Source: Escherichia coli
GTDB lineage: Bacteria; Pseudomonadota; Gammaproteobacteria; Enterobacterales; Enterobacteriaceae
DNA length: 64,000 nucleotides
Assembly (NCBI RefSeq): GCF_051903065.1
Contig: NZ_CP178438.1
Strand: one strand, 5' to 3'
The notes under the pieces: generated by a model
Databases searched by the model: none
What the model saw: the letters and a program-made list of their open reading frames with translations, nothing else
Told to the model about the DNA's origin: nothing
Translations under genes and position numbers: made by a program
Shown here: positions 1 to 64,000 of the stretch, piece after piece
Layout of the letters: every line of letters starts with the position of its first letter
Position numbering within the stretch: the first letter of the stretch is position 1

Positions 1-660
1 CACCGGATTGTTTTTACGGCGGCGGCAGAGAATGTCGATCATCAGGTCGATTTCGTGGTCGCGGCACAGTACCGGGTCAAGTTTTCCGTTACGGGCGTCT
101 GCGGTCATGTTTTTGGCGTAGCGGGCCAGCAGGGTGTCGCTGGTTTCCGTTGCGCGGGGCGTTTGCCCGCCAGCCAGATCCACGGATTCGGCGGATTCTT
201 TTGTCCATGCGGCGAAATCCTGCTGTAACTGGTCGCGGTTTATGGCCGTCAGCAGACGGGCAGCAGCGGGTGGAATATAGCGCAGCGGTGAATGCAACAG
301 AGTAAGCAGCAGGACGCCGCTGCGCAGTTCGCTGTGCTGCATCTGGGCTGAGGCCAGCAGCCATGACTCCTTGAGCCATTCGATCAGCATCGGGGAGAAG
401 CTGGGATAGCCATCGGCGGAACGTCCGCCGGGATAACTCTCCACGGTCAGCGCCTGGCGTAAATCCTCCGCACTGATGCCTGTGCGTTCGGCAATCACCC
501 TTACGTCGTTGCGCGGGATTGCCAGCATCTGTAACAGCACATGGGCAACGGTGATCTCACTGGCCTGCTGGCTCATACACTCCGAGGCAGCCACTTCCAG
601 CGCCTGTTTTGCAAAGGGGTTAAGCCGCTTTACCAGCGTGGCTAAATCAATCTGGATCAT
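1..660 (-). CDS. tssH: T6SS AAA+ ATPase ClpV/TssH, N-terminal ~220 codons only (gene continues past window start)
   Basis: Minus-strand frame open to the window edge, ATG at 660-658. Translation [32 protein letters not shown]...[23 protein letters not shown] matches the ClpV N-domain. Absent from the ORF track because there is no stop inside the window. Confidence 0.85.
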
Positions 661-669
661 AAGATGTCC

Positions 670-1443
670 TTATCGGAGTAATTTATTGAGCTGATGCAGA
701 ATATCCTGTGTCTGGCTGTCCAGACGCAGCAGATAAAACAGATAAAATACGGCCAGCACAACAAGACCTCCGCACATTACATGCCTGATGGTCAGCCGCC
801 GGATTAACTGATAACGCCCACCCTGTATGTTGTTCTTCTGGTGAAGCAGCGGAAATGGCGCATCGCCGCGCAGTTTGTGCAGGGCATGGTGCAGGCGCTG
901 GTAGATCCGCTCAAATTCATCCTGTTGCTGAATGGCAACCTTGTAGCGCCCGCGAAAGCCGAGCGAAAAACAAAGGTATAAAAATTCCAGCAGATCCTGG
1001 TAACGTACCGGCTCCCGGATAAGGCGTTCGAGCAGGATAAACACTTTCTCGCCGCCCCAGGCTTCGTTATGAAAATGAACCAGCAGCGACTGTTTGATCC
1101 ATTCGTTTTTGTTGGACCAGCCGTTGCCCAGCGCCGCTTCATCAATAAACGTGCAGAGAATGTAACGGAACGAAACAATGACGCCCGGTTCGTATCCCTG
1201 TTCCTGGAGTAGTTGTTCTACGGCCTGGACATCGGTTACCACCTGGGCAAACAGATGTTCTGGCATGGCCTGGCTGTTCATGGTGGACAGACGCATCACC
1301 ATGCCGAGCAACGGCGTGGCGGCGTCAATCATTGGGTTCAGGCTGTTGCCGCGAAGGGCGAGACGGTACTGACGTCCTGATGTTCCGCTCTCCGGCTCCA
1401 TGGGAAAAACCGACGGTTCACCCATACCGCTGATATCGCTCAT
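670..1443 (-). CDS. tssL: T6SS membrane protein TssL (DotU/IcmH family)
   Basis: 257-aa ORF with a C-terminal hydrophobic helix (LVVLAVFYLFYLL) and DotU-like N-domain; sits in a T6SS gene string. Confidence 0.85.
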   Translation of the reverse strand: MSDISGMGEPSVFPMEPESGTSGRQYRLALRGNSLNPMIDAATPLLGMVMRLSTMNSQAMPEHLFAQVVTDVQAVEQLLQEQGYEPGVIVSFRYILCTFIDEAALGNGWSNKNEWIKQSLLVHFHNEAWGGEKVFILLERLIREPVRYQDLLEFLYLCFSLGFRGRYKVAIQQQDEFERIYQRLHHALHKLRGDAPFPLLHQKNNIQGGRYQLIRRLTIRHVMCGGLVVLAVFYLFYLLRLDSQTQDILHQLNKLLR

Positions 1444-1447
1444 TCAC

Positions 1448-2794
1448 TTATCCCCTTATCGCCCAGAGCTGAAGGTTCAGATCGGGGAAGGTGCCGGAGA
1501 TATGCAGCGCCAGCGCGCCCGCTTTTATCACGTCCTGCCAGGCTGGGGTGCCTTTTTCCAGTTCGAAGTAAACATAACCTTCATGCCAGGGCAACTGACG
1601 CGGCGCAGCGGTAAGCGTGTGCAGCGGAATACCCGGCACCTGCACGCTGACCACGCTGCGGATTTTGTCGGTAGCGGCCACTTTCGACTGCTGGATGAAC
1701 TGGCGTTGTACCTGGTCGTAGGGCATCCTGGCGCGCACTGCCAGTACCAGCTTGCAGGACTGCAACAGTGTGGGATCGTTGATGGTGGCGATCCAGGTCC
1801 CCTCTGAAAAGAACAGCGGCAGATTCTGCGCACGCGGCACCAGTACGGTATTGAGCGCGCGCCGCAGTTCCGGGATCACGGTTCTGGTGAAGGTCGCGGT
1901 AAGATCCCTGTGATTATATGGCTCCACGGTGCAGGGCAGGCGATTACCTTCGGTAAAGGTCATCAGTTCTCCCAGCAGCCCCACCAGATCCCGGTAGAAG
2001 GCTTCCGGATGCAGCGTGTGCAGTTGGGAACGATGCGTGAACTGCATTTGATGGCGGTTAAGCATCTGCAACATCATAAATTCGGCTACATCGGCGATCC
2101 CGCTCTGTTCAGGCGAACCAATGCGCCCGGCCAGGTCAGCGGCGCGGGTGGCAAGCAGTCCCTGCACCTCGCCGGAGAATGCCCCGAGCAACCCGCTGAC
2201 ACGGACGGCCTGAATGGTGGGAATAAAGGTGTTGTCCAGCACCAGCGCGCCGGTGGCATTTTTATTGAGGATAAGGCACAGGGGGAGAGTCACCATCGCG
2301 CTGAGATCATCTGCGCCGCTGACTATCCTGGGGATCAACTGTCCCAGACCGACTGGCTGTTCGTCGCCTTCGTCAGTGTGAAAATCACGGACGCGGGTAT
2401 GGGTGAGGCGGTAACGCTCCGTACCCTGACCGGCGCTGTGCAACCCCTGGATTTCATTGATCACGTCGCTTATCACCGGCAGCGCCAGATAAATACTGTG
2501 GCTCTCTTTCGATGAAAGGGTTCCCGGCTGGAAAGGTTCCGGCAGCAGATCTTGGTCGGGAATACTGAATACGGTGCCGTCAGGCATGCAGCCCGCCGCA
2601 CGGTCAATCATAATTTTGCCCTGAGCAAGCAGTTCGGTATTGATGGAGAGTTCCGTAAAGCCCCAGAAAAAATCACCCAGTGCATCCAGACGACGGGTCA
2701 GCAGGTACTCGCAGTGACGCTGCTGTTGCTGAAAATGCTGCGGCAGGGCAAACAGCCCTTCCTGCCAGATCACCTTGTTTTTCATTGTTGCCAT
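1448..2794 (-). CDS. tssK: T6SS baseplate protein TssK
   Basis: 448 aa; N-terminus MATMKNKVIWQEGLFALPQHFQQQ is the typical TssK start; synteny. Confidence 0.9.
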   Translation of the reverse strand: MATMKNKVIWQEGLFALPQHFQQQQRHCEYLLTRRLDALGDFFWGFTELSINTELLAQGKIMIDRAAGCMPDGTVFSIPDQDLLPEPFQPGTLSSKESHSIYLALPVISDVINEIQGLHSAGQGTERYRLTHTRVRDFHTDEGDEQPVGLGQLIPRIVSGADDLSAMVTLPLCLILNKNATGALVLDNTFIPTIQAVRVSGLLGAFSGEVQGLLATRAADLAGRIGSPEQSGIADVAEFMMLQMLNRHQMQFTHRSQLHTLHPEAFYRDLVGLLGELMTFTEGNRLPCTVEPYNHRDLTATFTRTVIPELRRALNTVLVPRAQNLPLFFSEGTWIATINDPTLLQSCKLVLAVRARMPYDQVQRQFIQQSKVAATDKIRSVVSVQVPGIPLHTLTAAPRQLPWHEGYVYFELEKGTPAWQDVIKAGALALHISGTFPDLNLQLWAIRG

Positions 2795-2796
2795 CG

Positions 2797-3321
2797 TCAG
2801 TTTTCCTCTTTTTTCATCTCAATCGCACTGGCGCGGATGTGCACCAGCAGGCGATAGTGGTGGCCGATACTTTCTACCGGCTCAATTTGTTTCCATTCTG
2901 TGGACTGGTCGTCTGAAAAATAGGCAATGACGCCGATATAACCGGTTTTCTCATCCAGCTTGATCGGCGGCAGTGTTTTTACGGTATCCGGCAACAGGTT
3001 GAAGTCCTGGTGATCGATATAGTTTTTCCCTAGCACGTCGGGCAGCGCGGTGGTGGCAACCTGGTCGTAGTCGGCGGCCTGGAATTTGGAGTCGTCGCTC
3101 AGATAAATCAGCTGGACATCCACCGGCGCGGCTTCGCCGTCCGCCGTCAGGTTGCTGTCCGGCTCGGTCAGCAGCGTGACGGTTAGCTCGGTTGACTGAT
3201 CCATCAGCTTTCCGACCTGAATATCCGGATTGCGGATCACCTGGCTGATTTTTTTCGCTGTTTCACAGCCAGTTAATACGACGCTCATCAGAACGCAGGC
3301 CAGAAACGCTTTGCCGTTCAT
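2797..3321 (-). CDS. tssJ: T6SS outer-membrane lipoprotein TssJ
   Basis: 174 aa; signal peptide with lipobox LTGC; 1-bp spacing to tssK. Confidence 0.85.
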   Translation of the reverse strand: MNGKAFLACVLMSVVLTGCETAKKISQVIRNPDIQVGKLMDQSTELTVTLLTEPDSNLTADGEAAPVDVQLIYLSDDSKFQAADYDQVATTALPDVLGKNYIDHQDFNLLPDTVKTLPPIKLDEKTGYIGVIAYFSDDQSTEWKQIEPVESIGHHYRLLVHIRASAIEMKKEEN

Positions 3322-4610
3322 GCTTCCGGCTCCCGCTGTTTTTCTCGCAGCACCCGGTCATAGACCTGGGCATAAACTTCATTGAACAGCATTTCAAATC
3401 CTTGCTGTCGGCTGGAGGCCAGCTCATCGTAATAGTTGCTGTACATCTGCCATGCCCAGGCGTCGTCCATTTTCTGGCGCAGTTCATGGCTGCGGCGGTA
3501 TTGCGCAAAGCGGCGCATCAGGTTGCCCGGCGAGAAGGCCTCCAGCATGACACGCAACGCTTCCACAATCGCCGCCCGGTTAGCCTCTTCATGATGCCGG
3601 ATGTTGCGCAGGCTTTCGCCGATGGCCGCGGGTGCTGCGAGATGTACCGGACTTTTACCCTCAGCGAACATGACGTTCAGCGCAGTGGCGTAGTCCATAT
3701 CAAGGCGAAGCGGGTTGTCTTCCAGTGGACGCAGGTGTTTATCCGACAGGCTGTTCTGTTGTTGTTGCAGGCTCAGCAATCCCTTAATGGCAGCCTGCAA
3801 CGCCCGTCCGGCCTCTTCGAGAAACTCATCCGCATCCTGAGAATCGTGCAGCGTCAGCGGGCACTCCATACCGCGCAGCAGCGGGGTCACGGCCAGGTGG
3901 TACTGCGCCATGGCAGAAAATTCATCGTCGTCCTCATAACGGGCATTGCCGGGCGGCAGATCCATAAACGGCGTATTGATCCCGTTTGCACCTGTCAGTT
4001 CGGAGGCGAGGGCGACGGGCCGGGAAACGCGTGGTGCGATCGGATCATCTGCCACCATCAGGCTTTCCGTCTGGAGTGCCTGGAGCGGATCGCTGGAAAA
4101 ACCGTGCGCCACCGTGGGGGCAAGCTGATGCTGGAACGGCATTCCCGGATAGGACGGTTGTCCCTCGGTGGTCAGCAGGGTGTCCGCCAGACTGTCGCGG
4201 TTCATCACAATCGTTTCCGGGGTTGCCATCCGCTCGTCGTAGGTGACAGCCGCGCCGTCATGCAGAAACGCTTTCAACGCCAGTGCACCGAGCTGGATCT
4301 CATCCCCTTGGCGCAGGCGGATGAGCGCACCGGAAGAAACCGGGGCCAGATTAATCATCAGTCCCGGCGTCAGGCACCGCAGGCAATAGGCTCCGTCGTG
4401 CCGGATAACGGTACAGGCACGCGCAGCAATGCTTCCCGCCCGATCCTGTACCTGCCAGTGACATTCCGGCGTATGACCAATATCACCGCCGTTTTCGCTG
4501 AACAGGCATTTTGCGGCGCGTCCGCTTTCCAGTTCGTTGCCATTCATCACCTGTAAAGTCAGTGAGGCCTGGCGGGATTGCTGTTTTTCCTCAGCCATAA
4601 GTGGTTCCAT
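3318..4610 (-). CDS. tagH: T6SS-associated FHA-domain protein (TagH-like)
   Basis: Start moved to the internal ATG at 4610 (MEPLMAEEKQQ...), which follows the tssG stop; FHA-like N-domain (GHTPECHW...IRHDGAYCLRCLTPGLMINL). Confidence 0.75.
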   Translation of the reverse strand: MEPLMAEEKQQSRQASLTLQVMNGNELESGRAAKCLFSENGGDIGHTPECHWQVQDRAGSIAARACTVIRHDGAYCLRCLTPGLMINLAPVSSGALIRLRQGDEIQLGALALKAFLHDGAAVTYDERMATPETIVMNRDSLADTLLTTEGQPSYPGMPFQHQLAPTVAHGFSSDPLQALQTESLMVADDPIAPRVSRPVALASELTGANGINTPFMDLPPGNARYEDDDEFSAMAQYHLAVTPLLRGMECPLTLHDSQDADEFLEEAGRALQAAIKGLLSLQQQQNSLSDKHLRPLEDNPLRLDMDYATALNVMFAEGKSPVHLAAPAAIGESLRNIRHHEEANRAAIVEALRVMLEAFSPGNLMRRFAQYRRSHELRQKMDDAWAWQMYSNYYDELASSRQQGFEMLFNEVYAQVYDRVLREKQREPEA

Positions 4611-4614
4611 AGAA

Positions 4615-5664
4615 TTATTCCCTGATTCGGATGGTGATGGCGGGCGGTACTTTCGGCTGACCAATAAAGCTGGTTCTGCCGAGGCGGGAGCTGGCCGGAT
4701 CGCCAAGGCGCATCCCTTTAGCCTGCTGTGGTGCCAGGCACAGCCGTAAATCCCAGGCAAACTGGTCGCGCAGAATAAAGGAAAGGAACATGGTCAGCGG
4801 CAGGTGATTTTCGCCATCGGGTAAAAATGAGAGATAACGCTCCCGCGACAGGTTGCCAATCTGCAACAGAAATTTTCCGCTGCGATCCGGCACCCGTGCG
4901 CCGAGCGTAAAATTAACGCCAAGTATGGAGCGTCCGGGAATATGTCCAGCCGTTTTTCCTTTCGGATTACGTACACCCAGCCGGTTCTGGTGTGCCGAAT
5001 CAATGGCGACTTTACGTAGTTGCCAGCGTTCAATGGTGACATCCGGCAAATCAAAACAGTGCGACACCAGATTACAGATAACCTCCGGCGCGCGGCCTGG
5101 TGTTGCCAGAATTCCGGCGTAAGCCAGCATTTTGCTGTGGTTAATGGCAAGCCTGTCACGCACGCTCTGATTACCCAGCCCGACCAGCGCGTACATGCGC
5201 TGTGAAAAGGTGTCAGTGCCGCCATTACGAAAGCAGATGTAGTAGCGGTATTTGCGCCAGGCATGATAGGCAAACTGTGTCCAGCGGTGGCTGAACAGAT
5301 CGAGAAATTCTTTAAGGCCGTCTTCGTTCTGTGCGGACTCCTGCGCCATCTGATCCAGATAATAGCCCGGTAGCGGCGACTGGCTGCCGGAAAAGCCCAG
5401 GAAACGGGTTTGCAGTACATACTGTCCGTTCTGGCTACGGGAAAGCACACTCAGGTCCGTACCCGGAAAACCGATATTGGCGTCAGAGCTGAAACGCACG
5501 ATCTCTTGGGCTGGCTCGGTACGCAGGGAAATATCCTGGCCCGGAGCGCCATACCGACGGTACAGCGCCTCCATCAGCACATAGAAATTGCAGTTGCGCA
5601 CATCCGCCGATAACGGCGGTTTTACCGCTATATAAGGGCGTGCTGACCCATTTTCTCCTGCCAT
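4615..5664 (-). CDS. tssG: T6SS baseplate protein TssG
   Basis: 349-aa ORF, TssG/ImpH-like; overlaps the tssF 3' end as is typical. Confidence 0.85.
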   Translation of the reverse strand: MAGENGSARPYIAVKPPLSADVRNCNFYVLMEALYRRYGAPGQDISLRTEPAQEIVRFSSDANIGFPGTDLSVLSRSQNGQYVLQTRFLGFSGSQSPLPGYYLDQMAQESAQNEDGLKEFLDLFSHRWTQFAYHAWRKYRYYICFRNGGTDTFSQRMYALVGLGNQSVRDRLAINHSKMLAYAGILATPGRAPEVICNLVSHCFDLPDVTIERWQLRKVAIDSAHQNRLGVRNPKGKTAGHIPGRSILGVNFTLGARVPDRSGKFLLQIGNLSRERYLSFLPDGENHLPLTMFLSFILRDQFAWDLRLCLAPQQAKGMRLGDPASSRLGRTSFIGQPKVPPAITIRIRE

Positions 5665-7487
5665 TCCCAGGCCTCCTGACTTTCCGTGTTGATGATTTTC
5701 AGACAGTGGTACGAATTGATGCTGGCGTAGAGAGCAAAAAAGTGCGAGAGCACTGTACCAAGAAGATAAATTTCACCTTCGCAGATAAATGGATCGGGAC
5801 GTATCCACAACGTGGTCGCCAGCCCGCGAACCGGCACGCCTTTAAACAACCTGTCAACAGGTTTGGTTTCGAGTTTTTCTATGGCATCCAGTTTCTGGCG
5901 CGACAGTCTGGCCCGCTGCGGATGGTGAGCGCCTGGCAGGTCGAAGGTCCGCAGGATCTGGATCAGTGTCTCCCTGTCCAGCAGGGAGAGGTAGTTCAGG
6001 TTCATCGCGGAAATCAGCGACCAGTGCATGTCGCCGTCCGTGACTGGCCAGAGCGGCTGCGTTGGGCGTGTGACATTATGAAATGAGGCCACCGCCGGGT
6101 TTTTGTTGACGGCCACGCAGATATCGCCGATATGCAGCCGAGCAGGGATCATACGGTTGGTACAGATTAATGACGTGGTGATCACATCATCATTAAACCG
6201 TGAGCTGTCCGGAATGCTGCCGTCCGCATGGACAAAGGCGATACTATGTTCAAGCCCGCGGTGAAACAGGGATGTTTTAGTCCGGTGATGCCAGTAAACG
6301 ACTTCCCGCTGGCGGCTGTACTCCATCTGGTGCTGGAAGCTTTCAAATTCGGGCCAGACACGCGCCTGGCTGCCAGGGTTGGATTCAGTACCTGAAACTT
6401 TGACTTTGCTGGTGACTGTGCTTATCTGAAAAATGTCATAAGCGTCGGGATGCCGGTGGCTGGCGCGCAGCGGGTATTCCGCTATCCGTCCATCAGGCCT
6501 GACGGGTTCCGCATAATGCGTAAACAGGTTAATGGCTGGCGTACAGTGCAGACGCAGTGAGTCCTGGCGTAGCTTGATGTCGGCAGGTAACGGGCGGTTA
6601 AAGTGCAGGCGCAGCGTAAACGCGCTGACCGGGAAATCGTCCGGTAGTGGCGCAACATCGCGCAGATGGAAAAAAAAGAAGGCTTCGGGATAGCAGAAAT
6701 ACTCCTGGAGTACCCGATAGCCGCTGTGGACATTTTTCGGCCACGGTAGCAGGGCGTCCTGGTTTTCAAATCCGGCGGCCTCCAGCCACAGATCCGGCAG
6801 CGGCAGGCGGTACTCTCCGGCAATCAGTTCCGCATCCATCAGGCATTCGCAAAACCACAGATAAAGCTGGTGTCGGGTATAATCGTCTTCATTACCCAGC
6901 CAGAACGTTATTTTGTTCAGGTCAAGCATGGCGGGGGAGACATTGTTATCTGCGGTAAAACTGATATCTATGATGCCTTCTTTCAGGCTGCTGGCGTTGC
7001 GGGTGTCGAGAATGCGCAGTGGTTGCAGCCAGATATCGCGCGCCAGCGTGAAATGACAGGCTACGGAAGAAACGATTTTATCATGATTGTCAGACAGCAC
7101 CTTCTGAGCAGCCAGGGCGGACTTTTCTGAGCGGCTTCTGATCAGTTCATTACGACAGACCTGAACAGGGACTTTTAACTGATCGGTTTTGGGTTCATAG
7201 GCAATAACCGTCATGGCCGGAACCGGGCGTAAATAGTTTGCCCACAGCATACGGATTAGCCCATGAGTGAATTCGGGGAATTCGTCCTCAAGTTTCTGGC
7301 GCAGGCTACCGGACATAAAGGCAAAGGCTTCCATCAGTCGCTCCACGTCCGGATCACCCTCTTTCTCGGCCAGAAAGTGGGCCAGATGTGGTTTTTCCTG
7401 CGCCAGCAGTTTGCCAAGCTGGCGAAGATAATCCAGCTCTTCGCGGTAGTAACGTTCTTCAAAAGCCACAGAGATCACTCCACACAA
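5628..7487 (-). CDS. tssF: T6SS baseplate protein TssF
   Basis: 619-aa ORF; ...EERYYREELDYLRQLGKLLAQEKPHLAHFL is the TssF N-terminal signature. The track start is a TTG, so the exact start (7487 vs a few codons inside) is uncertain. Confidence 0.85.
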   Translation of the reverse strand: MCGVISVAFEERYYREELDYLRQLGKLLAQEKPHLAHFLAEKEGDPDVERLMEAFAFMSGSLRQKLEDEFPEFTHGLIRMLWANYLRPVPAMTVIAYEPKTDQLKVPVQVCRNELIRSRSEKSALAAQKVLSDNHDKIVSSVACHFTLARDIWLQPLRILDTRNASSLKEGIIDISFTADNNVSPAMLDLNKITFWLGNEDDYTRHQLYLWFCECLMDAELIAGEYRLPLPDLWLEAAGFENQDALLPWPKNVHSGYRVLQEYFCYPEAFFFFHLRDVAPLPDDFPVSAFTLRLHFNRPLPADIKLRQDSLRLHCTPAINLFTHYAEPVRPDGRIAEYPLRASHRHPDAYDIFQISTVTSKVKVSGTESNPGSQARVWPEFESFQHQMEYSRQREVVYWHHRTKTSLFHRGLEHSIAFVHADGSIPDSSRFNDDVITTSLICTNRMIPARLHIGDICVAVNKNPAVASFHNVTRPTQPLWPVTDGDMHWSLISAMNLNYLSLLDRETLIQILRTFDLPGAHHPQRARLSRQKLDAIEKLETKPVDRLFKGVPVRGLATTLWIRPDPFICEGEIYLLGTVLSHFFALYASINSYHCLKIINTESQEAWEWQEKMGQHALI

Positions 7488-7900
7488 TAGCGTTGATGGT
7501 TGTCCAGCAAAATGTCAAATTCAAACACTCCCCTGGTTTCGCTGACATCGACCGTAGCCACAATATGAAAACGCAGTTCCACAGGGGCGTATTCATCCGG
7601 TGCAGCAGCCGTAACAACAACATCGGTAATACGAGGTTCGTAATGTAAAATGCACTGGCTAATGGACTTACGGATTTCTCGTCTGAAATCGCTGGAGGCC
7701 AGCGATTCATCATTTAAATCAGTAATCCCCAGCTCTGGTGAGCCATAACAACTGCCGGAGCGGGTATTCAGGACCTGTTGCAGGTTACGTCTGATGGAAC
7801 GTATCAGTGCTTCTTTTGGATTCTGGTATGAAGGCGGGTTGGCCGCCTCACGGATACGTTCAAAAAGACTGCTGGTTGGCCCTGAATCCCGTCTTTGCAT
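7475..7900 (-). CDS. tssE: T6SS baseplate protein TssE (gp25-like)
   Basis: 141-aa ORF between tssC and tssF; size and position fit gp25-like TssE. Confidence 0.85.
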   Translation of the reverse strand: MQRRDSGPTSSLFERIREAANPPSYQNPKEALIRSIRRNLQQVLNTRSGSCYGSPELGITDLNDESLASSDFRREIRKSISQCILHYEPRITDVVVTAAAPDEYAPVELRFHIVATVDVSETRGVFEFDILLDNHQRYCVE

Positions 7901-7904
7901 CTGA

Positions 7905-9389
7905 TTATTCCTTATCCAGTCGTCCGACCAGACTCAGGTCGAAACTGGCACCCATGTATTTAAAATGCGGTCTGACAGAAATCGCGACCTGGTACCAGCC
8001 TGGCTCACCATCCACATCAAGTACCTCGATCTTCGCCTGACGTAATGGCCGGTGGCTGCGGACTTCGGCAGGCGGATTCTCCTGGTCGGCCACATACTGG
8101 CGAATCCAGGTGTTCAGCTCGCGCTCCAGGTCACTGCGTTCTTTCCATGAGCCAAGCTGTTCGCGCTGAATTACCTTGATGTAATGCGCTAACCTACTGA
8201 TAAAAAATAAGTATGGCAGCTGGGTGCCGAGTTTATAGTTGGTCTCCGCAGCCTTGCCTTCGGGGGTTTTGGGGAATGTTTTGGGTTTCTGCACCGAGTT
8301 GGCCGAGAAAAAGCACGCATTATCAGACCCTTTACGCATGGTCAGTGTGATAAAGCCTTCTTCCGCCAGCTCATACTCTCTCCGGTCAGTTACCAACACT
8401 TCAGTCGGAATTTTTGCCTGCATTTGCCCCATGGATTCATACAGATGCACCGGGAGGTCTTTGACTGCGCCGCCGCTGGAAGGGCCAATGATATTGGGAC
8501 ACCAGCGATATTTAGCAAAACTTTCAGCCAGGTTCGCAGCTAGTAAAAACGAGGTGTTCCCCCACAAATAAGACTCGTGACTCTGGCTGACGTCTTCATG
8601 GTAACGGAAGGTCCTGGCTGGGTTCTCATCCGGCGAGTAAGGGTGACGCAGCAGGAACCGGGGGGCGGTCAGCCCCAGGTAGCGTGAATCTTCTGATTCA
8701 CGCAAGGCACGCCAGCGGGAATAGGCCGGGCCTTCAAAGATGGCTCCTGGTTCTTTAATCCCCGGTAACTCTGTCCATGAGTCCAGACCGAAAAATTCGG
8801 ATGATACTGATGAGAGGAACGGGCTGTGCGCCATCGCACTGACCTGGCTGATATATTTCAGCAACTTCATATCCGGCGTGGTGTTCTTAAAGGCAAAGTT
8901 GCCGATTACCGCCGCCACTGGCTCACCGCCAAATTGTCCGTAACCGCTTGAATATACATGTTTGTAATATGCAGACTGCGTGATTTCAGGTGCAAATTCG
9001 AAATCATCCAGCAGTTCTTCCTGAGTGACATTCAGGAAATGGACCTTGATGTTTTCCCGTGTATCCGCGCGTTCAACCAGCAGCTTCAGCGAGCGCAGCA
9101 GGGATTCCAGTTCCTGAAACTCCGGGGCATGAATAATGGCATCCATCTGCCTGCTGGTTCGGGCATCAATATCAGCAATCATGGCGTCAACGGCCAGGAT
9201 ATTGATAGGTTCAGCGCTACTGTCACCCTGTAACATGGCGGCAATAAAGGCGCTCACGCCCTGGCGGGTGATATCGTAGCTTTCTGATTTAGGCTGGACG
9301 CGTGTTTGCGCCATGATTTCATCAAGCAGAGATGGGGGCGCGGCGGTTTGCGACGCGCTGACGGGAGCAATATCTTCCTTTACTGACAT
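7905..9389 (-). CDS. tssC: T6SS contractile sheath large subunit TssC
   Basis: 494 aa, VipB/TssC-like; immediately downstream of tssB. Confidence 0.9.
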   Translation of the reverse strand: MSVKEDIAPVSASQTAAPPSLLDEIMAQTRVQPKSESYDITRQGVSAFIAAMLQGDSSAEPINILAVDAMIADIDARTSRQMDAIIHAPEFQELESLLRSLKLLVERADTRENIKVHFLNVTQEELLDDFEFAPEITQSAYYKHVYSSGYGQFGGEPVAAVIGNFAFKNTTPDMKLLKYISQVSAMAHSPFLSSVSSEFFGLDSWTELPGIKEPGAIFEGPAYSRWRALRESEDSRYLGLTAPRFLLRHPYSPDENPARTFRYHEDVSQSHESYLWGNTSFLLAANLAESFAKYRWCPNIIGPSSGGAVKDLPVHLYESMGQMQAKIPTEVLVTDRREYELAEEGFITLTMRKGSDNACFFSANSVQKPKTFPKTPEGKAAETNYKLGTQLPYLFFISRLAHYIKVIQREQLGSWKERSDLERELNTWIRQYVADQENPPAEVRSHRPLRQAKIEVLDVDGEPGWYQVAISVRPHFKYMGASFDLSLVGRLDKE

Positions 9390-9411
9390 ACTGAAAATCC
9401 TTCTGTGAAAA

Positions 9412-9915
9412 TTATTTCTGAACGGCGATACCCAGTTCTTGGATCAGCTGCTCGCGGCTGTCTTCGTTTTCCAGTAGCGCCTGAAGTTGTGCGCGGAAGG
9501 CCGGAATATTGCCTAGTGGAGACTTAAGTGCGACCAGAGCTTCACGCAATTCGAGAAGACGTTTTATTTCTGGTACCTGGCTGGCAATATGGTCCGGAGA
9601 AAGGTCATCCATAGATTTGACTTTCAGGTTGACGTACATTTGCTCATTGGGAGCGTCACTGAGTTCAGCCGGAACAACAAACTCCCGTTCAATGTCAGCT
9701 TCTGAAATGACTGCGTTGAGGTTATAGCGGTTGATAGCAATGGCAGTTCGCTCGTCCAACGGCGTGTTATCTGGTTTCCCTTTCAGATTGCCGGTGATCA
9801 ATAAATTCAGCGGCAATTCGATATCAGCAGCCACCCCATCAACTTTTGGTGTATACCGAACGCTGATTCTTTCTTTCGGCGCGACACTGCCGCCATTGTT
9901 GTTCATTTTGCTCAT
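9412..9915 (-). CDS. tssB: T6SS contractile sheath small subunit TssB
   Basis: 167 aa, VipA/TssB-like (RISVRYTPKVDGVAADIELPLNLLITGNL...). Confidence 0.9.
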   Translation of the reverse strand: MSKMNNNGGSVAPKERISVRYTPKVDGVAADIELPLNLLITGNLKGKPDNTPLDERTAIAINRYNLNAVISEADIEREFVVPAELSDAPNEQMYVNLKVKSMDDLSPDHIASQVPEIKRLLELREALVALKSPLGNIPAFRAQLQALLENEDSREQLIQELGIAVQK

Positions 9916-10493
9916 AAAAATGTTCCCGTTCAGGCCATGAGCACAGCATTTTCGTACTGCATAAAAATACCGAAGATACCGTTTCAGTGGCAGTTAGATA
10001 ATGTAACCTTCCTTCTGTTGTGATCAGTATTCTACTCATGAAATAAAATATTAAAAGAACTATTTATATTTTAGAAAGAGATGTATTCTTCCTTGCTAAT
10101 ATATTATAGTGAAATAAATTTTGGTATTTATAGACTTGGTGAATATGATTTTACGGTCAATAAAATACCATAATATATTGATTTATATGCATTTATTAAA
10201 TTGATTAATAAGTTTTATGTATGGTTTTATCAATTAATTAATTGCTGGCAATACATCATAAGGAATTCCTTTAAGGAATGTCTTAATTGCGTGCTGGAAC
10301 GATGGCGGAGTAAGTGTCGTAATAATTTGTTTTTGACGCGGCTGTGGATTTTTATGGGGGGGGAAGATACGTTATGGATAATTGTGCTGTTGAAGTTGAT
10401 ATATTTTTAGCTTATGTGACCGTGTTCTGAAATTGACTAAAAATATATTTAAACACCATAAAAGAGTTTTTCAGTAGGTGCTAATTACGTGTG

Positions 10494-10502
10494 CCTGTAA
10501 CT
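10494..10502. repeat. 9-bp target-site duplication CCTGTAACT (left copy) of the IS903 insertion
   Basis: Identical 9-mer directly abuts both IS ends (10494-10502 and 11560-11568). Confidence 0.85.
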
Positions 10503-11559
10503 GGCTTTGTTGAATAAATCGAACTTTTGCTGAGTTGAAGGATCAGATCACGTATCTTCCCGACAACGCAGACCGTTCCGTGGCAAAGCAAAAGTTCAAA
10601 ATCACCAACTGGCCCACCTACAATAAAGCCCTCATCAACCGTGGCTCCATAACTTTCTGGCTGGATGATGAAGCTATTCAGGCCTGGTATGAGTCAGCAA
10701 CACCTTCTTCACGAGGCAGACCTCAGCGCTATTCTGACCTTGCCATCACGACTGTGCTGGTCATTAAACGCGTATTCAGGCTGACCCTGCGCGCTGCGCA
10801 GGGCTTTATTGATTCCATTTTTTCTCTGATGAACGTTCCGCTACGCTGCCCGGATTACAGCTGTGTCAGCAGGCGGGCAAAGTCGGTTAATGTCAGTTTC
10901 AAAACGCCCACCCGGGGTGAAATCGCACACCTGGTAATTGATTCCACCGGGCTGAAGGTCTTCGGTGAAGGCGAGTGGAAAGTCAAAAAGCATGGCCAGG
11001 AACGCCGCCGTATCTGGCGTAAGCTGCATCTCGCCGTTGACAGTAAAACACATGAAATCATCTGCGCTGACCTGTCGCTGAACAACGTTACGGACTCAGA
11101 GGCCTTCCCCGGGTTAATCCGGCAAACCCACCGGAAAATCAGGTCAGCCGCCGCCGATGGCGCTTACGATACCCGGCTATGTCACGATGAACTGCGGCGT
11201 AAGAAAATCAGCGCGCTTATCCCTCCCCGAAAAGGTGCGGGTTACTGGCCCGGTGAATATGCAGACCGTAACCGTGCAGTGGCTAATCAGCGAATGACCG
11301 GGAGTAATGCGCGGTGGAAATGGACAACAGATTACAACCGTCGCTCGATAGCGGAAACGGCGATGTACCGGGTAAAACAGCTGTTCGGGGGTTCACTGAC
11401 ACTGCGTGACTACGATGGTCAGGTTGCAGAGGCTATGGCCCTGGTACGAGCGCTGAACAAAATGACGAAAGCAGGTATGCCTGAAAGCGTGCGTATTGCC
11501 TGAAAACACAACCCGCTACGGGGGAGACTTACCCGAAATCTGATTTATTCAACAAAGCC
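10503..11559 (+). mobile_element. IS903-type insertion sequence (IS5 family), about 1057 bp
   Basis: Terminal inverted repeats GGCTTTGTTGAATAAATC at 10503-10520 and its reverse complement at 11542-11559; internal transposase ORF; flanked by a 9-bp direct repeat. Confidence 0.9.
10535..11503 (+). CDS. IS903-group transposase
   Basis: 322-aa ORF (TTG start in the track; true start may be slightly internal); IS5/IS903-type transposase sequence. Confidence 0.85.
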   Translation: MKDQITYLPDNADRSVAKQKFKITNWPTYNKALINRGSITFWLDDEAIQAWYESATPSSRGRPQRYSDLAITTVLVIKRVFRLTLRAAQGFIDSIFSLMNVPLRCPDYSCVSRRAKSVNVSFKTPTRGEIAHLVIDSTGLKVFGEGEWKVKKHGQERRRIWRKLHLAVDSKTHEIICADLSLNNVTDSEAFPGLIRQTHRKIRSAAADGAYDTRLCHDELRRKKISALIPPRKGAGYWPGEYADRNRAVANQRMTGSNARWKWTTDYNRRSIAETAMYRVKQLFGGSLTLRDYDGQVAEAMALVRALNKMTKAGMPESVRIA

Positions 11560-11568
11560 CCTGTAACT
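11560..11568. repeat. 9-bp target-site duplication CCTGTAACT (right copy)
   Basis: See left copy. Confidence 0.85.
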
Positions 11569-11684
11569 CGAATAAAGAAAAGGGTGTGGTTCCTGATGTG
11601 AGCCGCATCACACTCTAACCCGTCGGGGATTAACGACGGGTTGTTCGTAAAACAGCAGTTGATAATTTCACAAGGAGTTCATAA

Positions 11685-12203
11685 ATTCCAACCCCATGTT
11701 ACATTTCAATTACAGGTCAGACCCAGGGGAACATCACTGCCGGTGCTTTCACCGCAGATTCTGTCGGCAATATCTACGTGCAGGGACACGAAGATGAAAT
11801 GCTGGTGCAGGAGTTTCTGCATAACGTTACTGTTCCAACCGATCCACAGTCTGGTCAACCTTCCGGGCAGCGCGCGCACAAACCGTTCATTTTCACCGTG
11901 GCGCTGAACAAAGCCGTTCCGCTGCTGTACAACGCGCTGGCCTCCGGTGAAATGCTGCCGAAAGTGGAGCTGCACTGGTGGCGTACTTCAGTTGAAGGCA
12001 AGCAGGAGCACTACTTCACCACACGTCTTACTGACGCGACGATTGTGGACATGAACCTGCACATGCCGCACTGCCAGGACCCTGCACAGCGTGAGTTTAC
12101 GCAATTGCTCGCAGTATCACTGGCATACCGTAAGGTTGAGTGGGAGCACATCAAATCCGGTACTTCTGGTGCCGATGACTGGCGTGCACCGCTGGAAGCA
12201 TAA
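11685..12203 (+). CDS. hcp: T6SS tube protein Hcp, apparent non-ATG (ATT) start
   Basis: Frame-0 translation IPTPCYISITGQTQGNITAGAFTADSVGNIYVQGHEDEML... follows a TAA stop at 11682-11684; AGGAG at 11673-11677 is 7 nt upstream of ATT 11685. The track called only the GTG at 11778. Confidence 0.75.
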   Translation: MPTPCYISITGQTQGNITAGAFTADSVGNIYVQGHEDEMLVQEFLHNVTVPTDPQSGQPSGQRAHKPFIFTVALNKAVPLLYNALASGEMLPKVELHWWRTSVEGKQEHYFTTRLTDATIVDMNLHMPHCQDPAQREFTQLLAVSLAYRKVEWEHIKSGTSGADDWRAPLEA

Positions 12204-12215
12204 ATCTGAGTCAAC

Positions 12216-12247
12216 AACATCCTGCCTTCGTGCAGGATGTTGTTTTT
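12216..12247 (+). terminator. Rho-independent terminator-like hairpin after hcp
   Basis: AACATCCTGC-cttcg-GCAGGATGTT followed by a T-run. Confidence 0.6.
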
Positions 12248-12423
12248 GTACGTGTAAAAAATGAGTGTCAGTAAGGAGTTACGCTTACATGAGGGAGATG
12301 GCGGATGCCGGAAACCCGGGCGGTAGCGTACCTGAAAATGTAAAGATGAGTGTAACGCTGCACTGGCACCCTTTGCTGCATGGTGAGAATCATTTGGTCC
12401 GTGAATAAATCAGGGAGGTCATT

Positions 12424-14823
12424 ATGTCCTTAAAAGGTCTGCGCTTTACGCTGGAGATTGACGGCCAGGAGCCGGACACCTTTGCAGTGGTGAATTTCAG
12501 GTTAATCCAGAACCAGTCTTATCCGTTTGTGATGAGTGTGGATGTTGCCAGCGACTCTTTTATGCAGACGGCGGAGATGCTGCTGGAGAAGAAGGCGACG
12601 CTGGCCATCTGGCAGGGCGCGGTGGCGCAGCGTTATGTCACCGGCGTGGTGGCGGGTTTTGGTATGCAGGAGAACAATGGCTGGCAGATGCGTTATCACC
12701 TGCGTATTGAGCCGCCGTTATGGCGGTGCGGGCTGCGGCAGAACTTCCGTATCTTCCAGCAGCAGGATATCCGGACGATATCGGCCACGTTACTGAACGA
12801 GAACGGCGTCACGGAGTGGACGCCGCTGTTTTATGAGGACCATCCGGCGCGGGAGTTCTGTGTGCAGTACGGGGAGTCGGACCTGGCGTTTCTGGCGCGG
12901 CTGTGGGCGGAGGAGGGAATTTTCTTCTTTGAGCGGTTTGCGGCGGACAGTCCGGAGCAGAAGCTGACGCTGTGCGACGATGTGGCGGGGCTGTCACAGG
13001 CGGGAGAGCTTCCGTTTAACCCGGACACATCGGCAGGAGCGGAGACAGAGTGTGTCAGTATGTTCCGTTATGAGGCGTATGTCCGCCCGTCGTCGGTGCA
13101 GAGCCAGGATTACACGTTTAAGGTGCCGGACTGGCCGGGGATGTATGAGCAGCAGGGTGAGAACCTGAACGGACAGCTGGCGCAGTATGAGATATTTGAT
13201 TATCCGGGAAGGTTCAAGGATGAACAGCACGGTAAGGATTTCACGCTGTACCAGATGGAGAGCCTGCGCAGTGATGCGGAAAAGGCCACAGGGCAGAGTA
13301 ATTCACCGAAGCTGTGGCCGGGAACGCGGTTTACGCTGACGGGGCATCCGCAGAAGATGCTGAACCGTGAATGGCAGGTGGTACAGAGCATTCTGTCAGG
13401 GGACCAGCCGCAGGCGCTGCACGGCAGCCAGGGGAGAGGAACCACGCTGGGAAATCAGTTAGAGGTGATACCGGCGGACCGGACGTGGCGTCCACGGCTG
13501 CAAAGCAAACCGAAGGTGGACGGGCCGCAGAGTGCCATTGTGACCGGGCCGAAGGGTGAGGAGATATTCTGCGACGAACATGGCCGGGTACGGGTGAAGT
13601 TCCACTGGGACCGTTATCACGGGATGACGGAGGCGAGTTCATGCTGGGTGCGGGTATCACAGGCGTGGGCGGGGCCGGGGTTTGGTAACCTGGCGATACC
13701 GCGGGTGGGTCAGGAGGTGATTGTTGACTTCCTGAACGGAGACCCGGACCAGCCGCTGGTCATGGGCCGGACGTACCATGAGGACAACCGTTCGCCGGGG
13801 AGCCTGCCGGGGACGAAGACGCAGATGACGATACGGTCGAAGACCTATAAAGGAAGCGGATTTAACGAGTTGCGCTTTGAGGACGCCACCAGTAATGAGC
13901 AGGTGTATATCCATGCGCAGAAGAACATGGATACGGAGGTGCTCAACGACCGGACAACGGATGTGAAACATGACCATACGGAAACCATCGGTAACGACCA
14001 GAAGATAACGGTGGTGAAGGGTCAGACGGTTCAGGTCGGTACAAAAAAAGAGGGGGGCCACGACCAGAGTATCACGGTGGCGAATGACCGGTGCATCACG
14101 GTACGTAATGACCAGACGCTGCAGGTGACGAATGACCGGACGGTGAGCGTGAGTCACGATGACGGTCTGTACGTAAAAAATGACCGAAAGGTGACGGTGA
14201 AAGGGAAGCAGGAGCATAAGACGACGGGTAACCACATCAGCCTGGTGGAGGGGAAGCACAGCCTGGAGGTGAAGGGGGACCTGGCGGAGAAGGTGAGTGG
14301 CGCGCTGGGGATAAAAGTGGACGGGGATATCGTGCTGGAGAGCAGCAGCCGGATAAGCCTGAAGGTGGGTGGCTCGTTTATCGTCATTCAGCCGGGCGGA
14401 GTGGATATTGCCGGGCCGAAGATAAACCTGAACGGTGGGGGCAGTGCGGGGACACCGGTGGGGACGATGCAGCCGGCGGTGCTGGAGGCTCCGGAGGATG
14501 AGAGCAGTGATGATGGCAGTGATGACTCCGGAGAGGATAGTGGCAATCCCGCAGGGAGTGACGGAGGAGGTGATGGCGGTGACGATGAAGATGATCCTGA
14601 AAAATATACCCTCCAGTTCCATTTTACGGACGATGACGGGATACCGTATTCAGAGACGCAGTATATTGCCTTTTTTGAGGATGGCACACAGACGCGTGGT
14701 GAAACAGACAGAGAGGGATATACAGAAATATTTTATACAGATACAGCACAGGAAATTAAAGTCCAATTGTTATTTTCGGATGCTTTTTATATTGAGCCGG
14801 AGGGGCATTATGGCAGGGAATAA
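12424..14823 (+). CDS. vgrG: T6SS spike protein VgrG with acidic linker and C-terminal extension domain
   Basis: 799 aa; gp27/gp5-like body, repetitive beta-helix (VKNDRKVTV...), acidic Asp/Glu/Ser-rich linker, then a ~65-aa C-terminal domain. Confidence 0.9.
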   Translation: MSLKGLRFTLEIDGQEPDTFAVVNFRLIQNQSYPFVMSVDVASDSFMQTAEMLLEKKATLAIWQGAVAQRYVTGVVAGFGMQENNGWQMRYHLRIEPPLWRCGLRQNFRIFQQQDIRTISATLLNENGVTEWTPLFYEDHPAREFCVQYGESDLAFLARLWAEEGIFFFERFAADSPEQKLTLCDDVAGLSQAGELPFNPDTSAGAETECVSMFRYEAYVRPSSVQSQDYTFKVPDWPGMYEQQGENLNGQLAQYEIFDYPGRFKDEQHGKDFTLYQMESLRSDAEKATGQSNSPKLWPGTRFTLTGHPQKMLNREWQVVQSILSGDQPQALHGSQGRGTTLGNQLEVIPADRTWRPRLQSKPKVDGPQSAIVTGPKGEEIFCDEHGRVRVKFHWDRYHGMTEASSCWVRVSQAWAGPGFGNLAIPRVGQEVIVDFLNGDPDQPLVMGRTYHEDNRSPGSLPGTKTQMTIRSKTYKGSGFNELRFEDATSNEQVYIHAQKNMDTEVLNDRTTDVKHDHTETIGNDQKITVVKGQTVQVGTKKEGGHDQSITVANDRCITVRNDQTLQVTNDRTVSVSHDDGLYVKNDRKVTVKGKQEHKTTGNHISLVEGKHSLEVKGDLAEKVSGALGIKVDGDIVLESSSRISLKVGGSFIVIQPGGVDIAGPKINLNGGGSAGTPVGTMQPAVLEAPEDESSDDGSDDSGEDSGNPAGSDGGGDGGDDEDDPEKYTLQFHFTDDDGIPYSETQYIAFFEDGTQTRGETDREGYTEIFYTDTAQEIKVQLLFSDAFYIEPEGHYGRE

Positions 14824-15613
14824 TAATACTAGTGGGACTTCACAACCCGAGTCGCAAGTATGTGTAGTACCGCAAAAAATTACAAATAAATTTAAAATAA
14901 TGATGAGTAAGGCTTGTAAAGCACAGAAAATGGTTTTATTGAAAAGAGCAGATGATATTATGTCATGGGAGGGGGAACAACAACGAGATTTTATTAAAGT
15001 TTTTGGCCTTAAAGGCGAGGACATTATAAAAATCAGAAAAGTTGGGGAAGATACTGGGAAACGAATGCAAGCGAGACTATTCATAATGGATGGCATCAGA
15101 CGAATAATGACGATTGCAAATGGTTTGACGATCGAAAGCTATAAAGATTATACGAACTGCAATGAATTTGCTGCTTTTATTAGTCCACATCTTGATCCTC
15201 CTTACATTGTAAATATCGGAGCGCATTTTGAATACAGACATGGTATAAAACAGTCGGTTACAGGTAGAGACTCTCATGTAAGTACACTTTGCCATGAAAT
15301 GTCCCATATATTTTGGTATTGGGGTGACAATCAAAAAGGTGGTATGTGGACTCAGGATTATACGGGTATTAATAAGTTCGCAACAAGTAATAAGGATGAA
15401 GTTAGCTATGAGAAACATGTTTCAGTGGCTAATGATCTGGTTACATTGCGTAAAGATCAGTTATTTGAGAATGCATATAATGTTGAAAGATATTTTTATA
15501 TAAAATTAAATGATGAAGATATTGAAGCTCAAGATGAGAATATGTTAGCAAAAAAAGTAGAGGATAAAATAAAAGAGATAGAAAAATGTTTTGATGAGTT
15601 GACGGGGAAATAA
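14810..15613 (+). CDS. Putative T6SS cargo effector, HExxH zinc-metallopeptidase-like
   Basis: ATG at 14810 overlaps the vgrG stop; AT-rich; HEMSH motif encoded at 15293-15307. The track's longer 14435 start lies inside vgrG and is rejected. Confidence 0.55.
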   Translation: MAGNNNTSGTSQPESQVCVVPQKITNKFKIMMSKACKAQKMVLLKRADDIMSWEGEQQRDFIKVFGLKGEDIIKIRKVGEDTGKRMQARLFIMDGIRRIMTIANGLTIESYKDYTNCNEFAAFISPHLDPPYIVNIGAHFEYRHGIKQSVTGRDSHVSTLCHEMSHIFWYWGDNQKGGMWTQDYTGINKFATSNKDEVSYEKHVSVANDLVTLRKDQLFENAYNVERYFYIKLNDEDIEAQDENMLAKKVEDKIKEIEKCFDELTGK

Positions 15614-15614
15614 G

Positions 15615-16364
15615 ATGAAGAGGTTGGCTTTCTATAATCTAAATTATGTTGTACTGATGGTTTTTTTTCTTTGTTTTTTGCCATTATCTATTGCAATTGC
15701 AATAGATAATGAGAATCTTTTTGTAAAAAAATACAGATTCGGTTTTGAACGAAGAAGTGACAATGGGAAACCAATTATTTATCTTAGCCATAATTTAGCG
15801 CCAGAGGAAAATATAAGTAATGAATTAACAAATGATGTTGTTGTTAAATTGGTGGTTAAGCCACATGCTGAAAATATTTTAGCTACTATAACTTTTTATA
15901 ACAGTAGTACTAAATCGTATTTTCTCCCCAGAATATATTATCCAAAGAACTTCCAAAAAGGAAATGGAGATGTATTTGATGCTTTGTGTGATGACGAATT
16001 CTTGATTACATCAGGAAATATTAGCTTAGACTATCTAGGAGGCTTTTGTCCCTTTGAGCTTGATTTGAATTTGAGCCGATGGGTGGAAATTACGGCAGGT
16101 AAAAAAATATCTTTTGATGTAAAATTGAATGATATGCATTCATTTCTCCCCAGTTTAAATAATTATCATATAAAAACATTAAACTACAAACTTGTTAGGA
16201 GAAAATGGTTTGTATTAAAATCAATTAATGAAACATTCCTCTCTATTTTGATGAAAAGATACTCATGTAATGAATATGATTTTAGAGCTATATCATTTAG
16301 TGGAGAGGGATGTGATAATTATGAATTTGATAAAAATACGTTTTTTTTGTTAATCAAATATTAG
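15615..16364 (+). CDS. Signal-peptide protein, candidate cognate immunity protein
   Basis: Start 1 nt after the effector stop; N-terminal hydrophobic signal (VVLMVFFLCFLPLSIAIA); AT-rich. Confidence 0.5.
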   Translation: MKRLAFYNLNYVVLMVFFLCFLPLSIAIAIDNENLFVKKYRFGFERRSDNGKPIIYLSHNLAPEENISNELTNDVVVKLVVKPHAENILATITFYNSSTKSYFLPRIYYPKNFQKGNGDVFDALCDDEFLITSGNISLDYLGGFCPFELDLNLSRWVEITAGKKISFDVKLNDMHSFLPSLNNYHIKTLNYKLVRRKWFVLKSINETFLSILMKRYSCNEYDFRAISFSGEGCDNYEFDKNTFFLLIKY

Positions 16365-16600
16365 ATAAAGATGATGAGCAACATTCTGTTCATATTAGGT
16401 CTAATGAATTTTCCATCAATATCGATGGAAGCTTGGTAAAGCAACCTTATTGATTAAAATGTATCGCAGGTTTTATTTTCTGTAATGCTGGTGCATGTGC
16501 GTAAATATTTCTTAAGAGCCGGAAACACCTCTTCCGCCTTTATCGACGATAAACCTACCGCCAGAACCGGTGATGCCATTGACTGCGGTGGCGTGGTTAA

Positions 16601-16941
16601 AGGTGGAGGGCGATGTGGTGCTGGAGAGCAGCAGCCGGATAAGCCTGAAGGTGGGCGGTTCGTTTGTGGTCATCCATTCAGGGGGCGTGGACATCGTCGG
16701 GCCGAAAATCAATCTCAATAGCGGCGGTAGTCCGGGAACGCCGGTGCCGACGCTGCAACCGGCGGTTCTGAAAGCGCTGGCAGATGATAAAAGTTTAGCG
16801 GCTGAGCAAAATGATAGTAATGCATCGTCCGATCAGAATGATAACAACGATGAGGGTGAGGAAGCGCCAGAAAAATCGGTGTGTAAGGAGTGCCTGAAAA
16901 GGGCGCAGGAAGCCGCCGCCGCTTTTGCGCCTCGTGGATAA
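16601..16941 (+). pseudogene. Orphan vgrG 3' remnant with a different C-terminal tail
   Basis: Nucleotide and protein similarity to vgrG 14310-14470 (VLESSSRISLKVGGSF.V.IQ/HSGGVDI.GPKINLN.GGS.GTPV), then a divergent acidic tail; no vgrG N-terminal body upstream. Confidence 0.7.
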
Positions 16942-16947
16942 GGGAGA

Positions 16948-17718
16948 ATGACGATGATAACAGTATCGCCACGCGCTACCGATCAAGACAAATATATTAT
17001 CTGGCTGAAGCAGGCTGAATCATTCTGTTCTGCCGCTGGTTTGGATTACATAGATGTGCTTGTTGACCAGGCTGGAACCGACCAACCTTTGCAAAATGAG
17101 ATACTTCATCTGTGGCCAGCCATTCACTGGTATGCCCTGTTTGAAGGAACGCCTGAAGCTGAGACGATGGAGTATTCCCCTGTAGTGTTACGCCTGTACT
17201 TTGCGCTCAGTAGCCATCGCAAATTTCTGGCACAACTGATGGCGTCATTTGCTGATACGCCGCGTCTTACTTTGTTGATATCCCCTCTTACATTCGACCT
17301 GCTGGGGCGGCATCTTCAGGTATTGTCACAGGTTCAGTGGGAAGAACAGACCGGATTGCTGCGTTACTATGATAATCGGGTGTTCCCTTTACTGTTCACA
17401 CATGTTTTGACTAACGAGCAGCAGGCGACATTTACTGATATTGCGTTGTTCTGGAGCTGGTTAGACCGTGATGGTGAGATTAACTGGAAATCAGGAAGTT
17501 TTTCACCAGAACGCAGGCTTACTGACAACCCGGAGATGAATCGGGTGGATGATGTACAGGTGGGATTGATGGGCTGTATCTGCGACGCTGAAGTCCTGAT
17601 GAAGGAGAAAGCAGTCAGTGAACTCAGTCAGGAAAGCTATTTTGCCCACTGTCTTGATATTGCTTTCAGAGCCAATGACGCGAAATATTTCGGAGCTTTG
17701 CGGGACTTCGAAGGATAA
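16948..17718 (+). CDS. Putative T6SS effector adaptor (DUF4123-like), low confidence on family
   Basis: 256-aa ORF between the vgrG remnant and the immunity/effector pair; position and size fit adaptor/chaperone genes. Start may be the third codon (16954). Confidence 0.45.
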   Translation: MTMITVSPRATDQDKYIIWLKQAESFCSAAGLDYIDVLVDQAGTDQPLQNEILHLWPAIHWYALFEGTPEAETMEYSPVVLRLYFALSSHRKFLAQLMASFADTPRLTLLISPLTFDLLGRHLQVLSQVQWEEQTGLLRYYDNRVFPLLFTHVLTNEQQATFTDIALFWSWLDRDGEINWKSGSFSPERRLTDNPEMNRVDDVQVGLMGCICDAEVLMKEKAVSELSQESYFAHCLDIAFRANDAKYFGALRDFEG

Positions 17719-18061
17719 TATTGTGGTGATGTACGGGGAGATTTATCTGTTTAAAAGTCCGTAGCTGTTAATATCAAGAGATAATCGTGAAATAAACGGA
17801 AAATCAAGCTCGACATGTAATGGTAGTATCCATCATGTTGCATTTGTGTTCGATCGTAATGTCAGTTCACTTGGCTGCAATATATTTTGCGTAATATCAT
17901 CAATGCTCTGTCGATATTCCAATGTGTGACAATCGAAAGATATGCATTTTATTTGCTTCTTTGTCAAAACTTTATTGTCGTAGAAACAATACCCATCAAT
18001 TAAAATCTCTCAAAGTAAAAGAACCAGCAACATGTCCAGCAAAATAAGGAAAAGTATCAGT

Positions 18062-18586
18062 ATGAGAGCGATTTTCAAATGTTATTCTCTAATGATTTTA
18101 TTTGCAGTATCAGGCTGTTCAATGGCAAAAAATAGCGGTGATTACACTGCTGTGGATATTAATGGGATAAATCATACGGATAAGGATATAAATTATATAC
18201 ACATCAATGGTTACGGCGGACCAAATATTGGTCCATTCGGAGACGGTGGAGGATATTGTTGCGTTATGCTGCCAGATAAGTGGCATTCTGGATTAAAAGC
18301 CCAGGTTGAATGGGAAATTACCCCAAATACAGTACCTCCGCCACCACTCTATAAGGATTGGGATAAATATCAGGCCTGGGAGAAAAAACTAAAAGAAAGT
18401 TACATTCAACATACCGCAATTGTTGATATCCCGGAATACGATGCTGAGCTTTGTGGCCTGACCGTTCATTTTCTAACGTGTAATCAGATTAAAGTGACAA
18501 CCGTCTGCCAGAAGTATGGCACACCGAATTATCCCATCAAAGAACCCCGCGAGATGAAGGAACCAGCAACATGTCCAGCGAAATAA
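18062..18586 (+). CDS. Lipoprotein, Tli-like candidate immunity for the adjacent lipase
   Basis: MRAIFKCYSLMILFAVSGC lipoprotein signal; AAGGA ~12 nt upstream. The track start at 18032 lies inside a duplicated 3'-end repeat and is rejected. Confidence 0.6.
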   Translation: MRAIFKCYSLMILFAVSGCSMAKNSGDYTAVDINGINHTDKDINYIHINGYGGPNIGPFGDGGGYCCVMLPDKWHSGLKAQVEWEITPNTVPPPPLYKDWDKYQAWEKKLKESYIQHTAIVDIPEYDAELCGLTVHFLTCNQIKVTTVCQKYGTPNYPIKEPREMKEPATCPAK

Positions 18587-18602
18587 GTGGTCTGGCTTTT
18601 CC

Positions 18603-20663
18603 GTGTTATGCCCCCCAGCGTTTCCTGAAAATGGGCGATTAATATTATCTGAAGCGCAGGTAAACGCGAACTACCTAAAACAAATCAATAAAACAGAAGA
18701 GCACAAAACCAACTGTAGTAAACAGGCTGGATTTAGAATTGGCTTTACGTGTAATCAAAGTCTGCATATTAGTCTGTTTTTTGATGGTACAAATAATAAT
18801 GAATATAATGACACTCCTGGACACCCAATCAATATTGCCAAACTGTTTCATACGACCTATCAGAACGCAGAAGAACAGGGATATTTTAACTACTATATAC
18901 CGGGTGTAGGCACACCATTTCCCAAGATAGGTGAAATGGATTACAGCAACAGCGGGCTGGAGTTCGCTACTGGTGGTGAAGATCGAATTAATTGGGCATT
19001 ATTACGCCTCGTGGATGCCCTGAGCTATTCCATTGACCCTTCCCATAAGCGACTGGATGATAATGTGGCAAAAGAGCACATTCCTCTTATGCGCGCTCCC
19101 TGGCCTATGACTGGTGAAGTGAATCGTCGCAATGTGATTAACCCCTACCTGGAAAAATTACAGGGACTGTTAGAGCAAGCCAGTCCGCGCCTGCTAAACG
19201 TAAAGCTGTTTATCTACGGATTTTCCCGTGGCGCAGCGGAAGCACGAACTTTTGTTAACTGGTTGACTCAGTTAGCTTGCCCGCAGGAGCAACAGGTGAT
19301 GCTGGCCGGGTTAGCTGTCAGTATTGAGTTTTTGGGGCTGCTGGATACCGTAGCTTCTGTGGGGGCGGCGCATGTTTTACCGGGCGCTGCCGGTCATATG
19401 GGATGGGCCGATAGTACTCAGCAACTCCCTGATGAGAGGCAGTTTCCCGGCCTGATTAAATGCTGCCGCCACTTCGTTGCCGCGCATGAGCAGCGGCTGT
19501 GCTTTCCGCTGGATTCAATCCGTCGTCCAGACGGAAATTATCCTTTAAATGCAGAGGAAATTATCTATCCGGGGATGCACTCTGATGTCGGTGGTGGCTA
19601 TCCCGTTCGCGATCAGGGGAAGTCCTGTGGTGACTCAGGCGAAATTCTTTCTCAGATAGCACTGCATGATATGTATCTTGCTGCATTTGATTCAGGAGCA
19701 CCACTTGCTGTTTATTCTAAATTTGTTACTCCATTAATAAAAGGTGTGTCGCCTCTGCGAATTATGAGTCCTTCTAGCGTAAAGGAATTTACGATTGCTA
19801 ATTCATTAACAAAACGCTTCAACATCTGGCGACAAACGCTGCTGAACACCACCTTGCAGGGTACAGAAGAAATGATTGATACGAGGGAAGGTTATCACTC
19901 CTATCAACTTGCCCAGGTTCTTGAAAGCGCAATTAGCGATCAGATCGGCTGGATCACCGCCTGGCGTATCGGTCGCTATGCGAATAACAGCCTTCTTGTG
20001 CAACCTTTTTATATTAAGGCGCCACAGCTGGATAAAGATGGACTTGATAAAGAGGCTAAAGCGCGTAAAGAACAAATGGAAAATATTGAAAAAGAGCGGG
20101 CGAACAAGCAGAAAGGGAATGGCACACTTGATGAAAGTAATCAGGGCATTCCTATCCTTGACCCAACCAATGCTCAGTATCAGTTGCGAGAGGCAGCCCG
20201 AGAATTTCAGAGCGATTATAAAGGATGGACGCGCGATATTAACGGCAGCGTCATGGAGAAAGCCATTCAGATTCTTGTGGATGTCATTCCTAAATATCCG
20301 GTGTATCTGATTAATGGCGATGATGAAGCAAAAGAATATCAGCAAATTAAGGCTATGGGAGACGGACTCTATCCACAATTTTTTATTGATTCACTGGGAA
20401 CGGGAACGCGTACTCAGCCCTGCGCTGAATTACTGGCTCTCTATGATGACCAGGTTCACGACTCCCGCGCCTGGTTTATGCAAAGTTCGCTGGGTGGACG
20501 CGAACCCTGGGGCGGTTATTTTCGCTACCGCATGATTTACTTCGGTGATGAGGCTAATAAAGAGCTGAAGCTAATCTCTGCAGATGGCAAAGTTGTTGGT
20601 GATCAGCCCACATCCAACCGGGTCATTTATTGGATGGAATCGAAAACGGTGAGCCGAGGTTAA
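18603..20663 (+). CDS. tle1: T6SS phospholipase effector, Tle1-like (DUF2235, GxSxG)
   Basis: 686 aa; LFFDGTNNN N-terminal core motif and GFSRGA (GxSxG) at 19217-19234. Start codon uncertain: GTG 18603, no in-frame ATG upstream. Confidence 0.7.
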   Translation: MLCPPAFPENGRLILSEAQVNANYLKQINKTEEHKTNCSKQAGFRIGFTCNQSLHISLFFDGTNNNEYNDTPGHPINIAKLFHTTYQNAEEQGYFNYYIPGVGTPFPKIGEMDYSNSGLEFATGGEDRINWALLRLVDALSYSIDPSHKRLDDNVAKEHIPLMRAPWPMTGEVNRRNVINPYLEKLQGLLEQASPRLLNVKLFIYGFSRGAAEARTFVNWLTQLACPQEQQVMLAGLAVSIEFLGLLDTVASVGAAHVLPGAAGHMGWADSTQQLPDERQFPGLIKCCRHFVAAHEQRLCFPLDSIRRPDGNYPLNAEEIIYPGMHSDVGGGYPVRDQGKSCGDSGEILSQIALHDMYLAAFDSGAPLAVYSKFVTPLIKGVSPLRIMSPSSVKEFTIANSLTKRFNIWRQTLLNTTLQGTEEMIDTREGYHSYQLAQVLESAISDQIGWITAWRIGRYANNSLLVQPFYIKAPQLDKDGLDKEAKARKEQMENIEKERANKQKGNGTLDESNQGIPILDPTNAQYQLREAAREFQSDYKGWTRDINGSVMEKAIQILVDVIPKYPVYLINGDDEAKEYQQIKAMGDGLYPQFFIDSLGTGTRTQPCAELLALYDDQVHDSRAWFMQSSLGGREPWGGYFRYRMIYFGDEANKELKLISADGKVVGDQPTSNRVIYWMESKTVSRG

Positions 20664-20734
20664 GTTCATAAGATTGAGGGGGGGGTGACCGGGAAAATGT
20701 AGACATGTAGTGCCTAATCACCCCAGTTCAAACC

Positions 20735-20762
20735 CATCCGCATCCCGCCATGCCGGAAACTT
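20735..20762. repeat. 28-bp copy of the yafV 3' end (direct repeat with 23283-23310)
   Basis: CATCCGCATCCCGCCATGCCGGAAACTT is identical at both sites. Confidence 0.8.
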
Positions 20763-20920
20763 CACACTGTACTCCCAGGGAAAAATCACGTAATGCTGCT
20801 TTTTTTGTACTAAATAATTCGCATTTTATGTTCAATAATTGAGGTGTTCCTTATTACCTAAAGCTGTTTTTCATTGCTTATACATGATCAAATACTCATT
20901 GCATAATTAAGGGGGGCAAA

Positions 20921-21684
20921 ATGGAACTTAAAAAATTGATGGAACATATTTCTATTATCCCCGATTACAGGCAAGCCTGGAAAGTGGAACATAAATTGCC
21001 AGATATTCTATCTGTTAACTATTTGCGCCGTTATTTCTGGTGCATAATGCTGGGAAGATATAGAGGATTTGGGGAAACACATCCCGATTTTTTGAAGTGA
21101 TATGGTGATTTTGAAAATGGTATTCCTGTTCACGATATCATTGCCAGAGTTGTATCCTGTATCAGTCCTGAAAAATTTCATGAGTGCTTTATTAACTGGA
21201 TGCGTGACTGTCATTCTTCAGATGATAAAGACGTCATTACAATTGATGGAAAAACGCTCCGGCACTCTTATGATAAAAGTCGTCACAAGGGAGCAATTTA
21301 TGTCATTAAAATCCGTCTTCATATTGTTTGCATGTCTCTGATGAATTTATTGATTTTACGTTTGAATGGAAAGGGCTGAAGAAATTATGCATGGCAGCCT
21401 CATTTCGCTCAATAATAGCAGAACAAAAGAAAAATCCCGAAATGACGGTCAGATATTATAGCATTTCTGCTGATTTAACCGCAGAGAAGTTCGCCACAGC
21501 GAACCGAAATCACTGGCAAGTGGAGAATAAATTGCACTGGCATCTGGACGTGGTAATGAATAAAGACGACTTCAAAATAAGAAGAGGAAATGCAGCAGAA
21601 TTATTTTCAGGGATACCGAAGATCGCTATTAATATTTTAACGAAAGATAAGATAATCAAGGCAGGGGCAAGATGTAAGATGTGA
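20921..21684 (+). pseudogene. ISAs1-family (H-repeat-associated) transposase pseudogene with internal deletion and stops
   Basis: [26 protein letters not shown]... N-terminus, in-frame stop, and C-terminal part (...[11 protein letters not shown]...[11 protein letters not shown]...) in three broken frames. Confidence 0.75.
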
Positions 21685-21912
21685 AAAGCAGCTGCGGACA
21701 GAGACTACCTCGCGTCAGTCCTTGCGGGGGCGGGCTTTCGTAATCTTGTTCTGCAAGGGATGATAAAAAGTGCAACTTTATTCCACGCAGCTATTTAGAC
21801 AGCGTACAGTAAACAAACGAAAGTTGTTATTTCAATGGTCAGGGCAAGAGCATGAAGTGTTTACTACACACTATGCTCTTGTCCTGGAGTCAGGTCTTGT
21901 TTGGAGGGATAA

Positions 21913-22416
21913 ATGGTAGATATTGTCGAGGCCGATAAAACGGATATTTATTTCATTCAGGAGAGTGTTTATGGTAAAATCGGGCTGCCAGCTTTTGGTA
22001 ATACAATAGGACCATCTGCACAGCAGGTTGTTAAAAAGGTATTCGCTGTCGTTAAAGAACGAGATAAGACACATGCAAAACAGAGATTATTGTTGGAATA
22101 TAATGGTAACAAACTCTGGATGAATGCTATTGATGGCAGTGAAGCTATCCTACCAATAGAATTTTCTAAGCGATACGAACTTTCATTATTCAATACTACT
22201 AATTTTGGAGAAGATCCTTTTCCTGATGTTAATTTATATAATAATATGAAATCAAGTTTTTTTGTAAGGTTTGGTGGAACATCCCATCCCGAGGCTTGGG
22301 CTATTTATAATGCAAGTACGAAAGAGGTTAAATATATAGAAACTGCAAGAGAAATTGATAAAATATTCAGTGATTTTAACTTGAGTGGTACATTGCCAAT
22401 TCACATTGGTCAATGA
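21913..22416 (+). CDS. Hypothetical protein (AT-rich, unknown function)
   Basis: 167-aa ORF with GGAGGG RBS; no family recognised. Confidence 0.5.
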   Translation: MVDIVEADKTDIYFIQESVYGKIGLPAFGNTIGPSAQQVVKKVFAVVKERDKTHAKQRLLLEYNGNKLWMNAIDGSEAILPIEFSKRYELSLFNTTNFGEDPFPDVNLYNNMKSSFFVRFGGTSHPEAWAIYNASTKEVKYIETAREIDKIFSDFNLSGTLPIHIGQ

Positions 22417-22482
22417 TTTTTTAAATTGTGTGATTAAATAATTGAACATTAGTGATGATTTATAGCATCATTATTCTATAAC

Positions 22483-22995
22483 ATGAATAAACGGATTGAA
22501 TGTGTTATGTTAAAAATGAGTTTATACGTAATAATATTGTTATTTTCCTTTCAGATTAGTGCAGCCATTACTAGCAAGGAAAGTGAGGTTGTTTCACCAT
22601 TATTAATGGATGTTAATTCTTCACTAACAATGCAAAATATTTCTGAATTATCCACATCATCGGAACCATCGCAACAGGGGGTATTTCCTGTAATATGTAC
22701 TCGACTTCATCCTGGCTCCGTAATGAAACGCCAGTTATTAACCGGCTGGGGGCCTGTTTTTATAATTGGTGATGATCCTTTTTCTCTGCGCTGGATGAGT
22801 GAACATCTGGAGATCCTTAAATCGCTAAATGCCCTTGGTTTGGTTGTTAATGTTGAATCAGTAGAACGAATGGAGGTATTACAGCAGCGGGCTGATGGGT
22901 TATTGTTATTGCCAGTTATCTGCGATAATTTCGTGCAAACTCTGCAATTAAATGCTTATCCGGTATTAATCACAGAGATGGAAATATCACAATGA
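22483..22995 (+). CDS. Hypothetical secreted protein (signal peptide)
   Basis: 170-aa ORF; N-terminal hydrophobic signal MSLYVIILLFSFQISAAIT; AT-rich. Confidence 0.5.
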   Translation: MNKRIECVMLKMSLYVIILLFSFQISAAITSKESEVVSPLLMDVNSSLTMQNISELSTSSEPSQQGVFPVICTRLHPGSVMKRQLLTGWGPVFIIGDDPFSLRWMSEHLEILKSLNALGLVVNVESVERMEVLQQRADGLLLLPVICDNFVQTLQLNAYPVLITEMEISQ

Positions 22996-23017
22996 TTAAT
23001 AACATAATTACTGCAAA

Positions 23018-23222
23018 TAATATCGTAATTTTGAAAATGGTAATCCTGTTCACGGCACCATAATTAGAGTTATGTCTTGTATCCGTTCAGTATAATTTCA
23101 CGAATGCTTTATTAACTGGATGCGTGACTGCCATTCATCAAATGACAAAGACGTCATCGCGATTGATGGAAAAGCACTTCCACACTCCTATGATAAAAGT
23201 GGTCGCAGGAGAGCGGGCTTTC
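23018..23222 (+). pseudogene. Second ISAs1-family transposase fragment (about 200 bp, direct repeat of 21095-21300)
   Basis: YGDFENG...[24 protein letters not shown]... segment is duplicated at both locations. Confidence 0.7.
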
Positions 23223-23268
23223 GTAGTCTTCCCCGACTCTCCCCAGCCCTAAACACAACACCCACTCA

Positions 23269-24045
23269 CTACAACCTAAACTCATCCGCATCCCGCCATG
23301 CCGGAAACTTATCGCGATATTCCCTTAACACCGCCATCGACAGCTCCGCATCAATGCGCGTTGCCTGATGCGCGTCGGCAGTAGCGATAATCTCGCCCTG
23401 TGGATTAATCACCCGGCTGTCACCGCGATAATGGCAGCCGTTGCCATCGCTGCCGACGCGATTGCATCCCGCCACATACGCCTGATTCTCAATCGCGCGG
23501 GCCGTCAGCAATGCCTGCCAGTGCAGAGAGCGCGGAGCAGGCCAGTTGGCAACGTAGATGGCGAGGTCATAATCGTTGAGATTGCGCGACCACACCGGAA
23601 AACGTAAGTCGTAGCACACCAACGGCAAAATACGCCAGCCGCGCCATTCCACAATCACTCGCGCATTGCCCGCTTTATAATGCAGATGCTCATCTGCCAT
23701 GCGGAACAGATGACGCTTATCATAAAAATGTACCGTGCCGCCCGGCTCAACCAGCAAAAAGCGGTTAACCGAACCAGACTCCGTTTGTAATGCAACACTG
23801 CCTGCAATCAGCGCATTGCACTGCTGCGCTTTGGCTGTCATCCAGTTCACTACGTCATCTTGTGCTAGCGACGAAGCAGCCGCTTCCATGGCAAAGCCGC
23901 TGGTAAACATCTCCGGTAGAACGATCACATCGCGCCCGGTAATACCTTCCAGTTGACGATCAAAATGACGCAGGTTGGCAGGGCCATCCATCCACACCAG
24001 TGGTTGCTGCAAAAGCGTAATCTTCAAACCAGGCACGGTGTACAA
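23269..24045 (-). CDS. yafV: Carbon-nitrogen hydrolase family protein YafV
   Basis: 258-aa ORF, nitrilase-superfamily sequence; true start may be 3 codons internal. Confidence 0.9.
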
Positions 24046-24189
24046 CTCCTTTATGCGAAGGGTTTTATAACTTTAACACCTTATCAGGCAGTTGCCTTAG
24101 CGCAGAATAAATTGATAACAAATGCTGATATTGGAAATATCTGATTTGCAAATTATCGTGTTATCGCCAGGCTTTAGGAGGTTAATAAC

Positions 24190-24663
24190 ATGGGCAGGAT
24201 AAGCTCGGGAGGAATGATGTTTAAGGCAATAACGACAGTCGCCGCTCTGGTCATCGCCACCAGTGCAATGGCGCAGGATGATTTAACCATTAGTAGCCTT
24301 GCAAAGGGCGAAACCACCAAAGCTGCGTTTAATCAGATGGTGCAAGGGCATAAGCTGCCTGCCTGGGTGATGAAAGGCGGTACTTATACCCCTGCACAAA
24401 CCGTAACGTTGGGAGATGAGACGTATCAGGTGATGAGCGCGTGCAAACCGCATGACTGTGGCTCGCAACGTATCGCTGTGATGTGGTCCGAGAAATCTAA
24501 TCAGATGACGGGGCTGTTCTCGACTATTGATGAGAAAACGTCGCAAGAGAAACTCACCTGGTTGAATGTGAACGATGCGCTTTCGATTGATGGTAAAACG
24601 GTGCTGTTCGCGGCGTTGACCGGCAGCCTGGAAAACCATCCGGATGGCTTTAATTTTAAATAA
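24190..24663 (+). CDS. ivy: Inhibitor of vertebrate lysozyme
   Basis: 157 aa, signal peptide, CKPHDC motif. Confidence 0.95.
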   Translation: MGRISSGGMMFKAITTVAALVIATSAMAQDDLTISSLAKGETTKAAFNQMVQGHKLPAWVMKGGTYTPAQTVTLGDETYQVMSACKPHDCGSQRIAVMWSEKSNQMTGLFSTIDEKTSQEKLTWLNVNDALSIDGKTVLFAALTGSLENHPDGFNFK

Positions 24664-24677
24664 TTAGCGGATAAAGA

Positions 24678-24699
24678 AACGGAGCCTTTCGGCTCCGTT
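24678..24699. terminator. Bidirectional terminator hairpin between ivy and fadE
   Basis: AACGGAGCC-tttc-GGCTCCGTT between convergent genes. Confidence 0.7.
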
Positions 24700-24705
24700 A
24701 TTCAA

Positions 24706-27150
24706 TTACGCGGCTTCAACTTTCCGCACTTTCTCCGGCAACTTTACCGGCTTCGTCGCCAGCTCTTCCGGATCAAAGTCATCAACGTTAATACTGCGCA
24801 GACGGCTTTCTTCCGCTTTCACCAGAATAGCGGCTTCATCTTTATCAATCAGCCCCTTCGCCAGCGCGTTGTGCGCCAGTTCATCCAGACGGGTAAATGG
24901 CAGATTTTTACCCAGCTCTTTACAGATCCGCTGATGAATCGGGTCGGCGGCAATCACATCCACCAACGCCTCTTCCAGTAAACCAACCGGGTTATGCTCG
25001 CTTGGCGTCAGGTACTGACCGCGACCAATACGTGAACGAGTGGCGTTCGGCACTTGTAAAATCTTCGCCACTTTATGATCCAGCTTGTCAGACGGTGCCA
25101 GATAATGACGTCCGGTCGGGAAGATCACCACATTCAGCAGCCCGGCAACCACGCGGTTCGGGAAGTTTTGCAGTAAATCGTCCATCGCCTGTTCTGCCTG
25201 ATACAGCGCATCCTGTACGCCCCAGTGCACCAGCGGCAGATCGGCTTCATTACGGCCTTCGTCGTCATAACGCTTCAGAACGGCAGAGGCGAGGTAAAGC
25301 TGGCTTAAAATATCACCCAGACGTGCCGAGATACGCTCACGACGTTTCAGGCTGCCGCCCAGCACTGCCATCGAGACATCAGAAAGCAGGGCGAGGTTGG
25401 CGCTCAGGCGGTTCAGGTGCTGATAGTAGCGTTTAGTGGCATCGCCGGTTGGCGTGCTGCTGGTTAAACCGCGCGTCAGGCCCAGCCAGAAGCTGCGAAC
25501 TTTGTTGCTACCGACGTGACCGATATGTTTGAACAACAGTTTATCGAACGCGTTGACGTCATTGTTCTTCGCCGCTTCCATCTCTTCCAGCACGTACGGA
25601 TGGCAACGAATCGCTCCTTGTCCGAAGATCATCATGCTGCGGGTCAGAATGTTAGCCCCTTCAACGGTGATGGCAATCGGTGCGCCCTGGTAAGCACGCG
25701 CCAGGAAGTTGCTTTGCCCGAGCATAATGCCTTTACCGCCGGTAATATCCATCGCATCAATAATCGACTGCTGCCCGCGGTGGGTACAGTGATACTTAAC
25801 GATAGCCGACAGCACGGCAGGTTTTTCGCCGAGCATAATGCCGTAGGTAATCAGCGATGCCGCAGCATCCATTACATAAGCGTTCCCGGCAATACGCGCC
25901 AGCGGCTCTTCAATCCCTTCCATCTTACCGATAGAGATTTTGAACTGACGGCGAATGTGAGCATACGCGCCCGTTGCCAGCGCTACCGATTTCACGCCGC
26001 CGGTTGAGTTGGAAGGCAGGGTGATGCCGCGGCCTACCGAGAGGCACTCCACCAGCATCCGCCAGCCTTGCCCGGCCATTTTGGGTCCGCCGATGATGTA
26101 ATCGATCGGTACGAAGACATCTTTACCGCGCGTCGGTCCGTTCTGGAAAGGTACGTTCAGCGGGAAGTGGCGACGACCAATTTCCACGCCCGGCGTGGTG
26201 GTCGGGATCAGCGCACAGGTAATACCTAAATCTTCTGCACCACCCAGCAATTTTTCCGGGTCGGAGAGTTTAAACGCCAGACCAAGCACGGTCGCAATCG
26301 GTGCCAGCGTAATGTAGCGTTTGTTCCAGGTCAGACGCATCCCCAGCACCTGCTGGCCCTGCCATTCACCCATGCAGACAATCCCGGTATCCGGGATAGC
26401 GCCCGCATCGGAACCCGCTTCCGGGCTGGTTAGTGCAAAGCAAGGGATTTCCTGACCACGCGCCAGACGCGGCAGATAGTGATCTTTCTGCTCGTCAGTG
26501 CCGTAATGTTGCAGCAGCTCGCCCGGGCCTAATGAGTTCGGCACGCCGACGGTAATCGCCAGGATCCCGCTCACGCCGGAGAGTTTTTGCAGCACGCGAG
26601 ACTGGGCATAAGCCGAGAACTCCAGCCCGCCGTACTCTTTTTTGATGATCATCGCGAAGAAACGATGCTCTTTAAGGTACGCCCACAACTCCGGCGGCAG
26701 ATCCGCCAGCTCATGAGTAATCTGGAAATCATTCGCCATCCGGCAGGCTTCTTCTACCGGGCCGTCGAGAAACGCTTGCTCTTCAGCGGTCAGGCGCGGC
26801 TGCGGATAGTTATGCAGCTTTTTCCAGTCCGGCTTGCCCTGGAACAAGTCGCCCTCCCACCAGGTGGTGCCCGCATCAATCGCTTCTTTCTCAGTGCGCG
26901 ACATCGGCGGCATCACCTTACGGAAACCGCGAAATACCGGCGCGGAAATCATCGACTTACGCATAGGCGCAAAGTTAAATGGCACGAGGATAATGGCCAG
27001 AGGCACCAGTACCCACACCGACCACAGACCAGCAACGCCGAGGGCGGCTGTCCAGGCGAGCAAAATCAGACTGCTGATAAATAAGCTCACGCGGTGATAG
27101 AACAACGCGCCGAGCAGGACAACCGTAGCGAGAATACTCAAAATCATCAT
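24706..27150 (-). CDS. fadE: Acyl-CoA dehydrogenase FadE
   Basis: Track ORF is 840 aa; start trimmed to [11 protein letters not shown] (814 aa) by comparison with the known FadE N-terminus. Confidence 0.95.
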
Positions 27151-27389
27151 AACGAAAAGCCCCTTACTTGTAGGAGGTCTGACCACTTGTGATGATATGG
27201 TTGTAGTGGATGTAAAAACATTTAGCAATGTGTTTACAATATAATTACAACAAAGCTCACATTGTTGCTGTTTTTATCCGCACTTCAGGTCAAAAAGTCC
27301 TGGTCATAGCACCGGCCCGTACTTCTCGCTTTTGGCGGTATCCGGTACACTGCATTTTGTCTATTACATTTATGCTGAAGGATATCCTC

Positions 27390-27968
27390 ATGTACCAGGA
27401 TCTTATTCGTAACGAACTGAACGAAGCGGCGGAAACGCTGGCTAACTTTTTAAAAGATGACGCCAATATTCACGCCATTCAGCGCGCGGCGGTCCTGTTA
27501 GCAGACAGCTTTAAAGCCGGTGGCAAAGTGCTTTCCTGCGGCAACGGCGGTTCCCATTGCGACGCTATGCACTTTGCCGAAGAGTTGACCGGTCGCTACC
27601 GTGAAAACCGTCCGGGCTACCCGGCGATTGCTATTTCTGACGTTAGTCATATTTCATGCGTCGGTAACGATTTCGGTTTCAATGATATTTTCTCCCGTTA
27701 CGTTGAAGCGGTAGGTCGCGAAGGCGATGTACTGCTGGGGATCTCCACCTCCGGTAACTCTGCAAACGTGATCAAAGCGATCGCAGCGGCGCGTGAGAAG
27801 GGAATGAAAGTGATCACCCTGACCGGTAAAGACGGCGGCAAAATGGCTGGCACGGCGGATATCGAAATTCGCGTACCGCACTTTGGTTATGCCGACCGCA
27901 TTCAGGAGATTCACATTAAAGTGATCCATATCCTGATCCAGTTGATTGAAAAAGAGATGGTTAAGTAA
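27390..27968 (+). CDS. gmhA: Phosphoheptose isomerase GmhA
   Basis: 192 aa from the internal start [17 protein letters not shown]... Confidence 0.95.
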
Positions 27969-28130
27969 GTCTGGCGTAGGCCGGATAAGACGTTTACGCC
28001 GCATCCGGCAATTGTGCACCGATGCCTGATGCGACGCTGACGCGTCTTATCATGCCTACAAATCTGTACGCGAACCGTAGGCCGAATAATGCGTTCACGC
28101 CGCATCCGACCTGAAAATTCTTAAATCAAT
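27969..28130. repeat. REP/BIME cluster
   Basis: Repeated palindromic units GCCGGATAAG...GCCGCATCCGGCA and GCCTGATGCGACGCTGACGCGTCTTATCA. Confidence 0.85.
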
Positions 28131-28176
28131 CTTCGCCGGGGGCCATGCGCTCCCGCTGTTGTGGAGGTTACCCATG

Positions 28177-28941
28177 TGCGAATTGCTCGGGATGAGCGCC
28201 AACGTCCCTACCGATATCTGCTTTAGTTTCACCGGTCTGGTGCAGCGTGGTGGTGGAACCGGGCCACATAAAGATGGCTGGGGCATTACCTTTTACGAAG
28301 GTAAAGGCTGTCGCACATTTAAAGATCCGCAACCCAGCTTTAACTCACCTATCGCCAAACTGGTCCAGGACTACCCGATAAAATCCTGTTCGGTGGTGGC
28401 TCATATTCGCCAGGCTAATCGGGGCGAGGTGGCGCTGGAAAATACTCACCCATTTACCCGCGAGTTATGGGGGCGTAACTGGACTTATGCCCATAACGGA
28501 CAACTGACGGGCTACAAATCACTGGAAACCGGCAACTTCCGCCCGGTAGGCGAAACCGACAGTGAAAAAGCCTTCTGCTGGCTCCTGCATAAATTAACGC
28601 AGCGTTACCCGCGCACACCGGGCAACATGGCGGCGGTATTTAAATATATCGCCTCACTGGCGGATGAACTGCGGCAGAAGGGCGTTTTCAACATGCTGCT
28701 TTCGGACGGGCGCTATGTAATGGCGTATTGCTCGACTAATTTACACTGGATCACCCGCCGCGCGCCGTTTGGCGTGGCAACGTTGCTGGATCAGGATGTG
28801 GAAATCGACTTCAGCTCGCAGACCACACCGAATGATGTGGTCACGGTGATTGCGACACAGCCGCTGACGGGCAATGAAACCTGGCAAAAAATTATGCCAG
28901 GCGAATGGCGCTTATTTTGCCTCGGGGAGCGTGTAGTTTGA
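28177..28941 (+). CDS. yafJ: Class II glutamine amidotransferase-like protein YafJ
   Basis: MCELLGMS... N-terminal Cys nucleophile; 255 aa. Confidence 0.9.
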
Positions 28942-29652
28942 TGCCAGCTGTGGTTGCACAACTTCGTGGCTTAACGGCTTGCTGACCACGTAACGACCAT
29001 TGACCACAGAAACGGTCGGTGGCTTACGGGTTTGCTCAAAGTAGTCGTAACCCGGCTTCAGTTGCTCCCAGAAGTCCTTAAAGTTGGAATATTTGTGGCG
29101 CTTCATATTAGCGTCGGTCATGCGGAACGGGTAAATGCTCACTTGCACGCTCGGCTGACCAAATACCAGTGCGCCAGTAACGAACTGGAAAATCTCGTCA
29201 ATGCCCTGATTGGTCATCGCGTAGCAGCCGATGGAAACACAATCGCCGTGGATCATCAGGTATTTCCCTTCATAACCATGCGCACGGTCATAGGCATTGG
29301 GGAAACCAATATTAATCGCTTTGTAGTAACGGCTGTCTGGTTTTAACTGATTACGCTGGACGCTATAAAACCCTTCCGGGCTTTTGAAATCGCCCTGACG
29401 CTGTTTTGGCCCTAAGCCGCCGGAATATTTACAGATTTTATAGCTGTCGAGCAGTTGATATTGCTCGCCCATTTTGACGTAGAGATCGAGCGTACGTTCT
29501 TCCTTGAAGATCTGGATGTAGACAGGGGATCCCATCAACTGCTGCTTATACTCTTTGCTCACTGGCGTGGTCGAGCTACTGCTGCCCAGCAAACCGGCAA
29601 ACGAAACGCACGGGATCAACAACATCGCAAGAATTAATGCGATTTTACGCAT
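28912..29652 (-). CDS. yafK: L,D-transpeptidase-like periplasmic protein YafK
   Basis: 246 aa with signal peptide, YkuD-type. Confidence 0.9.
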
Positions 29653-29807
29653 ACTGCTTATTCCTTGATAAAACGGTTACACACGCCAGGACGGCAAAAT
29701 GGATCCCAAATCGGAATAGTCTGGATTTGGAAGGCTCACATTATCACCAAAAGAGTTTTACGCAAGCCTGTCGGCGCAGGGTTTACAAATTTCATCGGAA
29801 GCGGGCT

Positions 29808-30086
29808 TTACCCAAAGAGCGCCGCGTGAGTTCCAGTTCTCTCAAATCGTAAAAGTTTATCGGTAAGTTTGTAAATCAGGAGCCAGTCCGGTTCGACATG
29901 AGCATCGCGATAACCTTTCCATGAACCTTGCAGCGGGTGGTCTTTATAAACAGCTGGAATCGGTAAAGTATTATTGATAAGAAGCGTCATAAGATATTTC
30001 AATTTATTCATATCCTTATGACGCTTTTGTGCAAGTTTTACATCCTTTGAAAATTGTCCCGAGTATTCAATATCCCTTTGAATCAT
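29808..30086 (-). CDS. yafQ: Type II toxin YafQ (RelE-like mRNA interferase)
   Basis: 92 aa, matches YafQ. Confidence 0.95.
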   Translation of the reverse strand: MIQRDIEYSGQFSKDVKLAQKRHKDMNKLKYLMTLLINNTLPIPAVYKDHPLQGSWKGYRDAHVEPDWLLIYKLTDKLLRFERTGTHAALFG

Positions 30087-30088
30087 AT

Positions 30089-30349
30089 TTAAATTCCTAA
30101 TTTATCAAATAAATCATCGGCGTCTTTGGCCTTATGAACATCAACGCCAGCTTCGCTGTTTTTGATTGATTGAATGGTTAATTGATTAGGCTCGCGTAAA
30201 TCAAACGGCAATGCCTTTTCACGCGCGACCTTTGTGAGGGTTATGCGAACCAGGTCAGAGATGGTCAGCCCCATCCCGGCCAGTACGTCCGCCGCCTGAT
30301 TCTTCAGATCTTCATCGATTCGGGCGCGAACAAACGCGTTAGCAGCCAT
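30089..30349 (-). CDS. dinJ: Antitoxin DinJ
   Basis: 86 aa, matches DinJ; 2-bp spacing to yafQ. Confidence 0.95.
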   Translation of the reverse strand: MAANAFVRARIDEDLKNQAADVLAGMGLTISDLVRITLTKVAREKALPFDLREPNQLTIQSIKNSEAGVDVHKAKDADDLFDKLGI

Positions 30350-30365
30350 TGGGGTATCTCCTGTG

Positions 30366-30381
30366 CTGTATATTTATTCAG
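30366..30381. promoter_or_regulatory. LexA box upstream of dinJ
   Basis: CTGTATATTTATTCAG (CTGT-N8-CAG) 17 bp upstream of the dinJ start. Confidence 0.7.
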
Positions 30382-30558
30382 CTTGAATTGTAGCTCAAAT
30401 GAGCAACAGCGACAATCTATGAGTAATTTAATAAACGGATGTTTTTACATAATTAACTGAAATATATTTATTAATTTTATAATAATGGTTTATTAAGTTT
30501 GTTCAGGTACGGGCCGGGATACACTGTAACATCAATGCATGACCAGCCATTATTCAAT

Positions 30559-31308
30559 ATGTCCTTGCCATCGATTCCATCCTTTGTATTGTCGGGATTA
30601 CTGTTGATTTGTTTGCCGTTTTCTTCATTTGCCAGCGCCACCACATCACATATCTCTTTCAGCTACGCCGCCCGCCAGCGGATGCAAAACCGTGCGCGTT
30701 TATTAAAACAGTACCAAACCCATCTGAAAAAGCAGGCCAGCTATATTGTGGAAGGCAATGCCGAAAGCAGAAGGGCGCTGCGCCAGCACAACCGCGAACA
30801 GATAAAACAGCATCCAGAATGGTTTCCTGCGCCGCTCAAGGCGAGTGACAGACGCTGGCAGGCGCTGGCGGAAAACAACCACTTTTTAAGCAGCGACCAT
30901 TTGCATAACATTACCGAAGTGGCGATTCACCGCCTGGAGCAGCAGCTTGGCAAGCCTTACGTCTGGGGCGGCACGCGGCCTGATAAAGGCTTTGACTGTA
31001 GCGGGTTGGTTTTTTATGCCTACAACAAGATCCTCGAGGCGAAGCTCCCGCGTACGGCTAATGAGATGTATCACTACCATCGGGCAACGATTGTGGCGAA
31101 TAACGACCTGCGCCGGGGAGATTTGCTGTTTTTCCATATCCACAGCCGCGAGATTGCCGACCATATGGGGGTGTATCTGGGCGATGGGCAATTTATCGAG
31201 TCGCCGCGTACGGGGGAAACCATTCGGGTAAGCCAGTTAGCAGAACCTTTCTGGCAGGATCATTTTTTAGGCGCGCGCCGGATTTTGACGGAAGAGACGA
31301 TTTTGTAG
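30559..31308 (+). CDS. yafL: NlpC/P60-family peptidase YafL
   Basis: NlpC/P60 Cys-His core (DCSGLVFYAY...HMGVYLG); start placed at MSLPSIPSF. Confidence 0.85.
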   Translation: MSLPSIPSFVLSGLLLICLPFSSFASATTSHISFSYAARQRMQNRARLLKQYQTHLKKQASYIVEGNAESRRALRQHNREQIKQHPEWFPAPLKASDRRWQALAENNHFLSSDHLHNITEVAIHRLEQQLGKPYVWGGTRPDKGFDCSGLVFYAYNKILEAKLPRTANEMYHYHRATIVANNDLRRGDLLFFHIHSREIADHMGVYLGDGQFIESPRTGETIRVSQLAEPFWQDHFLGARRILTEETIL

Positions 31309-31395
31309 GACGGATAAGGCATTCACGCCGCATCCGGCAGTTGTACGCAGGTGCCTGATGCGACGCTGGCGCGTCTTATCATGCCTACGAGCCCG
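31309..31395. repeat. REP elements (left of rayT)
   Basis: GGATAAGGCATTCACGCCGCATCCGGCA ... GCCTGATGCGACGCTGGCGCGTCTTATCATGCCTAC. Confidence 0.85.
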
Positions 31396-31483
31396 CGAAT
31401 ATTTGCGAGCCGCTTTCCCGATATAAAACAACCTCATTGCCAACCTTTCCTTTTCTTCTTACCGTTGAGAAAAAGGAGTCGCT

Positions 31484-31981
31484 ATGTCTGAATATCGTCG
31501 TTATTACCTCAAGGGGGGAAGCTGGTTTTTCACGGTGAATTTACGGAATCGTCGAAGCCAACTTTTGACTACCCAGTACCAGACGCTCCGTAACGCCATT
31601 ATTAAAGTTAAGCGAGCCAGACCTTTTGAAATTAATGCCTGGGTAGTTTTGCCGGAGCATATGCATTGCATATGGACATTACCCGAAAGCGATGATGATT
31701 TTTCCTCCCGCTGGCGGGAGATTAAAAAGCAGTTCACCCATGCTTGCGGATTGAAAAATATCTGGCAACCGCGTTTTTGGGAGCACGCCATTCGCAATAC
31801 CACAGATTATCGCCATCATGTTGATTATATTTATATAAATCCAGTGAAACATGGCTGGGTAAAGCAGGTGAGAGATTGGCCATTCTCAACGTTCCATCGC
31901 GATGTCGCGCGAGGGTTATATCCCATCAATTGGGCGGGAGACATAACGGATTTGAGCGCTGGGGAGCGTATCATTTTATAA
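31484..31981 (+). CDS. rayT: REP-associated tyrosine transposase RayT (TnpA_REP)
   Basis: 165 aa, matches RayT/YafM; flanked by REP clusters. Confidence 0.9.
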   Translation: MSEYRRYYLKGGSWFFTVNLRNRRSQLLTTQYQTLRNAIIKVKRARPFEINAWVVLPEHMHCIWTLPESDDDFSSRWREIKKQFTHACGLKNIWQPRFWEHAIRNTTDYRHHVDYIYINPVKHGWVKQVRDWPFSTFHRDVARGLYPINWAGDITDLSAGERIIL

Positions 31982-31990
31982 TTTTGCGCT

Positions 31991-32100
31991 GGTGCCGGAT
32001 GTGCTTACGCTTATCCGGCCTACGAATCGTGCTTTAACGGTAGGCCGGATAAGGCGTTCACGCCGCATCCGGCAATTGTGCACCAATGCCGGATGCGCCC
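31991..32100. repeat. REP elements (right of rayT)
   Basis: Inverted REP pair GCCGGATAAG...GCCGCATCCGGCA. Confidence 0.85.
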
Positions 32101-32112
32101 CTTAAAGGCCAA

Positions 32113-33843
32113 TCAACTCAACGCCCCCATAATCTTCAACTCCAGCTCATCCGGCACTTCGTTATACGACAGCACATGCAGCCCCGGCGCAAACAATCTT
32201 GCATAACGCGCCAGCAAAGGGCGCAGCTGCGGCGGCACCAGCAGCACCGGGTCTTTCCCCGCTGCTTTCATCTGCTCCTTCACCTGCGGCATCGTGCTCT
32301 GGAACTGGTTGAGCATGTTCGGGTCGACCGGCACGCTGTCGAGCATCACTTTACCGCCCTGTTGCGCCTGATTCACCACATTGGTGAGCAGATTTTCCAG
32401 CTCATTATTCAGCGTATACACCGTCAGCTCCTGCTTGCGAACGAACGGATGGGTAATGCTGCGCCGCAGCGCCAGGCGTACATCGACCGCCAGCAGAATA
32501 TGATCTTTAGTCACCGCGCTACTGGCGACCAGCACGGTGGCGATGGTGACGATATCGCGCAGGGAAACGCCTTCGGTCAGTAGTGTGCGGTACACTTTCA
32601 GCAACTGGCTGTAATTCAGCGCCGCGCTTAAGTCTTCTGCCAGGCGCGGTGCCATCGACGACAAACGGTTATGCAACTGTGTGATGTCGTCATAGTTAAA
32701 CAAATCAGGAATATAGCTGCGTACAATCTTATTCACATGGGTGGCAATCACGCTGGCGCTGTCGATCACCTGATACCCCATATTCAGCGCCTTCGCTTTC
32801 TGCGCAGGCTGGATCCAGGTCACCGGCATCCCGTACGCCGGGTCGTTCCCCAGCACGCCGTCAATCTCGCCGTAGGTTTCGCTGGAGGGCAGGGCCATCA
32901 GTTTATCCGCCGGAATATCCGCTTCATCAGCCTTAATGCCGTTGATGAAAATAGCGTACTGGCTGGGCTTAAGGCGGAAGTTTTCCCGAATGCGGATCTC
33001 CGGCAGCAGCACGCCGTTGCCGTCGGATATCACCTGTCGCACGCCGCGAATACGCTGGGTGAGCGGGTTGCCCTGGGCTTTGTCCACCAGCGCCACCAGC
33101 TTGTAACCGAGGCTTAAACTGATAGGCTCGATCAGCGGTATCGTTTCCCAACTGACCTGTTGCTCGCTGGTTTCGGTGATGGTGCGGGTCAGCGTTTCGA
33201 GACTTTTCTCCTCCGCCTCCGCTGCCTGCGGGCGTTTGCTCATCCGCCAGCCGGTAAAGCCAAGCAGGGCGCTGAACAGCAAAAACGGCAGATGCGGCAT
33301 TCCCGGCACCACCGCCAGCACAAACATAATCCCGGTGGCGGTGTAGAGCACCGACGGGCTTGCCAGCAGCTGGTGGCGCACGTCATGGGCGATATCGCCG
33401 TTGTCGCTGACGCGGGTGACGATAATCGCCGCCGCGGTGGAGAGCAGCAGGGAAGGGATCTGCGCCACCAGCCCGTCGCCGATGGTCATCAGCACATATT
33501 GCTGGAAGGCAGCATCGGCGCTCAGGTTGTATTTGAAGATCCCGATACAGACACCGCCGATCAGGTTGATCGCCAGAATCATCATCCCGGCGATGGCGTC
33601 CCCGCGCACAAACTTTGATGCCCCGTCCATCGCGCCGTAGAAATCGGCCTCGCTGGCGACATCTTTACGCCGGGTTTGCGCCTGCGCCTGGTTGATCAAC
33701 CCGGCGTTAAGGTCGGCGTCAATCGCCATCTGTTTGCCGGGCATCGCGTCCAGGGTAAAGCGGGCAGAAACCTCGGAAATACGCTCGGCCCCTTTGGTGA
33801 CGACGATAAAGTTGATTGTCAACAGCGTCAGTAAATCCGAGCG
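32113..33843 (-). pseudogene. lfhA: Flag-2 flhA homologue remnant, 5'-truncated
   Basis: FlhA-like from about residue 135 onward (VTKGAERISEVSARFTLDAMPGKQMAIDADLNAGLI...); N-terminal membrane region absent. Confidence 0.8.
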
Positions 33844-34582
33844 TGAAAGCATTATCGCCGCGCTGCACGGGCAGTCGATTTTCAACGGTGGCGGGTTGTC
33901 GCCGTTAAATAAAATCAGCCCGTCTCATCCGCCAAAACCTGCCACCGTGGCGGTGCCGGAAGAGACGGAGAAAAAAGCGCGCGACGTCAACGAGAAAACG
34001 GCGCTGCTGAAGAAGAAATCCGCCACCGAGCTTGGTGAGCTGGCAACCAGTATCAACACCATTGCCCGTGATGCGCATATGGAAGCGAATCTGGAGATGG
34101 AGATTGTCCCGCAGGGATTACGCGTGCTGATTAAAGACGACCAGAATCGCAATATGTTCGAACGCGGCAGCGCGCAGATTATGCCGTTCTTTAAAACGCT
34201 GCTGGTGGAGTTAGCGCCAGTGTTCGACTCGCTCGATAATAAAATTATTATTACCGGGCATACCGATGCGATGGCCTACAAAAACAATATCTACAACAAC
34301 TGGAACCTTTCGGGTGACCGCGCGCTTTCGGCTCGTCGGGTGCTGGAAGAGGCCGGAATGCCGGAAGATAAAGTGATGCAGGTAAGCGCAATGGCGGACC
34401 AGATGCTGCTGGATGCCAAAAATCCGCAAAGCGCGGGCAATCGGCGTATTGAGATTATGGTGCTGACCAAAAGTGCGTCCGATACGCTGTATCAATACTT
34501 TGGTCAGCATGGGGATAAAGTGGTGCAGCCGCTGGTGCAAAAGCTGGATAAGCAGCAGGTGCTTTCGCAGCGAACGCGCTAA
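33844..34582 (+). pseudogene. lafU: Flag-2 motB-like remnant, 5'-truncated (junction coordinate approximate)
   Basis: OmpA/MotB C-domain (IIITGHTDAM...NWNLSGDRALSARRVLEEAG...NRRIEIMVL); no MotB N-terminal TM segment. Confidence 0.7.
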
Positions 34583-34620
34583 ATGCTGAATCTTTACGCA
34601 TTTCTCAAACCCTGAAATCA

Positions 34621-34636
34621 CTGTATACTTTACCAG
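34621..34636. promoter_or_regulatory. LexA box upstream of dinB
   Basis: CTGTATACTTTACCAG 17 bp upstream of the dinB ATG. Confidence 0.8.
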
Positions 34637-34652
34637 TGTTGAGAGGTGAGCA

Positions 34653-35708
34653 ATGCGTAAAATCATTCATGTGGATATGGACTGCTTTTTCGCCGCAGTG
34701 GAGATGCGCGACAATCCCGCCCTGCGCGATATCCCTATTGCTATTGGCGGCAGCCGCGAACGTCGGGGGGTGATCAGCACCGCCAATTATCCCGCGCGTA
34801 AATTTGGCGTACGCAGCGCTATGCCGACAGGGATGGCGCTCAAATTATGCCCACATCTCACCTTGCTTCCGGGGCGCTTTGACGCCTACAAAGAAGCCTC
34901 AAATCATATCCGTGAAATCTTCTCGCGCTACACCTCTCGCATTGAGCCGTTGTCACTGGATGAGGCTTATCTCGATGTCACCGACAGCGTCCATTGCCAC
35001 GGTTCTGCGACCCTCATCGCCCAGGAAATCCGCCAGACGATTTTCAGCGAGCTGCAACTGACGGCGTCTGCGGGCGTGGCGCCAGTAAAGTTTCTCGCCA
35101 AAATCGCCTCCGACATGAATAAACCCAACGGCCAGTTTGTGATTACGCCGGCAGAAGTTCCGACATTTTTACAAACCTTACCACTGGCAAAAATCCCCGG
35201 CGTCGGCAAAGTCTCGGCGGCAAAACTGGAAGCGATGGGGCTGCGGACCTGCGGTGATGTACAAAAGTGTGATCTGGTGATTCTGCTTAAACGCTTTGGC
35301 AAATTTGGCCGCATTTTGTGGGAGCGTAGTCAGGGGATTGACGAGCGCGACGTTAACAGCGAACGGTTACGAAAATCCGTCGGCGTGGAACGCACGATGG
35401 CGGAAGATATTCATCACTGGTCTGAATGTGAAGCGATTATCGAGCGGCTGTATCCGGAACTTGAACGCCGTCTGGCAAAGGTAAAACCTGATTTACTGAT
35501 TGCTCGCCAGGGAGTGAAATTAAAGTTCGACGATTTTCAGCAAACCACTCAGGAGCACGTCTGGCCGCGGCTGAATAAAGCTGACTTAATCGCCACCGCG
35601 CGTAAAACCTGGGATGAACGCCGCGGCGGGCGAGGTGTGCGACTGGTGGGGCTGCATGTGACGTTGCTTGACCCGCAAATGGAAAGACAACTGGTGCTGG
35701 GATTATGA
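34653..35708 (+). CDS. dinB: DNA polymerase IV
   Basis: 351 aa, [20 protein letters not shown]... Confidence 0.97.
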
Positions 35709-36157
35709 ATAACATACAAATAAGAAACTATCAGCCTGGCGATTTTCAGCAACTATGCGCTATTTTCATTAGAGCGGTTATGATGACCGCCAGTCAGCAT
35801 TATTCACCACAACAAATTGCCGCCTGGGCGCAGATTGACGAATCTCGCTGGAAGGAGAAACTCGCGAAATCACAAGTGCGGGTTGCAGTCATTAATGCAC
35901 AACCGGTTGGTTTTATTTCCCGCATTGAACATTATATCGATATGTTATTTGTTGACCCTGAATACACCCGCCGTGGGGTTGCCAGTGCTTTGTTAAAACC
36001 TTGGATTAAGTCTGAATCCGAACTTACGGTGGACGCCAGCATAACCGCAAAACCCTTTTTTGAACGTTATGGTTTTCAGACAGTTAAGCAGCAGCGCGTT
36101 GAATGCCGGGGAGCGTGGTTTACTAATTTTTCTATGCGATATAAACCGCAACATTAA
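35705..36157 (+). CDS. yafP: GNAT-family acetyltransferase YafP
   Basis: 150 aa; ATG overlaps the dinB stop (ATGA). Confidence 0.85.
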
Positions 36158-36462
36158 ATCCAGCTTGCAAGGAAAATAACGCCCGCTTGGTATGTGCGCG
36201 TTTTCTTATTCCACAAACTGCAAGGAGGTAAATCATGACAAATCCTTTATCAATGACTCTTTGCAGACCTTTCCAGGATTAATTCTTTTTTTCTTGCCCT
36301 GGATTCGTCTGCCATTTCCTGATTTTTATATTTATATACTCTAAATAATTCGAGTTGCAGGAAGGCGACAAGCGAGTGAATCCCCAGGAGCTTACATAAG
36401 TAAGTGACTGGGGTGAACGAACGCAGTCGCAGTTCATGCAACTTGAAGTATGACGAGTATAA

Positions 36463-37011
36463 ATGGAATGGTACATGGGCAAATATATTCGTCCCTTATC
36501 CGATGCGGTATTTACCATCGCATCTGATGACCTGTGGATCGAGAGTTTAGCGATCCAACAATTACACACCACGGCAAATTTACCCAACATGCAGCGCGTA
36601 GTGGGGATGCCAGATTTACACACCCCGGACGCGGCTACCCGATTGGCGCAGCGTTCTTCTCTGTTGGTCGTTTTTACCCGGCAAGACGTCGCGGTAACGG
36701 TGCTGGAAACCGAAGCCGGGCGTTATCCTGACACGCTGCGTTCGTCGGGGCCGGGCGGTCAACATGTCAATAAAACCGACTCGACGGTACGCGCCACGCA
36801 TTTGGCATCCGGTATTAGCGTGAAGGTTCAGTCAGAGCGTAGTCAGCATGCTAACAAGCGGCTGGCACGATTGCTGATTGCCTGGAAGCTGGAGCAACAG
36901 CAACAGGAAAATAGCGCAGTGCTGAAATCGCAGCGGCGAATGTTCCATCACCAGATTGAACGTGGCAACCCGCGACGGACATTCACAGGGATGGCTTTTA
37001 TCGAAGGATAA
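36463..37011 (+). pseudogene. prfH: rtcB'-prfH' fusion remnant (release-factor homologue RF-H with GGQ motif, truncated)
   Basis: N-terminal ~50 aa resemble the RtcB N-terminus (...VVGMPDLH...); the rest is release-factor-like ([20 protein letters not shown]...). Confidence 0.6.
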
Positions 37012-37023
37012 TGAAGGATGAAA

Positions 37024-37055
37024 CTGCCGGAAGGCGATTAAACGCCATCCGGCAG
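37024..37055. terminator. Palindromic hairpin between prfH' and pepD (bidirectional terminator-like)
   Basis: CTGCCGGA...TCCGGCAG with inner GGCG/CGCC. Confidence 0.5.
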
Positions 37056-37067
37056 CAAATCAAATAA

Positions 37068-38525
37068 TTACTTCGCCGGAATTTCTTTCAGCAGTTCAGT
37101 CAGCAGTGTCCAGTAATGACCTACGCTTTCGATGTGAACTTGCTCATCCGGAGAGTGTGGACCGGTGATTGTTGGCCCGATAGAAACCATGTCCATTTCC
37201 GGATACGGTTTTTTGAACAGACCACATTCCAGGCCCGCGTGGATAATCTGGATGTTCGGCGTCTTGTTGAACAGGCGCTGATAGGTTTCACGTACCAGAT
37301 GCATCACCGGAGAATTAGCGTCCGGCTGCCAGCCAGGATATGCGCCTTTTGCTTCGGTTTTCGCGCCAGCCAGTTTACCCAGCGAATCCAGCATGCTCAC
37401 CACGTAGTCTTTACCGCTGTCGATCAGAGAACGGATCAGGCAGTGAATTTCTACGTTATTGTCAGTCATGGTCACCACACCGACGTTCAGGGAGGTTTCG
37501 ACCACACCTTTTGCCACGTCGGAATTGCGGATCACACCGTTCGGGGTGGCGTTCAGCAGACGAATAAAGGTATCGCGAGATTTCGCAATCAGGGCAGCTT
37601 TATCGTTCGCAACAGAGTCCAGCAGCAATGCCAGATTCTTCTCTTTTTCTGCCAGCTCGTTTTTCAGGATCTCCTGATAGGTATTCACCAGAGATTTCAG
37701 TGCGTCGACTTTATCAGCTGCGACAGCAATGGTCGCAAAGGCTTCACGCGGGATGGCGTTACGCAGTGTACCGCCGTTGAAATCGATAAGGCGCAGATCC
37801 AGTTCTTCTGCATGACCCGCCAGGAAGCGCACCAGCAGTTTGTTGGCATTACCGAGGCCAACGTGGATTTCACCGCCGGAGTGACCGCCTTTCAGACCTT
37901 TTAAGGTTAACTTGAAGGTTTCAAAACCAGCTGGAACCGCTTCACGATCTAAATGCAGGTTGGAGGTGAAGTCGATACCCCCCGCGCAACCCATGTAGAT
38001 TTCACCTTCTTCTTCGGAGTCGGTGTTAATCAGAATATCAGCCTGCAACCAGTTGCTCTGTAAGCCAAAAGCACCGTCCATACCGGCTTCTTCGGTCATG
38101 GTCAGCAGCACTTCCAGCGGACCGTGAACCACGTTTTCGTCAGCCAGAACCGCCAGTGCAGAGGCCATACCAATGCCGTTATCCGCACCCAGCGTGGTGC
38201 CGCGCGCTTTAACCCATTCGCCATCAATATAAGGCTGGATAGGATCTTTCGTGAAGTCATGCACGGTGTCGTTATTTTTCTGCGGCACCATATCGAGGTG
38301 GGCCTGCAAGACGACCGGTTTACGATTTTCCATACCTGCTGTAGCAGGTTTACGAATCAGGATATTACCTACCTGATCGCGTTCGACATGGAAACCTTTC
38401 TCTTTTGCCCAACCAACAATGTATTCAGCGAGTTGCTCTTCATGATAGGACGGGTGAGGAATAGAACAGATTTTGGCAAAAATATCCCACAGCGGCTGTG
38501 GAGATAATTGAGACAGTTCAGACAC
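37068..38525 (-). CDS. pepD: Cytosol nonspecific dipeptidase PepD
   Basis: 485 aa, matches PepD. Confidence 0.97.
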   Translation of the reverse strand: MSELSQLSPQPLWDIFAKICSIPHPSYHEEQLAEYIVGWAKEKGFHVERDQVGNILIRKPATAGMENRKPVVLQAHLDMVPQKNNDTVHDFTKDPIQPYIDGEWVKARGTTLGADNGIGMASALAVLADENVVHGPLEVLLTMTEEAGMDGAFGLQSNWLQADILINTDSEEEGEIYMGCAGGIDFTSNLHLDREAVPAGFETFKLTLKGLKGGHSGGEIHVGLGNANKLLVRFLAGHAEELDLRLIDFNGGTLRNAIPREAFATIAVAADKVDALKSLVNTYQEILKNELAEKEKNLALLLDSVANDKAALIAKSRDTFIRLLNATPNGVIRNSDVAKGVVETSLNVGVVTMTDNNVEIHCLIRSLIDSGKDYVVSMLDSLGKLAGAKTEAKGAYPGWQPDANSPVMHLVRETYQRLFNKTPNIQIIHAGLECGLFKKPYPEMDMVSIGPTITGPHSPDEQVHIESVGHYWTLLTELLKEIPAK

Positions 38526-38785
38526 GTTAAGTCTCCTTGTCGATCACCCGCAAAACAGTATTGCAGGTCACAGGGTTAGCAGAAAATGTTGTCAACACAA
38601 GACAGGCTTGCGAGATATGTTTGAGAATACCACTTTATCCCGCGTCAGGGAGAGGCAGTGCGTAAAAAGACGCGGACTCATGTGAAATACTGGTTTTTAG
38701 TGCGCCAGATCTCTATAATCTCGCGCAACCTATTTTCCCCTCGAACACTTTTTAAGCCGTAGATAAACAGGCTGGGACACTTCAC

Positions 38786-39244
38786 ATGAGCGAAAAATAC
38801 ATCGTCACCTGGGACATGTTGCAGATCCATGCACGTAAACTCGCAAGCCGACTGATGCCTTCTGAACAATGGAAAGGCATTATTGCCGTAAGCCGTGGCG
38901 GTCTGGTACCGGGTGCGTTACTGGCGCGTGAACTGGGTATTCGTCATGTCGATACCGTTTGTATTTCCAGCTACGATCACGACAACCAGCGCGAGCTTAA
39001 AGTGCTGAAACGCGCAGAAGGCGATGGCGAAGGCTTCATCGTTATTGATGACCTGGTGGATACCGGTGGTACTGCGGTTGCGATTCGTGAAATGTATCCA
39101 AAAGCGCACTTTGTCACCATCTTTGCAAAACCGGCTGGTCGTCCGCTGGTTGATGATTATGTTGTTGATATCCCGCAAGATACCTGGATCGAACAGCCGT
39201 GGGATATGGGCGTCGTATTCGTCCCGCCAATCTCCGGTCGCTAA
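38786..39244 (+). CDS. gpt: Xanthine-guanine phosphoribosyltransferase
   Basis: 152 aa, matches Gpt. Confidence 0.97.
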
Positions 39245-39335
39245 TCTTTTCAACGCCTGGCACTGCCGGGCGTTGTTCTTTTTAACTTCAGGCGGGTTAC
39301 AATAGTTTCCAGTAAGTATTCTGGAGGCTGCATCC

Positions 39336-40580
39336 ATGACACAGGCAAACCTGAGCGAAACCCTGTTCAAACCCCGCTTTAAACATCCTGAAACCTCGAC
39401 GCTAGTCCGCCGCTTTAATCACGGCGCACAACCGCCTGTGCAGTCGGCCCTTGATGGTAAAACCATCCCTCACTGGTATCGCATGATTAACCGTCTGATG
39501 TGGATCTGGCGCGGCATTGACCCACGCGAAATCCTCGACGTCCAGGCACGTATTGTGATGAGCGATGCCGAACGTACCGACGATGATTTATACGATACGG
39601 TGATTGGCTACCGTGGCGGCAACTGGATTTATGAGTGGGCCACCCAGGCGATGGTGTGGCAACAAAAAGCCTGTGCGGAAGAAGATCCGCAACTCAGTGG
39701 TCGTCACTGGCTGCATGCGGCTACGTTGTACAACATTGCCGCCTATCCTCATCTGAAAGGAGATGACCTGGCCGAGCAAGCGCAGGCTTTGTCAAACCGC
39801 GCCTATGAAGAGGCCGCTCAGCGTCTGCCGGGCACGATGCGGCAGATGGAGTTTACCGTACCTGGCGGTGCGCCCATCACCGGCTTTTTGCATATGCCGA
39901 AAGGCGATGGCCCGTTCCCGACGGTATTAATGTGTGGTGGTCTGGATGCGATGCAGACGGACTATTACAGCCTGTATGAACGTTATTTTGCGCCGCGCGG
40001 CATTGCGATGCTGACTATTGATATGCCGTCGGTGGGCTTTTCTTCAAAATGGAAGCTCACCCAGGACTCCAGCCTGTTGCATCAGCACGTCTTAAAGGCA
40101 CTGCCTAACGTACCGTGGGTGGATCACACTCGCGTCGCGGCCTTTGGTTTCCGTTTCGGCGCTAACGTTGCCGTGCGTCTGGCATACCTTGAATCACCGC
40201 GTCTGAAAGCGGTTGCCTGTCTTGGTCCGGTAGTTCATACCCTGTTGAGTGATTTTAAGTGCCAGCAACAGGTGCCGGAAATGTATCTTGACGTTCTGGC
40301 CAGTCGTTTGGGGATGCATGATGCTTCCGACGAAGCGTTGCGCGTGGAGCTGAATCGCTATTCATTAAAAGTGCAAGGATTGCTGGGACGTCGCTGCCCA
40401 ACGCCAATGTTATCAGGCTACTGGAAGAACGATCCGTTCAGCCCGGAAGAGGACTCACGCTTAATCACCTCATCATCTGCTGACGGTAAATTATTAGAGA
40501 TCCCATTTAACCCGGTGTATCGGAATTTTGACAAAGGTCTTCAGGAAATCACAGAATGGATCGAAAAACGTTTGTGTTAA
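39336..40580 (+). CDS. frsA: Esterase FrsA
   Basis: 414 aa, matches FrsA. Confidence 0.95.
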
Positions 40581-41039
<459 letters not shown>

Positions 41040-41048
41040 GTGAAATGT

Positions 41049-41069
41049 GCCGGATGCATCACATCCGGC
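41049..41069. terminator. Bidirectional terminator hairpin between crl and phoE
   Basis: GCCGGATG-catca-CATCCGGC between convergent genes. Confidence 0.65.
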
Positions 41070-41077
41070 AATAATCA

Positions 41078-42133
41078 TTAAAACTGATAGGTCATGCCAA
41101 CCGCGACAATATCATCATTATTAATATTCAATTTGTTATCGCTATCCAGTTGGTTGATTTTATAATCAACAAACGCTGACATATTTTTGTTGAAATAATA
41201 TGTAGCCCCGACATCGATATAATTGACCAGATCTTCATCACCGATACCTTCAATATCTTTCCCTTTCGATAAGACATAACCCAGCGATGGACGCAGACCA
41301 AAATCAAACTGGTATTGAGCGACCGCTTCAAAGTTCTGTGTCTTATTGGCAAAGCCGCCAGTTATTGGCGTCATTTTGCGTGTTTCAGAATAAAAAGTTG
41401 CCAGATAAATATTATTGGCATCGTATTTCAGACCTGTAGCCCATGCTTCTGCACGCTTGCCTGTGCCACGGCTTTGCAGGTTCTGCTCGTTGGTGCGATC
41501 TGAGTTGGTATAGGCCCCACTAATGGCGAAATCGCTGCCGCCAAAGTCATATGTCAATGACGTGCCGAAGCCATCGCCGTTTTGCTTTTTAACGTCGCGG
41601 TTTTCGTTTTTCCCTTGATATTGCAGGGTTAAGTTCAGGCCATCGATAACGCCGAAGAAGTCGGTGTTCCGATACGTCGCCAGACCGCTGGCGCGTTTGG
41701 TCATAAAGTTGTCGGTCTGCGCCGAGGAGTCGCCACCAAATTCCGGGAACATATCGGTCCAGGCTTCCACGTCATACAACGCGCCCAGGTTACGACCATA
41801 ATCGAAAGAACCCAAATCTTTATATTTCAACCCGGCAAAAGCGAGACGCGTTTTTTGCTGTGCAGTATCACTCTCCGCTTTATTACCGGCAAACTCCGCT
41901 TCCCAGCGGCCATAACCAGTCAGTTGATCGTTAATTTGTGTTTCGCCTTTAAAACCAAAACGGATATAACTCTGGTCGCCATCTTTACTGTCATTATCAC
42001 TCATATAATGCATGGCTTTAACTTTGCCATAGACATCCAGTTTATTACCGTCTTTGTTATATACTTCTGCGGCCTGTACGGATGCAGATGCCACAATGCC
42101 CATCACCACTAATGCCAGAGTGCTCTTTTTCAT
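41078..42133 (-). CDS. phoE: Outer-membrane phosphoporin PhoE
   Basis: Porin sequence; start at [21 protein letters not shown]. Confidence 0.95.
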
Positions 42134-42213
42134 TTTCATTCCTGATTTTAATTAACGCGCGAATATTCAGCGGGAGAGTCCCGTTGAAAACAGGAAAGTT
42201 TTTAACCTGAGAT

Positions 42214-42231
42214 TGTTAAAGATATATTACG
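42214..42231 (-). promoter_or_regulatory. Pho box (PhoB-binding site) in the phoE promoter
   Basis: Reverse complement reads CGTAATATATCTTTAACA, about 80 bp upstream of phoE. Confidence 0.6.
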
Positions 42232-42420
42232 GATTAATAATATTCTTAAAATGTGGTAATTTATTAAATCTGTAATAAAAGCGTAAACAACTGCCGCTAG
42301 GCTTGCTGATCCCGCGCAACAAAACGCCATGCTTTGCTCGCAGATGGTTGGCAACCGACGACAGTCCTGCTAAAACGTTCGTTTGATATCATTTTTCCTA
42401 AAATTGAATGGCAGAGAATC

Positions 42421-43524
42421 ATGAGTGACAGCCAGACGCTGGTGGTAAAACTCGGCACCAGTGTGCTAACAGGCGGATCGCGCCGCCTGAACCGTGCCCA
42501 TATCGTTGAACTTGTTCGCCAGTGCGCGCAGTTACATGCCGCCGGGCATCGGATTGTTATTGTGACGTCGGGCGCGATCGCCGCCGGACGTGAGCACCTG
42601 GGTTACCCGGAACTGCCAGCGACTATCGCCTCGAAACAACTGCTGGCGGCGGTAGGGCAGAGTCGACTGATTCAACTGTGGGAACAGCTGTTTTCGATTT
42701 ATGGCATTCACGTCGGGCAAATGCTGCTGACTCGTGCTGATATGGAAGACCGTGAACGCTTCCTGAACGCCCGCGACACCCTGCGTGCGTTGCTCGATAA
42801 CAATATCGTTCCGGTAATCAATGAGAACGATGCTGTCGCTACGGCAGAGATTAAGGTCGGCGATAACGATAACCTTTCTGCGCTGGCGGCGATTCTGGCG
42901 GGTGCCGATAAACTGTTGCTGCTGACCGATCAAAAAGGTTTGTATACCGCTGACCCGCGCAGCAATCCGCAGGCAGAACTGATTAAAGATGTTTACGGCA
43001 TTGATGACGAACTGCGCGCGATTGCCGGTGACAGCGTTTCAGGCCTCGGAACTGGCGGCATGAGTACCAAATTGCAGGCCGCTGACGTGGCTTGCCGTGC
43101 GGGTATCGACACCATTATTGCCGCGGGCAGCAAGCCGGGCGTTATTGGTGATGTGATGGAAGGCATTTCCGTCGGTACGCTGTTCCATGCCCAGGCGACT
43201 CCGCTTGAAAACCGTAAACGCTGGATTTTCGGTGCGCCGCCGGCGGGTGAAATCACGGTAGATGAAGGGGCAACCGCCGCGATTCTTGAACGTGGCAGCT
43301 CCCTGTTGCCGAAAGGAATTAAAAGCGTGACTGGCAATTTCTCGCGTGGTGAAGTCATCCGCATTTGTAACCTCGAAGGTCGCGATATCGCCCACGGCGT
43401 CAGTCGTTACAACAGCGATGCATTACGCCGTATTGCCGGACACCACTCGCAAGAAATTGATGCAATACTGGGATATGAATATGGCCCGGTTGCCGTTCAC
43501 CGTGATGACATGATTACCCGTTAA
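42421..43524 (+). CDS. proB: Glutamate 5-kinase
   Basis: 367 aa from [16 protein letters not shown]... Confidence 0.97.
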
Positions 43525-43535
43525 GGAGCAGGCAA

Positions 43536-44789
43536 ATGCTTGAACAAATGGGCATTGCCGCGAAGCAAGCCTCGTATAAATTAGCGCAACTCTCCAGCCG
43601 CGAAAAAAATCGTGTGCTGGAAAAAATCGCCGATGAACTGGAAGCACAAAGCGAAATCATCCTCAACGCTAACGCCCAGGATGTTGCTGACGCGCGTGCC
43701 AATGGCCTTAGCGAAGCGATGCTTGACCGTCTGGCACTGACGCCCGCACGGCTGAAAGGCATTGCCGACGATGTACGTCAGGTGTGCAACCTCGCCGACC
43801 CGGTGGGGCAGGTAATCGATGGCGGCGTACTGGACAGCGGCCTGCGTCTTGAGCGTCGTCGCGTACCGCTGGGGGTTATTGGCGTGATTTATGAAGCGCG
43901 CCCGAACGTGACGGTTGATGTCGCTTCGCTGTGCCTGAAAACCGGTAATGCGGTGATCCTGCGTGGTGGCAAAGAAACCTGTCGCACTAACGCGGCAACG
44001 GTGGCGGTGATTCAGGACGCCCTGAAATCCTGTGGCTTACCGGCTGGTGCCGTGCAGGCGATTGATAATCCTGACCGTGCGTTGGTCAGTGAAATGCTGC
44101 GTATGGATAAATACATCGACATGCTGATCCCGCGCGGCGGGGCTGGTTTGCATAAACTGTGCCGCGAACAGTCGACGATCCCGGTGATCACAGGTGGTAT
44201 AGGCGTATGCCATATTTACGTTGATGAAAGTGCAGAGATCGCTGAAGCATTAAAAGTGATCGTCAACGCGAAAACTCAGCGTCCGAGCACATGTAATACG
44301 GTAGAAACGTTGCTGGTGAATAAAAACATCGCCGATAGCTTCCTGCCCGCATTAAGCAAACAAATGGCGGAAAGCGGCGTGACATTACACGCAGATGCAG
44401 CTGCGCTGACACAGTTGCAGGCAGGCCCCGCGAAGGTGGTGGCGGTTAAAGCCGAAGAGTATGACGATGAGTTTCTGTCATTAGATTTGAACGTCAGAAT
44501 CGTCAGCGATCTTGACGATGCCATCGCCCATATTCGTGAACACGGCACACAACACTCCGATGCGATCCTGACCCGCGATATGCGCAACGCCCAGCGTTTT
44601 GTTAACGAAGTGGATTCGTCCGCTGTTTACGTTAACGCCTCTACGCGTTTTACCGACGGCGGCCAGTTTGGACTGGGTGCGGAAGTGGCGGTAAGCACAC
44701 AAAAACTCCACGCGCGTGGCCCAATGGGGCTGGAAGCACTGACCACTTACAAGTGGATCGGCATTGGTGATTACACCATTCGTGCGTAA
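43536..44789 (+). CDS. proA: Gamma-glutamyl phosphate reductase
   Basis: 417 aa, matches ProA. Confidence 0.97.
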
Positions 44790-44903
44790 ATAAAATCGGG
44801 TGATGCAAAAGTAGCCATTTGATTCACAAGGCCATTGACGCATCGCCCGGTTAGTTTTAACCTTGTCCACCGTGATTCACGTTCGTGAACATGTCCTTTC
44901 AGG

Positions 44904-44979
44904 GCCGATATAGCTCAGTTGGTAGAGCAGCGCATTCGTAATGCGAAGGTCGTAGGTTCGACTCCTATTATCGGCACCA
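44904..44979 (+). tRNA. thrW: tRNA-Thr (anticodon CGT)
   Basis: GCCGATATAGCTCAGTTGGTAGAGCAGCGCATTCGTAATGCGAAGGTCGTAGGTTCGACTCCTATTATCGGCACCA; cloverleaf with CGT anticodon. Confidence 0.95.
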
Positions 44980-44993
44980 TTTAAATCAATAAG

Positions 44994-46157
44994 TTACACA
45001 TCATTAGTACCTTCCTTATTTTTTGACTGGGACAAATTTGGGACCGATGGGTTCAGGATCGAGTCTATTTGCCGTGCGTGTTCGGTAAGGTGATTAGGTG
45101 CAAGGTGAGCATATCGACGAACCATTTCGATAGACTCCCAGCCTCCCATTTCCTGTAACACTGACAACGGGACTCCGGCTTGAACTAGCCAACTTGCCCA
45201 GGTGTGTCTCAAGTCGTGAAATCTGAAATCATCAATACCAGCCCGTCTCAGCGCCGCTTTCCAGGCTGTGTTTGCGTCATACCGCATCTTCCTTACTGTT
45301 GGCGCTTTCGTTCCGTCTGGTTTGGTACAGCTTTCCTTGTACACAAATACCCAACGGTGATGATTCCCGATTTGTTTTTTCAAAACGCGACATGCAGTAT
45401 CATTCAGCGCAACGCCAATTGCGCGGTTTGATTTACTCTCTTCCGGGTTTATCCATGCCACCCGGCGCTGCATGTCTATTTGTTGCCATTCAAGGTTGAT
45501 GATGTTCGAGCGTCTTAAGCCTGTTGCCAGTGCAAATTCAACAACAGACTTTAATGGCTCCGGACATTCATCAATCAGCCTTTGTGCTTCATGGGGCTCC
45601 AGCCAGCGGATCCGTTTATTCTTTGGTTGAGGCACTTTAATAATTGGTGCCTTATCCAGCATTTTCCATTCACGCTCTGCGGCTCTTAGTAGGGCCTTTA
45701 TAAATGAAAGATGCGTAGCCTTCGTTGCAACGGACGCTGGTTTTGGCGTGTATTCTGGAACAGGTTTCCCTTTTTTTCTGCATGCTTCTGCCCTGAGTCT
45801 CCAGTTTTCCTCATGACGCCGGTTCGTCATTTTCTGCATTGCTGAATAAATTTTTGATTCAGTAATGTCTCTTAGTTGCATTCCTGCGAAATGTTGAAGC
45901 CAGAATCCGATCCGGCTTTTGTCATCGTCCAGTGATTTTTTATGTGCTTTCTCTTCAAGCCACCTGACACACGCTTCCTCGAACGTTATATCAGGTATTT
46001 CACCAAGTTTGCTGACCCGCCATGCTTCAGCCTTTAGCTTGTCATGGAGTTCTGTCGCCTGCCTTTTGTCCTTTGTTCCAAGAGACTGTTTAAATCTTTT
46101 ACCGTTCGGCAATGTGAAACTGGCGTACCATATTTCACCTCTGCGGAAGAGTGACAT
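44994..46157 (-). CDS. int: Phage tyrosine integrase (P22-type, thrW-specific)
   Basis: 387 aa, [31 protein letters not shown]...; C-terminal catalytic domain ([10 protein letters not shown]...RYAH); directly adjacent to the tRNA 3' end. Confidence 0.93.
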
Positions 46158-46384
46158 TTTCTTTCCTCTGTTATGCCATCACCCGCGCTCACCTGGACAG
46201 TATGCAGCGGAGACTGAAGAGCCGCAATGCAGGCTTGTCGTGTTGTGAGGTAAGGAGATTTATTCTTAGTGGGATCTTTGCGTGTTGCCTGAAGACGCCC
46301 TGTGCGTATCCAGTTAATGGCAGTCGGTCTGGATATCTTGAGAAAATGACAGGCCTCATCGAGTGTGAGGCTGTATGGCTCCAT
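46034..46384 (-). CDS. xis: Phage excisionase (P22 Xis-like)
   Basis: Start at internal [32 protein letters not shown]; overlaps the int 5' end. Confidence 0.8.
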
Positions 46385-46689
46385 TATTTCACCTCTTGCT
46401 GTGACATTGTTGAAAAATGGATACCAGCTCGTTGCTGCCAGACGATCCAACCGAGAGTCATATCCCATGCCATGTATTCGTTATCGCCGTTTTTTGCTCT
46501 CCGACGATCTACTAAGTCACCGAAACGCTTTTCCATGAATAATTCATAAGCTTCGCGTTCATCTGGTTCTACTTCCAGAGATAGGAGTGCGATTTCATAA
46601 GCACGGCGCTCAATATCGTCTCGCACGTCAAGGCTGCTGATACGCTCTTTAATTTCTTTAATCAGTTCTTTGTCGGTAAAAGTGGTCAT
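46384..46689 (-). CDS. Phage hypothetical protein
   Basis: 101-aa ORF tightly packed in the early-left operon. Confidence 0.5.
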   Translation of the reverse strand: MTTFTDKELIKEIKERISSLDVRDDIERRAYEIALLSLEVEPDEREAYELFMEKRFGDLVDRRRAKNGDNEYMAWDMTLGWIVWQQRAGIHFSTMSQQEVK

Positions 46690-47051
46690 TATGCTCCAGC
46701 CTCCGGTGCTTTTGGCATTACTGCCCAGTGAGTGATATTGACGTTTTCAAGGTCCCCGACCTGAAATGTCCACTGCCATTCTCCGGTTTCTTTTTGTCCC
46801 CAGGTGTACCAGAGAGAACGCCAGCCAATTAGCCAGCCTTCTCCGTTAGCATCGAATAACAAAACACTTTCATTTGCTGGTGGCAGTTCAGTTGACACTG
46901 GTATTACTTTGTTTTCCTGTGCTGCACATTTAGCTTCAAGCGCATCGAATTTACGCACTAGGTATTCAGCATCTGTTTCATTTACTTTCAGATCTCGCGG
47001 TACACATCTCCCACGAAGAAACCCTTCCATTTCGAAAACATTCATGCGCAT
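46689..47051 (-). CDS. Phage DUF551-like protein
   Basis: 120-aa ORF with a Trp-rich C-terminus typical of DUF551 prophage proteins. Confidence 0.6.
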   Translation of the reverse strand: MRMNVFEMEGFLRGRCVPRDLKVNETDAEYLVRKFDALEAKCAAQENKVIPVSTELPPANESVLLFDANGEGWLIGWRSLWYTWGQKETGEWQWTFQVGDLENVNITHWAVMPKAPEAGA

Positions 47052-47578
47052 TTGCGTAACTCCGATAACTCGTTAAAGCGTTCCATAAACATCCCGTAGG
47101 CATGGCCCGGTGCCAGTGGAATCACGTTGAACATCTCTGTTGCCGGGATACCTTCCAGTACAGGCCAGAAAGAGCCATCATCAAGCCCGAGATCGCGGCG
47201 TTCGGTTGCCAGCATGATGAGATCGGCATATTTCACGGGCGTACTCATAACTGGGGGTAACCCGTATTTCTCACGGATTACGGCGTCTATTTTTTCTTCC
47301 ATTTGTTTATAGTCAGGAAGAAGGCGTTTCAGTGGTGCGGGAATGTCCTGGCAATACGCTTCTGTTGCATCATGCATTAACGCTTCAAAAGCAAATTCCT
47401 GCGGCACCAGCTGGCTGCAAAGAACCGCATGTTGGGCGACGCTGTAGAAGTGCGAAAGATGACCGGCAAAGCGACAGATATTTGAAAGGGAAACCGCGAT
47501 ATCGTTAATATCGATGTCGTCTTTATTTATCCTGTCATAATAAAAATGCTTCCCGGAAAAAGTTTTAATAAATGACAT
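47042..47578 (-). CDS. HD-domain phosphohydrolase (5'-deoxynucleotidase-like)
   Basis: HD motif (...ALMHDATEAY...); start at ATG 47578 with GGAG RBS (MSFIKTFSG...). Confidence 0.7.
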   Translation of the reverse strand: MSFIKTFSGKHFYYDRINKDDIDINDIAVSLSNICRFAGHLSHFYSVAQHAVLCSQLVPQEFAFEALMHDATEAYCQDIPAPLKRLLPDYKQMEEKIDAVIREKYGLPPVMSTPVKYADLIMLATERRDLGLDDGSFWPVLEGIPATEMFNVIPLAPGHAYGMFMERFNELSELRKCA

Positions 47579-47705
47579 TTTGTTCTCCACGTATATGCGC
47601 TGCACCGCGCTGAATTCTGGTAAAAAGAATCCCTCACCATCCGGCGATTATTGAGTAAATTACGTTTCCATAAATGCCCCCGCAGGGGCATTTGCAGTAA
47701 TGAAA

Positions 47706-48530
47706 TCAGGCGGTGAAAGTACCAATAAAGGTTTCTACTTTGCTGTCCTTGAATTTCTCAACAAGCAGATCACGAAATTCGTTAGCCATTTCTTCCTGCA
47801 CCGCCTCCAGCTGAATAATGCGCAGAACCAGTACAGGACGATCGCCAGTGATAATACTGAGGCGTAATTTAAACGGACGTTCTTTCAGACCTTCAAACGG
47901 AACGCATTTAAATTCAAATGCCACTGGCATAATGTCTTTGGTCTTCGCTTCGACAGACTCCATCAGGGAGCGTTTGCCGCTGAAGTCATTATCTTCAAAA
48001 TCAGCGGTCTGGTTTGCTTCAATCGTGATTTTACGGACAGCCGCAGCCGCTTTTGTTGCCTGAATAGCGTCACCATTAGCATCAAAGCCCACAAGATAGT
48101 CGGCCCAGTCTTCAATCCATTCTGCTAGTGACTTCTGGGAGTTACGCTCGCCGTTAACAGACAACAGAGCAGAGAACGGTGCTGTCTTTTTCAGTTTGAG
48201 TGTGGCGGTGTTATCTGCGTGACCTGGTTCATCAATAGTACCCAGGTTAAGCACACTGACGGCACGCATATTATCAGCATCGATAAAGCAGCGGGTGCCT
48301 TCATCTGCAAGATCTTTAGAATAACGGGTAAAGTCATCGATGCTGGCAGTGGAAAGCGCACCACGGAAACGGAAGCGATTTAAATTAAATTTTTCCAGAT
48401 CATGAATGCGGAAATTCTCAGGCAATGCCACAGCATCGGCACCAATCTTACTGATAATTTCATTAACACCCTGAGCAGAAATAAGGGCATGGATTTGATT
48501 AATTGCGGTTGCGTCTAAGTTCTGAGACAT
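47706..48530 (-). CDS. Phage protein, YfdQ-like (DUF2303 family)
   Basis: 274-aa ORF resembling prophage YfdQ. Confidence 0.6.
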
Positions 48531-48595
48531 AATAAGTCCTCACTATATAAAGATATTCAGTGATGAGATAAATAATCAGTTAATTAAAAACGATA

Positions 48596-48958
48596 TTAAC
48601 GACCTGCTGCGCGGAGTTTTCCGTCAGGTTCACCGGCAAGAGTCAGTAACTGTCCCTGGTCTTCCTGCAGAATAGTCAGGCGACCACCGCGATTGACATA
48701 CATCGGCGTTTCGGTGGTGTCTTCTTCGGAAATTTTCCCGCGGTTAGTCGGGCGAACATATGAGAGTTTGTGTTTGATTTTCACTCGGTTCTCATCAAAC
48801 GGTTCGATTTCCAGGTTGAGCGAGACCTTACCTTTGGTTTTCGTGTTCATCACACCGGAAGCGACTTCACTGAGAACTGCGCCGATTTTGGTTTCAAATA
48901 CGCCGCCGTCCAGCTCCCCGATAAATGCCTGCACATCAGTACTGCGTTCGCTAGCCAT
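48596..48958 (-). CDS. Phage protein, YfdP-like
   Basis: Start at ATG 48958 (MASERSTDVQ...) preceded by AGGAG; the track's longer ORF upstream is rejected. Confidence 0.55.
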   Translation of the reverse strand: MASERSTDVQAFIGELDGGVFETKIGAVLSEVASGVMNTKTKGKVSLNLEIEPFDENRVKIKHKLSYVRPTNRGKISEEDTTETPMYVNRGGRLTILQEDQGQLLTLAGEPDGKLRAAGR

Positions 48959-49426
48959 TTTGCTGCTCCTCATCATATCGACCCTGCAAGGTCGGTTAGT
49001 TTCTCCACAAAACAGAGAAGAACACCTGCGGTGACTGCCGCCCGGATGGATTGGGTTATGAGCCCGTCGTCCGGTGATGCTCTTCTCTGTTTTGTAAAAA
49101 GGACGGTACCAGCCGGAAGCAAGAGTACAAGCTGGTACCGCCAAGACTACACACAGCATAAAGTTGTGGTGCCGGGTGCCTCCCGGTGCCTGGCGAAGGT
49201 TGCACACCAGGCGGGTGGGTATCCACAGAAGGTCGACTGTCAGCCTCAACCTTAACCCGCGTGCGCTGAGCCGCATTCACCACAACGCTAAGGATTCTCT
49301 CTGGTTGAAAATACTTAGCTGTTATGTGCCTGCTTTTAGCCACATCAGGCGAGGTGGACCTAGTTATTCCCCAACAACAAGGATTCGGTTAATCTGGTTA
49401 TCCCCAACAACGCAAAAGGAAAAGAA

Positions 49427-49861
49427 ATGTCCGGTAATATCTATACGCTGTACAAATCCCACTGTGAAAATGTTGGAAAGTATCGGGGCATTGAAATCAG
49501 TGGGGTAGTGTCATCAGTCGAAATAAGCAAAGTTGAATCAAGGGCAACATTACTTACTCTTTTGGACCTTGTCTTACATGAGCACCGGAAGAAATTCGGC
49601 ACTCCCTATAATCAGTTGAATGGGAAAAAGGCTCTGGTTCACCTTATTCTGATGAAGCATCACTGGATGCCAAAACAGATTAATGAGATGAAATTTGATG
49701 AACTTCTTCTTTCAATTCAGGATGAACTCACACTTGATAAAATAAGCGTAACCGCCCAGAAATTTTTAGATTATCGAGACTGGAGATCACAAATTCATCA
49801 CTTTGATGATTTTGACGAAAATGAATGGGATCCTAATTTGTCTGCACAATATCTAAAGTAA
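49427..49861 (+). CDS. Hypothetical protein (AT-rich moron, opposite to the leftward operon)
   Basis: 144-aa ORF with AAAGGAAAAG RBS region; tandem 34-nt-spaced repeats upstream and a terminator downstream. Confidence 0.55.
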   Translation: MSGNIYTLYKSHCENVGKYRGIEISGVVSSVEISKVESRATLLTLLDLVLHEHRKKFGTPYNQLNGKKALVHLILMKHHWMPKQINEMKFDELLLSIQDELTLDKISVTAQKFLDYRDWRSQIHHFDDFDENEWDPNLSAQYLK

Positions 49862-50039
49862 CATCCTGTGATAAAACCGTGATTTCCTGATCCAGTTTTT
49901 TTAAGGAGTCTATTGTTTCCTGTCGATAAGACAGCACTTCACGAAGCTGGTTTATAGCTGCCAGCTTCTTTGTCATCCACTCATAAATTTCCTCATCTGT
50001 GTAGCCAGGCGCGACGATTTTGGGTTCTGTTTTGTGCAT
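49833..50039 (-). CDS. Hypothetical small protein, first gene downstream of the putative pL
   Basis: 68 aa from ATG 50039 (MHKTEPKIVAPGYTDEEIYEW...) with AGGAG 7 nt upstream; 3' end overlaps the convergent 49427 gene by 29 bp. Confidence 0.4.
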   Translation of the reverse strand: MHKTEPKIVAPGYTDEEIYEWMTKKLAAINQLREVLSYRQETIDSLKKLDQEITVLSQDVTLDIVQTN

Positions 50040-50078
50040 TTCACATCTCCTCAAGTTATCAGTTACTTGTTGATGGGG

Positions 50079-50106
50079 ACCAGATTGTTAAAGAGCTAAG
50101 CGTCCT
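50079..50106 (+). terminator. Rho-independent terminator-like hairpin (plus strand)
   Basis: GCGTCC-tgta-GGGCGC followed by TTTTTT. Confidence 0.5.
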
Positions 50107-50188
50107 GTAGGGCGCTTTTTTGTTGCTAACGAATCATCCTGGACTTCATATGCTCCAGGCGGCTACTTCGTGGGCGTCCTGCCTGTTC

Positions 50189-50227
50189 GTTGTTTCGCTT
50201 GGGTACATTATGTATCTCAAAGGTACA
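50189..50227 (-). promoter_or_regulatory. Putative pL/OL: leftward promoter with GTAC-containing operator half-sites
   Basis: Minus-strand TTGACA (50223-50218), 17-nt spacer, ATAATG (50200-50195); GGTACAT motifs at 50191 and 50211 resemble the OR palindromes. Confidence 0.5.
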
Positions 50228-50233
50228 TTGTCA

Positions 50234-50257
50234 AGTATAAAAAAACCTGCCGAAGCA
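50234..50257 (-). terminator. Terminator of the repressor transcript
   Basis: Minus-strand AACCTGC-ttcg-GCAGGTT followed by TTTTTTT, just downstream of the cI stop. Confidence 0.6.
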
Positions 50258-50273
50258 GGTTCATAAACATTGA

Positions 50274-50948
50274 TTAGGCTTTGATTTTGTATCTTCTTGG
50301 TTTTCCTGAGAAAATCACTGTACCAATTATAGAGCAATTACCGTTGATCTTAATGTAAGGCTCAGGCCAGTTTGGGTTTAACGCTTTGAGATAACGCTGT
50401 GTCCCATCTTCTATCAACCTTTTGAAGGTGGTTTCGCCTGTATCGTGCATCAATGCAATAACGTCGTCACCGTGGCAGGCAGGTACTTCAGGATCGACAA
50501 AAATCATGTCTCCCGGGCGGTACTCATCAATCATTGAATCACCTATCACCCGCAAGATATAAGTCATTTCCCCACAGGGTACAGGGCAGGGATACGTTTC
50601 TGCTGTGCTCAAATCAACCTCAGAATATCCAACTTCTTTCCATGCTCCGGCCTGTACCCATGATATGACAGGGACTAATGTGATTTGTTTATTAGTGATT
50701 GAAACATCAGGTTTTTTTGTGATGTTCGTTGTCTGGTGTTCTTGATCGAGCCATCCGACAGGCAGGTCGAAACATTTTTCGATGTGTCGTGCCATGCTGT
50801 CACCGATATTTTTAGTAGCACCATCTCCCATAAACCTGCTGGTCTGGGTTGGCTCGCGATCAATCATAGTGGCAAAGGAAGAATTCCCGCCAACACCATC
50901 TCTCAGTTTTCTGGCGTTAGACCGCCGGATGTCATGGATTGTTTTCAT
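50274..50948 (-). CDS. cI: Phage CI-type repressor (HTH plus S24 LexA-like peptidase domain)
   Basis: 224 aa; C-terminal S24 motifs (GDSM...K); ATG has no upstream RBS, consistent with a leaderless transcript. Confidence 0.85.
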   Translation of the reverse strand: MKTIHDIRRSNARKLRDGVGGNSSFATMIDREPTQTSRFMGDGATKNIGDSMARHIEKCFDLPVGWLDQEHQTTNITKKPDVSITNKQITLVPVISWVQAGAWKEVGYSEVDLSTAETYPCPVPCGEMTYILRVIGDSMIDEYRPGDMIFVDPEVPACHGDDVIALMHDTGETTFKRLIEDGTQRYLKALNPNWPEPYIKINGNCSIIGTVIFSGKPRRYKIKA

Positions 50949-50962
50949 AACGAAATTAAAAC

Positions 50963-51033
50963 CCTTGTACCGTTAAGGTACAAGTATCTTGAAGGTTCAT
51001 TTCAATCATGTAATATGTACACCGGAGGTACAT
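50963..51033. promoter_or_regulatory. OR region: two palindromic operators and the rightward promoter
   Basis: CTTGTACC-gttaa-GGTACAAG (50963-50983) and ATGTAC-accggag-GTACAT (51015-51033); TTGAAG-16-TAATAT promoter at 50987-51014. Confidence 0.65.
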
Positions 51034-51038
51034 ATTGT

Positions 51039-51239
51039 ATGAAAGCGTATTGGGACTCTTTAACCAAAGAACAGCAGGGCGAGTTGGCCGGAAAAGTTGG
51101 CTCAACACCTGGCTACTTACGGCTGGTTTTCAATGGCTATAAAAAAGCCAGTTTTGTGCTGGCTAAAAAACTTGAGCAATGCACGTCAGGTGCAATTACG
51201 AAATCTGACTTAAGACCGGATATCTATCCGAAAGATTAG
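51039..51239 (+). CDS. cro: Cro-like HTH repressor
   Basis: 66 aa from ATG 51039 with GGAGG RBS (MKAYWDSLTKEQQGELAGKVGSTPGYL...). Confidence 0.75.
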   Translation: MKAYWDSLTKEQQGELAGKVGSTPGYLRLVFNGYKKASFVLAKKLEQCTSGAITKSDLRPDIYPKD

Positions 51240-51270
51240 CAGAACACTTTCAATTTTTAACCACAGAACG

Positions 51271-51834
51271 ATGAGGCTAACCGTGGGTAAGCATCACTGG
51301 AAAATAGAAAAACAGCCTGAGTGGTACGTGAAAGCTGTCAGAAAAACTATCGCGGCGTTGCCGGGTGGTTACGCTGAAGCGGCTGACTGGCTCGATGTAA
51401 CAGAAAACGCTTTATTCAACCGCCTTCGTGCAGATGGCGATCAGATTTTCCCGCTGGGATGGGCAATGGTTTTACAGCGTGCTGGTGGCACTCACTTCAT
51501 TGCTGATGCTGTGGCGCAGTCTGCAAATGGCGTCTTTGTGTCTCTTCCTGACGTCGAGGATGTGGACAACGCCGATATCAACCAACGCCTGCTGGAAGTC
51601 ATTGAACAGATCGGCAGTTATTCAAAACAGATTCGTTCAGCAATTGAAGACGGTGTAGTGGAACCGCATGAGAAGACAGCAATTAACGATGAGCTGTACC
51701 TCTCAATTTCGAAGCTGCAGGAGCATGCAGCACTGGTCTACAAAATCTTTTGCGTTTCAGAAAGTAGTGACGCCCGCGAGTGTGCAGCTCCGGGCGCCGT
51801 GGCGTGTCGTGACTGTGGAGAAACTAACGCATGA
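51271..51834 (+). CDS. Phage CII/YdaT-like regulatory protein
   Basis: 187-aa ORF directly after cro. Confidence 0.5.
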
Positions 51835-52189
51835 ACAGTTTAACAACACACTACCGTCGCTCGCAACTGATTGCGCTTCCTGTACCGGGTGGAAAAGCGA
51901 AGGTGGAGTATTGCTATGCAGTAAATGTACCAGGTGACAGGGAAATTGTAACCCACAGCTTTGCAGAGTGGGCTGTGGGTGATTTCAACCGGCAGAAGGA
52001 GACAGTCCTTTGCGACAAGTTAACCGCTGGTTCAAAGATCACTACGGAGTGCCCGTCAGAGTCATTCGTTGGGAGCCGGAAACACAACGGGTTATCTACC
52101 TCCGTGAAGGCTATGAGCATGAGTGCTTCAGCCCGCTCGAACAGTTTCGTCGTAAATTCAGGGAAATAGAGGTCGGTCATGAGCACTAA
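51831..52189 (+). pseudogene. Phage gene with an apparent single-base frameshift in a T-run
   Basis: Frame 0 ([10 protein letters not shown]...QKETVL) is protein-like up to about 52010; frame 2 from 52010 ([59 protein letters not shown]) is protein-like and ends abutting the next gene. Confidence 0.5.
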
Positions 52190-53120
52190 ATTAACCGGCT
52201 ATGTATGGGATGGTTGCGCTGCGTCAGGCATGAAATTATCCAGCGTGGCAATTATGGCCCGCCTGGCTGATTTCAGTAATGACGAAGGTGTGTGCTGGCC
52301 ATCAATTGAAACCATTGCCCGTCAGATTGGCGCGGGGATGAGTACCGTCAGAACGGCTATCGCACGGCTGGAAGCAGAAGGCTGGTTAACGCGTAAGGCG
52401 CGTCGCCAGGGTAACCGCAATGCGTCGAATGTTTATCAGCTTAACGTTGCGAAGCTTCAGGCAGCGGCATTTTCTCAACTGTCAGATTCTGACCCGTCAA
52501 AATCTGACGCATCAAAATCTGACCCGTCAAAATTTGATGCGTCGAAATCTGGCAAAAAAGCGGGTTTTCACCCGTCAGAATCTGGCGGGGATCCGTCAGT
52601 AAAATCAAAACATGATCCGTCAGATAAAAAAACTTCTCGTCCGGACGCTTCGCAACCGGACACGCAGACGGCTGAACAGGAGTTTTTAACTCGCCATCCT
52701 GATGCGGTTGTATTCAGCCCTAAAAAGCGCCAGTGGGGAACGCAGGATGATTTGACCTGCGCACAGTGGCTCTGGAAAAAAATCATCGCCCTGTACGAGC
52801 TGGCCGCCGAATGTGACGGCGAGGTGGTTCGTCCCAAAGAACCGAACTGGACAGCCTGGGCAAACGAAATTCGCCTGATGTGTGTGCAGGATGGTCGTAC
52901 TCACAAACAAATCTGCGAGATGTACAGCCGCGTCAGCCGCGATCCGTTCTGGTGCCGTAACGTGCTCAGCCCGTCGAAGCTGCGGGAAAAATGGGATGAG
53001 CTTTCCCTGCGCTTATCGCCGTCCATCAGCACATACACAGAAAAACGCGAAGACCCGTATTTCAAATCCAGTTACGACAACGTGGACTACAGCCAGATCC
53101 CGGCAGGATTCAGGGGGTGA
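52179..53120 (+). CDS. Phage replication initiation protein (lambda O-like) with internal iterons
   Basis: 313 aa; N-terminal winged-helix region, repeat-encoded Ser/Asp/Lys-rich linker. Confidence 0.7.
   Translation: MSTKLTGYVWDGCAASGMKLSSVAIMARLADFSNDEGVCWPSIETIARQIGAGMSTVRTAIARLEAEGWLTRKARRQGNRNASNVYQLNVAKLQAAAFSQLSDSDPSKSDASKSDPSKFDASKSGKKAGFHPSESGGDPSVKSKHDPSDKKTSRPDASQPDTQTAEQEFLTRHPDAVVFSPKKRQWGTQDDLTCAQWLWKKIIALYELAAECDGEVVRPKEPNWTAWANEIRLMCVQDGRTHKQICEMYSRVSRDPFWCRNVLSPSKLREKWDELSLRLSPSISTYTEKREDPYFKSSYDNVDYSQIPAGFRG
52485..52625 (+). repeat. Iteron array, candidate phage origin of replication
   Basis: Tandem imperfect repeats (GACCCGTCAAAATCTGAC / GCATCAAAATCTGAC / CCGTCAAAATTTGATGCGTCGAAATCTGGC / CCGTCAGAATCTGGC / TCCGTCAG). 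Confidence 0.65.
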
Positions 53121-53611
53121 GCATGAGTCTTTTGAATGAAGTTCAGAAATTCATTGAAGCCCATCCGGGCTGTACTTCCGGAGACATTGCGGATGCTTTT
53201 GCAGGTTACTCACGGCAGCGCGTTCTGCAGTCAGCAAGCAAGTTACGTCAGAGTGGGCGTGTGGCTCACCGTTGTGAAGGGGATACACGCAGACATTTCC
53301 CGCGCCTGACTGAGAGAGCGCAGGAGCCGGAACCACAACCAGTTCGTGAAACCAGACCTGTGCGCAATTTCTATGTCGGCACTAACGATCCACGGGTGAT
53401 TTTGTGCCTGACCCGCCAGGCTGAAGAACTGGAGTCCAGGGGCCTATACCGTCGTGCTGCAACGGTGTGGATGGCGGCATTCCGTGAAAGCCACTCCCAG
53501 CCAGAACGAAACAATTTTCTGGCGCGTCGTGAGCAGTGCTTACAGAAAAGCAGCAAGCGCGCTGCATCGGGTGAAGAGTGGTATCTGTCAGGGAATTACG
53601 TGGGGGCGTAA
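53117..53611 (+). CDS. Phage hypothetical protein (possible HTH)
   Basis: 164-aa ORF overlapping the stop of the O-like gene. Confidence 0.5.
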   Translation: MSMSLLNEVQKFIEAHPGCTSGDIADAFAGYSRQRVLQSASKLRQSGRVAHRCEGDTRRHFPRLTERAQEPEPQPVRETRPVRNFYVGTNDPRVILCLTRQAEELESRGLYRRAATVWMAAFRESHSQPERNNFLARREQCLQKSSKRAASGEEWYLSGNYVGA

Positions 53612-53937
53612 TGACGACGTTAACTCAATGCCAGCAGCAGGTGCTGGATATGCTGATTTCTTATCAGAAAGAACGTGGCTTCCCGCCAACCAATCAGGAG
53701 GTGGCTACCATGCTGGGATACCGTTCAGTGAATGCAGCGGTGGAGCATCTTCGCGCACTGGAGAAAAAAGGCGTCATCACGATAAAGCGTGGCGTGGCAC
53801 GGGGGATAACGCTTCATACCGCGGTGAAGGACGACGACAGCGAGGCGGTCGGGATTATCCGCTCACTGCTTGCCGGTGAGGAAAACGCCAGGCTGCGTGC
53901 AGCCCACTGGTTACATGAGAGGGGCCTGAAAGTATGA
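53611..53937 (+). CDS. LexA N-terminal DNA-binding-domain-like protein (no peptidase domain)
   Basis: Start at ATG 53611 (MTTLTQCQQQVLDMLISYQKERGFPPTNQEVATMLGYRSVNAAVEHLRALEKKGVI), resembling the LexA winged-helix domain. Confidence 0.6.
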   Translation: MTTLTQCQQQVLDMLISYQKERGFPPTNQEVATMLGYRSVNAAVEHLRALEKKGVITIKRGVARGITLHTAVKDDDSEAVGIIRSLLAGEENARLRAAHWLHERGLKV

Positions 53938-54323
53938 AGCTGATCCTGCCTTTTCCGCCCAGCGTGAACACGTACTGGCGACACCCCAACAAAGGGGCGT
54001 TTGCTGGTAAGAGCCTGATAAGCGCGGCGGGGCGCAAATTCCAGAGCGCGGCGTGTGCAGCAATAGTTGAGCAGTTACGTCGTCTGCCAAAACCAACGTC
54101 GGCACCTGCTTCAGTGGAGATCGTGTTGTTTCCTCCGGATAACCGGATCCGCGATCTGGACAACTATAACAAGGCGCTGTTTGACGCCCTGACCCACGCG
54201 GGGGTGTGGGAAGACGACAGCCAGGTGAAAAGAATGCTGGTGGAGTGGGGGCCGGTTATCCCGGAAGGGAAGGTCGAGATCACTATCAGTAAGTACGAGA
54301 AAACGGCGGGTGCAGCCGCCTGA
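53934..54323 (+). CDS. rusA: Holliday-junction resolvase RusA-like
   Basis: 129 aa with conserved RDLDN motif. Confidence 0.85.
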   Translation: MKLILPFPPSVNTYWRHPNKGAFAGKSLISAAGRKFQSAACAAIVEQLRRLPKPTSAPASVEIVLFPPDNRIRDLDNYNKALFDALTHAGVWEDDSQVKRMLVEWGPVIPEGKVEITISKYEKTAGAAA

Positions 54324-54342
54324 TTAAGAGGAGAAACGAAGT

Positions 54343-55140
54343 ATGAATAATCTGATGGTCATTGATGGTATTGAAGTTCGTCGTGATGCTTATGGGCGTT
54401 ACAGCCTGAACGATCTGCACAGGGCTGCCGGTTCTCAGGATAAGCATAAGCCTGCATTCTGGCTCCGCAATGAGCAAACCGAACGTTTAATACGCGAGTT
54501 GCAGATTTGCAACTCGGTCAATATAGAGCCAGTTAACGTTAGTCGTGGCGGAAATAACCAGGGGACGTATGTCTGCAAAGAACTGGTGTATGCCTATGCA
54601 ATGTGGATCAGCCCGTCATTCCATCTGAAGGTGATCCGTACTTTCGATATGGTAACCAGCGCACCGGAAAAATTATACGGGCAGGCTGCTGACAAGATGC
54701 AGGCTGGCGTGATTCTGCTGGACTTTATGCGCCGGGAGTTAAACCTGTCTAACTCATCTGTGCTTGGGGCCTGTCAGAAACTCCAGGAGGCTGTTGGCTT
54801 ACCGAATCTGGCACCACGCTATGCCATTGATGCTCCTGCTGACGCGCCTGATGGCTCAAGTCGCCCGACACTGTCACTGAGTGCACTGCTGAAACAGTAT
54901 GGTATCTGCCTGACGGCTAATCAGGCATATCACCAGATGGCGAAGCTGGGGATCGTGGAACAACGCGAACGATACAGCCGTACCGCGATTAACAACATCA
55001 AAAAATTCTGGTCGCTGACAGCGAAAGGCTGCATGTTCGGCAAGAACATCACCAGTCCCGCAAATCCGCGCGAGACGCAGCCGCATTTCTTCGAATCCCG
55101 ATTCCCTGAGCTGTTAAAGCTGCTCGATACCGTTCATTGA
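54343..55140 (+). CDS. KilA-N domain protein (antirepressor-like)
   Basis: 265-aa ORF; KilA-N-type N-terminus. Confidence 0.6.
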   Translation: MNNLMVIDGIEVRRDAYGRYSLNDLHRAAGSQDKHKPAFWLRNEQTERLIRELQICNSVNIEPVNVSRGGNNQGTYVCKELVYAYAMWISPSFHLKVIRTFDMVTSAPEKLYGQAADKMQAGVILLDFMRRELNLSNSSVLGACQKLQEAVGLPNLAPRYAIDAPADAPDGSSRPTLSLSALLKQYGICLTANQAYHQMAKLGIVEQRERYSRTAINNIKKFWSLTAKGCMFGKNITSPANPRETQPHFFESRFPELLKLLDTVH

Positions 55141-55141
55141 G

Positions 55142-56137
55142 GTGACCGTGAGAGCACTACTGACCCCTGAAATAGCCCCGCGTATGGGGATCGTATTGTT
55201 CAGACCCGGTTCAGAGCTGATGCCCCTGTTTATGCAGGGGCGTGTCCTGCTGGAGCCTGAGCCGGAACGTTATTCATCTTTCGCCAGTGGTGCCGTTCCC
55301 GCGGCATCACAACCGCTGGCGGATGATCCTGCCGTTCGGGCCGTGTTCTGCAATGAGGCAGTGATCCGTCGTACTGGTGGCGTGGAATGTCTTGAAAGCT
55401 GGTTACTTCGTGAAAAGGGCTGTCAGTGGCCTCATTCCGACTGGCACAGCGAGAACATGACCACAATGCGACACGCGCCGGGCGCGATCCGTCTGTGCTG
55501 GCACTGCGATAACCAGCTGCGCGATCAGTTCACGGAACGGTTGGAATCAATGGCAACGGATAACTGTGCCCGCTGGGTGTTGTCTGTTGTGCGTCGGGAT
55601 CTCGGTTTTGATGACAGTCACGTTGTGACAATGCCGGAACTGTGCTGGTGGCTGATTCGTAATGACCTGGCGGATGCCTTACCGGAAAGTGCAGCCCGTA
55701 AGGCACTGAGATTACCGAAGCCTGTTGTGCCGTCTGTCACCCGGGAAAGTGACCTTGTTCCTTCGGTTCCTGCCACCAGCATTATCCAGGATAAAGCGAA
55801 AAAGGTGCTGGCGCTGAAAGTGGATCCAGAGTCGCCGGAGTCTTTTATGTTACGCCCAAAACGTCGCCGCTGGGTTAATGAAAAGTACACGCGCTGGGTT
55901 AAGACACAGCCGTGTGCATGTTGTGGAAAGCCTGCTGATGATCCCCACCACCTGATAGGTCACGGTCAGGGTGGAATGGGTACAAAAGCGCATGACCTCT
56001 TTGTGTTGCCTTTGTGCAGAAAGCATCACGACGAGCTGCATGCGGATACCGTGGCATTTGAAGAGATGTATGGCTCCCAGTTGGAGCTGATATTTCGTTT
56101 TATTGATCGTGCGCTGGCAATTGGCGTGCTGGCCTGA
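55142..56137 (+). CDS. Phage DUF968-like protein
   Basis: 331 aa; Cys/His-rich C-terminus (CACCGKPADDPHHLIGH...CRKHHDELH). Confidence 0.6.
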   Translation: MTVRALLTPEIAPRMGIVLFRPGSELMPLFMQGRVLLEPEPERYSSFASGAVPAASQPLADDPAVRAVFCNEAVIRRTGGVECLESWLLREKGCQWPHSDWHSENMTTMRHAPGAIRLCWHCDNQLRDQFTERLESMATDNCARWVLSVVRRDLGFDDSHVVTMPELCWWLIRNDLADALPESAARKALRLPKPVVPSVTRESDLVPSVPATSIIQDKAKKVLALKVDPESPESFMLRPKRRRWVNEKYTRWVKTQPCACCGKPADDPHHLIGHGQGGMGTKAHDLFVLPLCRKHHDELHADTVAFEEMYGSQLELIFRFIDRALAIGVLA

Positions 56138-56154
56138 TTTGGTGGAGAAAGTTG

Positions 56155-56502
56155 ATGCGTGATATGTATGAAGTATTGGACCGCTGGGGAGCATGGGCTG
56201 CAGCAGAAAATAGTGGTGTGGACTGGCAGCCGATAGCGGCTGGTTTCAAGGGACTTTTACCACACGGTAAAAAGTCACGTCTCCAGTGTGATGATGATGA
56301 AGGCATCATGATAGATAGTTGTGTGGCTAGGTTGCGTAAATATAAGCCGGAAGAGTATGAGCTGATAATTGCTCACTTTGTTATCGGTATCTCATTACGC
56401 ACTATTGCGAAGAAGAGAAAATGCTCTGATGGGACTATAAGAAAAAAGTTGCAAGCTGCATTGGGATTTATTGATGCAGTTATATATATAATACATGGGT
56501 AA
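56155..56502 (+). CDS. Late-gene antiterminator Q (QuuD-like)
   Basis: MRDMYEVLDRWGAWAAAENSGVDWQPIAAGFKGL... resembles DLP12 QuuD; GGAG RBS before ATG 56155. Confidence 0.8.
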   Translation: MRDMYEVLDRWGAWAAAENSGVDWQPIAAGFKGLLPHGKKSRLQCDDDEGIMIDSCVARLRKYKPEEYELIIAHFVIGISLRTIAKKRKCSDGTIRKKLQAALGFIDAVIYIIHG

Positions 56503-56526
56503 TTTATTAGACGGCCATATTGGCCG

Positions 56527-57714
56527 TCAGCTAAATAAATATGTAATAGCATAAGGCGTAAGTAAAAAGTAGAACCTAAATGTAAGATATAAGCCACATA
56601 AAACTATAATTCCTAATGAGGCAAAAACAACTTTCTGAACAAGCAATCTTGTGGTTAAACTATCAAATGTATCCTTTATATCTTCGTAAATAGCCTTGAA
56701 GTTATATTCTGCTTGTTGTTTTTTATGATTTAACTCATCATTTATTGCTGTTAAAGTTTGCCATTGATTAAATAGAACAAATAGAATCATAATAGTGAAG
56801 AACAATGCACCCAACACTACAGCTGTATTTATTAATGCTTGACTATCCCAACCATTAGCCTGCTTCATTTGAGTCGCAACGATAATTGTTGCGACGGGGA
56901 TACCTAATATCTGATTTTGTATGTCACTGAATACTTTATGTATTTTTCCCATCTCTTCTATTTTGGCTACTCGTAACTGATCCAGTATTTTCTCGTAAGA
57001 AAAACCAGAAACGAATACTTTGTATCCTTTTTGATAACTTTCATAAAGTTGTCCTAAATCCCTTAACATGAAGGAAAAAGAGGTTTCTTTAGTTTTAGAT
57101 TCACATGATGATTTTATGCTACTTGCTAAAATAGTAAGTTTTTGATCTTTATGCGTATCTTCTGCAAAGTTTGCGATCAAATTATGAATCAGATCTCCAT
57201 TAACATTCATAAGATCATCGCTAGAATAATTTACTGGAATTTTTAGTACGTTGGATTCGACGAATACCAATTCAAAATTTGTTTCATCTAAATAAGCAGA
57301 ACAATCTTTGAATAAAGTAATTAAGCTCAAAACATCTCTGTACTTGGATATAATAGCAGGCGACTTTTTATCCCTGTTGTGATAATTAAGTTCGATTATA
57401 AAGAAGTTACTGGCTTCCTTTATCCTATTTTTAGGATTTTTTAAATACTCATTAAAAGAGAAATGTAGCTGCCCCAATCGTAATTTGGGGGGGGTTATAT
57501 GTAAGGTTATAGTTTGGCCTAACTCAATGTTGCCAGATTCAAGGGTGATGCCAAAATCATGGGGATTCTCTGTGATATCGTTGATGATGTCACAGAGCTC
57601 CTCGTTTGAAAGAATGAGTGATGCTTCAGATAGGGTACCTGCAAATGTAGCGGCCTTGTAAATAGTCACTAAGTCTTTGAAGGTTCTCTGATTGTTACTG
57701 CTCATCCTCTTCAC
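56527..57714 (-). CDS. Hypothetical protein with two C-terminal transmembrane helices (cassette gene 2)
   Basis: 395 aa; hydrophobic segments ALINTAVVLGALFFTIMILFVLF and VVFASLGIIVLCGLYLTFRFYFLL; 20-bp overlap with the upstream gene; AT-rich. Confidence 0.6.
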   Translation of the reverse strand: MKRMSSNNQRTFKDLVTIYKAATFAGTLSEASLILSNEELCDIINDITENPHDFGITLESGNIELGQTITLHITPPKLRLGQLHFSFNEYLKNPKNRIKEASNFFIIELNYHNRDKKSPAIISKYRDVLSLITLFKDCSAYLDETNFELVFVESNVLKIPVNYSSDDLMNVNGDLIHNLIANFAEDTHKDQKLTILASSIKSSCESKTKETSFSFMLRDLGQLYESYQKGYKVFVSGFSYEKILDQLRVAKIEEMGKIHKVFSDIQNQILGIPVATIIVATQMKQANGWDSQALINTAVVLGALFFTIMILFVLFNQWQTLTAINDELNHKKQQAEYNFKAIYEDIKDTFDSLTTRLLVQKVVFASLGIIVLCGLYLTFRFYFLLTPYAITYLFS

Positions 57715-58729
57715 CTAATTCTGATAAAATCTCTGATCTTAGCGTATCCGGAATCTCGGTAAGTATCAATTTATCGTTTTCTGAATCATAAAGAACGCTG
57801 CCATCATGCAAGGCCGCACGCTCGAATTTCAGAGACCAATGTTTGGACTTTCCTTTGAAACTAACAAGCCCACGTATAACGTTGCCATCAGGCACGAACC
57901 CATCAGAGAACTCCAGATCGTCATTGGTTAACTTTTCAACTAACAACTCAGGAGCAGTTGGCCATATCTCGTTTGCAAAAACTTGAGTGTCGAAAGCTTC
58001 ACCAGAACGATTTAAATTTTTTAATTTTTCATGAGCCTTATTTAGGAACTCTTCACGTGCCTCTGGTTCAAAACCTCTTTCAGTAGCAAATTCTAAAAGT
58101 GCATTCCGTAATTTTGTTGTTTCTTGTTTGGCAATTAGAATATCGTTACAACCTAAAAACTTTTTGAAATAACCTGCTACTGAATTTTGCCCCTTTAGAA
58201 AGCTAATATATCTCTCTTTGCCATTCTGGCGCCCAGTTAAGTCAATTCGTCCCGCTACTCGAAGTTTAGCAATGTCTAGATATTCACTTTCTTGAATTTC
58301 AAAATCGTGGACTGAAGAGCCAACTGCTGATGTTAGGATTGCAACCATCAAATAATGATTTCCATTTACCTCATTATGGGCAATTATTACATAACCACCA
58401 GTAGACATTGATTCATCATCGGCTCTGGCTTTTAAATGATTGATCATTCGGATACTAGTATCATAAAAACTATGTGTTTTATTTACGAAATAATCATCAA
58501 CGATATTACCCATAGGGTAACTATCGCGGTCATCTTCAAATTTACCATATCCTTTACCTGCTCTCCCAGAGTACCTTTCAGTAAGTGCGTTAGAGAGGTC
58601 TTTTGATGCTTGCTGAACAGGTTTTTCTGAAGGACAAGGAATAATGGTGGCTAACCCCTGTTGTTCCTTGTTCATAATGTGAACAATAAACTTATGAGTG
58701 ATATTAGTGGGGGTCGCTGATGCAGTCAT
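57695..58729 (-). CDS. NdpA/YejK-like nucleoid-associated protein homologue (cassette gene 1)
   Basis: 344 aa; blocks GGYVIIAH...YLMVAILTS, LDIAKLRVAGRIDLTGRQNGKERYISFLKGQN...FKKFLG and a C-terminal LILTEIPDTLRSEI mirror YejK (GGFVLFCH, LDLDKMQLASRIDLTAWQTNSDRYLSFLKGKNG...FLHFLG, LTIKGTPPNLRDQL). Confidence 0.7.
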   Translation of the reverse strand: MTASATPTNITHKFIVHIMNKEQQGLATIIPCPSEKPVQQASKDLSNALTERYSGRAGKGYGKFEDDRDSYPMGNIVDDYFVNKTHSFYDTSIRMINHLKARADDESMSTGGYVIIAHNEVNGNHYLMVAILTSAVGSSVHDFEIQESEYLDIAKLRVAGRIDLTGRQNGKERYISFLKGQNSVAGYFKKFLGCNDILIAKQETTKLRNALLEFATERGFEPEAREEFLNKAHEKLKNLNRSGEAFDTQVFANEIWPTAPELLVEKLTNDDLEFSDGFVPDGNVIRGLVSFKGKSKHWSLKFERAALHDGSVLYDSENDKLILTEIPDTLRSEILSELGEEDEQ

Positions 58730-58845
58730 AACAACATCCTTTTAATGGTTTTGAACAATTGGTGTTGATAATACTTCAAAAAATACTAATGCGTACGCAA
58801 AAAATACAGTACTCTGTTAAGAGTGGTTACTTCGCCACACAGCTT

Positions 58846-58868
58846 AAACCCGCCGTCGAGCGGGTTTT
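58846..58868 (+). terminator. Short GC hairpin plus T-run (tR'-like terminator candidate upstream of the lysis genes)
   Basis: AAACCCG-ccgtcgag-CGGGTTTT; possible promoter TTGATA-17-TAATGC about 60 bp upstream. Confidence 0.35.
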
Positions 58869-59019
58869 GTCGTTTCTGGGCTTTGGTATTCGTTGGGCTT
58901 GGTCTATCTAGCTCTTATCCATTGGCTCGGCTTCTTTTACGTTTCCGCTTCTGATTTGCGGTTCGTGGTACTCCCTCAATTTGCACCTCTTGTATCGGCG
59001 AGGTGAGAGATAACTACAA

Positions 59020-59346
59020 ATGCCTCATAACCCAAATACCTGGCTGGAGTTGGTCCAGAGCTGGTGGCGTGGAGACACACCGCTGGGCGCAGTGATTATG
59101 TCGATTGTTATGGCTGGTTTGCGCATTGCCTATTTTGGCGGTGGTGGTGGCTGGAAGCGAAAAACACTCGAAATTCTACTCTGTGGCGCTCTGACGCTGA
59201 CTTTTGCATCCGCTCTTGAGTATGTCGGATGGCCTAAATCGCTTTCTGTTGCCATTGGTGGTGGGGTGGGGCTGATCGGTGTCGATGCTATTCGTGGGGC
59301 TGCAATGAGAGTAATCGGTAATAAGTTTGGTGGCTCTAAGGAGTAA
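59020..59346 (+). CDS. Putative holin
   Basis: 108 aa with several hydrophobic segments, immediately upstream of the endolysin. Confidence 0.65.
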   Translation: MPHNPNTWLELVQSWWRGDTPLGAVIMSIVMAGLRIAYFGGGGGWKRKTLEILLCGALTLTFASALEYVGWPKSLSVAIGGGVGLIGVDAIRGAAMRVIGNKFGGSKE

Positions 59347-59349
59347 TTT

Positions 59350-59826
59350 ATGCAGGTACTAAATTCCCAGCGTAAAGCTTTCCTCGATATGGTGGCATGG
59401 TCAGAAGGAACGGATAACGGGCGACAACCGACACGTAACCACGGTTATGATATTATTGTTGGTGGTGAACTATTCACTGATTACTCCGATCACCCTCGCA
59501 AACTTGTCACGCTAAACCCCAAACTCAAATCAACAGCTGCAGGCCGTTATCAACTTCTTTCACGCTGGTGGGATGCTTACCGCAAGCAGCTTGGGCTGAA
59601 AGACTTCTCTCCAAAAAGCCAGGATGCTGTGGCATTGCAGCAGATTAAAGAGCGTGGCGCTTTACCGATGATTGATCGCGGCGATATTCGTCAGGCTATC
59701 GATCGTTGCAGCAATATCTGGGCTTCACTGCCGGGCGCTGGTTACGGTCAATATGAACATAAAATAGGTGACCTGATTGCCCGATTCAAAGAGGCTGGCG
59801 GGGTGGTAAATGAAGTTGAGCTATAA
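59350..59826 (+). CDS. Endolysin, lambda R-type lytic transglycosylase
   Basis: 158 aa; NQRKAFLDMVAWSEGTDNGRQ...DRCSNIWASLPGAGYGQ matches lambda R. Confidence 0.93.
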   Translation: MQVLNSQRKAFLDMVAWSEGTDNGRQPTRNHGYDIIVGGELFTDYSDHPRKLVTLNPKLKSTAAGRYQLLSRWWDAYRKQLGLKDFSPKSQDAVALQQIKERGALPMIDRGDIRQAIDRCSNIWASLPGAGYGQYEHKIGDLIARFKEAGGVVNEVEL

Positions 59827-60202
59827 GCTGGTTATCGCAGCATTCTTCTCTACTGTCATCGGTTCTTTCATCTGGTCTGCTAACCACTACTACAGCAAAT
59901 ATCAGCACGAAAAGAAACGTGCTGATGAGGCTGTACAAAATGCTGAATCCGCAACCGCTATTACCAATAATGTCCTGCAATCACTGCAAATCGTCAATAC
60001 AGTTCTGGAGGCTAACCAGCATGCAAAACAGCAGATCGCACTGGAGTCACAGAGAACCCAGGAAGATATCAAAGTGGCTGTTGAGAATGATGATTGCGCT
60101 TCCCGTCTTGTTCCTGCTCGTGCAACTGAGCGGCTGCGCCGGTACGCGGACAATTTACGTACCAGTTCCGGCGGTACCACTACCGGCGAACCTGACCGCT
60201 GA
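59810..60202 (+). CDS. Spanin inner-membrane subunit (Rz-like)
   Basis: 130 aa, N-terminal TM helix then coiled-coil; overlaps the R 3' end. Confidence 0.75.
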   Translation: MKLSYKLVIAAFFSTVIGSFIWSANHYYSKYQHEKKRADEAVQNAESATAITNNVLQSLQIVNTVLEANQHAKQQIALESQRTQEDIKVAVENDDCASRLVPARATERLRRYADNLRTSSGGTTTGEPDR

Positions 60203-60344
60203 AACCCCACAGCCAGCTATTCCTGATCCGCTGACTTACAGAGATAGTCTGGATTTAAACGTGAGCCTGCTGTCAGTGCTGGCTGCCTGTAATAGGGATA
60301 AGGCTGATATTCGTAAAATTGAAGCAGAGAAGAGTGAGCCATGA
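60087..60344 (+). CDS. Spanin outer-membrane lipoprotein (Rz1-like), overlapping Rz in another frame
   Basis: Internal start MMIALPVLFLLVQLSGC (lipobox), Pro-rich mature part; extends past the Rz stop. Confidence 0.65.
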   Translation: MMIALPVLFLLVQLSGCAGTRTIYVPVPAVPLPANLTAETPQPAIPDPLTYRDSLDLNVSLLSVLAACNRDKADIRKIEAEKSEP

Positions 60345-60538
60345 AGCAGTAAAGTGGAAAGATCGCAGCAAGAAGTGCCTGTTCAGAATTAATGAAGATG
60401 CCTCAAATACCTAAAATAGCGAGTAGCCAGATGCACGTCAACTACGAGTGTGTGGCCAGCATAACGTTGTATAAACTAAGTGATAGCAGAGTTCAATATA
60501 CGTATACTGAGAGAACTATTTCTATTTGAGAACTGAAA

Positions 60539-61132
60539 ATGACGGACTATACTTTTTTTTACTGGATAGAGATGCTTCTTAAAGAAGGCAATGTTTTATT
60601 TATTGTTCTTGCTTGTTTGATTGTCTTTTTTACTTTAAAAAAAGAAATAATAATGGTTTTAGGTCGTCTTAATACAGTTAAGCTAGGTGACTATGAGATT
60701 AAATTTAAAAAAGAAATGTTTGAAATAGAATCTAAAAGTATAGAGGTTATTAAAAATTTACCTGGAACAAATCCTGTCCTGCCGACACAACTCATTGAGA
60801 ATTTCAATATTTTTGAGAGTCTTGCTAGTACTCAGCCTAATGTTGCTGTACTTTCAGCTTGGCGCGAATTGGAGTTAACCGCTATAACGCTTGCATCTAA
60901 AAAGGGGGTTGAGATCAACGGGACATCTTTAGGGCGGGCTTCAGGTATCGCTGCCTTGAAAAATGTCCAATCTGCAAACAAAATTTCTAGTGACATTGTT
61001 AAGCTTTATGAAAAAACAGGAGAGTCTATTAAGCCTATATCCCAAGGAAAGCTCTTATGTACTCAGGAAGATGCTTTGGCATTCTGTAAGAATGCAAAAA
61101 GACTTAGCAATTATTTAACATCCATATTTTAG
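60539..61132 (+). CDS. Hypothetical protein with N-terminal TM helix (AT-rich moron after the lysis cassette)
   Basis: 197-aa ORF, about 30% GC against a ~50% GC phage background. Confidence 0.5.
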   Translation: MTDYTFFYWIEMLLKEGNVLFIVLACLIVFFTLKKEIIMVLGRLNTVKLGDYEIKFKKEMFEIESKSIEVIKNLPGTNPVLPTQLIENFNIFESLASTQPNVAVLSAWRELELTAITLASKKGVEINGTSLGRASGIAALKNVQSANKISSDIVKLYEKTGESIKPISQGKLLCTQEDALAFCKNAKRLSNYLTSIF

Positions 61133-61208
61133 TATGTATCCATAGAGCATCCATTATTATTGGAGTAGTCGTTACAGCAGGCATTCACTGAGTGCCTGCT
61201 GCTGAACT

Positions 61209-61421
61209 CTAATAGCAAGATGGAGAATCTGCATTAAATTTTTGAGAGAGATTACTTATTTCATTCACTCCCTTATGATTAAGTAATAGCCTAATATTTT
61301 CTGGAGCCTTGAATATAAATGGGCCTTTTAGATCCTCGATGATTCCTCCTGCGACGCAGATCAAATGCTTGAAATCAACATCTTCAATTGTGGGCTTGGA
61401 GTCCAGATTATCGCTTGTCAT
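61209..61421 (-). CDS. Hypothetical small protein
   Basis: 70-aa ORF, AT-rich, convergent with the 60539 gene. Confidence 0.3.
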   Translation of the reverse strand: MTSDNLDSKPTIEDVDFKHLICVAGGIIEDLKGPFIFKAPENIRLLLNHKGVNEISNLSQKFNADSPSCY

Positions 61422-61550
61422 TTAAAAACATCCTTTCTTGCCATTAGCAGCATTGAGCATGTTATGGAATCTGTAATTTAGGATGCTGGTACTACCAGTA
61501 CTTTTTTTGTTTCATTTTGTGAATCACCTCATTTACGAGGGGAGCCTATC

Positions 61551-61901
61551 ATGCCACCACGAACACCAAAAGCCTGCCGTGTTCGCGGCTGCCGCTCTAC
61601 AACCACAGACCCTTCAGGCTACTGCGAAAGCCACAAAAGCGAAGGCTGGAAGCAATACAAAACTGGACAATCCCGTCATCAGCGCGGCTACGGTTCGAAG
61701 TGGGACAGTATCCGCGCGCGTGTCCTGAAGCGTGACAAAGGCCTGTGTCAGTTATGTCTGCGTGCTGGTGTGGTGCGTGAGGCGAAGACCGTTGACCACA
61801 TCATCCCTAAATCGCATGGCGGCACTGATGTCGACAGTAATCTGCAGAGTTTGTGCTGGCCGTGTCATAAGGCGAAGACGGCCCGTGAACGGCTGAAGTA
61901 A
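61551..61901 (+). CDS. Phage HNH endonuclease (terminase-associated)
   Basis: 116 aa; Cys-rich HNH motif (CQLC...VDHIIPKSHGGTDVDSNLQSLCWPCH). Confidence 0.85.
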   Translation: MPPRTPKACRVRGCRSTTTDPSGYCESHKSEGWKQYKTGQSRHQRGYGSKWDSIRARVLKRDKGLCQLCLRAGVVREAKTVDHIIPKSHGGTDVDSNLQSLCWPCHKAKTARERLK

Positions 61902-62017
61902 GAACCAGTTCCCACTGCCAGAGGGGAGGGGCGGGTCAAATCCCTGTGACCTGACGTCTTCCGGACTGCCCGCCCCATCGTTTTTTTATACCCGCGAAAA
62001 ATGAAATTTAACCAGGA

Positions 62018-62521
62018 GTGCCGCATATGGCTGGAACGGCGGGGCGTTCCGGGCGTCGCCCCAAGCCAACGGCGCGCAAGGCGCTGGCCGGAAACCCCGG
62101 CAAGCGAGCCCTGAACAAAGATGAACCTGTTTTTACGCCCATCAAAGGTGTTGAGCCACCGGAGTGGTTCGCTGAAGAGGATCTCCCTCTCGCCACGATC
62201 ATGTGGCAACTGACAACCAAAGAACTCTGCGGTCAGGGCCTGCTGTGCGTGACTGACCTAGCGGTACTTGAGCGGTGGTGCGTGGCCTATGAGTTCTGGC
62301 GACGTGCCGTGAAAAATATTGCCAAACAGGGCAACACCATCACCGGTGCAATGGGCGGTATGGTCAAAAATCCGGAGCTGACCGCCAAAAAAGAACAGGA
62401 GTCCGAGATGAGCAGTACGGGGGCAATGCTCGGACTCGACCCCAGCAGCCGCCAGCGTCTGATTGGCCTGGCGGGGAAGAAGAAAGCCACTAACCCGTTT
62501 CTGAAAATCATCGAATCATGA
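62018..62521 (+). CDS. Terminase small subunit (P27-family-like)
   Basis: 167-aa ORF directly upstream of the large subunit. Confidence 0.75.
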
Positions 62522-64000
62522 GCCGGAAATCTTACCCCAACGTAAATGCTGCCAATCAGTATGCCCGGGATGTCGTGCGCGGAAAGATTGTGGCCTGCCA
62601 GTTTGTGATTCAGGCCTGCCAGCGCCATCTTGATGACCTGATGGCGGAAAAAAGTAAGTCGTTTCGTTACCGCTTCGACAAGGACCTGGCTGAACGGGCC
62701 GCCAAATTTATTCAGCTGTTGCCGCACACCAAGGGTGAGTGGGCATTCAAGAGGATGCCCATCACGCTGGAGCCGTGGCAGCTCTTTGTGATCTGCTGCG
62801 CGTTTGGCTGGGTCAATAAAGGCTCCCGGCTGCGCCGCTTCCGTGAGGTGTATACCGAAATCCCCCGTAAGAACGGCAAATCGGCAATCTCTGCCGGTGT
62901 CGCCCTGTATTGTTTTGCCTGTGATAACGAGTTTGGCGCGGAAGTGTATTCCGGTGCCACGACAGAGAAACAGGCGTGGGAAGTCTTTCGCCCGGCGCGA
63001 CTGATGTGTAAACGCACACCCATGCTGACGGAAGCGTTCGGGATTGAGGTTAACGCCTCAAACATGAACCGTCCGGAGGATGGCGCGCGGTTTGAACCGC
63101 TGATCGGTAACCCCGGTGATGGATCATCACCCCACTGTGCGGTGGTGGATGAATATCACGAGCACGCCACCGATGCGCTTTACACCACGATGCTTACCGG
63201 GATGGGGCGCGACGTCAGCCACTGATGTGGGCCATTACTACTGCCGGGTACAACATTGAGGGGCCGTGCTACGACAAGCGGCGGGAAGTCATCGAGATGC
63301 TCAACGGCTCGGTGCCCAACGATGAACTGTTCGGGATCATCTATACCGTTGATGAAGGTGACGACTGGACCGACCCGCAGGTGCTGGAAAAAGCCAATCC
63401 AAATATTGGCGTGTCGGTTTATCGCGAATTTTTGTTAAGTCAGCAGCAGCGTGCGAAAAATAACGCCCGTCTGGCAAACGTCTTTAAAACAAAACACCTC
63501 AATATCTGGGTGTCGGCGCGTTCGGCGTATTTCAACCTGGTGAGCTGGCAGAGCTGCGAGGATAAATCACTGACCCTTGAGCAGTTCGAGGGGCAGCCGT
63601 GCATTCTGGCCTTTGACCTGGCGCGTAAGCTGGATATGAACAGCATGGCGCGACTTTATACCCGCGAGATTGACGGTAAAACGCATTACTACAGTGTGGC
63701 CCCGCGTTTCTGGGTACCGTATGACACGGTGTACAGCGTCGAGAAAAATGAAGATCGACGGACAGCCGAACGCTTTCAGAAATGGGTGGAAATGGGCGTT
63801 CTGACCGTTACCGATGGTGCAGAGGTGGATTATCGCTACATCCTCGAAGAGGCCAAAGCGGCGAACAAAATCAGCCCGGTCAGTGAGTCACCCATCGACC
63901 CTTTCGGAGCGACCGGGCTCTCACATGACCTTGCTGATGAAGACCTGAACCCCATCACTATCATTCAGAACTACACCAACATGTCCGACCCGATGAAAGA
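62518..64000 (+). CDS. Terminase large subunit, disrupted by a 1-nt frameshift near 63204-63207, 3'-partial at window end
   Basis: Frame 1 carries Walker A (IPRKNGKS) and Walker B (AVVDEYHEH) and stops at 63225; frame 0 from 63153 continues terminase-like to the window end. Confidence 0.8.

Follow-up and report, generated by a model that had tools for sequence, protein, structure and literature searches.

Why the 3′ end of a lipoprotein gene should recur directly in front of that same gene is the question raised by a type VI secretion (T6SS) effector island of Escherichia coli, found in the stretch of 64,000 nucleotides that was analysed here and is called the window. The island has the order vgrG′-tla1-tli1a-tle1. 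In the window vgrG is located at 12424-14823, an M35-peptidase-like gene and a hypothetical gene at 14837-16364, and a vgrG C-terminal fragment at 16570-16941 (+) directly upstream of tla1; the fragment, annotated in relatives as 'VgrG, incomplete, missing N-terminus', represents the spike gene of the Tle1 module in truncated form. The tla1 gene (16948-17718, +) encodes a DUF4123 adaptor/chaperone for Tle1 (NCBIfam NF053803 Tla1, 220 bits against a cutoff of 200) and is separated from the upstream repeat copy by a locus-specific, AT-rich spacer of about 300 nt (17719-18017, +). The lipoprotein gene tli1a (18062-18586, +, with an alternative in-frame start at ATG 18032 inside the upstream repeat copy) encodes a DUF3304 lipoprotein of the outer-membrane type, whose product matched NCBIfam NF053804 Tli1a_fam with 211.3 bits (cutoff 110) and Pfam PF11745 DUF3304 with E=3.4e-28 over residues 36-145. 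A signal peptide with the lipobox AVSGC, MRAIFKCYSLMILFAVSGCS, was read from the sequence, and in a genome identical to the window the gene is annotated as tli1a. It adjoins a Tle1-family (DUF2235) effector gene, with the DUF4123 adaptor gene and vgrG nearby, and its product is a predicted immunity protein against the Tle1 phospholipase. The effector gene tle1 (18571-20663, +), encoding a type VI secretion phospholipase, has an open frame that restarts at GTG 18603 in the window, and an ISAs1 remnant lies downstream of it. Loci used for comparison are given L-numbers; the Pfam T6SS_Tle1-like catalytic and C-terminal domains were found on the intact tle1 allele of L014, which is the same allele as that of L013.

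On reading positions 17700-18900 and running a repeat search, the direct repeat was found to measure 31 nt, with 29/31 identical positions and a start-to-start spacing of 539 nt. The upstream copy, tail0 (18018-18048, +, AAAGAACCAGCAACATGTCCAGCAAAATAAG), forms the left edge of the array described below, and the downstream copy, tail1, has the sequence AAGGAACCAGCAACATGTCCAGCGAAATAAG (18557-18587, +). The longest exact word common to the two is the 20-mer GAACCAGCAACATGTCCAGC at 18021 and 18560, in agreement with the identical 20-bp core given in the preliminary description. There the last 58 bp or so of the gene had been said to recur upstream; the recurrence itself holds, but its extent is 31 nt. 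Outside these 31 nt a gapped alignment adds the 8-mer CCCATCAA and scattered matches across a 2-nt gap, and when the upstream flank of the window was shuffled, the observed score was reached in 364/5000 trials (26 nt) and 609/5000 trials (40 nt), that is in 7-12%, and for the L001-type flank in 1692/5000 trials (34%). The flank similarity is at chance level, and an extent of 58 nt was rejected.

The repeat is the overlap between the end of tli1a and the start of tle1, and tail0 is the same sequence. In one frame tail1 holds the last nine codons of tli1a (KEPATCPAK) and its stop (TAA 18584-18586), and in another frame it holds AAGGA at 18557-18561, a 9-nt spacer, ATG 18571 and then TCC AGC GAA ATA, five codons of tle1. 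Likewise tail0 reads ..KEPATCPAK with a stop at TAA 18045-18047 in one frame, and in the other the weak ribosome-binding site AAAGA followed by ATG 18032, from which MSSKI is read. The lipoprotein open reading frame is thus enclosed by the two copies; its stop lies inside the downstream copy and its start, as called by the ORF track (ATG 18032), inside the upstream one. That the downstream repeat carries the translation start of tle1 is an observation absent from the preliminary description.

Among 5,426 complete E. coli genomes, 69 carry the locus, each of them a single time, and between the same left flank and the same tle1 it contains 0, 1, 2 or 3 units. N units were accompanied by N+1 tails in all 14 E. 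coli loci read, tail0 always being placed about 300 nt past tla1. The unit of the window (539 nt, 18048-18586, +) extends from the first base past the tail0 stop to the tli1a stop and is gained or lost as a block; unit lengths among relatives are 527, 537-539 and 542 nt. Three units are present in 51 of the 60 listed genomes, in the order A-B-C with A frameshifted, and additionally in L006 (B-B-B/C). Two are present in L003 (B-C) and L010 (A-B/C hybrid), and one in the loci of the window type (5 records) or as a type-C unit in L007, L008 and L015. No unit at all is left in L016, strain 2018-05-2CC, which consists of tla1, the spacer, a single tail and a frameshifted tle1. The window has a single unit and one extra 31-nt tail, so the window itself holds no head-to-tail paralogues. 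A comparison with arrays in other strains, as proposed in the preliminary description, was thereby borne out, with two or three tandem tli1a units at a period of 527-542 nt, each ending in the same tail.

Alleles of this series differ by exact units. L015 and L016 are 99.8% identical apart from one 527-nt gap and one poly-C base, and L001 and L010 are 99.9% identical apart from one 527-nt gap inside the conserved 3′ block, which leaves L010_u2 as a B/C hybrid. L003 is 96.9-97.5% identical to L015 or L007, with one 539-nt gap that extends precisely from tail0 to tail1, and 96.3% identical to L001, with one 538-nt gap corresponding to the A unit. The window and L016 are 99.5% identical with a single 539-nt gap at 18042-18580, tli1a being absent from L016, and this is the product that recombination between the two repeats would be expected to leave. 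Because its tle1 5′ haplotype matches those of L015 and L007, L016 more probably originated from a C-only allele, and the structure of the product would be the same. The tla1 gene and spacer of L003 are 99.5% identical to those of the window. For tle1, the identity of the window allele is 99.4% with L015, a locus having a type-C unit only, and 98.3% with L001 (A-B-C); on these identities a tle1 allele co-varying with immunity type was rejected, as no simple pairing was seen. The preliminary description had read the repeats as the footprint of a reduced tandem array. Gain and loss of whole units at the locus is upheld by these comparisons, but not the upstream copy as a by-product of reduction in this strain: it precedes the first unit in every allele examined, 3-unit and 0-unit alleles included, and is therefore not a scar made in this strain.

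We consider it very probable that the two repeats mark the unit boundaries in a tli1a array that varies by whole units between tla1 and tle1, and the tails are likely to be the crossover sites. The mechanism that we infer from the natural alleles is a removal or addition of whole units when two tails (31 nt) recombine with each other, or when neighbouring units do so within their conserved 3′ part of about 150 nt, either by RecA-dependent unequal crossing-over or by RecA-independent slippage between close direct repeats. Each tail carries the ribosome-binding site and ATG for the following gene, be it the next tli1a unit or tle1, and since the tail brings both of these, the following gene would stay translatable after each event. 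Every unit is flanked by direct repeats because one extra tail, tail0, is found before the first unit. The window is in the one-unit state, from which recombination between tail0 and tail1 would remove the immunity gene; an allele of this form occurs naturally. Unequal crossing-over and slippage between close direct repeats are established in E. coli, and the minimal homology for RecA recombination is about 25-30 bp. Lovett and colleagues have reportedly described changes in tandem-repeat copy number via short direct repeats in this species. The present locus resembles such copy-number change in its 31-nt repeats placed 539 nt apart and in its unit-precise insertions and deletions between near-identical strains, and differs in that the mechanism is here deduced from natural alleles only.

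The unit types A, B and C share 59-88% protein identity, and the DNA identity between types B and C is about 68%. In the window the unit is 95-100% identical to the type-B unit L003_u1 over alignment columns 1-230, 93-98% identical to the type-A unit L001_u1 and 60-72% to B over columns 271-390, and 92-98% identical to B from column 391 onward. By sliding identity the type-A patch inside this type-B unit covers approximately 18290-18430 (+), and judged from these identities the unit is a B/A/B mosaic that would have arisen by gene conversion or recombination. Hybrids were also seen elsewhere: in L010_u2 the 5′ end and middle are of type B and the 3′ end of type C, and in L006_u3 a type-B 5′ end is followed by a type-C middle. 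The middle of type C is 53-54% identical to the tle1-proximal units of Rahnella and Enterobacter and 33-56% identical to types A and B. In three genera, multi-copy arrays have a middle of the form 'AYAKHAANYQ' in the unit next to tle1, and the only unit of the window is of the 'AWEK' type.

The direction of change in the lineage of the window was probably from A-B-C to B-C (as in L003), then to a single unit and then to none. A one-unit state ancestral in the island lineage could in principle be envisaged, and horizontal transfer could also have replaced entire cassettes, through crossovers located in tla1 and tle1. The B/A/B mosaic of the window is beyond a single unequal crossover and requires at least one extra gene-conversion event.

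How the array was built in the first place may be a different matter. It is quite conceivable, although we lean slightly against it, that the array arose by sequential displacement, in which incoming tli1a-tle1 modules would recombine into the resident tle1 5′ end and leave a tail behind as a stub. Vestiges of the kind in the model of Kirchberger et al. are present, namely the ribosome-binding site, ATG and five codons of tle1 in every tail and longer tle1 5′ stubs of 45-60 nt in the inter-unit spacers of Rahnella and Enterobacter; these longer stubs fit the effector-displacement idea that was proposed for the V. cholerae Aux5 cluster (PMC6691524) and for immunity arrays (PMC5361080). The moderate protein identity between unit types, together with a tle1-proximal middle common to three genera, also indicates that these types are old paralogues and not recent duplicates. 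Displacement leaves tail0 unexplained, however, and the 92% DNA identity between the two type-B units of L006 looks like the result of local duplication. As displacement concerns the building of the array, it leaves room for tail-mediated loss to account for the present state of the window.

With the tails taken as unit boundaries, tail0 is probably the last remnant of an older unit. A fuller version of its origin, in which tail0 is the last 30-50 nt or so of an older, fourth tli1a unit and the remainder has decayed into or been deleted from the spacer of about 300 nt, is put forward tentatively and is one that we incline to doubt. The N+1 tails are beyond the reach of tandem duplication alone, which gives N tails. 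Against the 27-nt motif, tail0 of the 3-unit lineage shows 5 mismatches and the other tails 0-2, so tail0 is probably old, and nhmmer homology at tail0 reaches 47-49 nt in this lineage. In frame with tail0 the spacer reads SVDIPMCDNRKIC.. against the family motif ivDiPeydaekCgl, and the in-frame relic SVDIPMCDNRK gave a marginal match to Tli1a. When the tail was removed, however, the Tli1a protein profile gave 1.1-1.8 bits against three-frame translations of the spacer, values reached in 49-94 of 1000 shuffles (5-9%); the similarity of the DNA flank is not significant, and nhmmer with the unit profile matched the tail only. Nor did the E. coli, species-representative and metagenome scans yield a relative in which an intact gene occupies the position of the spacer. 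The scan of species-representative genomes gave Rahnella and Enterobacter only, and in metagenomes a degenerate tail pattern matched 10 stretches with tli arrays (two of them, L024 and L025, from a single contig), all of which lack tail0 and a spacer like that of E. coli. That the spacer is a decayed tli1a copy is thus no more than a suggestion. Descent of the spacer from the small lipoprotein ORF seen in the tla1-tli interval of the metagenome loci L045 and L029 was rejected, as the tblastn matches were noise and partly on the wrong strand. In Rahnella (L011), Enterobacter (L012) and the metagenome loci L045, L029 and L049 there are N tails for N units and no tail0, and the extra upstream tail is therefore a feature of the E. 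coli lineage.

The upstream copy might instead be the genuine 5′ end of tli1a, with ATG 18032 giving a 10-codon N-terminal extension, and would be kept similar to the tle1 start as part of an initiation cassette selected throughout the operon; this is unlikely on balance and also compatible with the array-boundary explanation. The ATG in the downstream tail is the annotated start of tle1 in L001, L003, L013, L014 and L015, giving a 16-nt overlap with tli1a, and the N-terminus read from it, MSSKISGLAFPCYAPPVFPEDGRL, matches the Rahnella Tle1 MSKISLALPVWAPPLFPEQGRLP and likewise the Tle1 of Enterobacter. In each of the three unit types (MSSKIRKSISMRAIF.., MPVEIKNGIGVRAIF.. and MSSKIRNGMNITKVV..) the lipoprotein ORF reads on in frame from the tail ATG, NCBI has annotated many tli1a units from it, and type-A first units have as internal start a GTG without a good ribosome-binding site, their tail0 keeping AAGGA intact. 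Against this, the similarity spans the KEPATCPAK codons before the ATG, which are needless for translation initiation, and the first Rahnella unit begins directly past tla1 with no such extension. In the window the tail0 ribosome-binding site is degraded to AAAGA, whereas ATG 18062 is preceded by AAGGA at 11 nt, and the genome identical to the window is annotated from 18062; of the two candidate starts ATG 18062 has the better predicted ribosome-binding site. The preliminary description had called 18032 a false start due to the repeat. Its location inside the repeat does explain why the ORF track picked it, but the label 'false' is too simple, since 18032 is a copy of the tle1 start codon, in frame in all unit types and used by NCBI.

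At the 5′ end of tle1 a poly-C tract (18611-18616, +) consists of six C in the window. C6 was found in the window and L002, L007 and L016, and C7 in L001, L003-L006, L008-L010 and L013-L015. C7 puts the tail ATG in frame with the body of tle1, and because the tract of the window is C6, ATG 18571 is there out of frame with the tle1 body; the restart at GTG 18603 has no obvious ribosome-binding site. As C6 is found on a different haplotype too (L007 and L016), it is either a recurrent change or a homopolymer sequencing error. For annotation, the start calls of tli1a and tle1 at this locus differ inconsistently among genomes, and a one-base change in poly-C decides whether tle1 is called intact. 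That the overlap junction is a selected, portable cassette boundary and not a passive relic, with the whole locus acting as a contingency locus, seems rather improbable to us. As every unit terminates in the ribosome-binding site and ATG of its successor, with tail0 supplying these at the left edge, units could then be swapped, lost or gained by short-homology recombination while tle1 stays translated. In combination with the slippery C6/C7 tract just past the tle1 start, the locus would frequently switch immunity repertoire and toxin production alike among the cells of one clone.

That the repeat is a regulatory sequence such as an operator, or a repetitive one like REP or ERIC, placed before unrelated genes can scarcely be upheld. 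The preliminary description had named this as the case that would speak against its reading, and the tail motif was found nowhere else in E. coli genomes. A 38-nt tail query against complete E. coli genomes gave matches in the 69 locus-bearing genomes only, all of them in DUF3304 or Tle1 features, and a general regulatory or repetitive element is thereby excluded within complete E. coli genomes. With up to 3 mismatches allowed, the 27-nt core occurs at two sites only in the 64-kb window and in 0/100 dinucleotide shuffles of it. The spacer (17719-18017) likewise has a single occurrence in each of these 69 genomes, out of 5,426 from E. coli, and nowhere lies under an annotated feature. As a regulatory or RNA element the spacer/repeat region was rejected: an Rfam search of it gave no match at E<=1, no terminator was found in the spacer, and its promoter-like sites were at shuffle level (5 against 3.7±1.6). 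Chance similarity, or a single copy produced by assembly collapse of a longer array, has a virtually negligible probability in view of the 20-nt exact match, the 29/31 identity and the same structure in three complete genomes that are 100% identical to the window over 1.8 kb, and collapse, unlikely with types B and C only about 68% identical at the DNA level, was rejected.

The immunity-gene repertoire decides which neighbours a bacterium survives beside. What the tli1a locus offers is a clean natural series, from no unit to one, two and three, in which the flanks are identical, with hybrid units and with a strain that has lost immunity together with an inactivated toxin (L016), and the series shows short conserved gene ends letting ordinary recombination shuffle immunity genes. 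Multiple DUF3304 immunity genes before tle1, vestigial effector stubs and strain-variable immunity arrays have all been described already. No published description was found of the 0-3 unit series in E. coli, of the N+1 tail rule or of the overlap between tli1a stop and tle1 start as a common junction.

The NCBIfam models that name the Tla1 and Tli1a of the window derive from Pseudomonas aeruginosa, where the island vgrG4a-tla1-tli1b-tli1a-tle1 (PA3294-PA3290) encodes a Tli1a that is an outer-membrane lipoprotein binding Tle1 (J Biol Chem 2026, PMC13133936). The two islands are alike in gene order, in the DUF4123 Tla1 and in the DUF3304 immunity genes before tle1, and in P. aeruginosa too there is more than one tli1 paralogue, one being a probable pseudogene (PMC13133936). 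They differ in that PAO1 has two fixed paralogues, whereas E. coli strains have from 0 to 3 units, and a copy-number series, a common overlap junction and an extra upstream tail are not described for P. aeruginosa (PMC13133936).

In the Aux5 cluster of V. cholerae two DUF3304 genes precede tleV with a vestigial effector fragment between them, which its authors read as effector exchange leaving the old immunity gene behind (Genome Biol 2019, PMC6691524). Common to Aux5 and the E. coli array are immunity genes upstream of a Tle1-family lipase and an effector stub between the immunity copies. In E. coli, by contrast, the stub is cut to the 16-nt overlap (ATG and five codons) and is identical from unit to unit, so that it doubles as recombination homology, and an orphan tail stands ahead of the first unit. 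Orphan immunity arrays in V. cholerae have been attributed to sequential effector displacement (Kirchberger et al., Sci Rep 2017, PMC5361080). These arrays share with the present one strain-variable immunity genes beside a T6SS effector and mosaicism through frequent homologous recombination, but they lie downstream of the effector and comprise unrelated immunity families, and illegitimate recombination was thought to be needed (PMC5361080). In the E. coli array, on the other hand, the units all belong to one family of paralogues and share their 3′ end, and ordinary homologous recombination is therefore enough. Seen beside these systems, the locus adds a well-resolved case to a kind already known and does not constitute a new type of system.

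The immunity gene of the window, tli1a, is itself a mosaic. Its two ends are of type B and its middle, at about 18290-18430, matches the type-A unit, which in three-unit arrays is a frameshifted first copy, so that an intact tli1a here holds a middle region that is elsewhere seen only in a pseudogene. Two types of middle region are distributed by position within multi-copy arrays. The 'AYAKHAANYQ' middle is always found in the unit adjacent to the effector gene tle1, and this holds in three genera: in the E. coli loci L003, L001 and L006, in the Rahnella locus L011 (unit at 5480-6037) and in the Enterobacter locus L012 (unit at 6158-6691). The '..KYEAWEK..' middle occurs in the upstream units of multi-copy arrays from E. 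coli, Rahnella and Enterobacter. The window and the E. coli locus L010 are without the tle1-proximal 'AYAKHAANYQ' type although tle1 is present in both.

The tle1 gene is also mosaic among strains, as shown by an alignment with positions counted after the tail. Identity to the window in positions 151-600 (about 18740-19190 in the window) is 78-91% in the E. coli loci L007, L003 and L006, and in positions 1051-1200 (about 19640-19790) it is 63% in L003, most other blocks of these three loci being 94-100% identical to the window. No simple pairing of the mosaic blocks with immunity type was seen in this alignment.

In the window tle1 has its start codon, ATG at 18571, inside the downstream repeat, and the poly-C run at 18611-18616, being C6, puts this codon in a different frame from the body of the gene. 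The run is C7 in the sister strains L013 and L014, which share the window's allele, and in most relatives, and their Tle1 is intact at 697 amino acids. C6 was found on another 5′ haplotype as well, in L007 and in L016, an E. coli strain lacking any unit. The C6 run is either the product of recurrent slippage, with possible phase variation or toxin inactivation, or a homopolymer sequencing error. L016 (NZ_AP027877, strain 2018-05-2CC) carries a natural zero-unit allele at 3201-3540, in which tli1a is absent altogether and tla1 is followed by a 314-nt spacer, a single tail and tle1. In this strain tle1 is a pseudogene with a frameshift, in keeping with the view that a cell can do without immunity only when its toxin is off.

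Upstream of the adaptor gene tla1, the window has a C-terminal fragment of vgrG (16570-16941), directly preceded by a block at 12424-16364 that comprises a complete vgrG, a gene resembling those of M35 metallopeptidases and a hypothetical gene. In the E. coli loci L001 and L004, tla1 is directly preceded by a full-length vgrG. The vgrG of the Tle1 module seems to have received one effector module as an insertion or to have recombined with it. Downstream of tle1, at 20900-21700, lies a degenerate remnant of an ISAs1-family (H-repeat-associated) transposase, also found 3′ of tle1 in nearly all relatives, and in a genome identical to the window the island is flanked by IS903-like and IS1 remnants. 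Directly 3′ of the tla1 stop codon, the E. coli loci L005 (about 4340-4465) and L009 have an insertion of about 125 nt that resembles an ERIC/IRU enterobacterial repetitive element (..GAATCCCCAGGAGCGTGCATAAGTACGTGACTGGGGTGAGTGAACG..).

In two metagenome loci from other bacteria, L045 (6879-7664) and L029 (1750-2208), both numbered with tli on the plus strand, tla1 and the first tli unit are separated by a small ORF for a different lipoprotein (lipobox ..GCGT), which has no detectable resemblance to either Tli1a or the spacer of E. coli. In the Rahnella locus the first 16 codons of the second tli1 copy the N-terminus of tle1 (MSKISLALPAWAPPLF; regions 5480-5540 and 6025-6085), and in the Enterobacter locus the tle1 start recurs in degenerate form (MSTINIVPEF.. 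versus MSVINFAPIS..) at the head of each inter-unit spacer of about 60 nt, after 3753, 4334, 4916 and 5519. An effector-gene stub is therefore carried by units outside E. coli too, in both Rahnella and Enterobacter.

Follow-up and report, generated by a model that had tools for sequence, protein, structure and literature searches.

The edge of the aspV T6SS-1 island of Escherichia coli raises the question of how two AT-rich genes came to lie between an effector cassette and a conserved backbone gene, and of what they may do there. We studied this locus in a 64-kb window (the whole stretch of DNA that was analysed, 64,000 nucleotides). To the left of the locus, this variant of the island ends in the gene of a Tle1-like T6SS phospholipase effector (ORF at 18603–20663, + strand, named as by RefSeq in the identical strain ECNB21-M121). 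To the right of the locus stands the backbone gene yafV, encoding 2-oxoglutaramate amidase (23269–24036, − strand; NF007757, 543.6 bits, and RefSeq annotation). A preliminary description had placed the locus at this boundary between island and backbone, which is borne out, and had regarded the two genes as cargo of an H-repeat/ISAs1 element inserted at the yafV 3' end. The aspV–yafV interval contains, depending on the strain, a T6SS with Tle1, a T6SS with a PAAR toxin, an iron-uptake island, or the K-12 yafT–yafU set. Island exchange at the aspV hotspot is known from PAI-aspV-type islands and from Salmonella SPI-6 (PMC2907695). Our case resembles these in that one aspV–yafV interval holds different islands in different strains, and differs in that the right breakpoint is the end of an insertion sequence (IS), not yafV, and that a scrap of foreign yafV was preserved. 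On balance we lean, by a modest degree, towards the region being a layered junction between the variable island and the conserved yafV–ivy–fadE backbone rather than one insertion, with an orphan effector–immunity pair lying in IS debris.

The two genes, orf167 (21913–22416, + strand) and orf170 (22483–22995, + strand; RefSeq start at 22507), are intact, as first described, and their region has a GC content of 29–39%, versus 55–59% in yafV. Of 5,426 complete E. coli genomes, 541 have the full module and 758 have all or some of it, always at one place per genome. Hence, these are not backbone genes conserved in all relatives. The pair occurs in about 10–14% of complete E. coli genomes, including NC101, the UPEC strain 536, and APEC isolates. 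Its relatives (59–68% amino-acid identity for orf167, 48–76% for orf170) are always found beside T6SS effector cassettes. In 12 E. coli genomes, a rare allele of the pair (68% and 76% identity) occupies the same locus, where it immediately follows a PAAR-toxin cassette and lacks an upstream ISAs1. A metagenomic contig has a pair with 59% and 50% identity after an Hcp–VgrG–DUF4123–effector–PAAR series, and gene calling gave no transposase in the 8 kb to either side of it. The pair closes a vgrG cassette in the window and in two other loci. The two genes co-diverge as a pair in three lineages, and the dN/dS of both is 0.19–0.36 between divergent alleles (dS above 1), which shows that they are not decaying. 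The idea of decay after insertion therefore holds for the two IS copies described below but not for the genes. The surroundings of the pair are rich in mobile-element debris, and the value of the region lies in this pair, which is selected, uncharacterised, and part of a wider family repeatedly embedded in T6SS loci. We found no literature on either protein. An anti-phage defence role was rejected because PADLOC gave no match for either ORF or for the neighbours of the rare allele.

The product of orf167 is a cytoplasmic protein of 167 aa, without signal peptide or transmembrane segment, from a T6SS-linked uncharacterised family, and is a candidate effector of the size carried by Hcp. Profile searches gave it no Pfam domain, and it has no MIX, PAAR, Rhs, or DUF4123-dependent domain. 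Its AlphaFold2 model is mostly beta-strand with a fold that matches no solved structure, and the family profile found nothing better than E = 0.11 among PDB sequences. The family (about 160–200 aa) has an invariant Glu and a Gly-x-Asp-Pro motif, with E17 and D101 as invariant residues, and is found in Enterobacterales, Burkholderia, and other T6SS-bearing Proteobacteria. One distant homologue immediately follows tssB–tssC within a core T6SS cluster, which contains a Tae-like amidase as well. An orphan hcp immediately precedes another homologue, and a further one has Tlde1 and hcp at a distance of 3.5 kb. In five of the examined loci with a long form of orf167 (Serratia, Morganella, Pantoea, a contig with the core cluster, and two metagenome contigs), the next gene encodes a protein of 135–149 aa with four transmembrane segments; in one further long-form locus, a similar four-transmembrane protein is encoded upstream instead. 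No T6SS gene was found within about 7 kb of four loci of the family, nor of the Salmonella homologue. The orf167 gene is absent from true plasmids and phages, where the matches were a chromosome-sized record filed as a plasmid and partial Salmonella chromosomal homologues. An N-terminal likeness ("IQES...GPSAQQ"), together with the position of the DUF2859 copies of ICEs after an SLT gene, had suggested a divergent SLT-type lytic transglycosylase. This was rejected, given the mostly beta-strand model and the lack of BLAST similarity to the SLT gene of ICEs.

Profile searches placed orf170 in the family PFL_4695/TIGR03765/DUF2859 (120.7 bits versus a curated cutoff of 59.75, over positions 1–105 of the 105 of the model; PF11072 at 2.2e-28). 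It is predicted to be exported, in agreement with the signal peptide noted at the outset: judging by sequence features, its N-terminus is a hydrophobic helix ending in ISA|A, typical of a Sec signal peptide. A disordered linker and a putative thioredoxin-like C-terminal domain without CXXC follow. This domain and its counterpart in the T4SS clusters of Salmonella ICEs share 55% identity, and the nearest relatives of orf170 are periplasmic proteins of the type IV secretion gene clusters of conjugative elements. The normal site of DUF2859 is in these clusters, between the lytic transglycosylase and the coupling protein (as in the Salmonella ICE). The likeness to the copies of PFGI-1/SPI-7-type ICEs is extensive: a score twice the curated cutoff, a match to the whole model, and the same layout of signal peptide and C-terminal domain. 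Unlike them, orf170 stands alone with orf167 and T6SS cassettes, with no lytic transglycosylase or coupling protein nearby. Neither the window nor the related E. coli loci have T4SS, relaxase, or integrase genes near it.

Judged from the sequences, the pair looks like an uncharacterised T6SS toxin and its protective partner. In such a scheme, the cell envelope would be the target of orf167, as a small antibacterial effector carried by Hcp, and the exported orf170, a candidate immunity partner, would protect against it. The architecture is the expected one: a small leaderless protein, then a signal-peptide protein co-inherited with it, just as long-form relatives are followed by four-transmembrane proteins. 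Small Hcp-dependent effector–immunity pairs of Enterobacterales are exemplified by Ssp6–Sip6 and Ssp4–Sip4 of Serratia, whose families are defined by strain-variable loci that are orphan, adjacent to hcp, or at the tssC–hcp hotspot (PMC6889166, PMC12669606). The orf167 family shares with them the small leaderless protein followed by a small envelope partner, the same kinds of loci, and the variability between strains. It does not belong to the Ssp4 family, whose members exceed 300 aa and are mostly helical (PMC12669606), versus 167 aa and a mostly beta-strand model here. Ssp6-like genes have about 640–690 bp and are accompanied by an immunity protein of 67 aa (PMC6889166, text and Supplementary Data 1); by gene sizes, the orf167 family differs with about 500–590 bp and partners of 135–170 aa. 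Against the pair reading, orf167 lacks any known effector marker and several members of its family are far from any T6SS gene. Against a cognate immunity, the partner changes with the subfamily (four-transmembrane in the long form, DUF2859 here), which is unusual.

We tentatively propose, as an idea that may well be wrong, that the orf167 family comprises undescribed antibacterial T6SS effectors of Hcp size with a novel beta-rich fold, and that the E. coli branch swapped the four-transmembrane immunity protein for a DUF2859 protein recruited from conjugative T4SS clusters. Should the two genes prove to be an effector–immunity pair, the T6SS of extraintestinal E. coli would gain a toxin fold new to its repertoire, and DUF2859, a family without reported function, would have its first testable role. 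If the whole proposal were true, a component of one secretion system would have been reused as immunity in another.

The origin of DUF2859 also allows a different explanation, which we regard as unlikely but worth weighing: orf170, and perhaps orf167, could be left from a degraded ICE in the aspV–yafV interval, with no role or none tied to the T6SS. The T4SS-cluster home of the family and the putative fold of orf170 mean that it could be a relic of conjugation rather than an immunity protein. It is a bona fide member of PFL_4695/TIGR03765, and the putative thioredoxin-like fold without CXXC recalls periplasmic T4SS assembly factors, such as TraF of the F plasmid. The metagenomic pair is followed by a fragment of csf1, a gene of type IV CRISPR systems, which are carried mostly on plasmids and conjugative elements. 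The mobile-element debris all around would also fit. However, both genes are intact and co-diverge as a pair in three lineages; purifying selection on them extends across a dS above 1, whereas the neighbouring IS genes are dead. Moreover, none of the ICE genes beside DUF2859 is homologous to orf167, the orf167 family is repeatedly linked to T6SS, and no integrase, relaxase, or T4SS component survives nearby.

Two ISAs1 copies bracket the pair in the window; the pair is absent from K-12, which has yafT–ykfM–yafU there. Both copies align to the K-12 yhhI element and are annotated in RefSeq as ISAs1 family transposase pseudogenes. Neither is recent or mobile: the transposase is not intact and there is no flanking target-site duplication. 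The first, ISAs1 #1 (H-repeat type; 20776–21753, + strand), aligns end to end with yhhI, from which it differs by an internal deletion of about 311 bp, frameshifts, and stops (RefSeq: "frameshifted; internal stop"). The internally deleted transposase pseudogene reported at 20921–21684 is real and lies within it. The element keeps both terminal inverted repeats, CAGGGAAAAATCA... at 20776 and ...TAATCTTGTTCTG ending at 21753, as the ends of yhhI, and its homology to other ISAs1 copies begins at about 20768–20776. Its flanks, CTGTACTCC and CAAGGGATGA, are unrelated, and hence there is no target-site duplication. The second, ISAs1 #2 (23015–23235, + strand), is a mid-gene fragment fused to the right end of the IS, GCGGGCTTTCGTAGTCTT..., which reaches about 23235; its left end is gone. 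Positions 23015–23214 directly repeat 21095–21294, so the second fragment of about 200 bp seen earlier (as a repeat of 21095–21300) exists, but because the identity is only 81% it is no recent duplicate of the first. The yafF pseudogene of K-12 has the same right end and joins the sequence downstream of yafV at the same point; this site is also occupied, in the type strain of E. albertii, by an ISAs1 copy that has lost a different internal part. This shared insertion site implies that ISAs1 #2 is old and predates the present arrangement. The closest known counterparts are yafF, for the junction of ISAs1 #2, and H-repeat elements (ISAs1 family, ISEc1-like) such as yhhI in RhsB, for the ends of ISAs1 #1. 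Relative to K-12 and E. albertii, the copies in the window are internally deleted in different ways and have no target-site duplication.

Between ISAs1 #1 and the pair lies a hairpin with 21-nt arms and a 5-nt loop (21840–21886, + strand), 26 nt upstream of orf167 (dG −29.9 kcal/mol, z −4.46). The ends of its arms resemble ISAs1 terminal repeats, and the left arm is not kept in the rare E. coli allele. It is present in one copy per genome in 546 genomes, which led us to reject a repeated MITE. A search for RNA elements in the region gave no Rfam match at E ≤ 1.

The repeat outside the two IS copies, CATCCGCATCCCGCCATGCCGGAAACTT, is as first described: it has exactly two 28-bp copies in the window, at 20735–20762 and at 23283–23310, the last coding base pairs of yafV, when none is expected by chance (100 shuffles). 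Its interpretation as the bounds of one insertion at the yafV 3' end did not stand. A looser similarity extends over 64 nt around it (20713–20776 versus 23261–23324, 77% identity), and translation of the left copy in the frame of yafV gives 18 residues that end in GFELG*. This copy belongs to a relic, yafV' (20718–20775, − strand), in which approximately 19 codons and the stop remain from the 3' end of a foreign yafV allele; the left inverted repeat of ISAs1 #1 truncates it. This relic matches the yafV 3' end of Pseudocitrobacter faecalis at 55 of 59 nt (93%), with an identical GFELG* C-terminus that had no other match among the 80 species checked. The 28-bp core is kept in the yafV of different genera of Enterobacteriaceae. 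The "direct repeat" therefore consists of the best conserved stretch of two yafV 3' ends, and it is not a target-site duplication. Its copies are not flush with both ends of an element, as neither a target-site duplication nor att repeats would allow: the left one adjoins only the left inverted repeat of ISAs1 #1, and the right one lies about 47 bp past the end of ISAs1 #2. Furthermore, the left copy is missing in about 470 of the approximately 540 E. coli genomes with the full module. In this majority, which has the PAAR cassette (e.g., MS20657 and NY1601), ISAs1 #1 and the module are identical to those of the window, yafV' is absent, and unrelated sequence lies left of the inverted repeat. 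The Tle1 3' end and yafV' occur together in only 72 of the 5,426 genomes. We rejected P. faecalis as the donor of the Tle1 cassette because there is no T6SS gene within 4 kb of its yafV; among the 80 species, none had Tle1 next to yafV or a Tle1–yafV(GFELG) arrangement.

The junction comprises four layers. The first is the old ISAs1 #2, about 35 bp downstream of yafV. The second is the bicistronic orf167–orf170 module, under purifying selection and associated with T6SS effector cassettes. The third is the now dead ISAs1 #1, whose left end is a breakpoint; the effector cassettes to its left vary by strain. The fourth, specific to the Tle1-cassette variant, is the 58-bp Pseudocitrobacter-like yafV tail that adjoins the IS end, and which probably came with the Tle1 cassette, exchanged by recombination ending in the IS. 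Such an anatomy is ordinary; it illustrates island swapping at the aspV–yafV hotspot with an IS end as breakpoint, and the way in which a leftover piece of core gene from elsewhere may mimic a target-site duplication.

This layering leaves very little probability to the initial model, in which a composite or cargo ISAs1 captured both ORFs, inserted in the yafV 3' end, duplicated a 28-bp target, and then decayed. The model accounts for two directly oriented remnants flanking the ORFs with an exact repeat outside them, and could invoke a strain with Tle1 directly beside yafV as an empty site. It is nevertheless largely refuted. The left copy of the repeat lies within a foreign yafV tail of 59 nt in which coding similarity runs past the core, the right copy is distant from the IS end, ISAs1 #1 has no target-site duplication, and most module genomes lack the left copy. 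The gene pair is not cargo captured by the ISAs1 copies, since it occurs without an upstream ISAs1 in the rare allele and without a nearby transposase in the metagenomic relative, and ISAs1 #2 was there before. Even more improbable is a site-specific integration with the repeats as attL and attR of an element that integrates at the yafV 3' end and restores it with a replacement of its own: the identical core with diverged flanks that still encode a plausible YafV C-terminus on both copies is typical of such integrators, but there is no integrase, the left copy matches a natural allele of another genus cut by an IS end, most module carriers lack it, and the "replacement" end EFRL/EFRLW is the normal one of E. 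coli and E. albertii, also found in K-12 without the element.

Strains in which yafV abuts the island do exist, as the comparison suggested at the outset revealed, and the one in question, ChlosBP-23-1, is a deletion derivative of an NC101-like genome and not an empty site. It has lost the 2.5 kb between the repeat copies, such that Tle1 directly adjoins yafV. Its flanks are 99.5% and 98.8% identical to those of NC101, and the alignments of the two sides share 47 bp at the 28-bp repeat, which indicates a clean deletion. Serving as the substrate of this precise deletion is the only demonstrated activity of the repeat, and it shows that 28 bp of homology are enough for a clean loss of 2.5 kb.

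The window is part of an E. coli chromosome carrying a T6SS-1 island, whose final gene encodes a Tle1-like phospholipase (18603-20663). The region studied here comes next, followed by yafV (23269-24036, minus strand), ivy, and fadE. Between 20600 and 23400, strain ECNB21-M121 matches the window at 100% identity, and RefSeq labels the features there as an ISAs1 pseudogene, a hypothetical protein, an "integrating conjugative element protein", an ISAs1 fragment, and yafV. The preliminary description gave correct coordinates for all features. The two ORFs, orf167 (21913-22416) and orf170 (22483-22995), both on the plus strand, are intact and, as it stated, AT-rich (GC 29-39% vs 55-59% in yafV). 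We observed that upstream of Tle1 there are three or four DUF3304 genes in tandem in NC101 and ChlosBP-23-1, whereas the window has one (17700-18600). DUF3304 is the family of Tli1-type immunity proteins, and the array of these genes differs among otherwise alike Tle1 cassettes.

The preliminary description interpreted the region as an insertion bounded by a 28-bp direct repeat, with the ORFs as cargo captured by ISAs1. The repeat is real and exact: the 28-mer has two copies in the window (20735-20762 and 23283-23310), with zero expected by chance. The reading itself is mostly wrong. The minus strand of 20718-20775 encodes a YafV C-terminus unlike this strain's own YafV end. We retrieved yafV from 80 species, translated the 3' ends, and compared them; this C-terminus was matched in Pseudocitrobacter faecalis only (55/59 nt identical at the DNA level), the match being limited by the stop codon at one end and by the inverted repeat of the first ISAs1 copy (ISAs1 #1) at the other. 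The 28-nt core encodes KFPAW(R/Q)DAD, which is near-invariant in yafV throughout the Enterobacteriaceae; P. faecalis yafV holds the identical 28-mer, and those of K-12 and NC101 differ by one base. Hence, the copies are identical because the coding motif is conserved in yafV, and not because it was duplicated at insertion. The left copy belongs to a foreign yafV tail, the right one lies ~47 bp from the end of the second ISAs1 copy (ISAs1 #2), and the flanks of ISAs1 #1 show no target-site duplication. The residues C-terminal of DAD vary widely among species, and the window's yafV has a TAG stop (23269-23271) where K-12 has TGG (L002 5420-5425), so that its protein ends in EFRL rather than EFRLW.

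A strain in which yafV directly abuts the island, the comparison proposed in the preliminary description, does exist. In ChlosBP-23-1, an intact yafV with the foreign, Pseudocitrobacter-like tail (GFELG*) directly follows Tle1 (L007 4391-4560), but alignment to NC101 points to a clean deletion derivative: identity is 99.5% on one flank and 98.8% on the other, and 47 bp at the repeat are covered by both alignments. The strain thus appears to derive from an NC101-like ancestor by a precise 2.5-kb deletion through short-repeat recombination, with a chimeric yafV as the result. Such a deletion was found in 1 of the 72 genomes with this junction.

The ISAs1 copies themselves are decayed. Aligned to the H-repeat element of K-12 yhhI, ISAs1 #1 has its left inverted repeat at 20776 and its right one ending at 21753, and it lacks ~311 bp internally and carries several frameshifts and stops, in agreement with the internally deleted transposase pseudogene first reported. 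The second fragment is indeed a direct repeat of the first, but 23015-23214 is merely 81% identical to 21095-21294, a divergence that fits two separate copies. The fragment is fused straight to an ISAs1 right end, and the junction GCGGGCTTTCGTAGT...CCCCGACTCTCCCC...TAAACAC... with the sequence downstream of yafV is common to K-12 yafF and ISAs1 #2. The E. albertii type strain also has an ISAs1 at this site, which keeps its left repeat and differs in its internal deletion. The insertion of ISAs1 #2 is old. Just past the left end of this yafV-proximal ISAs1, E. albertii encodes an Rhs-family toxin of at least 969 aa (L010 5320-8677), which agrees with the classical H-repeat/Rhs association.

The full 2.8-kb stretch is present in 541 of 5,426 complete genomes, and the ORF pair, whole or partial, in 758, invariably at one chromosomal place. 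Only 72 genomes combine this Tle1 3' end with the fragment of yafV. The majority type (e.g., MS20657, NY1601) has a VgrG-DUF2169-PAAR-toxin cassette on the left side, and its sequence becomes unrelated precisely at the left repeat of ISAs1 #1. The IS end is thus a breakpoint across which the effector cassettes change, and the yafV scrap is part of the Tle1 cassette, not of the gene pair. In D10, a different aspV island cuts in at ~22461, and LP5-1 lost the entire T6SS through IS1 while retaining the yafV scrap and the pair. In still other strains, IS1A, ISEc60, or a group II intron (ltrA) has inserted into the pair; the interval goes on gathering mobile elements. Direct comparisons support this structural history, in which we have high confidence: the ISAs1 copies are old, cassettes were exchanged at an IS breakpoint, the yafV scrap is foreign, and deletion across the repeat occurs occasionally.

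The two ORFs are conserved as a unit. A rare allele at the same locus, carried by 12 E. coli genomes, shares 68% (orf167) and 76% (orf170) amino-acid identity and lies right behind a PAAR-toxin cassette, with no upstream ISAs1 and a near-full-length one downstream. On a metagenomic contig (L095), the pair (59% and 50% identity) follows Hcp-VgrG-DUF4123-effector-PAAR, and no transposase genes were called in the 8 kb to either side. Such occurrences do not support capture by ISAs1. Among divergent alleles, dN/dS is 0.19-0.36 for both genes (dS up to 1.5); both are being maintained, in contrast to the neighbouring IS copies. Upstream of the rare-allele pair (L103 5274-9627, L091 4931-7576) are genes for a PAAR-like toxin, a WD40/BNR-repeat protein, a 411-aa hypothetical protein, and a 137-aa CXXC thioredoxin-domain protein; they have no PADLOC match and are possibly an effector plus accessory or immunity genes. 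Further upstream, L091 has a gene for a Mn-catalase similar to KatN, a T6SS effector of EHEC; this gene is not in PapM-32-1 (L103). In L091, an 87-aa ORF (10555-10818) also separates the right end of the near-full-length ISAs1 from yafV; the window, K-12, and E. albertii lack it, and what lies between the IS end and yafV therefore varies by lineage. In the window, 26 nt separate the start of orf167 from a near-perfect inverted repeat upstream of it (21840-21886), with 21-nt arms and a 5-nt loop (RNA dG -29.9 kcal/mol, z -4.46); 546 genomes have this repeat, each as a single copy. The ends of its arms (CAGGGCAAGAG... / ...CTCTTGTCCTG) are similar to ISAs1 terminal repeats, and the repeat may be the footprint of an IS end, or else an operator or attenuator of orf167.

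Profile searches, also proposed at the outset, assigned orf170 full-length to PFL_4695/TIGR03765/DUF2859 and gave no match for orf167 in Pfam, NCBIfam, or PADLOC. The genes' neighbours, the size and predicted localisation of the proteins, and the selection on them suggest an effector-immunity pair: orf167 would be a small T6SS effector of Hcp size that acts on the envelope, and orf170 its exported immunity protein. The same kind of evidence served to extend the Ssp6-like and Ssp4-like families (PMC6889166, PMC12669606). In size and fold, orf167 is unlike Ssp4. The main alternative is that orf170 is a remaining piece of a conjugative element. In Salmonella ICEs, the DUF2859 gene has a lytic transglycosylase gene on one side and the coupling-protein gene on the other, and the gene after the metagenomic pair (L095 8958-9449) is a fragment of the type IV CRISPR-Cas csf1 (Cas8-like; E 8e-60), which hints at plasmid or conjugative-element debris there as well. 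However, purifying selection on the pair and the co-divergence of orf170 with orf167 speak against a pure relic. Recruitment of a periplasmic protein of conjugative origin to partner orf167 would reconcile the two views. Overall, the region is an ordinary decayed junction harbouring an interesting candidate T6SS effector-immunity pair.

An exhaustive HMMER search gave 29 representatives of the orf167 family, mostly ~190 aa, from Serratia, Morganella, Pantoea, Rahnella, and others, all carrying the annotation "hypothetical"; orf167 itself is absent from true plasmids and phages. E17, G99, D101, P102, L108, and Y109 are invariant in the alignment. Relatives lie directly after tssB-tssC in a core T6SS cluster, amid small exported proteins and a Tae-like amidase (L106), directly after an orphan hcp (L098), and 3.5 kb from Tlde1 and hcp (L104); four are orphan loci with no T6SS genes nearby (L099, L100, L107, L109). 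In these loci except L098, the gene that follows codes for a four-transmembrane protein of 135-149 aa; in L110 a similar four-transmembrane protein is encoded upstream instead. L106 looks like an effector-immunity hotspot (7001-12062), where the four-transmembrane protein is followed by several signal-peptide proteins and by one of 126 aa that bears a Tae-like "GHCAKYV" motif. A short homologue (36% identity over 94 aa) lies between thiH and rpoC in Salmonella Infantis (L111 6959-7631; STM4156/STM4155 equivalents), adjoining the convergently oriented gene of a small membrane protein, with every T6SS gene far away; the record is from a phage collection, yet the contig appears chromosomal.

What the first reader, a model, noticed from the sequence alone, without database searches (positions are those of the whole stretch)
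21913..22995. Two uncharacterised AT-rich ORFs between the ISAs1 fragments
Neither the 167-aa protein nor the 170-aa signal-peptide protein resembles anything I can name. They sit at the edge of a T6SS island, which is a typical location for orphan immunity genes or small toxins.
Basis: inference. Interest (0 to 1): 0.45.

Follow-up and report, generated by a model that had tools for sequence, protein, structure and literature searches.

The report
T6SS-linked orphan gene and ICE relic
Two small foreign genes are kept together at the edge of an E. coli type VI secretion island: the first belongs to an undescribed protein family that sits beside the secretion-tube gene hcp in other bacteria and is probably a new toxin family, and the second is a lone exported protein that came from a conjugative element.

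Summary
Both ORFs are real, AT-rich genes (34.5% and 37.6% GC against 49% for the window). They lie between two ISAs1 remnants at the yafV end of the aspV T6SS-1 island.

**ORF2** can be named. It is a complete DUF2859 / TIGR03765 "PFL_4695" protein. Its closest non-E. coli relatives lie in MPF_G conjugative elements, between an SLT-like gene and traD. The model shows a signal peptide, a disordered linker and a thioredoxin-like domain in which G-D-D..S replaces CxxC. Its conserved start is probably 22507 (162 aa).

**ORF1** matches no Pfam, NCBIfam, PHROGs, PADLOC or PDB entry, and its confident model has no known fold. It does have about 190-aa remote homologues. These sit directly after hcp, inside T6SS clusters, or in orphan cassettes followed by a 4-TM protein and DUF805. 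That pattern suggests an undescribed T6SS cargo-effector family.

The E. coli clade is atypical. It lacks about 32 residues, is acidic, and is followed by ORF2 instead of the 4-TM partner.

The pair is present in about 553 of 5426 complete E. coli genomes. It exists as two co-diverged alleles with dN/dS of 0.2–0.4.

Their function as an effector/partner pair is inferred, not shown. Interest is moderate.

The parts
21913..22416 (+). ORF1, 167 aa, 18.9 kDa, pI 5.6, no signal peptide. A diverged member of an undescribed T6SS/hcp-linked family. It lacks the family's central ~32-aa segment.
   Evidence: ORF; PGAP 'hypothetical protein' WP_047625027; homologues; alignment; AF2 pLDDT 85, pTM 0.80; no fold match; physico-chemistry
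21903..21908 (+). GGAGGG Shine-Dalgarno sequence, 4 nt upstream of the ORF1 ATG
   Evidence: read directly from the sequence
22483..22995 (+). ORF2, longest frame 170 aa. The likely true start is 22507 (162 aa). A DUF2859 / PFL_4695 family exported protein.
   Evidence: start-codon argument from the second allele
22507..22563 (+). Predicted Sec signal peptide of ORF2 (MLKMSLYVIILLFSFQISA|A)
   Evidence: hydropathy profile; inference, because no dedicated signal-peptide predictor was available
22681..22992 (+). Thioredoxin-like C-terminal domain of ORF2 (residues ~67-170). The invariant G96-D97-D98..S101..W104 occupies the position where CxxC would sit.
20776..21748 (+). ISAs1-family (ISEc1-like) element copy 1, a pseudogene with a 312-bp internal deletion and frameshifts
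   Evidence: PGAP annotation; alignment to the intact ISEc1 of strain THO-008
23015..23230 (+). ISAs1-family fragment, copy 2. It is 81% identical to 21095-21294 and equals K-12 yafF in part.
21840..21886 (.). Imperfect hairpin (21-nt arms, 81% complementary, 5-nt loop) between the IS end and ORF1. Role unknown.
18603..20663 (+). Tle1-family T6SS phospholipase effector. It is the last effector cassette of the island and its Tli1 (DUF3304) immunity gene lies upstream. Context only, not part of the module.
23269..24045 (-). yafV, the first core-genome gene, which marks the island boundary

Best explanation
**Shown.**
- The module is two horizontally acquired genes of different origin. They are inherited together at the yafV edge of the E. 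coli T6SS-1 (aspV) island.
- ORF1 is a diverged member of an uncharacterised family of ~190-aa cytoplasmic proteins whose genes are repeatedly linked to T6SS.
- ORF2 is a complete, exported DUF2859/PFL_4695 protein. Its nearest relatives outside E. coli are core genes of MPF_G integrative conjugative elements. Its folded domain is thioredoxin-like and has no CxxC.
- Both genes evolve under purifying selection.

**Inferred.**
- The ORF1 family is a T6SS cargo effector small enough to travel inside Hcp. It probably acts on the envelope, because its usual downstream partners are a 4-TM inner-membrane protein and a DUF805 membrane protein, the pattern expected of immunity proteins.
- In the E. coli lineage the effector lost a ~32-residue segment, became acidic and lost the 4-TM partner.
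- The ICE-derived periplasmic ORF2 now occupies the partner position. It most plausibly acts as ORF1's binding or neutralising partner in the periplasm, where incoming effector arrives.

I put the family assignments at about 0.85, the claim that the ORF1 family is a T6SS effector at about 0.55, and the claim that ORF2 is ORF1's functional partner at about 0.3.
For: **ORF1 family.**
- An exhaustive phmmer search found 29 cluster representatives, about 20 of them ~190-aa proteins at 30-40% identity.
- P0029 lies 16 bp downstream of an orphan hcp.
- P0038 lies inside a T6SS cluster after tssB and tssC.
- In Rhizobium etli the order is tssH-hcp-X-tai-tae4-vgrG. In R. leguminosarum it is hcp-X-vgrG.
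- Homology to the Rhizobium proteins is confirmed by hhalign at 99.2% probability, E about 1e-19.
- In Serratia, Morganella and metagenome loci the gene is followed by an overlapping ~135-157-aa protein. Seven of eight such partners have four hydrophobic segments at conserved positions, and a DUF805 protein often follows.

**ORF2.**
- Family scores and retention of all family-invariant residues.
- The 57%- and 46%-identical relatives sit between an SLT-like gene and the coupling protein in ICE backbones. The same is true on pEB102 and pUM505.
- Homology to the ICEs is confined to the ORF2 coding sequence.
- Thioredoxin fold.

**The pair.**
- It is present in 553 genomes, always next to yafV.
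- The upstream effector cassettes vary: Tle1, Cpe1, PAAR-like.
- Two alleles have co-diverged, with dN/dS 0.22-0.37.
- In the CFT073 lineage, where ORF1 was replaced by IS630, ORF2 carries a frameshift and a nonsense mutation.
Against: - No experiment or expression datum exists. No sigma-70 promoter stands out: 9 sites found against 6.4 expected.
- ORF1 has no recognisable toxin domain or catalytic motif, and no known fold.
- E. coli ORF1 lacks a segment present in every other member and is acidic where the others are basic. It may no longer be toxic.
- In R. leguminosarum the homologue has no adjacent immunity candidate, which fits an accessory protein as well as a toxin.
- DUF2859 has no known link to T6SS. 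ORF2 is unrelated to the family's usual 4-TM partner.
- The CFT073 decay is a single evolutionary event.
- Context sampling covers about 12 independent loci and is not a statistical survey. The planned genome-wide scan could not run.
Confidence: 0.5

Rival explanations
1. The two genes are unrelated leftovers with no joint function: a decayed effector gene and a single-gene ICE remnant, trapped between IS copies and carried along with the island.
For: - The genes have different evolutionary origins.
- ORF1 has an internal deletion and lost its usual partner.
- ORF2 lacks any T4SS context.
- IS elements flank the module and rearrangement at this locus is frequent.
- K-12 lacks the pair without obvious consequence.
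- The DNA is AT-rich and has no convincing promoter.
Against: - Both frames are intact across a divergence of dS 0.4-0.7, with dN/dS 0.22-0.37.
- Full-length forms dominate the protein clusters: 762 and 899 member sequences.
- ORF2 keeps every family-invariant residue.
- ORF1 has a strong ribosome-binding site.
Confidence: 0.25
2. The ORF1 family is a T6SS accessory protein, such as an Hcp-associated adaptor or chaperone, rather than a toxin. ORF2 is then an unrelated neighbour.
For: - In R. leguminosarum the gene sits between hcp and vgrG with no immunity candidate.
- In R. etli it precedes a Tai/Tae4 pair, which it could serve.
- E. coli ORF1 has no membrane partner and is acidic, as chaperones often are.
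Against: - In at least eight orphan loci the only neighbours are small polytopic membrane proteins, so there is no effector to chaperone.
- It shows no similarity to known adaptor families. No Pfam hit such as DUF4123, DUF1795 or DUF2169 was found.
Confidence: 0.15
3. Both genes are orphan immunity genes that protect against effectors of other strains.
For: - The position at the island edge is one where orphan immunity arrays accumulate. This rests on established T6SS biology and is an inference here.
- ORF2 is periplasmic.
Against: - ORF1's homologues occupy the effector position of cassettes: the first gene, followed by membrane proteins.
- Neither gene matches a known immunity family.
- There is only one copy and no array.
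Confidence: 0.07

Closest known systems
PFL_4695 / DUF2859 proteins of MPF_G integrative conjugative elements and plasmids (for example on pUM505 of P. aeruginosa, pEB102 of Erwinia billingiae, and enterobacterial ICEs)
   Same: ORF2 passes both curated models. It has the same length and the same layout of signal peptide, linker and C-terminal domain, and it keeps all invariant residues.
   Different: In those elements the gene lies between an SLT-like lytic transglycosylase gene and traD within a full conjugation backbone. Here it is a solitary gene in a T6SS island beside ORF1, and homology to the ICEs stops at the edges of the coding sequence. The family's function is unknown, and the searchable literature uses it only as an island marker.
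Periplasmic thioredoxin-fold oxidoreductases (TlpA / ResA / DsbE-CcmG)
   Different: There is no CxxC. The strand-to-helix turn carries the invariant G-D-D..S instead, and the family has no conserved cysteine. A redox role is therefore unlikely. From my own recall, untested here, F-plasmid TraF is a comparable thioredoxin-like conjugation protein without CxxC.
Small Hcp-dependent T6SS cargo effectors with membrane immunity proteins (for example Serratia Ssp4/Sip4 and Ssp6/Sip6)
   Same: The ORF1 family consists of small proteins encoded next to hcp or in orphan two- or three-gene cassettes, with integral-membrane partners downstream. Sip4 is likewise an integral inner-membrane immunity protein (PMC12669606).
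   Different: There is no sequence relationship. Ssp4 is 331 aa with predicted transmembrane helices. The ORF1 family is soluble, beta-rich and has no matching fold. E. coli ORF1 has no membrane partner.
Re78/Re79 effector-immunity pair of Rhizobium etli Mim1
   Same: It occupies the same slot between hcp and vgrG that the ORF1 homologue occupies in R. etli IE4771/IE4803 and R. leguminosarum. Re78 is T6SS-secreted and acts in the periplasm, and Re79 is a periplasmic immunity protein (PMC10215855).
   Different: Re78 is about 356 aa and its sequence is unrelated. It shows that the slot holds effectors. It does not show that ORF1 is one.

Membership tests
Pfam PF11072 DUF2859 / NCBIfam TIGR03765 PFL_4695 (ORF2) | Score above the curated threshold of the family model | tested here: met
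   PF11072 99.6 bits against 25; TIGR03765 120.7 bits against 59.75, with model positions 1-105 of 105 matched
Pfam PF11072 DUF2859 / NCBIfam TIGR03765 PFL_4695 (ORF2) | Family-invariant residues retained | tested here: met
   All 20 invariant columns of a 43-sequence alignment are present in ORF2. These include P69, V70, P77, G78, R83, G96-D97-D98, S101, W104, N123, Y159 and P160.
Pfam PF11072 DUF2859 / NCBIfam TIGR03765 PFL_4695 (ORF2) | N-terminal export signal | tested here: met
   A hydrophobic core is followed by ISA|A. This rests on hydropathy only, with no dedicated predictor.
Pfam PF11072 DUF2859 / NCBIfam TIGR03765 PFL_4695 (ORF2) | Location in an MPF_G conjugation backbone (SLT-like gene upstream, traD downstream) | tested here: not met
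   There are no conjugation genes in the island. Typical contexts are shown. Homology is limited to the coding sequence.
Thioredoxin-fold thiol-disulfide oxidoreductases (ORF2) | Thioredoxin-like fold | tested here: met
Thioredoxin-fold thiol-disulfide oxidoreductases (ORF2) | CxxC (or CxxS) active-site motif | tested here: not met
   The corresponding turn is G96-D97-D98-P-F-S101, and the family has no conserved Cys.
Unnamed hcp/T6SS-linked ~190-aa family (ORF1) | Significant sequence homology | tested here: met
   phmmer E-values from 3.9e-26 to 1e-4 against about 20 clusters; hhalign 99.2% probability to the Rhizobium members; reciprocal tblastn of members to ORF1 only
Unnamed hcp/T6SS-linked ~190-aa family (ORF1) | Full-length architecture, including the central D-x-Y..G..W segment | tested here: not met
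   Both E. coli alleles lack about 32 residues that are present in all other members.
Unnamed hcp/T6SS-linked ~190-aa family (ORF1) | Downstream 4-TM partner gene, with or without DUF805 | tested here: not met
   Only 66 bp (90 bp counted to the likely 22507 start) separate ORF1 from ORF2. No partner-like ORF exists anywhere in the 64-kb window. ORF2 is unrelated to the partner profile.
T6SS cargo effector (ORF1) | Genetic linkage to hcp, vgrG or T6SS core genes | tested here: met
   The window is a T6SS island. Homologues lie next to hcp or inside T6SS clusters.
T6SS cargo effector (ORF1) | Adjacent cognate immunity gene | tested here: inconclusive
   ORF2 is adjacent, exported and co-inherited, but nothing shows that it neutralises ORF1.
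T6SS cargo effector (ORF1) | T6SS-dependent secretion, and toxicity relieved by the immunity protein | not testable with these tools
   Requires secretome, toxicity and competition experiments.
Known effectors Re78, Ssp4 and Ssp3/Tfe1 (ORF1 family) | Sequence or size identity with the published protein | tested here: not met
   Re78 is 356 aa with an unrelated sequence. Ssp4 is 331 aa with TM helices. Tfe1 is 20.6 kDa with its immunity gene upstream, whereas the Serratia member is 21.9 kDa, has katG upstream and its partner downstream. No Tfe1 sequence was available, so that exclusion rests on gene arrangement only.
Tli1 (DUF3304) immunity to the neighbouring Tle1 | DUF3304 domain | tested here: not met
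   Neither ORF matches DUF3304. A separate DUF3304 gene lies directly upstream of Tle1.

The most novel reading that the evidence does not exclude
A redox-dead thioredoxin-fold accessory protein of conjugative type IV secretion (DUF2859) was captured from an ICE and re-used as the periplasmic immunity or partner of a T6SS effector. That effector belongs to a previously undescribed family with a new fold, and ORF2 replaced the family's ancestral 4-TM immunity protein. This would be cross-system exaptation between two secretion machineries. It would also give the first functional handle on both DUF2859 and the ORF1 family.
Probability: 0.2. Interest if true: 0.65.

Novelty: new member of a known kind. 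Interest (0 to 1): 0.45.

Why it matters
- **A possible new effector family.** If the ORF1 family is a T6SS effector, it is a new family with no recognisable fold or domain. It occurs in Serratia, Morganella, Rhizobium, E. coli and environmental Proteobacteria. Its membrane-protein partners point to an envelope target.
- **A useful natural variant.** The E. coli version has an internal deletion, a charge reversal and a different partner. That makes it useful for dissecting toxicity and immunity.
- **A testable idea for DUF2859.** The thioredoxin-like fold without CxxC gives a concrete, testable idea for a conserved but unstudied core gene of PAPI-1/ICEclc-type elements.
- **Practical use.** The module is a stable marker of the yafV boundary of the E. 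coli T6SS-1 island, while the effector cassettes to its left are swapped.

Tried and rejected
- **ORF1 as a relative of the ICE gene upstream of DUF2859.** That gene is SLT-like and 174-209 aa. hhalign gave probabilities of 0.5% or less, and tblastn of ORF1 against four ICE loci found nothing.
- **K-12 YkfM or YafU as counterparts of ORF1, ORF2 or the 4-TM partner.** There is no similarity.
- **ORF2 as a diverged 4-TM partner.** No similarity.
- **ORF1 family = Re78.** Rejected by reading the published alignment.
- **ORF1 family = Ssp4.** Rejected on size and TM helices.
- **ORF1 family = Ssp3/Tfe1.** Unlikely on mass and gene order. No sequence was available, so it is not formally excluded.
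- **Anti-phage defence or phage origin.** No convincing PADLOC or PHROGs match; the only line is a marginal Cas8b match to P0029, E 0.0078. No BFVD fold match.
- **A structured RNA in the region.** No Rfam match at E of 1 or less.
- **Plasmid-borne copies.** The three 'plasmid' hits are mislabelled chromosomal sequence.
- **Literature by accession.** Searches for the protein accessions and locus tags found nothing. DUF805 together with T6SS found nothing.
- The AFDB fold library was unavailable.

Full report
**Where the window comes from.** The window is from Escherichia coli. The 2.8-kb stretch around the finding is 100% identical to three complete chromosomes. In one of them the annotation reads tssH-tssK-tssJ-tagH-tssG-tssF-tssE-tssC-tssB, hcp, vgrG, an M35 peptidase, a VgrG fragment, DUF4123, DUF3304 (Tli1) and Tle1. 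Then come an ISAs1 pseudogene, a hypothetical protein, an 'integrating conjugative element protein' and an ISAs1 fragment, followed by the core genes yafV, ivy and fadE. The finding is therefore the last module of the aspV/yafV T6SS-1 island.

**Checking the observation.**
- ORFs of 167 and 170 aa are at the stated coordinates.
- Their GC content is 0.345 and 0.376, against 0.494 for the window.
- The left IS copy spans about 20776-21748 and is an ISEc1-like element with a 312-bp deletion. The right copy, 23015-23230, is a fragment 81% identical to the middle of the first.
- ORF1 has a GGAGGG ribosome-binding site.
- ORF2's conserved start is almost certainly Met-9 at 22507, giving 162 aa. The divergent allele has a stop codon upstream of that position, and PGAP uses the same start.
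- The N-terminus MLKMSLYVIILLFSFQISA|A looks like a Sec signal peptide.

**The ORFs are maintained genes.**
- The 1.2-kb module occurs at 80% coverage or more in 553 of 5426 complete E. coli genomes, once per genome.
- It is always beside yafV. The 'plasmid' hits are mislabelled chromosomal sequence.
- A second allele (strain A16) is 68% and 75% identical at the protein level. Synonymous divergence is 0.4-0.7 and dN/dS is 0.22-0.30 for ORF1 and 0.34-0.37 for ORF2.
- Full-length proteins dominate the public clusters.
- The effector cassettes to the left differ between strains: Tle1/Tli1 here, Cpe1/Cpi1 in S88, PAAR-like toxins in A16. The pair stays in place.
- K-12 lacks the pair. Its yafF pseudogene is the 3' part of the IS joined directly to yafV-proximal DNA. 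Its ykfM and yafU genes are unrelated membrane proteins.

**ORF2.**
- It matches Pfam DUF2859 (1.9e-28) and NCBIfam TIGR03765 'PFL_4695 family integrating conjugative element protein' (2e-35, full model length).
- A profile search gave 804 relatives. Apart from the E. coli clade, the closest are 57% and 46% identical. They lie in enterobacterial ICE backbones between an SLT-like gene and the coupling protein, followed by DtrJ-like, RAQPRD, DUF3262, DUF2976 and similar genes.
- The same order is seen on the MPF_G/MOBH plasmids pEB102 and pUM505.
- Similarity between the window and these elements is restricted to the ORF2 coding sequence.
- ORF2 keeps all 20 invariant residues of a 43-member alignment.
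- No solved structure exists by sequence.
- The AlphaFold2 model has a disordered N-terminal part (residues 1-66) and a confident C-terminal domain with pLDDT above 90.
- The turn where CxxC would sit is the invariant G-D-D-x-x-S, and the family has no conserved cysteine. I infer a non-redox, binding or scaffolding role.
- The literature I could search mentions the family only as an island marker.

**ORF1.**
- No Pfam, NCBIfam, PHROGs or PADLOC model matches ORF1. Among the homologues tested, the only lines are chance-level: SfsA_N to one alignment member, Cas8b to P0029 and SdpR to P0032, all far below any curated cut-off.
- No PDB sequence matches either.
- The word-indexed search found only E. 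coli proteins.
- The exhaustive HMMER search found 29 representatives, about 20 of them ~190-aa proteins at 30-40% identity.
- In the alignment, both E. coli alleles lack about 32 residues that all other members have. G99, D101, P102 and L108 are invariant, and a G-x-D-P-x-P...L-Y-x-N...G-G motif is shared.
- E. coli ORF1 is acidic (pI 5.6), whereas the other members have pI around 9.
- With this alignment AlphaFold2 gives a confident, mostly beta model: pLDDT 85, pTM 0.80.

**Genomic contexts of the ORF1 family.**
- P0029 is encoded 16 bp after an orphan hcp.
- P0038 lies within a T6SS cluster between tssC and tagJ and is followed by a 4-TM protein.
- Eleven Rhizobium replicons carry a 197-aa homologue. 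The order is tssH-hcp-X-tai-tae4-vgrG in R. etli and hcp-X-vgrG in R. leguminosarum. hhalign gives 99.2% probability.
- In R. etli Mim1 the same slot holds the proven effector/immunity pair Re78/Re79 (PMC10215855). Re78 itself is unrelated.
- In Serratia, Morganella and several metagenome loci the gene forms an orphan cassette. It is followed by an overlapping 135-157-aa protein, and in at least four loci by a DUF805 or DUF805-like protein.
- The middle proteins are weakly homologous to one another. Seven of eight have four hydrophobic segments at matching positions.
- No such partner exists anywhere in the window.

**Interpretation.**
- A small soluble protein is linked to hcp or to T6SS clusters in unrelated lineages. 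Elsewhere it is followed by co-varying integral-membrane proteins. This is the signature of a T6SS cargo effector with membrane-embedded immunity. I take that as the most likely nature of the family (inference, about 0.55).
- The E. coli clade is a derivative. It carries the internal deletion and the charge change, it has lost the 4-TM gene, and an ICE-derived exported protein sits in the partner position.
- Three facts fit a functional pair in which ORF2 binds or neutralises ORF1 in the periplasm. The two genes co-diverged, both are under purifying selection, and ORF2 became a pseudogene (1-bp deletion plus TGG to TAG) in the CFT073 lineage, where IS630 replaced ORF1. This is weak evidence, about 0.3.
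- The main rivals are that the genes are unrelated relics, or that the ORF1 family is an Hcp-associated accessory protein. The second is suggested by the R. leguminosarum arrangement, which has no immunity gene.

**Comparison with known systems.** ORF2 is a sequence member of DUF2859/PFL_4695 but fails that family's contextual criterion. It has the thioredoxin fold but fails the CxxC criterion. ORF1 belongs to no described family. It resembles Hcp-dependent cargo effectors in organisation only.

**Limits of this analysis.**
- There are no expression or functional data.
- Context sampling covers about a dozen loci.
- The signal-peptide call and the placement of the CxxC-equivalent position are my reading of sequence and secondary structure.

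**Verdict.** The finding is a candidate new T6SS effector family, represented here by an atypical member, paired with an orphan ICE protein. Interest is moderate.

Noticed in passing
window 20713-20776 and 23261-23324: A 64-nt direct repeat (77% identity, with a 28-nt exact core) brackets the whole IS-ORF1-ORF2-IS block. The right copy is the 3' end of yafV, and the left copy sits just after the Tle1 stop codon. The exact core is duplicated only in the Tle1-type arrangement, not in S88, THO-008 or CFT073. This suggests that the Tle1 cassette arrived by recombination carrying a foreign piece of yafV.
   Followed up: partly
window 21840-21886: An imperfect hairpin (21-nt arms, 5-nt loop) lies 27 nt upstream of the ORF1 ATG, between the IS end (~21748) and the allele-conserved block that begins at 21872. 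Its role is unknown. No Rfam family matches.
   Followed up: partly
L010 (CFT073) 7001-7549; window 22461-23010: In CFT073-type B2 strains ORF1 is replaced by an IS630 remnant. ORF2 carries a 1-bp deletion and a TGG-to-TAG nonsense change, so PGAP annotates only a 66-aa C-terminal piece.
   Followed up: yes
L002 (K-12 MG1655) 4258-5379: K-12 has ykfM and yafU (unrelated membrane proteins, opposite strand) at this locus. Its yafF pseudogene equals window 21465-21742 (the IS 3' part) fused to yafV-proximal DNA. K-12 therefore looks like an IS-mediated loss or alternative of the ORF1-ORF2 module.
   Followed up: partly
L015 8001-13100 (JGI metagenome contig): This T6SS cluster has no hcp in the usual slot between tssC and tagJ. 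The slot instead holds the ORF1 homologue, a 4-TM protein, several signal-peptide proteins and a 126-aa Cys/His amidase-like protein, which looks like an effector/immunity array.
   Followed up: no
L027 (Salmonella Senftenberg NZ_LN868946.1) 7001-7478: A degraded copy of the ORF1 family (48% identity to P0029, in two pieces, annotated as 119 aa) lies between the T3SS effector gene sseK1 and rpoC, away from any T6SS gene.
   Followed up: no
PLSDB records NZ_CP141089.1, NZ_CP010208.1, NZ_LN868946.1: These records are labelled as plasmids but carry core chromosomal genes (yafV-ivy-fadE, or thiC-rpoC). One of them is 4.9 Mb. They are mis-assigned chromosomal sequence and should not be read as evidence of plasmid carriage.
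   Followed up: yes
L011 (E. coli A16) 6204-6617: In the strain with the divergent allele, the gene immediately upstream of ORF1' is annotated as a 'thioredoxin domain-containing protein' at the end of a PAAR-like effector cassette. This is a second thioredoxin-like protein at the same island edge. It was not compared with ORF2.
   Followed up: no
cluster 2 (Serratia): The 90% cluster of the 193-aa Serratia homologue also lists many 149-aa proteins, which are the downstream 4-TM partner. This is probably a clustering artefact of overlapping or fused gene calls.
   Followed up: no
window ~14810-16941: According to the identical annotated record, the VgrG is followed by an M35-family peptidase gene and a hypothetical gene. 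These are followed by a C-terminal VgrG fragment, which indicates a second, partly duplicated effector-loading module upstream of DUF4123-Tli1-Tle1.
   Followed up: no

Follow-up and report, generated by a model that had tools for sequence, protein, structure and literature searches.

The truncated lfhA-lafU gene pair of an Escherichia coli chromosome, a deletion scar of the Flag-2 flagellar locus

Two truncated flagellar genes between rayT and dinB

The stretch of DNA analysed here, referred to as the window, comprises 64,000 nucleotides of an Escherichia coli contig (NZ_CP178438.1). According to the list of open reading frames and the RefSeq annotation of matching genomes, the region of interest has the gene order yafL-rayT-lfhA'-lafU'-dinB, and it is embedded in the wider order yafJ-dpaA-yafQ-dinJ-yafL-rayT-lfhA'-lafU'-dinB-yafP, which is the same as in K-12. 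Synteny with K-12 extends across positions 23208-44989, and the truncated pair occupies the site between yafL-rayT (or hicAB) and dinB. The two chromosomes differ downstream of dinB, where yafN-yafO are absent from the window, and in the degree of sequence divergence, which peaks at 6.6-7% over rayT and lfhA' as compared with a baseline of ~1-2.4%.

The left flank (31484..32112, plus strand) consists of rayT, the gene of a REP-associated tyrosine transposase (31484-31981, plus strand, identified as an open reading frame and by the RefSeq annotation of matching strains), followed by REP-like repeats that reach the stop codon of lfhA'. When aligned to the intact Flag-2 locus of strain 2010C_3902, positions 32000-32097 find matches at several intergenic sites of that locus. 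In other strains hicAB is found in the left-flank position instead of rayT. The right flank is dinB (DNA polymerase IV, 34653..35708, plus strand), which begins 70 bp downstream of lafU' and forms the conserved border of this site on the chromosome. A 3.7-kb region around the two truncated genes has a match in 5425 of 5426 complete E. coli genomes, while only 10 of 5463 records match it at 99% or more; strain 23CRST027 is 100% identical over this region, except for a copy of IS1 that is present in 23CRST027. A search against Rfam found no RNA family within 32113-34582.

The first of the two genes lies in a minus-strand open reading frame (32113..33885, 590 amino acids) that begins with a TTG codon at 33885. 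Only a part of this frame, positions 32113..33816, is the remnant of lfhA, the Flag-2 gene of the FlhA-family export gate; it corresponds to the 3' 1704 nt of the gene, i.e. 567 codons and the stop codon. The remnant matches the Pfam family FHIPEP (E=1e-188), albeit only profile positions 99-656 of 657, whereas intact LfhA (697 amino acids, strain 2010C_3902) covers positions 1-656. A functional protein of the FlhA/FHIPEP type is of full length and includes the N-terminal membrane domain; here profile positions 1-98 are deleted, codons 1-130 are missing together with the native start codon, and 567 of the 697 codons are left. The reading frame of what remains is open, with no internal stop codon in the window. 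The upstream end of the open reading frame (33817..33885, minus strand) is a spurious extension of 23 codons, LKIDCPCSAAIMLSRSDLLTLLT, which is the antisense strand of lafU' and has no match to the N-terminus of LfhA. RefSeq labels the gene in K-12-like strains and in strains 100% identical to the window as 'FlhA, incomplete, missing N-terminus', adjoining 'LafU'. The allele in the window is not the K-12-type allele, as the two differ at 78 of 1704 nt (~4.6%).

The second gene lies in a plus-strand open reading frame (33692..34582, 296 amino acids), of which positions 33814..34582 represent the 3' 769 nt of lafU (residues 53-307), the Flag-2 gene of a MotB-like stator protein. Codons 1-51 and most of codon 52 are gone (about 52 of 307 residues). 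A Pfam search detects the OmpA domain (E=1.3e-14) and does not detect the MotB_plug domain, whereas intact LafU (307 amino acids, 2010C_3902) contains OmpA as well as MotB_plug, the latter at residues 19-70. The lost part comprises the transmembrane helix, the plug and a conserved aspartate, D39, in the motif AFADFTLAMMALF. In MotB the proton-binding residue is Asp32; we aligned D39 of intact LafU to it by eye, and the segment AFADFTLAMMALF is presumably the proton-binding helix. A functional MotB/LafU stator protein has an N-terminal membrane helix with this aspartate and a plug, and the remnant has neither. Upstream of the remnant the open reading frame is again spurious (33692..33813, plus strand): its 41 extra codons are the antisense strand of lfhA' and have no match to the N-terminus of LafU. 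Note that the 261-residue 'LafU' coding sequence of RefSeq (786 nt) starts within this extension, at a GTG codon at 33797, a position that we obtained by coordinate transfer from the 786-nt coding sequence annotated in identical strains and in K-12-like ones. The first six codons of this coding sequence are thus antisense lfhA sequence, and the protein named 'putative lateral flagellar export/assembly protein LafU' in RefSeq is, in this chromosome, a truncated, chimeric open reading frame and not a working stator.

The junction and the missing cluster

The point at which the two remnants meet was placed by a three-way alignment of the window with both breakpoints of the intact locus. Homology to lfhA ends at 33816 and homology to lafU begins at 33814, so that the deletion junction is the trinucleotide GAT at 33814..33816, the only bases common to both parental breakpoints. 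If the microhomology is extended to six bases, five of the six match (GTTGAT versus GTGGAT). Local alignment of the +/-60 bp around the two breakpoints gave no direct or inverted repeat of greater length. A longer repeat was considered as an explanation for the 'direct repeats' of the literature or for a recurrent deletion and was dismissed, only the GAT (five of six bases) being present.

The two open reading frames overlap head to head at 33692-33885. This overlap is mechanical, as each frame, once beyond the junction, simply continues on the antisense strand of its neighbour until it meets a start-type codon with a stop before it. The initial annotation had described a 5'-truncated minus-strand flhA homologue facing a 5'-truncated plus-strand motB-like gene, and both the Pfam matches and the open reading frames agree with this description. 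It had placed the meeting point of the overlapping frames near 33843; the head-to-head overlap holds, although the true junction at 33814-33816 lies ~28 bp further to the left, as came out of the very alignment to an intact Flag-2 locus that had been suggested as a check. Nor did extension of the frames recover a full-length lfhA or lafU, the outcome that was named beforehand as speaking against truncation: the extensions are unlike the true N-termini. The join is not an assembly artefact, since a 120-bp probe spanning the junction finds an uninterrupted match in 4085 of the 5426 complete E. coli genomes.

As the reference for an intact locus we used strain 2010C_3902, which has ~44 annotated genes between hicAB and dinB. 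Window positions 32109-33825 align to the 3' part of its lfhA with 95.3% nucleotide identity, and positions 33811-35000 align to the 3' part of its lafU and to dinB with 97.5% nucleotide identity. Both ends of the cluster are collinear between the window and intact Flag-2 loci (E. coli 042 type; 2010C_3902 and 873.10), and what lies between them is missing: 35,083 bp in comparison with 2010C_3902 and ~35.3 kb in comparison with 873.10, that is, about 40 genes. The absent flagellar genes are lfhB, lfiRQPNM, lafK, lfiE-J, the lfg genes and lafA-T. In the intact locus each of the two genes closes its operon, lfhA the minus-strand lfiMNPQR-lfhBA operon and lafU the plus-strand laf operon, so that the deletion also took away their promoters.

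Distribution of the scar in E. coli and E. albertii

The Flag-2 deletion scar of E. coli K-12 was reportedly described by Ren, Beatson, Parkhill & Pallen in 2005 (J Bacteriol 187:1430). The structure in the window corresponds to the fhiA-mbhA pair of K-12 in its chromosomal site between yafL/rayT and dinB, in its truncated genes and in its junction nucleotides. The carriers of the junction probe include DH1 (K-12), BL21, O157:H7 and E2348/69; the 120-bp junction is 99.2-100% identical, without gaps, to that of DH1, BL21 and O157:H7, and a column-by-column alignment of 11 scar strains agrees that the junction nucleotides are the same as in K-12. The genes fhiA (the lfhA pseudogene) and mbhA (the lafU pseudogene) are known as the sole Flag-2 remnants in K-12 and B (PMC3032704), and in a set of 100 E. 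coli strains 76 were without Flag-2, all 76 carrying the truncated pair (PMC6993521). As the cause of the deletion, the latter source names recombination between direct repeats (PMC6993521, with reference to Ren et al. 2005). The alignment, the RefSeq labels and the two cited studies (PMC3032704, PMC6993521) thus bear out the initial identification of the pair as the known remnant of the second, lateral-type flagellar locus. The scar is a textbook remnant that was already known, and finding it here is correct but ordinary. That the strain has lost Flag-2, as was also stated initially, is true of this locus; the evidence covers the 64-kb window.

A second probe, covering the deleted 5' end of lfhA together with lfhB, matches 1291 of the 5426 genomes and always once per genome. 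The scar and the intact state together account for 99% of the genomes (4085 + 1291 of 5426), with ~75% carrying the scar and ~24% the intact locus.

The junction also occurs outside E. coli. In a scan of one genome per species, the same junction string (22 nt, identical) was found in the type strain of E. albertii. The E. albertii copy differs from the window in several respects: its lfhA' is ~5-6% diverged and carries a 22-bp frameshifting deletion, the 3' end of its lafU' is different, and homology to the window stops at ~34666, just inside dinB. The same 2.5-kb truncated pair has been described in Flag-2-negative E. albertii, and Flag-2 is carried by ~25% of E. albertii genomes (PMC11420993).

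State of the remnants and probable exchange with intact alleles

The condition of the two remnants was studied in scar sequences, 11 from complete genomes and 12 from metagenomes, and in 14 intact ones, a small and non-random sample that was chosen to be diverse. Codon statistics were calculated on distinct alleles, of which 21 were scar and 9 were intact alleles. Two metagenome sequences were left out as poor assemblies (L032 with 71 indels and L034 with 0.78x coverage), as was, from the codon statistics, the intact strain E41 (L049), which has a shortened FlhA annotation and an indel. Two of the 24 metagenome matches (L026 and L038) were rejected as chance matches in AT-rich, unrelated DNA.

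The decay of the remnants is slight. Both frames have stayed open in the window, as they have in 10 of the 11 complete scar genomes sampled; none of the 11 has an indel in either remnant, and the single stop codon is that in lfhA' of E2348/69. Scar alleles differ from each other by 4-6% at the nucleotide level, and nearly all of these differences are synonymous. For lfhA' the mean dS between scar alleles is 0.20 with a dN/dS of 0.027, and the respective values between intact lfhA alleles are 0.22 and 0.029; the dN/dS of ~0.03 is therefore like that of intact genes. In the same strains dN/dS is 0.039 for lafU' and 0.019 for the neighbouring functional dinB. The high dS of the remnant is a property of the whole locus, since two E. 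coli strains differ by 3-5% across the entire Flag-2 cluster and by ~1.2% in the flanking core. In a supposed pseudogene, a dN/dS of 0.03 is a value that selection on the remnant would give as well. Non-synonymous and synonymous singletons number 13 versus 64 among scar alleles and 4 versus 28 in a sample of intact alleles that is too small for the contrast to be informative, and near-identical allele pairs show ~23 synonymous versus 8 non-synonymous recent differences, a number too low for gauging constraint directly. The 'private' non-synonymous changes of K-12 are also present in an intact strain.

Lesions do nevertheless occur. Frameshifts of 1, 5 and 1 nt were seen in three of the 17 usable metagenome copies, some of them perhaps assembly errors, and metagenome copies also have two in-frame deletions. 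One end of lafU' is broken or has been replaced in two metagenome copies, and two genomes have annotated IS elements inside the matched region. The fact that such lesions are tolerated in several lineages fits the view that the remnants have no function.

These data bear on whether the truncated genes might still be functional and under selection, as an LfhA cytoplasmic-domain fragment or a soluble LafU peptidoglycan-binding domain made from a fortuitous promoter. The open frames and the low dN/dS values, close to that of dinB, would be in line with such a role, and so would the annotation of lafU as a coding sequence in RefSeq and the appearance of the Keio mbhA mutant among the hits of a screen for ciprofloxacin tolerance (PMC13131330). 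However, the phenotype of this mutant may stem from polarity on dinB, which starts 70 bp further on, and the deletion took away the promoters, ribosome-binding sites and start codons that the genes originally had. A consensus scan of 31900-34700 gave 4 promoter-like sites compared with 1.9 +/- 1.5 in shuffled sequence, which is not above chance. With no export signal and no membrane helix, LafU' would have its periplasmic domain in the wrong compartment, and K-12 lafU is reported to show no detectable expression (PMC8824477). The frames are moreover disrupted in E2348/69, in E. albertii and in several metagenome copies, and the low dN/dS can be explained by alleles held in common with intact genes, as set out below. 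Taken together, we regard functional remnants as very unlikely.

The comparison of individual scar and intact alleles provides this explanation. The K-12-type remnant is identical to the intact lfhA of strain 873.10 over all 1704 nt (0 differences), and the whole left flank up to the junction shows a single difference in 3182 nt between K-12 and 873.10; the right flank of the same two strains is 2.3% diverged, starting +67 nt beyond the junction. A similar situation is found with STEC313 (scar) and 2010C_3902 (intact), which differ by 1 nt on the left and have different right flanks. In both matched pairs one flank is hence identical, or nearly so, and the other is 2-3% diverged from 67-72 nt off the junction. 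Such one-sided identity ending at the junction points to a recombination tract that stopped where homology stops. The matched pairs do not look like fresh deletions, because a fresh deletion would have left both flanks identical. Since remnant alleles are shared with intact genes that are under selection, the low dN/dS of the remnants would require no selection on the remnants themselves. We infer from these sequences that the remnants and the intact genes probably belong to one recombining allele pool, which is a mildly new angle on a known scar. A common pool would also account for the open frames in most sampled copies of a pair that is carried by three quarters of the species.

How often the deletion took place is a related question. 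The haplotypes that carry the scar are numerous and very dissimilar, some of its alleles match intact ones fully or almost fully as far as the junction, and scar alleles are as diverse as intact ones in each 100-nt bin up to that point. A recent single sweep of the scar would be expected to leave a trough of diversity near the junction; there is none among the 21 scar alleles, and we discarded this scenario. The same observations could speak for a hotspot at which the deletion recurred, with many independent origins at the same nucleotides in varied backgrounds of E. coli and E. albertii. But the homology at the breakpoints amounts to 3 bp (5/6) and no longer repeat is nearby, and we know of no reason why a deletion should recur with nucleotide exactness. 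The matched pairs are identical on one flank only, which is the signature of a recombination tract, and 99% of the genomes are accounted for without alternative junctions. Recurrent deletion is accordingly an explanation to which we give hardly any credence. The identical junction together with the 3-bp microhomology rather suggests a single origin of the deletion.

We therefore favour, with high confidence, the explanation that the pair is the inert scar of a ~35-kb Flag-2 deletion with one origin, whose remnants have been kept by recombination with intact alleles. The deletion would have been a single illegitimate-recombination event that joined lfhA codon 130 to lafU codon 52 at the GAT microhomology, and it has stripped both remnants of their 5' ends, ribosome-binding sites and operon promoters. 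The remnants can yield neither an export gate nor a stator, so that no Flag-2 flagella can be built from this locus. The scar has persisted as a presence/absence polymorphism in E. coli, with the junction common to E. albertii, while homologous recombination would overwrite the remnants with alleles from intact, selected loci in tracts that stop at the junction. Nothing in the data contradicts the identity of the scar as such, and the weak points are all in the evolutionary model.

As a feature of this genome the scar is of small importance: the strain shares with most E. coli the inability to produce lateral flagella of the Flag-2 type from this locus. It does offer a useful caution. As long as an intact, selected copy circulates within one recombining species, a low dN/dS and open frames are no proof that a fragment is functional. 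If the remnants and the intact genes do form one allele pool, loss and regain of the cluster are reversible in principle. We speculate that the scar might be one state of a long-lived, reversible polymorphism across species, with Flag-2 being regained or lost again; we put this forward tentatively, as a possibility that we think somewhat less probable than its opposite. If it were true, the 1.7-kb and 0.77-kb remnants would serve as homology arms for restoring or removing the 35-kb cluster, and the similar share of carriers in the two species (24% in E. coli and ~25% in E. albertii) would reflect balancing or fluctuating selection, namely on the possession of a second flagellum. The scar and its intact counterpart may offer a clean natural system for studying where recombination tracts end at a boundary of heterology and how a 35-kb gene cluster is lost and regained.

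Divergence and gene content to the left of the scar

When the window is compared with K-12, a local divergence peak of 6.6-7% covers rayT together with the 3' portion of lfhA' (31000-33999), and elsewhere in the shared block (23208-44989) the divergence is about 1-2.4%. Between two E. coli strains, the whole of the intact Flag-2 cluster shows 3-5% divergence and the flanking core about 1.2%. On the left side of lfhA, the cassette (31484-32112) is polymorphic among the compared loci (L003, L007-L009 and L011): rayT and REP repeats are common to the window, K-12 and O157:H7, while STEC313, E2348/69 and 2010C_3902 (a strain with an intact Flag-2 locus) carry a hicAB toxin-antitoxin pair. This rayT/hicAB variation applies to both Flag-2 states, the intact and the deleted cluster. 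Rfam gives two matches above the gathering score to naRNA4, a REP325-type nucleoid-associated RNA, in the intergenic REP regions near lpcA (27979-28056) and after yafL (31308-31385), respectively.

The block at 1-23207 is absent from the K-12 region and, judging from its 99.99% identity to the annotated scar strain 23CRST027, is a type VI secretion cluster. It contains the genes from tssH to tssB, an IS903B copy, hcp and a frameshifted vgrG, as well as phospholipase effector genes (Tla1/Tli1a/Tle1) and a gene for an M35 peptidase; its edge carries ISAs1 remnants. 23CRST027 corresponds to the window plus two IS1 copies, one of which splits rayT. Adjacent alignment blocks of the two sequences overlap by 9-10 bp at 23051-23059 and 31588-31597; these overlaps indicate the IS1 insertion points and fit the 9-bp target duplication of IS1. 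The 3.7-kb region around the scar is matched at ≥99% by only 10 of 5463 records, therefore the window haplotype is rare.

Right flank and the thrW site

To the right of the scar, dinB (34653..35708) directly overlaps yafP (35705..36157). In K-12 and O157:H7 the yafN-yafO toxin-antitoxin pair lies between these two genes, but it is absent from the window and likewise from 23CRST027, 2010C_3902 and E2348/69. A second deletion scar is located 2 kb downstream of the Flag-2 scar (36425-37011), where an rtcB 5' fragment and a prfH 3' fragment form a single-frame fusion ORF of 182 aa (36463..37011). Both the window and K-12 lack about 1 kb relative to an intact rtcB-prfH pair, although the deletion in the window is larger by about 170 bp. 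Further on (44904-46109 and onward), a tyrosine integrase gene lies directly after a tRNA-Thr gene (44904-44976), together with phage genes of the yfdQRST-like type. Homology to K-12 ends at 44989, therefore the thrW site holds a different prophage from that of K-12.

The junction in other genomes

In E2348/69 (L011), two bases right at the junction are substituted (GTTGATTGTC -> GTTGAATGGC, equivalent to window positions 33816 and 33819), and the lfhA' of this strain also has an internal stop. In a scan of one genome per species, the exact junction pattern had no match in the E. coli representative; a junction variant of the E2348/69 type is a possible, hypothetical reason for this.

Two metagenome contigs with the Flag-2 scar (L020 and L021; 95.4-95.6% identity to the window) belong to MAGs deposited under the names 'Clostridiales bacterium' and 'Collinsella sp.'; contamination of the two bins by contigs from E. 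coli is almost certain. The E. albertii type strain NBRC 107761 (L019) has the exact junction in common with the E. coli scar. Genome-wide, a divergence of roughly 10% is expected between E. coli and E. albertii, but the lfhA' of NBRC 107761 is only about 5-6% diverged from that of the window, which does not exceed the difference among E. coli alleles. Flag-2 carriers make up 24% of E. coli by our count, close to the about 25% reported among E. albertii genomes (PMC11420993).

Follow-up and report, generated by a model that had tools for sequence, protein, structure and literature searches.

The four-gene operon dinB-yafN-yafO-yafP of Escherichia coli K-12 (McKenzie 2003 and Singletary 2009, as cited in Gutierrez et al. 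2011, NAR 39:4192, PMC3105422) raises a question in those genomes where dinB is followed directly by yafP: has the yafN-yafO toxin-antitoxin (TA) pair been lost from them, or was it never there? Operons with only dinB and yafP were reported by Gutierrez et al. in 40% of 98 sequenced strains and in 50% of the ECOR strains, the two genes being "always fused together" through a 4-nt ATGA overlap. In that study (PMC3105422) the B1 strains all had two genes, nearly all A strains had four, and groups B2 and D were mixed; a YafP-YFP product was made in the two-gene strain CFT073, its level rising with mitomycin C and in stationary phase; and a four-gene ancestor was deduced, with E. fergusonii as the outgroup, from which yafNO had been deleted at least three times. 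In a review, Fraikin et al. 2020 (PMC7167474) speak of yafNO as "inserted immediately downstream of dinB" and of dinB-yafP, in strains without the TA pair, as a bicistronic operon left undisturbed. The stretch of E. coli DNA analysed here, 64 kb in length and referred to below as the window, carries a locus of this second kind.

In the window dinB, encoding DNA polymerase IV (351 aa), was located at 34653..35708 of the + strand, and yafP, encoding a GNAT-family N-acetyltransferase of 150 aa, at 35705..36157 of the same strand. Both genes were intact according to the open reading frame (ORF) list and to NCBIfam, where DinB matched NF002677 with 544.5 bits (cut-off 256) and YafP matched NF007338 with 324.6 bits (cut-off 146), and dinB was intact also by comparison with K-12. 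In tblastn searches the proteins were 99.1% (DinB, across 351 aa) and 96% (YafP, full length) identical to those of K-12. Direct reading of the junction, ...CTGGTGCTGGGATTATGAATAACATAC..., showed the tetranucleotide ATGA at 35705-35708, and the alignment with K-12 placed it within a single copy of ATTATGA (35702..35708, + strand), which holds both the stop codon of dinB (TGA) and the start codon of yafP (ATG). The overlap reported in the initial annotation was thus borne out by the sequence and by the ORF list. The same annotation had described dinB as fused to yafP, which is right for the adjacency and the overlap of the genes and wrong for their products: the yafP frame is +2 relative to that of dinB, so that these are two overlapping cistrons and no fusion protein is encoded.

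Nothing of yafN or yafO was found between the two genes, and K-12 YafN and YafO used as tblastn queries gave no match anywhere in the 64-kb window (best E = 2.1-2.8). A type II module of the YafN-YafO kind, that is a PhD/YefM-type antitoxin with a YafO toxin, is missing both from the operon and from the rest of the 64 kb. The alignment against the K-12 dinB operon, which had been proposed as a check, was run with MG1655 (annotated as dinB-yafN-yafO-yafP) and gave the same answer: one clean block of 759 bp was missing from the window, there was no second indel, and the near-identical flanks were otherwise collinear at about 98% nucleotide identity. This block is made up of the 51-nt dinB-yafN spacer, yafN, yafO and the 9-nt spacer between yafO and yafP, and in K-12 its borders carry a 7-bp direct repeat (...GGG-ATTATGA-TGTATAC...TTTAT-ATTATGA-ATAAC). 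ATTATGA therefore occurs twice in four-gene genomes, bracketing yafNO, and once in the window. All nine of the four-gene sequences examined (L001, L003, L005, L011, L016, L019, L021, L023 and L026) had both copies and a distance of 755 nt from the dinB stop to the yafP start.

The remainder of the locus is shared with K-12. The dinB and yafP genes (98% nucleotide identity) and the promoter with its LexA box are common to both, as are the lafU remnant upstream and the rtcB-prfH remnant and pepD downstream; what distinguishes the K-12 operon is a 759-bp block, containing yafN, yafO and another ATTATGA, that the window lacks. In the 93-nt region upstream of dinB one base differs from K-12, and the SOS box core CTG-N10-CAG of the dinB promoter (CTGTATACTTTACCAG, 34621..34636, + strand) is identical. 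From established knowledge of K-12 dinB we take this element to be the LexA operator. Compared with the two-gene operon of CFT073 and of all B1 ECOR strains (PMC3105422), which has the same genes, the same ATGA overlap, the same absence of yafNO and the same SOS promoter context, no structural difference was found, the window being set apart by a few private SNPs only (for example at dinB nt 990 and yafP nt 282).

With high confidence, the SOS-regulated dinB operon is present in the window as a natural two-gene variant, at a site empty of the accessory yafNO cassette. A LexA-controlled promoter would produce a single mRNA encoding DNA polymerase IV and the acetyltransferase YafP. The yafNO genes would represent an accessory cassette of 752 bp that, together with a duplicated ATTATGA, occupies exactly the same site in the other half of the species, and the lineage of the window would either never have carried it or have lost it cleanly, whether the two 7-bp repeats recombined or slipped or an empty allele took its place. 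The layout is an ordinary and documented presence/absence polymorphism of a TA cassette, and both the finding and the two evolutionary readings of it have already been published. What is added here, namely the empty layout in other genera, the two states on near-identical haplotypes and the low divergence of yafNO, is incremental.

The frequency of the two states was determined in 5426 complete E. coli genomes, using as probe the 80 bp centred on the junction and counting it when contiguous. The identical, contiguous junction was present in 2565 of them (47%), K-12 yafNO DNA in 2847 (52%; median of one copy per genome), and the dinB/yafP locus itself in 5414. The two states are complementary: junction-positive and yafNO-positive genomes add up to 5412 of the 5414 that bear the locus. 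The initial annotation had taken K-12 as the reference arrangement. The four genes of K-12 are as it stated, but at 47% against 52% they are not the reference for the species, and K-12 is no species norm at this locus. Since the TA-less form is about equally common and is also seen in other genera, the statement that an operon "lacks" its TA module need not mean loss.

A third allele, dinB-yafN-yafP, was found in three of the 5426 genomes (MEI003, GF43 and OZ282453). Here yafO is lost after its first ~26 nt and joined, through TTAT microhomology, to the ATTATGA that precedes yafP, which leaves an orphan antitoxin (E. coli MEI003, NZ_CP071263.1, L028 2187-2219); a 1-nt variant of this junction was seen in Escherichia sp. 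E1V33 (L002 3966-4001).

The polarity of the change was examined in outgroups. A scan of species representatives with YafP, by exact peptide patterns, returned 4-5 loci and did not reach E. fergusonii, E. albertii or any genus besides Escherichia; outgroups beyond it were reached by protein search followed by contig look-ups. In the scan, E. whittamii and E. coli SCPM-O-B-8794 showed four genes, and Escherichia sp. MOD1-EC7003 two genes with a junction identical to that of the window. E. marmotae has the two-gene form with the ATGA overlap (GGGGTTATGAATAAC). In Citrobacter amalonaticus the TAA stop of dinB is followed after 5 nt by the ATG of yafP, in Kluyvera sichuanensis the gap is 2 nt, and two further enterobacterial contigs have gaps of 2-5 nt; yafNO was absent from between dinB and yafP in E. 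marmotae, C. amalonaticus, K. sichuanensis and these two contigs. The outgroup genes lie in conserved synteny, with yafJ-dpaA or nqrF-nqrM upstream and pepD-gpt-frsA downstream. Since the outgroups have dinB next to yafP and none has yafNO, the TA-less adjacency is the ancestral state at the level of the family, and yafNO an insertion within Escherichia. The identical boundaries and the two ATTATGA copies in 9/9 four-gene sequences point to a single insertion event. The GC content of yafNO (41.8%, compared with 54.2% for dinB) was considered as a sign of foreign origin and set aside as weak, since yafP is equally AT-rich (43-44%).

Comparison of the nine four-gene sequences showed that the cassette is less diverged than the genes on either side of it. 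Between K-12 and UTI89 the differences amounted to 4.9% in dinB, 1.9% in the cassette and 5.3% in yafP, and between K-12 and E. whittamii to 6.2%, 2.0% and 6.4%, respectively. Synonymous divergence in the deep pairs (Nei-Gojobori) was 0.043-0.058 for yafN plus yafO, 0.23-0.33 for dinB and 0.17-0.28 for yafP, so that yafNO is 4-7 times less diverged than its neighbours, also between E. coli and E. whittamii. In Fisher tests the lower value of yafNO gave p values from 6e-5 to 3e-9 when set against dinB and from 0.02 to 1.5e-5 when set against yafP, and the divergence falls sharply at the yafP border of the cassette. In these nine sequences the low divergence suggests that the cassette spread horizontally or was homogenised at a later time, or else that the alleles of dinB and yafP are unusually divergent.

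Two of the nine, E. coli AST262 (L023 2157-2555) and SCPM-O-B-8794 (L003), had an internal stop in yafO and an intact yafN. Such stops beside an intact antitoxin gene are toxin-first decay of the module.

For the history within the species, 14 further E. coli loci were chosen across the identity range, and dinB and yafP were compared over 22 sequences. Two-gene and four-gene states were fully interspersed on the local trees of both genes, and the dinB tree was incongruent with the yafP tree, which indicates that the locus recombines. The yafP gene of the window matches that of the two-gene strain E. coli ECNB21-M121 (YafP WP_001059871.1) at every nucleotide; the same protein accession is annotated as YafP in the four-gene strain 114. 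Strain 114 differs from the window and from ECNB21-M121 at one of the 453 nt of yafP and at four positions in the final 456 nt of dinB. In the same way AVS0225 (two genes) and UTI89 (four genes) differ at 2 positions in ~825 nt, covering the last ~370 nt of dinB and the whole of yafP, and the dinB 3' regions of R1 (two genes) and EA13 (four genes) are nearly identical. Because an exact excision across the 7-bp repeat restores the ancestral sequence letter for letter, never-occupied and emptied sites look alike. As the nearest flanking haplotype found was that of a four-gene strain, secondary loss of yafNO in the lineage of the window is slightly preferred.

One account of this history, proposed by Gutierrez et al. 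in 2011, makes four genes ancestral for Escherichia; the lineage of the window, like at least three others, would have lost yafNO by deletion between the ATGA/ATTATGA repeats. We give it about an even chance. It competes over the history only and leaves the identity of the two-gene feature unaffected. In agreement with it, E. fergusonii has been reported with four genes (PMC3105422), E. whittamii and another Escherichia genome were found with four here, and the cassette is flanked by the 7-bp direct repeats in every four-gene sequence. The near-identical flanks with either state in at least three backgrounds (window/114, AVS0225/UTI89 and R1/EA13) point in the same direction. The yafNO genes of UTI89 are 14-19 nt away from every other copy examined, with flanks close to those of AVS0225, a pattern compatible with the AVS0225 line having lost the cassette recently. 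In addition the toxin gene decays independently, with an internal stop in two sequences and deletion in others. Against the model, the empty layout of the outgroup genera and of E. marmotae restricts a four-gene ancestry to part of Escherichia at most, and a synonymous divergence of yafNO 4-7 times below that of its flanks is not expected for genes inherited vertically with them.

By the opposite account the operon of the window is the ancestral state, never invaded, and yafNO a comparatively young selfish cassette that has moved across Escherichia into exactly the same 7-bp target. Movement of a discrete cassette between lineages and species (E. coli, E. whittamii) would explain both the lower synonymous divergence and the sharp drop at the border. 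We hold this account for the window itself as possible but rather doubtful. If true, it would reverse, in part or in full, the published scenario of four ancestral genes and at least three deletions.

The remaining alternatives concern the nature of the junction. Gutierrez et al. proposed that YafP is derived from the dinB frame by programmed frameshifting, which would make it a functional DinB-YafP fusion or a frameshift-dependent product, and the observation in its favour was reproduced here: a strong Shine-Dalgarno sequence is missing before the yafP ATG (TGGTGCTGGGATTATG), as these authors had likewise found (PMC3105422). Inspection of the window and of the K-12 sequence revealed a good Shine-Dalgarno in neither the two-gene nor the four-gene context, so that K-12 yafP, which begins 9 nt past the yafO stop, is equally without one; moreover, yafP retains its own ATG. 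In Citrobacter and Kluyvera the genes lie 2-5 nt apart, each with its own ATG, and this argues that the conserved mode is coupled initiation at independent start codons, a mode favoured here over the frameshifting of the 2011 proposal, which we regard as very unlikely. No overlap of stop and start codons is commoner in E. coli operons than ATGA, a classic context for termination-reinitiation. Given that the yafP ATG overlaps the dinB TGA in this manner, YafP is most likely made by termination-reinitiation coupled to the translation of dinB.

Still less probable, and in our judgement highly improbable, is a relocation of yafNO to another locus or to a plasmid. Toxins of the YafO family are known from plasmids, and 254 plasmid records gave some YafO match. 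Of these, 241 contained relatives with less than 60% identity (30-36% among the matches listed), mostly from Klebsiella and Enterobacter and some from other genera including E. coli. The few "plasmid" matches to yafNO itself include an F' plasmid that carries the K-12 copy and one chromosome-sized record filed under plasmids. These records have to be set against the failure of YafN and YafO to match in the 64-kb window by tblastn, and against the population counts, in which 5412 of the 5414 genomes are accounted for with a median of one close copy. The counts make it very unlikely that a TA-less genome keeps a close copy of yafNO elsewhere, and such genomes would essentially never do so; the objection, raised with the initial annotation, that the pair might lie elsewhere falls with them. 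The other objection raised there, a misassembly in which yafNO was collapsed or dropped at the junction, has nothing in its favour except that the K-12 reference is different, and was dropped as wholly implausible on the evidence of the population, given that 2565 independent complete genomes from many laboratories and platforms have the same junction, that PCR and sequencing of ECOR strains had confirmed the two-gene junction (PMC3105422), and that a repeat of only 7 bp is too short for collapse.

A natural allele empty of the cassette being the preferred reading, the YafO mRNA interferase would not be co-induced by the SOS response in the genome of the window. According to Fraikin et al. (PMC7167474), deletion of yafNO was without effect on SOS induction, adaptive mutation and fluoroquinolone survival. 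Similar cases are mazEF in relA-mazG and ccdO157 in folA-apaH, type II TA pairs inserted among the genes of core operons, likewise present or absent at a fixed chromosomal site, whose host operons are intact and functional without them; dinB-yafP is named explicitly as one example in the review (PMC7167474). They differ from dinB-yafP in locus and toxin family, and the empty site of the latter additionally merges stop and start codons into ATGA. The empty ancestral layout, the shared haplotypes and the low divergence of the cassette could contribute to the discussion of chromosomal TA modules, which may be selfish insertions or stress genes that the host has domesticated. The same review cites UTI89 as TA-less with a bicistronic dinB-yafP, and the RefSeq record labelled UTI89 (NZ_CP062228.1) has four genes with yafN and yafO intact; the example may concern mazEF alone.

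Several neighbouring features of the window were also recorded. A second type II TA module, DinJ-YafQ, had been noted as intact nearby, and this was upheld: the antitoxin gene dinJ (30089..30349, - strand; tblastn match at 30092-30349, 98.8%, 86/86 aa) and the toxin gene yafQ (29808..30086, - strand; match at 29811-30086, 96.7%, 92/92 aa) are full-length tandem ORFs without internal stops, separated by a 2-nt spacer (AT) from the dinJ stop to the yafQ start. Directly upstream of dinB, as in K-12, lies the scar of the Flag-2 lateral-flagella cluster (32113-34582), in which a truncated lfhA/flhA-like gene (- strand) abuts and overlaps lafU (+ strand); in E. marmotae motA/motB-like genes are still found upstream of dinB. 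Downstream, the 182-aa ORF at 36463-37011 (+ strand) is a remnant in which the start of an rtcB-family RNA ligase gene is fused to the end of prfH (the ykfJ/prfH pseudogenes of K-12), and intact rtcB (379 aa) and prfH (204 aa) occupy this position in E. coli R1, UTI89, LWY24 and AVS0225 and in E. marmotae.

Over positions 24000-48000 of the window the only complete genomes with 100% identity were those of E. coli 23CRST027 and 23CRST031 (human faeces; 23CRST027 from Ecuador). These contain an additional ~777 bp, an IS1 element in rayT, the gene of a REP-associated tyrosine transposase (L029 19485-20759), which is intact in the window at 31484-31981 (+ strand). None of the Clermont phylogroup markers lies within the window. 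Its right part contains a tRNA-Thr(CGT) gene at 44904-44979 (+ strand). In the annotation of the nearest relative this gene is immediately followed by a tyrosine integrase and lambdoid genes (yfdP-T, a LexA-family repressor, RusA, a Q antiterminator and a holin), and a prophage appears to be integrated at thrW, extending to about 46100 and beyond.
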